The notes under the pieces: generated by a model | The model's database searches: none | Seen by the model: the letters and a program-made list of their open reading frames with translations, nothing else | Told to the model about the DNA's origin: nothing | In this document: piece after piece, positions 1 to 27,511 of the stretch | How the letters are laid out: the number at the start of each line of letters is the position of its first letter | Position numbering within the stretch: position 1 is the stretch's first letter | Program-made: the position numbers and the translations under genes | Source of the DNA: a virus | Taxonomy: Duplodnaviria > Caudoviricetes | Reading direction: 5' to 3' (one strand) | Length of the DNA: 27,511 bases | IMG/VR virus record: IMGVR_UViG_3300012664_000116 | Span: 1 to 27,511 of that record

Positions 1-14
1 AACCGTGTAAACAT
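1..14 (-). CDS. 5' end of a gene running off the window (MFTR...)
   Basis: ATG at 14-12 with AGGAG Shine-Dalgarno at 25-21, just downstream of a sigma70 promoter. Confidence 0.55.
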
Positions 15-41
15 TAACTTCTCCTAAACTATAACACCTAC

Positions 42-70
42 ACTGTAGCATATAGAGTAGGAAAAGTCAA
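42..70 (-). promoter_or_regulatory. sigma70-type promoter with extended -10
   Basis: TTGACT (70-65), 17 bp spacer, TGc-TACAGT (47-42). Confidence 0.75.
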
Positions 71-73
71 TAC

Positions 74-256
74 TTATTTACGAGGATTTGCAGCGTCTTG
101 TACGTTCTGCACAAGATGCTCAACAGCAGTAGCTGTGTAAGGTTGATCCTTATCGTTTACTACGCCGCCTAATGTAACAACATCAGCAACAACAGCAACG
201 GGAATCTCTACTACAGACACGGCGGCTTTTACCACAGAGTTTAAAATACTAAACAT
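74..256 (-). CDS. small hydrophobic hypothetical phage protein (60 aa)
   Basis: AAGGA SD upstream; Val/Ala-rich N-terminal half. Confidence 0.75.
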   Translation of the reverse strand: MFSILNSVVKAAVSVVEIPVAVVADVVTLGGVVNDKDQPYTATAVEHLVQNVQDAANPRK

Positions 257-291
257 TTTGTTTCCTTTCGATGATGGCTAACTTTGGCTTA

Positions 292-711
292 TCAGAGGGC
301 TTCGTCATCTTCTTGAGTTGGAGGAACGTAGGTCTTAACCTCTGTAATCATCAACTTCTTGACTGTAGGAGCATTACCATGCTTAGCTGACATACGATGA
401 GTGTAAGCTGAGATAACAGCTACGCACTTAGAACCATTACCTAAGTCAGCTACATTGACTTCCTTCATGGAGTCATCGGTAGGATTGAACAAGTACTTGC
501 TCTTAGCGACAATGAAGTTACCTTGAGATTCCTTGTGTTTGACTTTGATACCTAAGCCAGTGAGCTTAGCTGCATCATCATCGCTGATATTACCAATGGT
601 GCACTCATAGCGATCGTTATCACTGTTGAATGCTGTGTTGAATTCAGCCATCCACTTAGACCAAAACAATTCACCGTTAATCTTAACTGGTTTCAAATCT
701 GCTGTTGACAT
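292..711 (-). CDS. probable single-stranded DNA-binding protein (T7 gp2.5-like)
   Basis: 139 aa, beta-rich pattern, acidic tail (QEDDEAL), downstream of the DNA polymerase, AAGGA SD. Confidence 0.6.
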   Translation of the reverse strand: MSTADLKPVKINGELFWSKWMAEFNTAFNSDNDRYECTIGNISDDDAAKLTGLGIKVKHKESQGNFIVAKSKYLFNPTDDSMKEVNVADLGNGSKCVAVISAYTHRMSAKHGNAPTVKKLMITEVKTYVPPTQEDDEAL

Positions 712-733
712 ACTCTAGTTTCCTTTTACTAAG

Positions 734-889
734 TTAGGCCGTAGCCTGAGGTTGTTGCTCAACTGGCATCTGAGATTGTGCCTGTTGTACAAGCTTCTGT
801 AACAATACAAAAGCGTTGCTCTTTGTAGGTAGTTCACCAAGCACGTTGATGATGAACTCTACTTCATTTTGTTCCAATTCTAACTTCAT
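734..889 (-). CDS. 51-aa hypothetical protein absent from the ORF track (MKLELEQNEVEFIINVLGELPTKSNAFVLLQKLVQQAQSQMPVEQQPQATA)
   Basis: Hand translation; AAGGA SD; fills the gap between its neighbours. Confidence 0.8.
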   Translation of the reverse strand: MKLELEQNEVEFIINVLGELPTKSNAFVLLQKLVQQAQSQMPVEQQPQATA

Positions 890-902
890 TTACGATTTCC
901 TT

Positions 903-1088
903 TTACTGTAAATAGCTTCCTTCTTTGCGGGAGAGAGCTTCCGCTTCATCTTCAATGTAATCAAGGGCTGCTGAGAGCACCAAGTATACATCAAGGATGT
1001 CCATATCATCGCTGTGCATTATCATGAAAGATTCATCGCTAATGTTCAGCATGATTTGAGATTTTAATTTATCTGATTTGTCTATCAC
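903..1088 (-). CDS. acidic hypothetical protein (61 aa)
   Basis: GTG start overlapping the upstream stop (GTGA); GAGG SD. Confidence 0.75.
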   Translation of the reverse strand: MIDKSDKLKSQIMLNISDESFMIMHSDDMDILDVYLVLSAALDYIEDEAEALSRKEGSYLQ

Positions 1089-1474
1089 TTGTATTCCTCA
1101 AGGTAGTCTGCTGCTTTTCTAAGCAATTCAGGTTTATCTTTGAATAGTCCTAAAGCTCTGTTGCAATTATGACACAAAAGCTTTCGAACTTTCCCCGTAT
1201 CGTGACAATGATCCACAGCAAGTTTTTCACTATGGTTGTTCTTACCTATCAAGAAACCTTCTGAATAACAGATATAACACTTGTTGTCTTGTTCTTCCTT
1301 CATTCGAGCGAGATCAGCATCCGTTATACCGTAGTTTAGCAGATAGTAAGAATTCTTACCTTTGCACTTAGGAGAACAGTAGATATTACAAGGGTTCGTA
1401 GGAGTAAAGACCTGCTTACAAGTCTTGCACTCTTTATCTTTGAAATACCCGTTTGGATACTTAGTGACAGTCAT
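1085..1474 (-). CDS. endonuclease VII-family (His-Me finger) nuclease with N-terminal Zn finger, probably a free-standing homing endonuclease
   Basis: CYIC...LAVDHCHDTGKVRKLLCHNCNRALG signature; N-terminal CxxC...CxxxC. Confidence 0.85.
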   Translation of the reverse strand: MTVTKYPNGYFKDKECKTCKQVFTPTNPCNIYCSPKCKGKNSYYLLNYGITDADLARMKEEQDNKCYICYSEGFLIGKNNHSEKLAVDHCHDTGKVRKLLCHNCNRALGLFKDKPELLRKAADYLEEYK

Positions 1475-3158
1475 ACCAGTTCTTCCCCGATTTCCATTCA
1501 GCGCCTACAGGACAACGAAACTTGAGAATCTCTCCAGCTTCTTTAGCAGATTCTACCACGAGCAGGCCAACTTGTTCAGCGTACTGCGGTTCAGTTTCGA
1601 TTTGGATTTCATCGTGTACCCATGCAATGAACTTGAACGGAATCTTTGACTCAGTGAGTTTTCTATTAGCACATACAATCCATTGTTTAGAGATAATAGC
1701 TCCAGCTGATTGAAGAAGAGTATTGAGCGCACTGTGTTCAGAGCGTACCCACAGCTTCCTTCCGTCAAGGCCCGGTAGCCATCCTTTCGCAGCATACGTA
1801 GCAACCTTTCTTTTGAGTTTGGCATACGCAGGGACGCTCCGCTCAAAATTATCAATAATGGTTTGCCCTCTCTTGGCATTAGCACCAATAATTGTCCCGA
1901 TCTTGGAAGGTGACGCACCATACAAGGTGGCATACAGTACTGTTTTTGCATCATTCCGTGAATCGACACCAAAAGCATTTTGGTTCCTTGTATGGACATC
2001 ACCATAAACAACTTCCTTTGTATAGTCATCATCATTCAAGTAGTGAGCAAAGCACCGAAGCTCGATACCCGACAAGTCAACACCCACTTGAACCATTCCT
2101 TCTTCAACTGTCCAACACTGGCGGCACTCCTTCCCATAAGGGCTAGAAGAGTTTGGAATCTGTCCCATATTAGGGCTAGAGTGTGTTGCACGACCTGTAA
2201 TCGCTCCATTGGTAATCACACGACCATGCACACGACCATCAGAGCCTAAGAAGGAGAACCATGACTCAATCTGAGCGATACGTTTCTGAAGCATCATGTA
2301 CTCAGCTAACAAACCAGCAATGGGGTACTTCAAACCCATCAGAGTAGATTCATCAACGATCACTGAGCCCTTCTCAGTCTTCTTCGTAGGCTTCCAACCC
2401 AATCCGATCAACTTCTCAGCTATCTGTTGTCTAGATGCTGGATTGAAGGTAATCACCTCAGGCTTCAATGTCTTCCCTGTCTTCTCAGAGATACGTTCTT
2501 GCTCATAAGGTGGATAGAGTTCCTGCATCTTGTCATAGATGACACCCATCTTGAGTTTCAAATCTGACAGGAGACAAGTAGCGTGAACTACATCAAGCTT
2601 GAATCCATTGGTTTCCTGCTTCTTGATGATAGCTGCGACTTGATGTTCTAAAGCGACAGAATCCAGAGAGAAACCTTTGCTGTTGATACCATCAGTAAGA
2701 TGATTAAACAAAAGATCAAGCACTCTGACATCGCGTCTGCAATAGAACTCAAGTAAGCCTTCCAGCGGCTTGTCGAAACATTCTCCGTCATATTCTTCCC
2801 TTCTGTTCATCATCCACTGCCACGTTGCTTTGTAGTCCAGCTTCTGAACTCCTAGCTCTTTTCCCCAAGCGTCCAGAGAGTGTCCCTGTTCCCTTGTTGG
2901 CTCTAACAGTCGTGAAACCACTAGAGTGTCATAAGCCTTCTTAAGGCCTATCTTAGTCCCCCACAGCTTATTCAGCAGAGGGAAGTCAAATCCGATACCG
3001 TTATGAGCTGCAATCAAGTCAGCATCTTTGAGATAGTCCCATAGACCGTCACCTGATCGCCACACACGTACTTCACCGCTATCGATGTCTTCTGTGACAG
3101 CTAAGTGAATGACAGTGTGAGCCATGTTGGTTTCACAGTCGATTGCAATACGTTTCAT
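1461..3158 (-). CDS. polA: family A DNA polymerase with 3'-5' exonuclease (565 aa; start moved to ATG 3158)
   Basis: ExoI IDCET, ExoII HNGIGFDFP, motif A DLSGIELR, motif B RNDAKTVLYATLYG, motif C VHDE; TAATG coupling with the upstream gene. Confidence 0.95.
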   Translation of the reverse strand: MKRIAIDCETNMAHTVIHLAVTEDIDSGEVRVWRSGDGLWDYLKDADLIAAHNGIGFDFPLLNKLWGTKIGLKKAYDTLVVSRLLEPTREQGHSLDAWGKELGVQKLDYKATWQWMMNRREEYDGECFDKPLEGLLEFYCRRDVRVLDLLFNHLTDGINSKGFSLDSVALEHQVAAIIKKQETNGFKLDVVHATCLLSDLKLKMGVIYDKMQELYPPYEQERISEKTGKTLKPEVITFNPASRQQIAEKLIGLGWKPTKKTEKGSVIVDESTLMGLKYPIAGLLAEYMMLQKRIAQIESWFSFLGSDGRVHGRVITNGAITGRATHSSPNMGQIPNSSSPYGKECRQCWTVEEGMVQVGVDLSGIELRCFAHYLNDDDYTKEVVYGDVHTRNQNAFGVDSRNDAKTVLYATLYGASPSKIGTIIGANAKRGQTIIDNFERSVPAYAKLKRKVATYAAKGWLPGLDGRKLWVRSEHSALNTLLQSAGAIISKQWIVCANRKLTESKIPFKFIAWVHDEIQIETEPQYAEQVGLLVVESAKEAGEILKFRCPVGAEWKSGKNWYDCH

Positions 3159-3304
3159 TACTTTAAGTTTAAGAATAAGCCGATCTGGGCAAATGAGTAT
3201 CCTAACCACATGATACCAGCACCCATGTCACCTTTGAGCCACTGTAGCACACCTACAACAGAGTAACCGATACCGATAGTACCTACGATAATCATTTCAA
3301 TCAC
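3158..3304 (-). CDS. small two-helix membrane protein (about 48 aa; likely GTG start at 3304)
   Basis: AGGAG SD before GTG; two hydrophobic segments; the longer start in the ORF track overlaps the upstream gene. Confidence 0.65.
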   Translation of the reverse strand: MIEMIIVGTIGIGYSVVGVLQWLKGDMGAGIMWLGYSFAQIGLFLNLK

Positions 3305-3494
3305 TGTTGTTCTCCTGAATATACCGATCAGCAATTTTGCTTTTAAGTTCTTTGTCATCAATGCCAAGAATCTCAGCAATACGTCCTACGATGTAGGCTG
3401 CATCACCTCTTGACATATTTCCATAACCGACAAGACTGCGAATGTAGTCAGCACTGTATGTGTACGGATAGCGTGAATCAGTTTTATCCATCAT
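3297..3494 (-). CDS. hypothetical protein (65 aa)
   Basis: ATGA overlap with the helicase stop; GGAGG SD. Confidence 0.75.
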   Translation of the reverse strand: MMDKTDSRYPYTYSADYIRSLVGYGNMSRGDAAYIVGRIAEILGIDDKELKSKIADRYIQENNSD

Positions 3495-5113
3495 AGAGCC
3501 TCCAAAGTAACTTCAATCATACGTCCAGTGTCCATATCGTACTTCAGAGAGCAAGCTGGACCTGTGAGGCCTGCGAATCTGTTCTTCGCAACAGCAACCT
3601 TTGTCGTGTGACGTACTTCAGGGTCATCGCTCATGGAGTTACGTTCAAGAGTGATAACAGCATCAGACAACTGAGCAATAGCACCAGAGCCACGTAGCTG
3701 AGATAAGGATACCGCTGAACCATCTTCATGTCCTTTGTCAGTGTTAGGTCTTTTGAGGTGACTAACACAAATGAGTGTAATACCTGTTTCTTGTACAAGT
3801 GTTCGTAACCTCGTCATCAAGACATCAATGCTTTTACGTTCATCGTTGCCTTCCATGCCTGAGACAACCAATGAGATGTGATCTAGGAAAACAATCTTAC
3901 AATCACAGGCCCTAGCCATGTACCTAATACGATTAAGGACATTATCAATAGCGAGAGAACCAAAGTGGTCAAAGAGGAATACACGATTAGTACCGAGAGT
4001 TGCATCGAATGCCTCCTTTAATTCTCGTTCTGTGACTTGGGTATCAGGGAGATGGAGTTTCTTATTTGAGTGCAATGACATAATGCTGCGGGCTGTCTTT
4101 CGCACCGACTCTTCAAGAAACATCCCTCCAATATTCCATCGAGTCGATTTGAGGATTTGAAAAAGAATTTCTCTAAGGAATTGACTCTTGCCAAGGCCCG
4201 ATCCAGCTGTGACTGTAATGAGTTCAGCTGATCTAAGTCCGTAGAGGAGTTCATTGAGTCCTTTGAAGGGATAGAAGGCTTCTGCGACTGGTTCAGGTGT
4301 AGAAACGCTGTCCCAGAGACTACTTGCTGCGACAATACCATCTGGAACGTATGCTTCACTACGCCACCATTGGTTAACGTACTCAGTTGATCTTCCGCTA
4401 ATGAGATAGTCACAGGCATCTTTACAATCCTTTAAATGTTTAACAATCTTAACCTTATTACCGAACAGCTCAGCAACCTCTTTAGCGGCCTTCTGTCCAA
4501 CTTCATCAGCATCGAAACAGATCACGATAGTCTCGAAGCTATCTAAGTACTCATATTGAGCTTTGCAGTCTTTAACAGCCGATGAAGCTCCATTACGGAT
4601 ACTCACAGTAGGCCACTTGCTGCCTGTTAACTGATACGAAGCTAATGCGTCTAGTTCACCTTCAACGATGGTGATGTACTTCCCTTGCTTCTGGAACAAA
4701 TTCTGCCCAAAGAGCGTAGCTTTGTTGAAGTTACCTGCAATGGAGAATGTCTTATTCTCTACTAAACGAATCTTCTCAGCTACCTTAGCGCCTGTCTCAT
4801 CAAAATAAGGATAGTAGTGCTTCCCTTGATCTTGAGTAACACCATAGTACTCACAAGTATCCCTTGAGATACCTCTGTCAGCTATGGCCTTAACTTCCCC
4901 TGTTGTCTTCATTTGAAATACCTTTGTAGTGCTTCGTTGCACGTCTTGTTGAGCACGAAATTCCGTACCTTCTGCCGCTGTGTAAGCGTGACATACATGG
5001 CAGTATTGGTGTCCATCATCGTACAGAGATGAACCATCGCTAGAGCCACAATGCTCACAAGGACAGTGCTTAATGAACTTAGAGGCTACTTTGAGTGCGT
5101 TAGAAGTCATCAA
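3491..5113 (-). CDS. T7 gp4-like DNA primase-helicase
   Basis: Zn-binding CEHCGSSD...CHVC, TOPRIM EGELDAL and FDAD, SF4 helicase Walker A AGSGLGKS, FLDHIS, SHL, LRGSGAIAQLSD, KNR. Confidence 0.95.
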   Translation of the reverse strand: MMTSNALKVASKFIKHCPCEHCGSSDGSSLYDDGHQYCHVCHAYTAAEGTEFRAQQDVQRSTTKVFQMKTTGEVKAIADRGISRDTCEYYGVTQDQGKHYYPYFDETGAKVAEKIRLVENKTFSIAGNFNKATLFGQNLFQKQGKYITIVEGELDALASYQLTGSKWPTVSIRNGASSAVKDCKAQYEYLDSFETIVICFDADEVGQKAAKEVAELFGNKVKIVKHLKDCKDACDYLISGRSTEYVNQWWRSEAYVPDGIVAASSLWDSVSTPEPVAEAFYPFKGLNELLYGLRSAELITVTAGSGLGKSQFLREILFQILKSTRWNIGGMFLEESVRKTARSIMSLHSNKKLHLPDTQVTERELKEAFDATLGTNRVFLFDHFGSLAIDNVLNRIRYMARACDCKIVFLDHISLVVSGMEGNDERKSIDVLMTRLRTLVQETGITLICVSHLKRPNTDKGHEDGSAVSLSQLRGSGAIAQLSDAVITLERNSMSDDPEVRHTTKVAVAKNRFAGLTGPACSLKYDMDTGRMIEVTLEAL

Positions 5114-5396
5114 TCAACTCCTGCCTAGCTCCACAGTCATCACACTGCCCATAGCTCCAATGAGGCGCTGAGTACATGGGTCCACCACACACATCACAGG
5201 TACACTCTTCTTCTGAGTGGTCCATTTCGTTATCATCGTGTTTATGTTCATTCATAGTCGTATCCTTCTTGTTTCCCGCAGCCGTAGGCGAGGACTCTGG
5301 TGCTTTAGCACCAAAGATCAAGTCCCAATTGTCTCGGACCTTATTGACGTCTTCCTTACGCCTTCCTGATCCTTTACCGCCATCTCCATGACTCAT
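5100..5396 (-). CDS. hypothetical two-part protein (basic GDGGKGS...NWDLIFG module plus acidic Cys4 Zn ribbon)
   Basis: ATGA overlap upstream; CDVC...CDDC; internal SD and ATG at 5255. Confidence 0.7.
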   Translation of the reverse strand: MSHGDGGKGSGRRKEDVNKVRDNWDLIFGAKAPESSPTAAGNKKDTTMNEHKHDDNEMDHSEEECTCDVCGGPMYSAPHWSYGQCDDCGARQELIDDF

Positions 5397-5989
5397 GTGT
5401 TCTTCTCCAAGTGCTCATTCTTCGCCTTGAGTTTGGCTTCAATAGCTTTATAAAAATCATTAGCGCTATCAAATTCCTGCCCACGGTCGTTTAGCTCTTT
5501 GCGTATGCCAACAATTTCCTCATCCGTCAGCCCAACCCATGTGAGAGGCGTAGCCGAGCTACTGCGAGCGATAGCGGAATGCTGTGGTGGGGTGGTGTAG
5601 AGAGCGTGCTTATAGCCGCCTTCAATTCTTGCGTGTTCCTCTGGGTTAATTGCGTCAATGAAATCCCCGTTGTCATGCAACATCGCCCACGCCACAGGCT
5701 CCAAATGCTCGCTAACGCTGCGCTGCTCTGGCTGTGTCAACCATGTCGGTGGCTTTCCAAGGGGAGGCTTCCAACGCTCACCTCCGTGATAGGTATACCC
5801 GAGACACGTAAGCGTGTTAATCGCCGCGTTTTGCTCCTGCTCTGTCTGTAACAATGCTTCTTCAATGGCATCTATTTCTTGGCCAACTTCCCAATGTGAA
5901 TATCGGTCGCCGCGAATCTTTTTGAACGCCTCCAGCGCCAGCTTCATCGTATCTACGATACTTAATGCTTCACGTTCTTTCGATGTCAT
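5393..5989 (-). CDS. mosaic accessory phage protein (EPVAW / LYTTPP / WVGLTDEE modules; likely start 5989)
   Basis: GGGAGG SD and ATGA overlap; modules of a kind common in proteobacterial phage accessory genes; more GC-rich codons than its neighbours. Confidence 0.75.
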   Translation of the reverse strand: MTSKEREALSIVDTMKLALEAFKKIRGDRYSHWEVGQEIDAIEEALLQTEQEQNAAINTLTCLGYTYHGGERWKPPLGKPPTWLTQPEQRSVSEHLEPVAWAMLHDNGDFIDAINPEEHARIEGGYKHALYTTPPQHSAIARSSSATPLTWVGLTDEEIVGIRKELNDRGQEFDSANDFYKAIEAKLKAKNEHLEKNT

Positions 5990-6195
5990 AGCTTCACATC
6001 CTCCCACTTAGACAAGTCAGCGATAATGTCCGCTAGAACGCTCTCAGAGAGCCCTTTGTACGCTGTGTACCCTTGGGTAGTAGCTTTGAGAGATTCGAGC
6101 ATCTGACAGGCTTCTAAGCCCTTTAAAGCATACTTGTGTGCCATGACCTGCTCAGGTTTAGACAAATCATAGGTTAATGTTGCAATACCACTCAT
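5986..6195 (-). CDS. hypothetical protein (69 aa)
   Basis: AAGGTG SD; coupled to both neighbours. Confidence 0.7.
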   Translation of the reverse strand: MSGIATLTYDLSKPEQVMAHKYALKGLEACQMLESLKATTQGYTAYKGLSESVLADIIADLSKWEDVKL

Positions 6196-6248
6196 TTTAA
6201 TGACACCTTTATCAAAGTTAAGACAAATACAAACAATGAGATCACCAT
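6192..6248 (-). CDS. 18-aa hydrophobic micro-ORF (MVISLFVFVLTLIKVSLK)
   Basis: GGAG SD; overlaps the upstream stop and the downstream start (ATGA). Confidence 0.45.
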   Translation of the reverse strand: MVISLFVFVLTLIKVSLK

Positions 6249-6430
6249 TTCTTTTCTCCCATAGCAGCCCTTAGGTCTGACGTTACTTTATCCCATCCGT
6301 ACAAGACAATCAATTCAACAAAAGCATTAATTGTGTGGACATAGTGGAATTCCTCGTTCATTAGAGTCTGATCTCTAACTTCTTCTTCGTTTGTAGACAT
6401 AAAATCTTTCATGTTATTCACTTCTTTCAT
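6242..6430 (-). CDS. hypothetical protein (62 aa)
   Basis: AAGGGG SD. Confidence 0.7.
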   Translation of the reverse strand: MKEVNNMKDFMSTNEEEVRDQTLMNEEFHYVHTINAFVELIVLYGWDKVTSDLRAAMGEKKW

Positions 6431-6511
6431 GTTGACCCCTTTATACTTTAAAGTAGTTTTAATGATAATAACAATAAAGTAAGTATTTACTTTAATGTAG
6501 CTTTAATGATC

Positions 6512-6778
6512 TTAATGTTCATCATAGTCTCTAGAGTACTCTAATGTATCTATAATGTCATCAATGTCTCCTAGGGAAGCTCCTGTGTCCAGATCATCGT
6601 CAACGTCATCATGGTCTAAGTCAGCCTCAGTTATGAGGTCTTTACGATCAATCAACTTCACAAATGGCTTGATGTCTTCAAGACAAACTTTACATAAGTC
6701 CATGTATTGACCAGTAACAGCGTTTTTGAGAGTACTCTGGTACTCCGTGAGTAATTTATCACAAGCTCTACAATGAAT
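6512..6778 (-). CDS. Cys4 Zn-finger protein with acidic tail (88 aa), apparently starting at ATT
   Basis: Frame stays open 25 codons above the ATG at 6703 and supplies CRAC to pair with CKVC; bounded by an in-frame TAG. Confidence 0.65.
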   Translation of the reverse strand: MHCRACDKLLTEYQSTLKNAVTGQYMDLCKVCLEDIKPFVKLIDRKDLITEADLDHDDVDDDLDTGASLGDIDDIIDTLEYSRDYDEH

Positions 6779-6848
6779 TTTCCGTTCCTACCCTTCTCCG
6801 TAAGTGGTGAGTGTGTTTTAGAGCCTTCTAGCCCTGTTTAAATCGTTC

Positions 6849-6992
6849 CTAGAGGCATTTCTGCATCATAGGAGCATCTGGTATTCGCTTCAGTTGATCT
6901 TCAGCATACTTTCTCTGTTGTTCCGGCGTCCAAGGCTTAGGTGGACATTCTGCCGGAAACGGCCAGTTGTTAATGTGTTGTTTATTTACCAC
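6849..6992 (-). CDS. 47-aa Pro-rich hypothetical protein (..NNWPFPAECPPKPWTPEQ..)
   Basis: Hand translation; GGAGG SD before GTG. Confidence 0.6.
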   Translation of the reverse strand: MVNKQHINNWPFPAECPPKPWTPEQQRKYAEDQLKRIPDAPMMQKCL

Positions 6993-7045
6993 AGATCCTC
7001 CGCAATAAGGTAATCAATACAATAACAGACAAAGAAGATAGTCAT
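6986..7045 (-). CDS. 19-aa micro-ORF (MTIFFVCYCIDYLIAEDLW)
   Basis: ATGA overlap with the upstream stop; its stop lies just inside the next gene. Confidence 0.4.
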   Translation of the reverse strand: MTIFFVCYCIDYLIAEDLW

Positions 7046-7329
7046 ACAATCCCCGTTTCGTGTAGTTTGTATTGTGTACCGCCTTCAATGCCTAGATCAT
7101 AAGACAGATTGTCGATAGCATCCCCGAATTCATCCCATTGTTTAAAATAGTCTAAGTCATCCACTGTAGACCCTTGATTCACTAAAGGTGAATACTTTTC
7201 TAGTACTTCCTTACATTGTTTTAGAAGATAGACCAATTCGTCACGGGTTGAAACTAGTTCATCACATAGTGGGTTACCTTCAGCCCATAAGCGACGTTCT
7301 AGATTGTTGAATTCATTGTTACTTAGCAT
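7042..7329 (-). CDS. early hypothetical protein (95 aa)
   Basis: AAGGG SD; overlaps the upstream gene end. Confidence 0.75.
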   Translation of the reverse strand: MLSNNEFNNLERRLWAEGNPLCDELVSTRDELVYLLKQCKEVLEKYSPLVNQGSTVDDLDYFKQWDEFGDAIDNLSYDLGIEGGTQYKLHETGIV

Positions 7330-7517
7330 GATAGCCCTTTCGTTAAACAGATTTGAGAGACACCATTCTCTCGCTTAGTGTGTCGTTCATACGTGATTGA
7401 ACCCTCAGCCTTGAGGAATTCATGTTCTGATACTTCTTTTAAATCCCACGGCATGACATCATCGTCGGGTTCATAATCAACGACAAAGAACCTAACGGGT
7501 AGAGTAGCGAATGACAT
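7323..7517 (-). CDS. early hypothetical protein (64 aa; likely start MSFATLP at 7517)
   Basis: AAGGGG SD before ATG 7517; avoids overlap with the upstream gene. Confidence 0.65.
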   Translation of the reverse strand: MSFATLPVRFFVVDYEPDDDVMPWDLKEVSEHEFLKAEGSITYERHTKRENGVSQICLTKGLSC

Positions 7518-7534
7518 GTTTTGACCCCTTGAGT

Positions 7535-7864
7535 TTAAAATACTTGATAAACGATAGAACCGGAAGACGTTTCGCCACAGATAGCGGTATTGTCGCAAAG
7601 ATAGCCCATCACGGCTTGTTTTGCTTTACCCTCTGTTAAGCCTTCAATATCAATATCGTAATTTTGGGCTATGTCTTCAAAATGATCTTCGTTAAAGTCG
7701 CAACATAATGCGATAACGTCCAATTCTAGTTCTTCGCCGGTACTGTCTTCGTATTCCATGAGATAGTCAAACAAAGTTTCTAAGCCTTCGTGACTGAAGT
7801 TATCTAAGCGGTTAAACGCACGGAAAGCTTCGCGGAAGTCGTTAAAATATACGGTTGTTTTCAT
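7535..7864 (-). CDS. strongly acidic early protein (109 aa), function unknown
   Basis: AAGGA SD; hand count 24 D/E versus 6 K/R. Confidence 0.8.
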   Translation of the reverse strand: MKTTVYFNDFREAFRAFNRLDNFSHEGLETLFDYLMEYEDSTGEELELDVIALCCDFNEDHFEDIAQNYDIDIEGLTEGKAKQAVMGYLCDNTAICGETSSGSIVYQVF

Positions 7865-7897
7865 GGTGTAGATCCTTTACAAGTTGATAGACTGGTA

Positions 7898-7944
7898 CAG
7901 TGTACCCCATAAGAGCCACATAGTAGCCCTTATAAGTTAAACTG
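7898..7944 (-). promoter_or_regulatory. long RNA hairpin, candidate RNase III processing site
   Basis: CAGUUUAAC-UUAUAAGGGCUAC-uau-GUGGCUCUUAUGG-GGUACACUG, about 20 pairs; the G-U pairs work only on the minus-strand RNA; no U-tract. Confidence 0.55.
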
Positions 7945-8025
7945 TTAAGCGGTGAGCCATACCACTAGTATAGCTACAAAGCCGAGAACGTAGATTACTT
8001 TGTCTGCGAGTTGATTGTTTGACAT
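7945..8025 (-). CDS. 26-aa single-helix membrane peptide, first ORF of the early transcript (MSNNQLADKVIYVLGFVAILVVWLTA)
   Basis: Hand translation; UAAGGA SD; one hydrophobic span. Confidence 0.65.
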   Translation of the reverse strand: MSNNQLADKVIYVLGFVAILVVWLTA

Positions 8026-8074
8026 AATCGTGATCCTTAGATGTGTCATAGCGAGACTGCTATGTTTAGTCTAT

Positions 8075-8091
8075 TGCATGTACCGTGCCAA
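8075..8091 (-). promoter_or_regulatory. sigma54 (RpoN) -24/-12 promoter
   Basis: Minus strand TTGGCACGGTACATGCA versus consensus YTGGCACG-N4-TTGCW, exact GG-N10-GC spacing; predicted +1 near 8064. Confidence 0.75.
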
Positions 8092-8158
8092 CTATGATTA
8101 TGTAGTACTACAGTATTACTTATAAGATATACACTGAGATTATGTAACCTATTATCTT

Positions 8159-8179
8159 ATGTGTTGTTTATTTACCACA
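8159..8179. repeat. 21-bp exact direct repeat / palindromic operator, second copy at 6973-6993, variant at 8556-8573
   Basis: ATGTGTTGTTTATTTACCACA twice; core TGTTG-N8-CMACA. Confidence 0.8.
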
Positions 8180-8186
8180 CTATTGT

Positions 8187-8255
8187 TGCACCATTTTAGT
8201 GATAACTTGCACTACAATGAATAACATGTGGATATCTTTACACTGTATTGGTGCA
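8187..8255. promoter_or_regulatory. NtrC-type enhancer boxes
   Basis: TGCACCATTTTAGTGAT (8187-8203), weaker TGCACTACAATGAATAA (8208-8224), TACACTGTATTGGTGCA (8239-8255) versus TGCACYA-N3-TGGTGCA. Confidence 0.65.
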
Positions 8256-8356
8256 TAATTGCTTACACCATTGTAAGTTTCACATTGTGATAACTAGGTG
8301 TTTACCCTTAGATGTGTCTGTTTAGGTGTGTCTTAATAGGTGCTACACTGACCTAC

Positions 8357-8403
8357 ACACTACCTATAGTGTCCGTCTAAGTCTCAGACACTACCTATAG
8401 TGT
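8357..8403. repeat. two copies of the 16-bp dyad ACACTA-CCTA-TAGTGT
   Basis: Exact copies at 8357-8372 and 8388-8403, 31 bp apart. Confidence 0.85.
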
Positions 8404-8437
8404 TTGCTTTGTAGTTACTTGATAGGGGGGAGGGGTA

Positions 8438-8648
8438 GGCTCTTGTGTTTACTTTTGCTGGAGCCTCTTAAGTACACAAAAAAGAATAATTAAGAAAAGA
8501 CCTTATATGACTAAAAAGTCTAATGAAATCAAAGAAGTTATGGACTAAGATAGACTGTTGTGTAAATACAACACTAATGTAAAGACTAATCTGTGCACAG
8601 GAGCCTTGCATAGGATCACTTGAGGACTAGAAAGTAGACACAAGAGCC
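8438..8648. repeat. 18-bp inverted repeat pair (17/18)
   Basis: GGCTCTTGTGTTTACTTT (8438-8455) and AAAGTAGACACAAGAGCC (8631-8648). Confidence 0.8.
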
Positions 8649-8705
8649 CTATGAAGTAAGGACTTTGATGGAAGACAAATAAAGTAAAATAAATGTAAAT
8701 AAAGC

Positions 8706-8733
8706 TTGACAATTGAGAAAAGTGCTGTACAAT
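8706..8733 (+). promoter_or_regulatory. sigma70-type promoter for the packaging/virion arm
   Basis: TTGACA-16-TACAAT with an A-rich UP-like tract upstream. Confidence 0.75.
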
Positions 8734-8990
8734 TCTCTATGAAGGTAATCCTTCCAAGAACTCAAATGAAGACTTTGTAGACAGGCTACTCAGTTAATAC
8801 AGGAAGTTTCTAAGTGAGTTACTTTGTTGGCCTAGTGTCTTCCTTAGTGTATCTAAGAAGATGAACACAAGAGGGCAATAAGTAAGTATATACTTCATTT
8901 AGATTCTTGCATATAAGTTAAATGTCATAGTTACTTTAAAGTACTCTACTTGTAGTACTTACTATAGTCTATCTCCAATTAAGGACAAAG

Positions 8991-9383
8991 ATGGAACAAC
9001 AAGAGCCACCTAAGCGTAAAGCAGGAAGACCCAAGAAGGGTGAAATCGTAGCCAAGAAGAAGGGTAACAGGGAGTTACGTGGTCGTCCCAAAGGTGATAA
9101 AGCCATCATGGACGACTACAAAGCGCGTATGTTAGCCTCCCCTAAAAGTTCTAGGGTCTTAGAGAAAGTATTTGAAATAGCTTTAAACGATGAGCATTCA
9201 GGTCAGATGGCAGCCATGAAGCTAGTCCTTGATCGTATTGTCCCTGCTTCTGCGTTTGATACGGCTAAAGGTTCTAATGGTGGTGCTCCGCAGATTAGTA
9301 TTAATATTACTGGCCTTGGCTCTACTGCTGTGCAGGCCGAAGAAGTAGTATATGACGTTACGGACGTAGAGGTTAAGGAATGA
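8991..9383 (+). CDS. terS: probable terminase small subunit
   Basis: GRPK motifs, helical core, ISINITG tail; ATGA-coupled to the large subunit. Confidence 0.7.
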   Translation: MEQQEPPKRKAGRPKKGEIVAKKKGNRELRGRPKGDKAIMDDYKARMLASPKSSRVLEKVFEIALNDEHSGQMAAMKLVLDRIVPASAFDTAKGSNGGAPQISINITGLGSTAVQAEEVVYDVTDVEVKE

Positions 9384-10648
9384 CGACACTCTCGTTTGAG
9401 TTGCTTAAATGGCAACAGTCCGTATTTGCTGATACTCATCGCTTTAAAGTGGTTGCTGCAGGGCGTCGCTGTGGGAAGTCTAGGCTTTCTGCGGTGACCC
9501 TGCTCATTGAGGCTCTGAACTGTCCTGAAGGCTCAGCTGTGATGTACATAGCTCCTACCCTAGGACAAGCTAGAACCATTATCTGGGATCTCTTACATGA
9601 GCTAGGTAGGCCAGTCATCAAGAGTTCTCACATCAACAACTTGGAGATCCTTCTAGTCAATGGACGTAAGATTCTCGTTAGAGGTGCTGATAATCCTGAC
9701 TCTCTACGTGGTGTTTCGCTCACCTATGTCGTATTAGATGAGTGTGCCTTTATCAAGGAAGACGTATGGCAGAAGATCATTCGAGCTTCCCTGTCTGACA
9801 AGAAAGGTAGAGCTTTATTCATTAGTACCCCTAGTGGACGTAACTGGTTCTACGATGTCTTTAACCTAGGACAGGAAGGTACTGATGAGGAGTGGCTAAG
9901 CTGGCACTTCACAACTAGAGACAATGAGACTATTGATCCTAAGGAGATTGATGCAGCTGAGAGGACTTTAAGTACCTTCGCTTTCCGTCAGGAATACCTC
10001 TCCAGCTTCGATAACGCAGGACAGGAGATCTTCAAGGATAGCTGGATTAAGTATGCTCCTGAGCCTGCATATGGCTCCTACGTCATCGCTATCGACTTAG
10101 CTGGCTTCGAGGATGTAGCTAAGAATGCAGGGGCTTCTAAGAAGAGACTAGACGAATCAGCTATCTCAATCGTTAAGGTAGAAGATAACGGTAACTGGTG
10201 GGTTAAGGACATCATTCACGGTAGATGGGACATCAGAGAGACTGCCTCTAAAATCCTCCTAGCTGTCCGTGAACATCAGCCTATCGCAGTGGGTATCGAA
10301 CGTGGAGCTTTGAAGAATGCTGTCTTACCTTATCTGAATGACTTGATGAGGAAGAACAACGTATTCTGTCACATTACGGACCTGACACACGGGAATCGCC
10401 GAAAGACAGATAGGGTTGTTTGGTCTTTACAAGGTAGGTTCGAGCATGGACGTATCTCCCTCAATGACAAGGATAAGTCAGAGCGTTGGAAAGAGTTCAT
10501 TGACCAATATTGCATGTTCCCCACAGCAGGGGTTCATGATGACTTACTTGACTCATTGTCTTACGTGGACCAGTTAGCTGTTACTAGCTACAACAATGAC
10601 TACGAAGATGATGACTACGAAACTTTAGATGTAATTAGTGGATACTAA
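9380..10648 (+). CDS. terL: terminase large subunit
   Basis: Walker A AGRRCGKS, Walker B YVVLDE, ISTPSG coupling motif, nuclease AIDLAG and HDDLLD. Confidence 0.95.
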   Translation: MTTLSFELLKWQQSVFADTHRFKVVAAGRRCGKSRLSAVTLLIEALNCPEGSAVMYIAPTLGQARTIIWDLLHELGRPVIKSSHINNLEILLVNGRKILVRGADNPDSLRGVSLTYVVLDECAFIKEDVWQKIIRASLSDKKGRALFISTPSGRNWFYDVFNLGQEGTDEEWLSWHFTTRDNETIDPKEIDAAERTLSTFAFRQEYLSSFDNAGQEIFKDSWIKYAPEPAYGSYVIAIDLAGFEDVAKNAGASKKRLDESAISIVKVEDNGNWWVKDIIHGRWDIRETASKILLAVREHQPIAVGIERGALKNAVLPYLNDLMRKNNVFCHITDLTHGNRRKTDRVVWSLQGRFEHGRISLNDKDKSERWKEFIDQYCMFPTAGVHDDLLDSLSYVDQLAVTSYNNDYEDDDYETLDVISGY

Positions 10649-10651
10649 GTA

Positions 10652-10680
10652 TTGACAAAGTAAACAAAATAGTGTATATT
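10652..10680 (+). promoter_or_regulatory. sigma70-type promoter before the portal
   Basis: TTGACA-17-TATATT. Confidence 0.75.
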
Positions 10681-10712
10681 GCGTTTAACTAATTAGAGAA
10701 AACCTAATACTA

Positions 10713-12725
10713 ATGGAAAATATTGACAAACAGCCTCAGTTTGAGGAACCTACTGAATCCGACAAGGAGCTTGTAAGCTTCATTGTTAGCCACTGTGATT
10801 CATGGCGTGATTGGCGAGACAGTAACTACCTTGAGCTGTGGGACGAGTACGAACGTATCTTTCGTGGTCAATGGGCTTCCTCAGACAAGACTCGTGAATC
10901 TGAGCGTTCACGTATCATCTCCCCTGCTACTCAGCAAGCTGTTGAGACTCGTCACGCTGAGATCATGGAAGCTATCTTCGGTCAAGGTGACTTCTTCGAC
11001 ATTGATGATGACGTCAAGGACGTGAACGGTAATAACATTGATGTGAGCATGATTAAAGCTCAGTTGATGGAAGACTTCGCTAAGGACAAGATCCGTAAGA
11101 GTATTGACCAGATCGAACTCATGGCTGAGATCTACGGTACAGGTATCGGTGAGATCATCATCAAGAATGAGAAAGAGTACGTTCCAGCTACTCAAGCTAT
11201 CCCCGGTATCATGGGTCAAGCAGCCATCGGTGTTCAAGAGAAGGACCGTACAGCTGTTAAGATTGTACCTATCAACCCTAAGAACTTCTTGTTTGATCCT
11301 AACGGTGCTTCCATCGAGGAATGTCTCGGTGTAGCTATTGAGAAGTACGTATCCTTGCACAAGGTCGTTAAAGGTATCGAAGACGGTGTGTACCGTAAGG
11401 TCAACGTTGGTCCTCTGTACGATAGCGATGACTTGGAAGTTACTCAAGAAGAGACTCAATTCCAGAACGATAAGGTCAAGCTCCTGACTTACTACGGTCT
11501 AGTGCCTCGTGAGTACTTGGAGCAGCTTGAGAATGAAGGTAACGAGATGATTGATCTCTTCCCTGAAGATTCTCCTGCTGATGACTACTCTGACTTGGTT
11601 GAAGCCATCGTTGTGATCGTTAACGACACCACCTTGCTCAAGGCTGAAGCGAATCCTTACATGATGAAGGATCGTCCAATCATCTGTTATCAAGACGATA
11701 CTATCCCTAATCGTTTGTTAGGTCGTGGTACTGTTGAGAAGGCCTATAACATGCAGAAGGCCATTGATGCCCAGATGCGTAGCCACTTGGACTCTCTAGC
11801 CCTCACAACAGCCCCTATGATCGGTATTGACGCTACTCGTCTACCTCGTGGTGCTAAGTTCGAAGTACGTCCCGGTAAGGCTATCCTGACCAACGGTAAT
11901 CCTAACGAGATTCTCCAGCCATTTAAGTTTGGTAACACAGACGGTAACAACCTTGTCACATCTAAAGAGTTCGAGCGTATGCTTCTCCAAGCTACAGGTA
12001 CTTTGGACTCTCAAGGCATGGTGTCTAACGTGTCTCGTGACGCTGGTGGTGCTGGTATGTCAGCTGCTATGGGAGCTATCATCAAGAAGTACAAGCGTAC
12101 CTTGACTAACTTCCAAGAAGATTTTCTGATTCCTTTCATCAAGAAGGCTGCTTTCCGTTACATGCAATTCGATCCTGAGCGTTATCCCTCAGTTGAGATG
12201 AACTTTGTACCTACAGCTACCTTAGGTATCATGGCTCGTGAGTACGAACAACAACAATTCATCGGTTTGTTGCAGACTCTAGGACCACAGACACCAGTAT
12301 TGCCTATCATCTTGAAGGGTATCCTGCAAAATAGCTCTCTGACTAATCGTGGTGAGATGATGGCTGCTCTAGACAAGATGAATCAGCCTAACCCTCAGCA
12401 ACAACAAGCTCAGATGATGCAACAACAGCTTCAATTGCAGACAGCACAAGCTCAGTTGGCTCTCATCCAAGCTCAAACAGCTGAAAGAGCTGCTAATGCA
12501 CAGCAAACTCAGGTGGAAACACAGATGATGCCTGTGGAACTGCAAGCTAAGATGGTTCAATCCGCTGCTACTAACCTAGATAATGGCGATGACTTCGAGA
12601 AACGCTTGAAATTAGCTGATTTGATGCTCAAAGAGAAGAATGTGAACCTAAAAGTTCAAGATATTGCCTCTAATGAGCGCATTGCAGCTATGCAAATGAT
12701 GACTAAACAAAATAAATTACAATAA
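10713..12725 (+). CDS. portal protein (podovirus type with Gln-rich C-terminal coiled coil)
   Basis: 670 aa directly after terL; IYGTGIGEI, NFLFDP, GRG motifs; Q-rich tail. Confidence 0.9.
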   Translation: MENIDKQPQFEEPTESDKELVSFIVSHCDSWRDWRDSNYLELWDEYERIFRGQWASSDKTRESERSRIISPATQQAVETRHAEIMEAIFGQGDFFDIDDDVKDVNGNNIDVSMIKAQLMEDFAKDKIRKSIDQIELMAEIYGTGIGEIIIKNEKEYVPATQAIPGIMGQAAIGVQEKDRTAVKIVPINPKNFLFDPNGASIEECLGVAIEKYVSLHKVVKGIEDGVYRKVNVGPLYDSDDLEVTQEETQFQNDKVKLLTYYGLVPREYLEQLENEGNEMIDLFPEDSPADDYSDLVEAIVVIVNDTTLLKAEANPYMMKDRPIICYQDDTIPNRLLGRGTVEKAYNMQKAIDAQMRSHLDSLALTTAPMIGIDATRLPRGAKFEVRPGKAILTNGNPNEILQPFKFGNTDGNNLVTSKEFERMLLQATGTLDSQGMVSNVSRDAGGAGMSAAMGAIIKKYKRTLTNFQEDFLIPFIKKAAFRYMQFDPERYPSVEMNFVPTATLGIMAREYEQQQFIGLLQTLGPQTPVLPIILKGILQNSSLTNRGEMMAALDKMNQPNPQQQQAQMMQQQLQLQTAQAQLALIQAQTAERAANAQQTQVETQMMPVELQAKMVQSAATNLDNGDDFEKRLKLADLMLKEKNVNLKVQDIASNERIAAMQMMTKQNKLQ

Positions 12726-12740
12726 AGTACTCATAAGGGG

Positions 12741-12769
12741 TTGACAAAGTCATTAAAGTACTATACAGT
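12741..12769 (+). promoter_or_regulatory. sigma70-type promoter before the scaffold/capsid block
   Basis: TTGACA-17-TACAGT. Confidence 0.7.
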
Positions 12770-12801
12770 ACACCCTTATTAACTAATAGGTTCTCCTGAT
12801 T

Positions 12802-13044
12802 ATGGACAAAGAACTACAGAAATATTACGAAGAAGCCTTCTCAATGATGTCCACTCAAGGGTGGAAAGATCTGATGGAAGACATTCTTCGAGTAAAGAAT
12901 AGCTACGACACTATATCCTCTGTCACGGAAACACACCCTTTAGACTTTCGTCGTGGGCAGATGGATATATTGAACTGGTTATATGGCCTGAAAGGGTTGT
13001 ACGAGAAGACGTATGAAGAACTACAAACTGAAGGAGAACTGTAA
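12802..13044 (+). CDS. small helical head-module protein (80 aa)
   Basis: Between portal and scaffold; GWKDLMED and RGQ motifs. Confidence 0.75.
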   Translation: MDKELQKYYEEAFSMMSTQGWKDLMEDILRVKNSYDTISSVTETHPLDFRRGQMDILNWLYGLKGLYEKTYEELQTEGEL

Positions 13045-13277
13045 TGGCTCTACGGATGTTTGAATTCCTTTGTTCCAATTCTCATCGCATTGAAGCTTTG
13101 GTTGAACCTGACGTACAGGAGCTGTATTGCAGCAAATGTGGTCGGGAAGCAGCTAAGGTGATAAGTGCACCTTCCATGAAGTTAGAAGGCTGGTCAGGCT
13201 CTTTTCCAACAGCCTCAGACGCATGGGAGCGTAAGCGATCTGAAAAGCTCGCTATCGAACGTAAGCAGAACTCATAA
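13044..13277 (+). CDS. FmdB-like zinc-ribbon protein
   Basis: MFEFLCSNSHRIE...CSKCG...KVISAP. Confidence 0.7.
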   Translation: MALRMFEFLCSNSHRIEALVEPDVQELYCSKCGREAAKVISAPSMKLEGWSGSFPTASDAWERKRSEKLAIERKQNS

Positions 13278-13349
13278 GTATTTATTACCGGGTTCCAATT
13301 ATTTTTAAATTTATATCCTAGAACCGTTATGCGGCAGGAAGGAAACAAT

Positions 13350-14126
13350 ATGTTAGTAGACGTTGATGACAACGATGGTCTGAGTGAATTAGACGTAGTC
13401 GAGAATAAACAAAAGCAGCAAGCTCCTCAAGAGCAAGTAGCACAACCACAGGAAACTGTAGTCCCCGAAAAATATAAGGGTAAGAGTACAGAGGACATCA
13501 TTAGGATGCACCAAGAGGCTGAAAAGCTCATTGGTAAGCAAGCCCAAGAAGTTGGTGAAGTTAGACGACTAGCTGATGATCTTATTAAACAGAGCCTCGC
13601 ATCGAAGCCAAAACCTATTGAACAAGAGCCAGAAATTGACTTCTTTGAAGATCCCCGTAAGGCGATTCAAAAGGAATTGTCTGTACATCCTGATGTAGTT
13701 GCTGCTCGTGAAGCCACACAGCAATTCAAGAGGATGCAGATTCAGCAGAAGCTTGGGTCTACCCATCCAGACTTCACCCAAATTGTGCAAGATCCAGAAT
13801 TTGTCAATTGGGTAAAAGGAAGCAACGTGCGTATGGGTCTTTACGCTAAAGCTGACGCTGAATACGATTACGACAGTGCCGATGAATTGTTGTCTACATT
13901 CAAACAGTTGAAGTCCGTCAAAGCACAGGAAACTAAGAAGGCTGGTGATACAGCCCGAAACACTGCTATGAAGGCTGCTGCTGTAGATGTGGGAGGTACA
14001 GGAGAGTCATCCAAGAAAGTTTATCGACGGTCAGACTTGATCCGACTTCGTATGACTGACCCTTCTCGCTATGAGTCGCTCTCTGATGAAATCATGAAAG
14101 CGTATCAAGAGGGACGAGTCAAATAA
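13350..14126 (+). CDS. capsid scaffolding protein (likely start ATG 13350)
   Basis: Acidic N-terminus, PEKYKGKS motif, coiled coil, C-terminal AYQEGRVK; AGGAAGGA SD; directly before the capsid gene. Confidence 0.8.
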   Translation: MLVDVDDNDGLSELDVVENKQKQQAPQEQVAQPQETVVPEKYKGKSTEDIIRMHQEAEKLIGKQAQEVGEVRRLADDLIKQSLASKPKPIEQEPEIDFFEDPRKAIQKELSVHPDVVAAREATQQFKRMQIQQKLGSTHPDFTQIVQDPEFVNWVKGSNVRMGLYAKADAEYDYDSADELLSTFKQLKSVKAQETKKAGDTARNTAMKAAAVDVGGTGESSKKVYRRSDLIRLRMTDPSRYESLSDEIMKAYQEGRVK

Positions 14127-14161
14127 TTATTTTATTTTATTAACAACTAGGAAATTTAAAA

Positions 14162-15109
14162 ATGACTGCATATTTTGACGGCGCTAATGCCACCACCACC
14201 ACTTCCGCTGATGCTTTCGTACCAGAGATTTGGTCCGATGAGATTATCGCTGCTTACAAGAAGAACTTGGTAGCTGCTAACCTCATCAAGAAGATGAACT
14301 TCAAGGGTAAGAAGGGTGACACCATCAACATCCCTACACCTACTCGCGGTACTGCTAACGCTAAGACTGCTGCTACAGCTGTGACTATCCAAGCTCACAC
14401 TGACAGCAACACTCAAGTCTTGATCAACAAGCACTACGAGTACTCACGTTTGATCGAAGACATCGTCGCTACTCAAGCTTTGTCTAGCCTCCGTTCTTTC
14501 TACACTGAAGACGCTGGTTACGCTTTGGGCAAACAAGTTGACACAGACATCATCCGTTTGGGTCGTTTGATCAACAGCGGTACAGGTGCTCGTTACGGTC
14601 ACGCTTACATCGGCTCTAACGGTACTACAGCTTATGACTACACTACCAACAACGAAGCTGCTCTGACTGACGCTGCTATCCGTCGTTCTATCCAACGCTT
14701 GGATGACGCTGACGTTCCTATGGACGGTCGTTTCTTCATCATCCCTCCATCGAGCCGTAACACTTTGATGGGCTTGGCTCGCTACACTGAGCAAGCTTTC
14801 ACTGGTGAAGCAGGTGGTTCTAACACCATCCGTACTGGTTTGGTTGGTGACTTGTATGGCGTGTCTGTGTACGTGTCTAGCAACGCTGATACTCCTAACT
14901 CTGCTGACAACGGTAGCGGTACTGATGAGACTTCACGCGTTTGCTTGATGGCTCACAAAGACGCTTTCGTGTTGGTTGAGCAAATGGGCGTTCGTTCACA
15001 AACTCAATACAAGCAAGAGTTCTTGGCTAACTTGTTCACTGCTGATACTCTGTACGGCGTGGCTGAGTTGCGTGACGGCGCTGCTGTTGCTTTGGTTGTT
15101 CCTGCTTAA
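14162..15109 (+). CDS. major capsid protein
   Basis: FVPEIWS, GDTINIP, LDDADVPMDGR, DTLYGV; strong codon bias; terminator after it. Confidence 0.92.
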   Translation: MTAYFDGANATTTTSADAFVPEIWSDEIIAAYKKNLVAANLIKKMNFKGKKGDTINIPTPTRGTANAKTAATAVTIQAHTDSNTQVLINKHYEYSRLIEDIVATQALSSLRSFYTEDAGYALGKQVDTDIIRLGRLINSGTGARYGHAYIGSNGTTAYDYTTNNEAALTDAAIRRSIQRLDDADVPMDGRFFIIPPSSRNTLMGLARYTEQAFTGEAGGSNTIRTGLVGDLYGVSVYVSSNADTPNSADNGSGTDETSRVCLMAHKDAFVLVEQMGVRSQTQYKQEFLANLFTADTLYGVAELRDGAAVALVVPA

Positions 15110-15120
15110 TTGAACTGATC

Positions 15121-15145
15121 GGCCCCTCACAAGGGGGCCTTTCTA
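15121..15145 (+). terminator. intrinsic terminator after the capsid gene (short U tail, probably leaky)
   Basis: GGCCCCT-cacaa-GGGGGCC-TTTCT. Confidence 0.7.
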
Positions 15146-15181
15146 GTTTACTCATATTAATTAAGACAAAAAGGAAAAATC

Positions 15182-15505
15182 ATGGCTGCTGCTACCGCTG
15201 TTGTCACTGAACGTGGCACAAAACAATTTCAAGGTATGTTTCAAGAGATGTGGAAAGTCACATGTACTCTTGATGCAGGTTCCTTGACTGATGGCACTGG
15301 TGAGAGCGACACTGTTACCGTTCCGGGCGTTGCCTTGGGCGATATCGTGTTGGGCTTCTCTTTCGGTGTTGATAAAGCTGGTGTCGTGTGTCACGCTTAC
15401 GTGAGTGCTGCTGACACTGTTACCCTCCGTCTGCAAAACGAATCAGGCGGCACTGTTGACTTGGCTTCTACAACCGTTCGCTTGGTTGTGGGTCGCTTGG
15501 GTTAA
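15182..15505 (+). CDS. probable capsid decoration / minor head protein
   Basis: 107 aa beta-rich, after the capsid gene, same high-expression codon style; TVPGVALGD motif. Confidence 0.55.
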   Translation: MAAATAVVTERGTKQFQGMFQEMWKVTCTLDAGSLTDGTGESDTVTVPGVALGDIVLGFSFGVDKAGVVCHAYVSAADTVTLRLQNESGGTVDLASTTVRLVVGRLG

Positions 15506-15534
15506 GCATAAAAACACCCACCCAAGGTGTTTCT

Positions 15535-15570
15535 GTCCCTTCTCTATCCTATACGGAGAGGGGGCTTTTT
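15535..15570 (+). terminator. intrinsic terminator
   Basis: GTCCCTTCTCT...GGAGAGGGGGC followed by TTTTT. Confidence 0.65.
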
Positions 15571-15616
15571 AAAGGATTCAACATAGAGAGTTCTTTACAA
15601 AGTAGATAGGAAATAT

Positions 15617-15823
15617 ATGGCTAAATTTAGATGCCTGAAATCAGGGAACATCGTTGAATTTACTCAAGCAGTAGATATTGACAGTATGGTAGGTCACGAA
15701 GGTTACGTAAGAGTAACTGAAGACGGTGAACCAGAGGTAGTAGAAGTTGTACAAGAAGCTGTACATGCTCTCCCTCTAGTTGTTAAACCTCGTGGACGCC
15801 CTGCTAAGAACAAACAAGGGTAA
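15617..15823 (+). CDS. hypothetical protein with basic C-terminal RGRP motif (68 aa)
   Basis: AGGA SD; KPRGRPAK tail. Confidence 0.75.
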   Translation: MAKFRCLKSGNIVEFTQAVDIDSMVGHEGYVRVTEDGEPEVVEVVQEAVHALPLVVKPRGRPAKNKQG

Positions 15824-15830
15824 CTAATAT

Positions 15831-16985
15831 ATGGCAATTTACAGGGGTGATGGCGGTAGCGTAGAAGGTATCACAGAAGCTGATATCTTGCTTATCGCTA
15901 TCTCTCAAGGTGGCACAGGGGCTTCAACAGCCGCAGGAGCTAGGACTAACTTAGGTCTTGGCTCAGCTGCCACTACTAGCTCTGGTGACTACGCTACAGC
16001 TGCTCAGGGTGCATTAGCTGACTCAGCTGTACAACCTGCTGATATTGGCACTGCTGCTGCTCAAGATGTGGAGTACTTCGCTACTGCTGCACAGGGGGCC
16101 TTAGCTGATTCAGCGATTCAGTCTGGTGACTTAGCTACAGTAGCTACATCGGGTAGCTACAATGACTTGACAGATAAGCCTTCAGCTGGCTCAGGAACAG
16201 TTACTTCAGTAGCTATGACAGTCCCTACAGGATTGGCTATTTCAGGCTCTCCTGTGACTACAACAGGTACTTTAGCTGTTACCTACGATACTGGTTACGC
16301 TATCCCTACGACATCTAAGCAGACTGAATGGGATACTGCTTATACTGATCGTAATAAGTGGGATGGAGGCTCTACAGGGCTCACAGCTGCTACAGGACGT
16401 ACTAGCTTAGGGTTAGGCACTGCTGCTACCACTGCCGCTACTGATTACGCTACAGCTGCTCAAGGTAGTAATGCTGATACTGCCTACGGTTGGGGAAACC
16501 ATGCGAGTGCAGGGTATCTCACAAGTGAAACGTACACTGGTACTGTAACTAGCGTTGCAATGACTGTACCTACTGGTTTGTCTATCTCTGGTACACCAGT
16601 GACAAGCTCAGGTACTCTAGCTTTGACTCTGACAAGTGGTTACTCGATACCAACTACTACAGATCAGACTAATTGGAGTACTGCGTATGGTTGGGGTAAT
16701 CACGCTAGTGCTGGATACTTAACCACTGAGACTTACACAGGTACTGTCACTTCAGTGGCTATGACTGTTCCAACAGGGTTATCTATATCAGGTAGTCCCA
16801 TTACTAGCTCAGGAACGTTAGCTCTTACGTTGACAGCAGGATATTCAATTCCTACTACAACGAATCAGACTAACTGGTCTACAGCATACGGATGGGGCAA
16901 CCATGCCTCCGCAGGTTACTTAACTTCATCGTCTACTTTGGACGCATCTAAACTCTCTGGCGTGATCGACGGCGGGACGTACTAA
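15831..16985 (+). CDS. repeat-rich fibre protein
   Basis: GGTGASTAAGARTNLGLG, ATAAQGALADSA repeats, three GTVTSVAMTVPTGL repeats, C-terminal IDGGTY. Confidence 0.8.
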   Translation: MAIYRGDGGSVEGITEADILLIAISQGGTGASTAAGARTNLGLGSAATTSSGDYATAAQGALADSAVQPADIGTAAAQDVEYFATAAQGALADSAIQSGDLATVATSGSYNDLTDKPSAGSGTVTSVAMTVPTGLAISGSPVTTTGTLAVTYDTGYAIPTTSKQTEWDTAYTDRNKWDGGSTGLTAATGRTSLGLGTAATTAATDYATAAQGSNADTAYGWGNHASAGYLTSETYTGTVTSVAMTVPTGLSISGTPVTSSGTLALTLTSGYSIPTTTDQTNWSTAYGWGNHASAGYLTTETYTGTVTSVAMTVPTGLSISGSPITSSGTLALTLTAGYSIPTTTNQTNWSTAYGWGNHASAGYLTSSSTLDASKLSGVIDGGTY

Positions 16986-17006
16986 TTTACATAGGAAACT
17001 ATAAAC

Positions 17007-18239
17007 ATGGCATCAACTATCAAAATTAAGAATAGCTCTACTACAGGAGCTGTACCCACCTCAAGCGATCTCGTACAAGGTGAGTTAGCTATTAACGTCA
17101 CTGATCGTAGTATCTACACTGAGAATGCTTCAGGTACTGTCGTTAAGCTCAATGCTCCTTCTATCGACGATAAGAACACAGGTGCTACTAAGTACTTGAC
17201 TATTGATACTTCAGGTAACTTAGGTCTTGGTGTTAGTCCTAGTTCTTGGAGAGCAAGCCAGACGGCTATTCAGTTTGGCAGCACAGGAGGTTACGCCGTT
17301 CTTGGCGCTGGTTATGCCACCAACGCGATGGTTCAGGTTGGCACAAACTTCTATGTGAATAGCTCCGGCAATTCGATTTACGCTTCCAGCAACGCTGCAT
17401 CTAACTACAATCAGGTTAACGGCGCTCACGCTTGGTATTACGCAGCTTCAGGCACACAAGGTAACTCAATCAGCTTCACCCAAGCAATGACGCTTGATGC
17501 TAGTGGGCGTTTGGTTATTGGTGGAACTACTGCAACAACAGGCGCTTTGTTAACTGTTGGAACTTCTGGTGGCGGCTCTAATGTAATTCACATTCCAGCA
17601 AACACGGGTGCTTTTACTTCATTTCCTTCTACTGGGACTGTGCTTGCTAACGGATATTCTCTTACATATCTAACTTATCAAGCGGATGGTTTAATTTTTA
17701 GTAAGTCAGGCGGTTCGGAAGCTGCCCGTATCGACTCCAGCGGTAACTTGCTGGTGGGGACTACAAGTACTGGTTTAAAAACAGCAAGAAGCATGGGTTT
17801 TCAAGTTTCTGGTGGCTGTGTTCAATACATTAGCCATTCAACTTCTGATGCCTCTGGTGATTCTTATGTTGAGTTTGGCTACAACGGAACAAAAATTGGT
17901 TCTATCACTCAAAACGGCACAACAGCAGTTCTTTACAACACTACTTCTGACTATCGTTTAAAAACAGTTATTGGTTCTGTGACAGGCGCTGGTGAACGTA
18001 TTGATGCACTTGAGCCTGTTGAGTACGAGTGGAACTCTGACGGTTCACGTACCCGTGGTTTCTTGGCTCATAAATTCCAAGAGGTATATGCAGGCAGCGT
18101 AAGCGGCACTAAAGATGCTGTTGATGCTGATGGAAATCCTTTGTACCAATCTATGCAAGCAGGTTCGTCAGAAGTAATTGCCGACTTGGTAGCTGAAATC
18201 CAATCCCTTCGTCAACGCCTCGCAACAGCAGGTATTTAA
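17007..18239 (+). CDS. tail fibre / receptor-binding protein with Mtd_N-like N-terminus and C-terminal intramolecular chaperone (peptidase S74-like)
   Basis: TIKIKNS...GELAINVTD N-terminus; RIDSSGNLLVGTTS-type repeats; TSDYRLK...GFLAH...coiled-coil end. Confidence 0.85.
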   Translation: MASTIKIKNSSTTGAVPTSSDLVQGELAINVTDRSIYTENASGTVVKLNAPSIDDKNTGATKYLTIDTSGNLGLGVSPSSWRASQTAIQFGSTGGYAVLGAGYATNAMVQVGTNFYVNSSGNSIYASSNAASNYNQVNGAHAWYYAASGTQGNSISFTQAMTLDASGRLVIGGTTATTGALLTVGTSGGGSNVIHIPANTGAFTSFPSTGTVLANGYSLTYLTYQADGLIFSKSGGSEAARIDSSGNLLVGTTSTGLKTARSMGFQVSGGCVQYISHSTSDASGDSYVEFGYNGTKIGSITQNGTTAVLYNTTSDYRLKTVIGSVTGAGERIDALEPVEYEWNSDGSRTRGFLAHKFQEVYAGSVSGTKDAVDADGNPLYQSMQAGSSEVIADLVAEIQSLRQRLATAGI

Positions 18240-18259
18240 TATTTAAAGGAAACACTATC

Positions 18260-18568
18260 ATGACTACTACATTCAAAATCACAGCACTTGATCGTGACAC
18301 AGCAGACGGTTTCGTTACCGTTGCACATTGGACAGCTTCTAAAGTTGACGGTGACTTCTCAGCTTCTATCTACAACACTCAAGGCTTCACCAAACAAGAT
18401 GGTGTGAACTTGATTCCTTACGCTGATTTGACTGAACAAGTCGTTATCGGTTGGGTTCAAGAAGCTCTCGGCGAGGAAGCCGTAGCTGCTATTGACGCTG
18501 CTTTGACTGCTCAAATCTCTGAACAGCAAGCTCCATCTAAGGCTGTCGGTACTCCTTGGTCTGAATAA
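18260..18568 (+). CDS. tail-fibre-associated small protein
   Basis: IPYADLTEQVVIGWV and terminal PW motif; directly after the fibre gene. Confidence 0.7.
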   Translation: MTTTFKITALDRDTADGFVTVAHWTASKVDGDFSASIYNTQGFTKQDGVNLIPYADLTEQVVIGWVQEALGEEAVAAIDAALTAQISEQQAPSKAVGTPWSE

Positions 18569-18576
18569 GAACAACC

Positions 18577-18780
18577 ATGTCAGATCATGGTTTAACAACA
18601 GAGACAGGGATAGCTCTGGTAACTAAAACAGCACCTCCGGTGACAGTGAGTTTAGCTACTGTTGCTGGTTATCAAGTATCGGAGTTAGTTCTATGGGCTA
18701 CTCTGATCTACACGACTTTAATGATTGGTCATAAAGTATACCAAATCTTTAAAGATGTACGAGAATCTATTGACAAATAA
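18577..18780 (+). CDS. small membrane protein, possible holin
   Basis: Hydrophobic helix LVLWATLIYTTLMIG followed by a charged tail. Confidence 0.5.
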   Translation: MSDHGLTTETGIALVTKTAPPVTVSLATVAGYQVSELVLWATLIYTTLMIGHKVYQIFKDVRESIDK

Positions 18781-18798
18781 CTTGAAATAGGATAGGAT
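18770..18798 (+). promoter_or_regulatory. sigma70-type promoter
   Basis: TTGACA-17-TAGGAT, ending 7 bp before ATG 18806. Confidence 0.6.
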
Positions 18799-18805
18799 AC
18801 GCACT

Positions 18806-18976
18806 ATGGTAACTAAGAAGCAACAATCAGCTAAGGTAGGTAAAGTTATGGGTGAGTACAAAGAAGGTACTCTCCATAGTGGCAAGGGTGGTCCTGTCGT
18901 TAAAGACCGTAAGCAAGCCATTGCAATCAGCCTTTCGGAAGCTGGTTTGTCTAAACCAAAGAAGAAAAATAAATGA
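18806..18976 (+). CDS. small basic DUF6496-like protein (56 aa), absent from the ORF track
   Basis: KVMGEYKEGTLHSGKGG...RKQAIAISLSEA; ATGA overlap with the next gene. Confidence 0.75.
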   Translation: MVTKKQQSAKVGKVMGEYKEGTLHSGKGGPVVKDRKQAIAISLSEAGLSKPKKKNK

Positions 18977-19377
18977 TTTCTGCTGAATACGCTGCTGGTT
19001 TTATGGATGGAGAAGGGTGTATTAACGTTTCTTCTTGCCGAACTACTTCATTTATTCGTGTTTTAGTTGTGAATACTAATCGTGAAGTATTGGAGTTGTT
19101 TCAGCAGCGTTGGGGTGGAGATATCAAGCAAAACAAGCAGCAGAAAGCTCACTGGAAAGTTTCCTATACTTGGCGTGTTTCTCATGCAGCCTGTCGTGAG
19201 TTTTTAGACGATATTTATCCGTTCTTGGTTGTAAAGAAAAAACAAGCCGAAGCTGCTTTTATCTTCTTTGACCAACAGCCCGGTAAAGGTAAGAGATGGA
19301 CAGACAGTAGTCTTGAAGAAGCTAACAAGGCTATCCTAGCAATTAAACAGCTAAACAAAAAAGGCGTAGAGGTATAG
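18973..19377 (+). mobile_element. free-standing single-motif LAGLIDADG homing endonuclease gene
   Basis: N-terminal YAAGFMDGEGCI; FLDDIYPFLVVKKKQAE motif; 134 aa. Confidence 0.85.
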
Positions 19378-19378
19378 A

Positions 19379-19477
19379 ATGAAGAACAAACCACCTAAAA
19401 AAGATAAGTCTGAAGCTAAGATGCCCATGCGTGGTGCTCGTACAGCTAAGAACAAAGCTAAAAGCAAGAAGTACTGA
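19379..19477 (+). CDS. 32-aa very basic ORF (MKNKPPKKDKSEAKMPMRGARTAKNKAKSKKY)
   Basis: GAGGT SD; fills the gap before 19481. Confidence 0.55.
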   Translation: MKNKPPKKDKSEAKMPMRGARTAKNKAKSKKY

Positions 19478-19480
19478 TAA

Positions 19481-19816
19481 ATGGCACGTTCTGTCTCTGT
19501 AGGTAAGAACCTTACAGCTAATACTCTTACGTTGATCTACACTGTTCCTAATGGCTACTACGCTAAATGGAACCTGATGTACTTGTTTAACAACGGTGGA
19601 TCAACTAAGAGTATTACAGCTTACTGGACTGATGTGAGCGAATCAGCTGACATTTACGTCCATAACGGCACTATTGCAGCTGGAAGCTACGCTAGACAAG
19701 ATGGTGGAGCTTACGTAGTCTTAGAAGAAGGCGATAAGATCTACATGCAGAGCGAGGCAGGGAGTACTTTCAGCACTATCTGCACATTCGAGATCCATAA
19801 AAGAGATGGTCTTTAA
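19481..19816 (+). CDS. hypothetical virion-associated protein (111 aa)
   Basis: IYTVP and VLEEGDKI motifs, beta-rich; in the tail module. Confidence 0.7.
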   Translation: MARSVSVGKNLTANTLTLIYTVPNGYYAKWNLMYLFNNGGSTKSITAYWTDVSESADIYVHNGTIAAGSYARQDGGAYVVLEEGDKIYMQSEAGSTFSTICTFEIHKRDGL

Positions 19817-19821
19817 AATAT

Positions 19822-20469
19822 ATGACATATTTAGAATTAGTTAATAATGTGCTTCGTAGGCTCCGTGAACCTACAGTGACAAGCATTACCGATACCCCTT
19901 ACGCATCCATGATTGGTGTGTTGGTTAACGACGCTAAGCGTGAAGTAGAGGATGCAGCTGATTGGAACGTACTGTCTTCCACAGTGACTGTCACTACAGT
20001 AGCTGATACTTACAACTACACTATCACTGGCTCAGGTACTCGTTTCCGTGTCATTGATGTCTTGAACGACACAAGTAACGTTGTAGTTCGTCAAGCCCCT
20101 GCTACATGGTTGAACCAACAATTCATCTTAGGCACTACAACACCTAATACACCTATTTATTACGGTTTCAACGGTGTAGATACCAGTAACGACACACAAG
20201 TTGACTTGTTCCCTATCCCTAACGCTGCTTACACTATCCGTTTTAACTTGATTATCCCTCAAGCTGAGCTGTCGAATAACACTGATCGTATCCTTGTTTC
20301 TCCTCATCTCGTAGCTATGTTGACCTACGCTAAGGCTATTGCTGAACGTGGTGAAGACGGTGGTAACTTGTCGTCTGAAGCTTACGCCTTGTATAAGAGT
20401 GCTTTGTCTAACGAAGTAGCTATTGAGCGTAATCGTTACGGTGATGAACTGATCTGGACTAATCCATAA
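19822..20469 (+). CDS. head-tail adaptor / tail tubular protein A-like
   Basis: MTYLELVNNVLRRLRE N-terminus; size and position before the nozzle gene. Confidence 0.7.
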   Translation: MTYLELVNNVLRRLREPTVTSITDTPYASMIGVLVNDAKREVEDAADWNVLSSTVTVTTVADTYNYTITGSGTRFRVIDVLNDTSNVVVRQAPATWLNQQFILGTTTPNTPIYYGFNGVDTSNDTQVDLFPIPNAAYTIRFNLIIPQAELSNNTDRILVSPHLVAMLTYAKAIAERGEDGGNLSSEAYALYKSALSNEVAIERNRYGDELIWTNP

Positions 20470-22007
20470 TGGCTGAAGAGTTACTAGCCTCCTCTATTGC
20501 AGCTCCCGGCTTTATGGGAGTTAACACTCAGGACTCATCAGTGGGTCTTGAGTCAGGTTATGCCTCAGTTGCCTTTAACTGTATCATTGATAAGTTTGGT
20601 CGTGTAGGTGCTCGTAAGGGTTGGTTACCTAAGCACGTCACTAACGGTACATTGGGTTCAGCTAACGTCAAAGCTATCGGTGAGTTGATTGATAACTCAG
20701 GTAACTCCTACATCGTATTCGCTGGTAACAATAAGCTATTTAAGCTCGTAGGCTCAACAGTCACTGAATTGACTTACGGTGGTGGTGGTACAGCTCCTAC
20801 GATCTCAGACAGTAACTGGCAGATGGCTTCTTTGAGTGGTGTCTTGTATCTGTATCAATTAGGACATACACCTCTAGTATTTGATCCTGCTGTCTCTACA
20901 ACCACCTATAAGCGTATCACAGAGAAGACAGGGTACTTAGGTACAGCTCAGTTGTCTGACTGTGCTATCAGTGCTTACGGACGTATCTGGACAGCTAATA
21001 CAACTACAGACAAGAATACAATTCAATTCTCTGATATTCAAGCTGGACATATCTTGTCTACAGGTACTGCTGGTACTTTGGATGTATCACGTATCTGGCC
21101 TAACGGTGCTGATGAGATTGTAGCTTTAGCTGCTCATAATAACCAGTTATTCATCTTTGGTCGTCGTCAGATCCTGATTTACACCAATGCCACTGACCCT
21201 GCTGCTATGACTCTGTCTGATGCTATCTCAGGTGTTGGCTGTTGTGCTCGTGATTCAGTAGCTAAGACAGGCACTGATATTCTCTTCCTGTCTGATTCAG
21301 GTGTGCGTTCTATCGCTAGGACCATCCAAGAGAAGTCAGCTCCTTTGACTGACATTAGCTACAACGTCCGTGATGACTTAATTGCTGATCTAAGCTTAGA
21401 AACATTGGCTAACATCAAGGCTGTGTACTCTGATAGCAATGCTTTCTATATCATTACATTCCCTACGTCTAATACTACTTATTGTTTCGATACACGTTCT
21501 AAGCTACAAAGTGGAGCACATAGAGCTACTACTTGGAATTTAGTTCCTAAGTCCATGTTCGTTAACCGTAGCAAAGAAGTCATGATGGGCTTCGCTGGAT
21601 ACTTAGGTTACTACACTGGTCATCTAGACAACGCTGCCTCATATCGTCTTCAGTATCTCTCCACTTACATTGACTTCGGTAAGCCTTTGAACGTGAAGAT
21701 CTTGAAGAAGATTGGCTTTACGCTCATTGGTGGTAATCAGGCTCCTGTGGCTGTTAAGTACGCTTTTGACTATCAACCTAGCTATCAGTCTCGTAACATC
21801 ATCATGGGTGACTTAGCTGTGTCTGAATGGGGTACAGCTGAGTGGGGTATCTCTGAATGGACAGCTGGTGTTGTCTTCGATAATAAACGTATCCAAGCAA
21901 GCGGTAGCGGTAACGTGGTTCAGTTTGGACTTGAGACTGTTATCAATGACTTTGAAATAAGCATCCAAAAGATGGATGTATTTGTTAAAATGGGAAGAAC
22001 ATTATGA
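20469..22007 (+). CDS. tail nozzle / stabilisation protein (P22 gp10 or tubular B-like)
   Basis: 512 aa beta-rich, GVGCCARDSV...ILFLSDSGVRS; position. Confidence 0.7.
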   Translation: MAEELLASSIAAPGFMGVNTQDSSVGLESGYASVAFNCIIDKFGRVGARKGWLPKHVTNGTLGSANVKAIGELIDNSGNSYIVFAGNNKLFKLVGSTVTELTYGGGGTAPTISDSNWQMASLSGVLYLYQLGHTPLVFDPAVSTTTYKRITEKTGYLGTAQLSDCAISAYGRIWTANTTTDKNTIQFSDIQAGHILSTGTAGTLDVSRIWPNGADEIVALAAHNNQLFIFGRRQILIYTNATDPAAMTLSDAISGVGCCARDSVAKTGTDILFLSDSGVRSIARTIQEKSAPLTDISYNVRDDLIADLSLETLANIKAVYSDSNAFYIITFPTSNTTYCFDTRSKLQSGAHRATTWNLVPKSMFVNRSKEVMMGFAGYLGYYTGHLDNAASYRLQYLSTYIDFGKPLNVKILKKIGFTLIGGNQAPVAVKYAFDYQPSYQSRNIIMGDLAVSEWGTAEWGISEWTAGVVFDNKRIQASGSGNVVQFGLETVINDFEISIQKMDVFVKMGRTL

Positions 22008-22207
22008 GTAATTACACACCTGCTACGGACTTTGCAGCTAAGGATGCCTTATCTACAGGTAACCCATCTAAGCTTGCTAAAGGTACTGAAGTTGCAGCGG
22101 AGTTCTCAGCTATTCAAACAGCGGTTAACTCTAAATCTGATGCGGCATCTCCTGAGTTCTCAGGTACGTTTGCTGGTACGTACACTATCGACTGCGGAAC
22201 TTATTAA
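22004..22207 (+). CDS. short tail-anchor-like protein (67 aa)
   Basis: MSNYTPATDFAAKDAL...EFSAIQTAVNSK; ends IDCGTY. Confidence 0.65.
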   Translation: MSNYTPATDFAAKDALSTGNPSKLAKGTEVAAEFSAIQTAVNSKSDAASPEFSGTFAGTYTIDCGTY

Positions 22208-22216
22208 GGGTTAACA

Positions 22217-24016
22217 ATGGCTACAAAAAGTAAAAAAGTATTTGTAAAAGACATTAATGAATCTAATGTCACAGCTGGACAGCAGATGATGTTTGGAGGA
22301 CTTCCTTCTGATGTTATCGCTAAAGCTAATATTACACCTACCATTGATAAGTTTGGTAACGTCAAGTTCCCTAAAGAAGCTAAAGTCAAAGCAATAGGTC
22401 AATATACACCTACAGGCCCCGGAGCTGATGCAGATCAGACATACAGTCAAATCTACGTAAAAGACTTAGGAACTGTTAATGGTATCCGTGTATACGCTAA
22501 CTACGACTCTCAAGGTAAGTTAACTGGCTTTGATGAAGGTAGAGCACTGTCTGCTAATCAACCTGTTACTAAGGTTTACGAGAACGATAAGCAATTCCTT
22601 CGTCCTAAATGGGATGCTACAGGTAAAGCTACTCCAGTTAAAGGTGTAGACACTAAGAACGGTGGTTTGTTCAGTGACTTCGTTAGCGATGTAACAAGTG
22701 GTTTTGATGACCTAGTCTTACAGAATCCTGCCTTACGTGCTGCTGCTTTGGCTTACGCAGCTCCTATGGTTGCTGAAGGCTTTGGTGCTTCAGCAGGTGC
22801 TGGTACTGCAGGTGGAGGTGCTGTTGATCTCGGTACTGCTACAGGTGCTGATTTGTCTGCTGCCTACGATATGGGCTCTGTAGGCTCTGCTGGGGCTGGT
22901 GGTGCTACTGGAGCCGCTGGTATTGGCGCTGCAGAAGGTGGTTTACTGACAGGTGCTACTGATGCAGCTACAATTGCTACAGGTAACGCAGATAAAGCAG
23001 CTTTGTATGGCGATGCTGGCTACGGTGCTGGTATGACAGGAGCAGAGACTACAGCTTACGATACTGGGTTAGCCGCTGGCACAGCTGCCGCAGGTGTAGG
23101 CGCAGCAGGAGCCGCTGGAGCTGGAGCCTTAGGAGGTGCTTTAGGTGATGCAGGAACAGCTGCTCTCATAAAAGGTGGCGCTGCTCTTGCTGGTGGTCTT
23201 CTCCAAGGAGAAACTTCAAAGACTGCACTGACTGAAGACGCTACTAAACGTGCTGCTTTAGCTAAAGAAGTTAAAGACATGGGTAAGTTCACCCCTGTCG
23301 GTATCACTACTACGTTCGGTACTTCTAGCTTTGTAACAGACCCAGTAACAGGGACAATTACTCCTTCTTACACCCTGTCTCCTGCAGCTCAGGCGTATCA
23401 AGACAGTTTAGGTGGTCTAGGTACTACTGCTCTAAGCTCAGCTAAGGACATCATGAGCTTAGGTAACAAGTACATTGGTGAGTCTCCTGAGGCTGTCCGT
23501 AAACGTTACATCGACACACAGGCAGCGTTGTTGCAACCCGGTCAAGAAGCAGAGCTGGCTAAGATCCGTACTAACTTGACTAACACAGGACGTGGTGGTC
23601 TTTCGTTCGGTGCTACAAGCGATGGCATGGCTGCTACTAACCCTGAGTTGGCTGCTTACTATAACTCTCTCGCTATGACTAATCGTAGACTTGCTGCTGA
23701 CGCTGAGTCACAATATCAGAATCAAGTTAACTTCGGTACTGGTTTGTTGGGAAGTGCTACTAAGCCATTTACTAGCGTATTCGATGCTCAGAGAGGTGTT
23801 GAAACAGCTGGACAACAACCACTTACAATGTCTACTGACTTTGCTAACACTGTTGCTACTCGTGGCGCTGCTCAAGGTGCTAATTACGCTGCCGCTATGA
23901 ATCCTAGCTTGCAGAGTTCATATAACGCAGCTAACTATGACCCGTTTGCTACTGTCTTACAAGGCATGTCTGATAGCGATCTACTTGCATGGGGTTTGTC
24001 TAAGATCAAACCTTAA
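22217..24016 (+). CDS. probable internal virion / DNA ejection protein with Gly-Ala-rich segment
   Basis: Long G/A/T low-complexity middle; first of three large genes after the tail. Confidence 0.6.
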   Translation: MATKSKKVFVKDINESNVTAGQQMMFGGLPSDVIAKANITPTIDKFGNVKFPKEAKVKAIGQYTPTGPGADADQTYSQIYVKDLGTVNGIRVYANYDSQGKLTGFDEGRALSANQPVTKVYENDKQFLRPKWDATGKATPVKGVDTKNGGLFSDFVSDVTSGFDDLVLQNPALRAAALAYAAPMVAEGFGASAGAGTAGGGAVDLGTATGADLSAAYDMGSVGSAGAGGATGAAGIGAAEGGLLTGATDAATIATGNADKAALYGDAGYGAGMTGAETTAYDTGLAAGTAAAGVGAAGAAGAGALGGALGDAGTAALIKGGAALAGGLLQGETSKTALTEDATKRAALAKEVKDMGKFTPVGITTTFGTSSFVTDPVTGTITPSYTLSPAAQAYQDSLGGLGTTALSSAKDIMSLGNKYIGESPEAVRKRYIDTQAALLQPGQEAELAKIRTNLTNTGRGGLSFGATSDGMAATNPELAAYYNSLAMTNRRLAADAESQYQNQVNFGTGLLGSATKPFTSVFDAQRGVETAGQQPLTMSTDFANTVATRGAAQGANYAAAMNPSLQSSYNAANYDPFATVLQGMSDSDLLAWGLSKIKP

Positions 24017-24022
24017 TAAGTA

Positions 24023-24050
24023 TTTACGATATAATAAGATATAGTAATAT
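24023..24050 (+). promoter_or_regulatory. possible weak sigma70 promoter in an AT-rich gap
   Basis: TAAGTA-TTTACG-16-TAATAT; same TAAGTA prefix as the promoters at 10652 and 70. Confidence 0.3.
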
Positions 24051-24076
24051 AGTTACAATAGAAAGAGATAAAGAAT

Positions 24077-25189
24077 ATGGCTACAGACAGTGTAATGAAT
24101 TTATTCATGGACCCTTATCAGCTAGAGCAACAACGTCAAGCAGGTGTTAATCAACGTGCTGCTCAGTTTGCTCAGATGGACCCTATGGCACGAGCACAGT
24201 ACGGTATCTATCGAGGTGCTAGTAACTTAGGTACGGGCATTGGTGGTTTATTGGGTGCTGAAGACCCTCAGATGCAGTTGATGACTGTTCGTAAGCAGAT
24301 CATGCAACAAGTAGACCAGATGAACCCTGAGTCGTTAGCTCAAGCTGCACAAGCTCTCAATCAAGCCGGTGATACACAAGGCGCTTCTGTCTTGTTGAAC
24401 GCTGCTCGTACACGTGCTAAAGAGATTCAAACAGAGCAATTAACACAATCTCAAATTACACGTAACTTGCGTGAACGTCCTGCAAGTGTGTCTGAATTAT
24501 CAAAACTTCAAAGTGAACGTGATGATATTATTCGAGAGTTTGGTGAAGCAGATCCACGAGTTAAAGAAATTAATGCCTTGATTGCTAAAAAGACAACAGG
24601 TAAATCAATGGGTCAAGAAATTGCTGAAGGCTTGTCTCCAGCTTTGGCTGCTATTGCTGGCGCACAAGCTAAAAAGATGGGTGAAGCCAGTGGAACTGAT
24701 GTTGGTAAAAAGGTTGCAGATATTGAAGGATCTCAATCAGCTTTAACTGCCGTGCAAGGCGCTAAAGAAATATTCAATAAAGGTATCTACGCTGGTAAAT
24801 ACGGCCCTATGCAAGAAGGTTTAGCTGGTTATACAGAAGGTATGGTAGGCTCTAAAGAACGTCTTGCTAATACTGAGACTTTCCGTTCTTACTTAGGCGA
24901 CGTTGTTATTCCCGGATTGAAAGACTTCGGCGGTAGCGATACAGTTGAGGAATTGAAATATCTACAAGGTGTTTACGCAGGTGATACAACAGCTCAGCCT
25001 AAAGCTTTGAAGAATATGCTTGAACGTGCTGAGAATAAAATCAAAGCTAAAATCAATCGTATTCAATCACAACAAAAAGCCATTGAGACAGGAACGCCTC
25101 TTCCTACAGGCCCTAGCACAACAGGTGCGCCAAAAGCTACTCGTCGTTTCAATATGCAAACAGGTCAGTTTGAAACTATCACACAATAA
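24077..25189 (+). CDS. probable internal virion / ejection protein
   Basis: 370 aa, Q/A-rich helical; position. Confidence 0.6.
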   Translation: MATDSVMNLFMDPYQLEQQRQAGVNQRAAQFAQMDPMARAQYGIYRGASNLGTGIGGLLGAEDPQMQLMTVRKQIMQQVDQMNPESLAQAAQALNQAGDTQGASVLLNAARTRAKEIQTEQLTQSQITRNLRERPASVSELSKLQSERDDIIREFGEADPRVKEINALIAKKTTGKSMGQEIAEGLSPALAAIAGAQAKKMGEASGTDVGKKVADIEGSQSALTAVQGAKEIFNKGIYAGKYGPMQEGLAGYTEGMVGSKERLANTETFRSYLGDVVIPGLKDFGGSDTVEELKYLQGVYAGDTTAQPKALKNMLERAENKIKAKINRIQSQQKAIETGTPLPTGPSTTGAPKATRRFNMQTGQFETITQ

Positions 25190-25197
25190 GGTAAAGC

Positions 25198-26871
25198 ATG
25201 GCTCAATATATTGAAGTTAATGGAGAAGTAGTTGAGTTTCCTGATGAGATGAATGACTCTCAGATAGCTGCTGCTATTCAAGGAACATACAAAAAGCCTG
25301 AAGCCCCTAGTGGATTTGTTCAAGGTGTAATGGACCCTGTTTACGGTGCTGGACAACTTGTCGGTAAAGCTTTGGAACAAGTCCCACAAGATGTTTCTGT
25401 TATGGGCATTCCTGTAGCTAAGGCAGCTAAAGCGTTCTCTGAAAAAGTCGTACCTCAGCGTGAACAACAATACCAGACGGAACGTGCAGCCGCTGGTGAA
25501 GAAGGTTTTGACTGGGCTCGTCTAGGCGGTAACGTTGTAAGCCCTGCTAACATTGTTGCTGGAGGCGCAGCAGGTTCTTTGGCTCGTAATGTAGGGGCTC
25601 AAGCTGCCCTTGCTGGAGCTGCTCAAGGCGCTATAGCTCCTGTAACTACAGCCGAAGATTTTACTGAAGAGAAGGCTAAACAGACAGCTGGAGGTGCTTT
25701 CTTTGGTATGCTAGGCGCAGGAGCCACTAAAGCCATTGGTGGAGTATTGAATCCTCTTGTATCTAAAGCTGAAGAAACAATGAAAAACTTAGGTGTGACG
25801 ATGACACCGGGACAGCTCATTGGAGGTAAAGCACGAGATCTAGAAGACTTTGCTATGTCTATGCCTTTGATTGGCCCTTACATTTCAAATGCTCGTGAAC
25901 GTACTTTGTTTTCGTTTAATAAAGGCGTGATTAATAAAGCACTCGGTAAAGTAGACGAAAAACTACCTGCCGATGTGATTGGTAGAGATGCTGTTCAACA
26001 TGCTAACGATGTGATTGATAAAGCTTACGATAACGTCTTAAATGACATGAGCTTTAAACTAGACTTTCCAACATACTCAAATGTGTTGAAAGCTATCAAA
26101 ACACCACCTAGTGTTGATCAACGTGTCAAGGTAAAAGAAGTTTTAGACACCTATTTGTTTAATAAGCTTCCTAAAGACGGTAAGATTGATGGTCAATCCT
26201 ACAAAGCTATTGAATCTGATTTAAGAACAAAAGCTGTTGGGTATAAGTCAAGCAGTACTGAAGATCAACGAGAAATCGGATACGCTCTGGATGAAGCTTT
26301 AAACTCTTTGAAAGAAAGCTTAAAGAAACAAAACCCTGAGCAGTCTTCACAACTACGTCGGGTGGACAGTGCTTATGGAGATATCTCTGTCATGAGAACC
26401 GCTGCTGCTAACTCTGGTGCTGAGAACGGTGTATTTACCCCTAAACAGTATCAGACTGCGGTTCGCCAGCGTGATGTGTCTCGTAATAAAGGACGCTTTG
26501 CTGCTGGTTTGGCACGAGGACAAGACATCTCTGACGCAGCCGTAGATGTTTTAGGCACAAGTCCTAAAGCTACTTTAGAAGGTCGTTTAGCGGTTCAAGC
26601 AGCTGGTTTGATGGGGGCTATGCAAACCCCTGCTGTGGCTGGTGGAATAGCTATTACAGCTCCTGTGATGTATTCTGAATCAGGTATTAATGCCATGAAT
26701 GCTTTGATGCGATCACGTCCTGAAATTGCTCGTAAACTTGGTGATGTTCTGGTTAAACGTGCTTCTAGAGAAGGAAGCATTACAGGCGCTCAAGTGTTGG
26801 AAGAATACAATCGTATGTCTAAAACACAGGATGAGGTTCCTCGTATTGAACTTCGTGGTATGGCTCGGTAA
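25198..26871 (+). CDS. probable large internal virion / ejection protein
   Basis: VEFPDEMNDSQIAAAI N-terminal motif, G/A-rich hydrophobic block, helical remainder. Confidence 0.6.
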   Translation: MAQYIEVNGEVVEFPDEMNDSQIAAAIQGTYKKPEAPSGFVQGVMDPVYGAGQLVGKALEQVPQDVSVMGIPVAKAAKAFSEKVVPQREQQYQTERAAAGEEGFDWARLGGNVVSPANIVAGGAAGSLARNVGAQAALAGAAQGAIAPVTTAEDFTEEKAKQTAGGAFFGMLGAGATKAIGGVLNPLVSKAEETMKNLGVTMTPGQLIGGKARDLEDFAMSMPLIGPYISNARERTLFSFNKGVINKALGKVDEKLPADVIGRDAVQHANDVIDKAYDNVLNDMSFKLDFPTYSNVLKAIKTPPSVDQRVKVKEVLDTYLFNKLPKDGKIDGQSYKAIESDLRTKAVGYKSSSTEDQREIGYALDEALNSLKESLKKQNPEQSSQLRRVDSAYGDISVMRTAAANSGAENGVFTPKQYQTAVRQRDVSRNKGRFAAGLARGQDISDAAVDVLGTSPKATLEGRLAVQAAGLMGAMQTPAVAGGIAITAPVMYSESGINAMNALMRSRPEIARKLGDVLVKRASREGSITGAQVLEEYNRMSKTQDEVPRIELRGMAR

Positions 26872-27511
26872 ATGCCTCTCTTAATCCTTGCTGGTGCTCT
26901 CAAGGCTGTTGAGGCTATCCAGCAGGGATGTGAGCTATACAAAGAGTATAAAGGTACTGTACTTAAAGCTAAGGAAACCTTTGATGAAGTCAAGGGTATA
27001 GCTACTGAGGTAACTCAGGTAAGTACAGGTATATGGGGATTCATTCAGAGTCTATTCACCTCAAAATCTGAGGCGATTAAGCCACCTAATCACCGCACTA
27101 AGGAATGTGTTAATGATACTACGCCTACGCCTGAGACAGAGAAGACTAAGAAAGCTGTTAAGGCCACACAAGAGTCCTACAGTGAACAAGACATAAAGGC
27201 TGAGTTAGTTAAGAACCTTAAAGTCTTCTTCAAGTCAATGATAGCTATCAATAAGAGGATAGCTGAGCAACAGTTACGTATAGATACTCAGTACATTGAA
27301 CCTGATGAGTTACTTGATGTCTCCTTGGACTTAGTGATAGCTAAGAAGGAGATGGAGAAGGCTCAGAAGGAGATCAGGGAGGTAATGATCTATCAGAGCC
27401 CTCCTGAGTTAGGTGCGCTATATACAGACGTTATTGAGATGTTTGGGATAGTGCAGGAGAAGCAAGAGATAACTCATTTAAGAGCCTTGAAAGCTAGGAA
27501 AGAAGAAGTAT
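26872..27511 (+). CDS. hypothetical helical protein, 3' truncated (MPLLILAGALKAVEAIQQG...)
   Basis: Hand translation open from ATG 26872 to the window end. Confidence 0.75.
   Translation, partial: MPLLILAGALKAVEAIQQGCELYKEYKGTVLKAKETFDEVKGIATEVTQVSTGIWGFIQSLFTSKSEAIKPPNHRTKECVNDTTPTPETEKTKKAVKATQESYSEQDIKAELVKNLKVFFKSMIAINKRIAEQQLRIDTQYIEPDELLDVSLDLVIAKKEMEKAQKEIREVMIYQSPPELGALYTDVIEMFGIVQEKQEITHLRALKARKEEV

Follow-up and report, generated by a model that had tools for sequence, protein, structure and literature searches.

A conserved, probable sigma54 promoter with NtrC-type boxes heads the replication arm of an uncultured phage lineage

Does the nitrogen regulator of a bacterial host start the replication genes of a phage? 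The question is raised by virus record IMGVR_UViG_3300012664_000116 (Caudoviricetes), of which a 27.5-kb piece with two divergent arms, here called the window, was analysed at its full length. A preliminary description had read the DNA between the arms as a sigma54 promoter with an NtrC-type enhancer, and this reading is borne out by sequence conservation and by controls. Our best explanation is that a conserved sigma54-type promoter with NtrC-type boxes heads the replication arm, that host NtrC-P likely fires it, and that the start of replication is thereby tied to low nitrogen. We consider this explanation, taken as a whole, to be probable.

The minus-strand arm, below position 7864, codes for a T7-type primase/helicase (3491-5113; phrog_239, E 9e-189) and a family A DNA polymerase (1461-3209; phrog_17, E 1e-130), and we infer from this gene content that the arm is early. 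The plus-strand arm, from 8991, carries terminase, portal, capsid and tail genes. Complete relatives have 36-38 kb. In two of these, G001 and G002, the minus arm extends with genes for an exonuclease, endonuclease I and a class II ribonucleotide reductase, and the two arms run outward from a single non-coding region and meet at a terminator-like hairpin. By its sequences, the clade is one of uncultured podovirus-like phages of about 37 kb. Searches by terminase, portal or capsid found no close cultured relative: the portal is less than 27% and the capsid less than 34% identical to that of any cultured phage, and the small terminase has no match among cultured phages. The primase is 45-50% identical to those of SIO1/cobavirus-like and HTVC103P-type podoviruses, and the capsid protein has at least 8000 relatives.

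Members of the virus cluster carry no host names. The genome collection gave three contigs in Bacteroidota-type MAGs, at about 50% identity, which are probably misbinned. No Pfam or PHROG match to an integrase or HTH repressor was found in 38 window proteins and 37 proteins of G001 and G002 (those without a window homologue, out of 67 listed). A regulator of an unrecognised kind is possible, because many small genes belong to no family. An endonuclease VII-type gene that adjoins the polymerase (1085-1474) and, among the tail genes, a gene annotated as an HNH endonuclease (18973-19377) are both probably mobile, because G001 and G002 showed no full-length homologue of either.

The sigma54-type -24/-12 promoter is located at 8091-8075 on the minus strand. 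It reads TTGGCACGGTACATGCA, with GG at 8089-8088 and GC at 8077-8076 in the GG-N10-GC arrangement; both sequence and coordinates are as first described, and the predicted +1 counts to 8064. The element is intergenic and directed into a gene, with a Shine-Dalgarno (SD) sequence and then an ATG at +40. The wider context, YTGGCACG-N4-TTGCW around a GG and GC 10 bp apart, is also present. The base at -15 is A rather than T, as in 14 of 120 bacterial promoters (T is found in 35). Matrices for sigma54 and NtrC were trained on 120 bacterial cassettes from metagenomes, with phage data kept out. In this scoring, which the preliminary description had proposed as a check, the promoter reaches 22.5 bits and is the best site on either strand of the window; the bacterial median is 20.9 bits. 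In G001 and G002 the early-arm site is the one sigma54 site of at least 17 bits in the whole genome. Plain consensus counts in the window alone, from starting motifs that we take to represent sigma54 and NtrC sites, gave four matches against 1.3 and 1.2 expected. This enrichment is mild, so the case stands on position and conservation.

Relatives were picked by their small terminase and not by the motif. Eighty of 153 confirmed terminase loci were taken, 57 of which (window included) had 1.5 kb of upstream sequence, and 52 were left after collapse at 90% identity. An early-strand sigma54 site lies within 1.5 kb in 42 of these 52 deduplicated loci. The corresponding figures are 2.1 for shuffles (at most 6) and 0 of 49 for stretches of adjacent coding DNA; the loci share kinship, and such counts do not represent independent events. 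The motif is conserved in related contigs, a point that the preliminary description had proposed to check. Among the 35 closer loci (terminase at least 57%), 27 have the site and are called the close loci below. Three bases that the filter did not use, Y at -27, R at -20 and W at -11, fit in all 27, and the flanking 260 bp are near saturation, with an identity to the window of 0.59 versus 0.53 for shuffled DNA under the same aligner. A first scan with a loose sigma54 pattern was mostly noise, with 100 of 120 matches outside the family; an NtrC box accompanied 12 of the 20 family members and 2 of the 100 others. Taken together, the predicted sigma54 promoter is very probably real.

A quick tree places the window in a 26-member clade with support of 100, wherein 23 loci carry site and boxes, one carries the site only, and two carry neither. 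Ten of the 52 loci have no early sigma54 site, and the cassette is dispensable within the lineage. Two loci with identical terminase rows, L087 and L088, differ in box layout, which suggests module exchange, with chimeric assembly as a possible alternative.

Upstream of the promoter, three 17-bp boxes had been described, with centres at -131, -152 and -183 and spacings of 21 and 31 bp. These positions are right, but only the outer two boxes hold as such. The box at -131 (8187-8203) scores 12.7 bits and is the top NtrC-type site in the window; that at -183 (8239-8255) ranks second with 10.0 bits. Perfect half-sites are present in these two, the first and third boxes, as claimed. The middle element (8208-8224) scores -3.8 bits as a full box and is a half-site only. 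The boxes of the window are of moderate strength: they are weaker than bacterial secondary NtrC sites, whose median is 17.3 bits, and the NtrC sites of E. coli glnAp2, taken from the K-12 record, score 22.5 and 21.4 bits.

The arrangement recurs in relatives. An NtrC-type box with at most three mismatches lies at -220 to -40 in 25 of the 27 close loci, compared with 0.14 in shuffles and 0 of 27 in the downstream region, and an unseeded search for palindromic dyads ranked GCAC-N7-GTGC first, with 18 of 27 loci. Boxes recur at -129 to -134 in relatives, and in the range searched the commonest position of bacterial boxes is -126 to -131. In the -152 slot, the GTGCA half is kept in six of the 27 close loci, window included, and a full box is found in L005 and L090. 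Neighbouring boxes of the close loci are 21, 30-32, 41 or 52 bp apart, most commonly 21, whereas bacterial spacings are mostly 30-32 bp. The distances of the window's boxes fall in the range of about 100-190 bp expected of a glnAp2-type enhancer, and the boxes keep only modest phase with the promoter (R 0.45 at 10.5 bp over 21 unique positions, p ~0.013).

Six loci (L003, L073, L077, L079, L088 and L093) carry two opposed sigma54 promoters that have one enhancer in common. In these loci the promoter that faces the G-tract and late arm has the distal box at -41, a position from which bound NtrC would be expected to block it. The arrangement looks like an either-or switch.

At the other end of the cassette, a 6-bp hairpin (8047-8064, minus strand) had been noted at the predicted transcript 5' end. 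Its position is supported, since a stem of at least 6 bp begins at +1 in eight of the 27 close loci, window included, versus 0-2 at 16 other offsets. Taken by itself, the hairpin does not stand out (-7.5 kcal/mol, z -1.16). The signal for covariation is weak: two of seven pairs are changed on both sides in eight hand-picked sequences, and 49 of 500 shuffles reach as high.

The transcript would then meet an SD sequence, TAAGGA (8034-8039, minus strand), whose AAGG column is kept in all seven aligned loci. The first gene (7945-8025, minus strand) starts at +40 and codes for a hydrophobic, membrane-type peptide of 26 amino acids with no Pfam match. Homologues of 25-26 hydrophobic residues are the first gene in eight of the 27 close loci and in L083, and an SD plus ATG lies at +17 to +48 in 22 of the 27. 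The 109-amino-acid gene at 7535-7864 (minus strand), a member of a viral family of unknown function, had been a candidate for first gene of the arm and was rejected, as the 26-codon gene at 8025-7945 comes before it. A non-coding reading of the stretch 6700-7040 was also rejected. It contains a conserved 47-codon gene (6849-6992) with a GTG start and a WPFP motif, which falls below the usual size cut-off and has no Pfam match. On the way from the promoter to the primase and polymerase genes there is a single weak terminator-like site (7372-7355), and the sigma70 matches there reach no more than 9/12.

Further elements lie among the boxes and between them and the promoter. A degenerate DnaA-type box with one mismatch to what we take to be the DnaA motif is located at about -167 (8227-8235, minus strand), between two NtrC-type boxes, and L074, L078, L098 and L121 have boxes that match the consensus at -167/-168. 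DnaA-type boxes are found up to 400 bp upstream in 18 of the 27 close loci, 47 boxes in all, versus none in coding DNA and 4 of 120 bacterial cassettes. A 20-bp palindrome of the GTGTTG-N8-CAACAC type is located at -106 (8161-8180), between enhancer and promoter. Palindromes at -106/-107 occur in 13 of the 27 close loci, and a loose match somewhere in 130 bp occurs in 11 of the 120 bacterial cassettes. The element looks like an operator and might be a HexR site. It belongs to a perfect 21-nt repeat shared with 6973-6993. This second copy (6973-6994) lies over the start of the conserved 47-codon gene (6992-6849), and a third copy (8555-8574) is found about 130 bp ahead of a late sigma70 promoter. 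The presumed consensus for IHF is absent between enhancer and promoter in the window; it is perfect in one of the 27 close loci and present with at most one mismatch in three. TTACA/TGTAA repeats at 8100-8145 (-36 to -90), just upstream of the promoter, are kept in many close loci.

Which protein would act on the boxes? The sigma54 holoenzyme requires an enhancer-binding ATPase, according to the available part of one source (PMC5491218). The preliminary description saw no activator gene in the window, and the protein scans agree: neither a sigma54 activator domain nor a Fis-type HTH (PF00158 or PF02954) was found among the window proteins scanned or in any of five near-complete relatives. Nor was a recognisable phage RNA polymerase present. 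With no recognisable activator gene in the phage, the activator would be the host's. The rpoN and ntrBC genes of this host are assumed here. The box-plus-promoter pattern was also run on metagenome contigs, giving 120 bacterial loci from 3 of 64 parts; 75 of the first 80 have a downstream ORF, and all 75 were scanned. These genes code for glutamine synthetase (36), a Gcw_chp porin (12), P-II (6), Pyr_redox proteins (3, nitrite-reductase-like by our reading), a urea-type binding protein (2), an ammonium transporter (1) and an NMT1-type protein (1), with five others and nine without a match. By sequence family, they match the NtrC regulon, with its glnA, amtB and glnBK core and its nas, nar, nrt and urt extensions, as given in the accessible portion of a previous study (PMC5343134). 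E. coli glnAp2 carries the same type of box as the phage cassette. Host NtrC is thus most probably the activator.

Our explanation can be stated as a series of steps. Host sigma54 holoenzyme would sit on 8091-8075 as a closed complex. NtrC-P dimers would occupy the sites at -131, -152 and -183, assemble into oligomers and reach the promoter by looping, so as to open it. A transcript with a 5' hairpin would run from near 8064 through the small early genes into the primase/helicase and polymerase genes. Firing probably needs fairly high NtrC-P (low glutamine, high 2-oxoglutarate), because the boxes of the window are only moderate. The DnaA-type box and the -106 palindrome are probable extra inputs, by bending or repression. 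Replication would start under nitrogen limitation, not plenty. This would suit a cell that has carbon and energy to spare, or else a feed-forward loop in which infection depletes glutamine, as has been suggested for the NtcA sites of cyanophages (PMC3037559). From this architecture, we can reasonably infer that the replication genes are gated by nitrogen status.

Whether the phage makes a real decision to delay is a separate matter, and we would call such a decision possible but somewhat doubtful; the cassette may instead only scale early transcription, in a host that is nitrogen-limited most of the time. A repressor-free switch between waiting and replicating had been suggested. This is put in doubt by the -106 palindrome (13/27), the DnaA boxes (18/27) and the late sigma70 promoters (10-11/12), and the sigma70 sites in the distal early arm of complete relatives also weigh against it. 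On the late strand there are five sigma70 sites of at least 10/12, including one of 11/12 at 8706-8733 (plus strand) that faces the terminase and virion arm. Something must hold these late promoters back. A true waiting state also needs a silent sigma70 late arm, for which the sequence gives no explanation.

A bolder version of our explanation, which is rather unlikely, holds that these lytic podoviruses, as a widespread aquatic lineage, use host NtrC-P as the ignition key for infection. The closed complex would stay silent until carbon is in excess over nitrogen, with the DnaA boxes as a growth input. Only the first few hundred bases, with enhancer and sigma54 promoter, would act at first. 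Transcription by sigma54 would then express the replication arm and draw in or license the rest of the genome, and the sigma70-driven virion and lysis arm would come last without any repressor. If this is true, sister phages with a sigma70 promoter in its place would represent an 'always go' strategy in the same lineage.

These sister phages also bear on the strongest rival, wherein the NtrC/sigma54 cassette is effectively constitutive. If the host is nitrogen-limited, or infection drains glutamine, the promoter would provide strong sigma70-independent transcription and there would be no decision. In the window, the early strand (1-8420) has no sigma70 site of at least 10/12, consistent with the earlier remark that the arm lacks a good sigma70 promoter; matches of only 9/12, such as that at 7948-7920, occur at background frequency. 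In G001 and G002, sites of 10-11/12 are found inside the distal early arm. In relatives, sigma70-type sites can take the place of the cassette before this arm: a strong early sigma70 site is present in 4 of 10 loci without an early sigma54 site versus 1 of 42 with one (Fisher p 0.003), and L083 has the same first gene behind a TATACT element, without a sigma54 site. These swaps favour the constitutive reading, as do the plain sigma70 late promoters and the argument of Sullivan et al., in the available text, that nitrogen stress caused by infection turns on NtcA promoters (PMC3037559). However, the graded boxes, the DnaA and palindrome sites and the opposed sigma54 promoter in six loci suggest tuning. 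This rival, which shares the mechanism of our explanation and differs only in its consequence, appears unlikely.

A second rival is that another host Fis-family or enhancer-binding protein, of the betaproteobacterial Fis, NtrX or PilR type, binds the boxes, so that the promoter answers to something other than nitrogen. The DNA-binding fold of NtrC is also that of Fis. In addition, sigma54 pilin promoters occur in Betaproteobacteria, as described in the part available of one paper (PMC6528607). Yet box and promoter precede nitrogen genes in the bacterial cassettes, and pilin genes stand behind none of the 75 scanned; that search was for near-perfect boxes, and paralogues might accept degenerate ones. 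We consider this rival very unlikely.

Only slightly less probable than this is the idea that the cassette serves DNA transactions at a genome end, wherein sigma54 transcription primes or opens an origin, with DnaA boxes and a G-tract as its marks, or pulls the genome into the cell. The abundance of DnaA boxes in the close loci relative to both control sets points in this direction. Arrays of 2-7 DnaA-type boxes, like those of a bacterial origin, were noted in L080, L081, L087, L096 and L100 and in L008, L117 and L128; they lie between enhancer and promoter or in loci without an early sigma54 site. Cumulative GC skew turns near 7.5-8 kb. A conserved G-tract with the motif TTACTTTTG (8425-8457) lies between the arms and is found in most relatives. 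It is possibly a packaging, terminus or origin signal or the primer site of an R-loop, and its distance from the promoter is about 290-400 bp in the clade. In distant relatives, sigma54 sites start 14-15 bp from the G-tract or face it at 50-75 bp, with no gene between. Against this, the promoter of the clade faces an SD and gene in 22 of 27 loci, the DnaA box of the window is degenerate, and contig ends mark no terminus. The idea is also compatible with our explanation.

Other repeats were observed nearby. Two copies of ACACTACCTATAGTGT, each partly palindromic, are located at 8357-8403, just inside the G-tract. AT-rich repeats with the palindrome TACTTTAAAGTA are found at 6444-6567 and 8932-8943, ahead of a 62-amino-acid early gene and ahead of the terminase, and similar repeats are kept in relatives. 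They might possibly be the site of a phage factor or a middle promoter.

Distant relatives differ from the window clade in several respects. A box lies upstream of a canonical sigma54 site in one of 15 distant loci, several have one to three sigma54 sites beside the G-tract, and 18 of 30 strict-pattern matches near the terminase face the terminase rather than the early arm. In L120-L146, one to three tandem near-perfect sigma54 sites have no gene directly behind them and could be decoys or sources of short RNAs. In L129, L136, L139 and L145 (about 660-710 bp from the terminase start) and in L106 (1060 bp), a perfect IHF consensus lies ahead of TGGCACG. The TGGCACG follows it by 20 bp, and the GC stands at N14 rather than N10, a 4-bp shift. 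The element is directly ahead of the first early gene, with NtrC-type boxes upstream of it in the first four loci. It could be a sigma54 promoter of non-canonical form, or else a sigma70 promoter that NtrC activates and in which the -35 overlaps a -24 box.

The distant loci with two or three tandem sigma54 sites, which no gene directly follows, are what speaks for a further rival, that boxes and -24/-12 element act as decoys and titrate the NtrC and sigma54 of the host. The preliminary description had offered titration as its alternative. In the window clade this is weakened by the fixed orientation, the +1 hairpin and the boxes at enhancer distance from a promoter that faces a ribosome-binding site and gene. 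There are only two to three moderate boxes per genome, and the arm has no other strong promoter. Decoys are a scarcely credible reading here. Finally, chance matches in AT-rich intergenic DNA, with the arm using a weak sigma70 promoter such as the 9/12 match at 7948-7920, would fit the mild consensus counts of the window (4 versus about 1.2 expected) but are refuted by the conservation statistics and controls and have practically no probability.

In lakes and seas, the choice between lysis, delay and pseudolysogeny is thought to depend on nutrient limitation, but few phages have a known molecular sensor. The window lineage, which is large and uncultured, appears to have one textbook host-type promoter at the head of its replication arm. 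Neither the phage nor its host is needed to test the cassette in E. coli, and the natural sigma54/sigma70 variants provide built-in controls. From the cassette one would predict that the host is a proteobacterium with rpoN and ntrBC and that lysis is tied to the cellular C:N state. In IMG/VR, strict NtrC-plus-sigma54 cassettes number 65 (L391-L455, not deduplicated), and about half of them (32) lie beside homologues of window genes. For the other 33, none of 12 window proteins has a homologue within 2.5 kb, so the cassette is also carried by other phage groups or elsewhere in related genomes.

Among known systems, the glnAp2, glnA and glnK-amtB promoters of Proteobacteria have the same -24/-12 core, 17-bp boxes and distance range as the phage cassette. 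In contrast to these bacterial NtrC promoters, the phage cassette heads replication genes, has weaker boxes that are often 21 bp apart, and includes interleaved DnaA boxes and the -106 palindrome. It also differs from the IHF-assisted glnHp2 type, as 26 of the 27 close loci have no IHF consensus. The T7-type primase and polymerase and the two arms are features that the lineage has in common with SIO1/cobavirus-like and HTVC103P-type podoviruses, whereas its remote portal and capsid and its small terminase without a match mark it as an uncultured lineage.

The sigma54 promoters of Pseudomonas phage YuA reportedly serve morphogenesis and lysis genes, whereas in the window the sigma54 site stands before the replication genes and sigma70 sites stand before the virion arm. 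YuA is virulent and depends on host sigma54, and such use of sigma54 by phage is known and is called rare; the available parts of these sources mention no activator or NtrC enhancer (PMC5053324; bioRxiv 2023.10.13.562163). In cyanomyoviruses, NtcA sites are scattered at 1-16 per genome, unlike the one fixed enhancer-dependent promoter that heads an arm in the window lineage. NtcA is a CRP-family factor that acts at sigma70 promoters. Its sites in marine cyanomyoviruses are likewise a predicted use of a host nitrogen regulator by lytic phages, according to the portion of that study available (PMC3037559).

Phage DNA also reads a host regulator, without a phage sensor, in the cases of CtrA in alphaproteobacterial phages, Spo0A in phi29 and the LexA-controlled phages, as covered in the accessible text of one source, wherein NtrC and nitrogen do not occur (PMC9437464). 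Deferment in those systems is mainly by repression or cell-cycle timing, whereas for the window phage the host factor is proposed to be an obligatory activator. A full-text literature search, mostly outside subscription journals, turned up no report of a phage in which an NtrC enhancer is paired with a sigma54 promoter. What the window adds to the known systems is lineage-wide conservation with controls, a position at the head of the entire replication arm, natural sigma70 swaps, and interleaved DnaA boxes.
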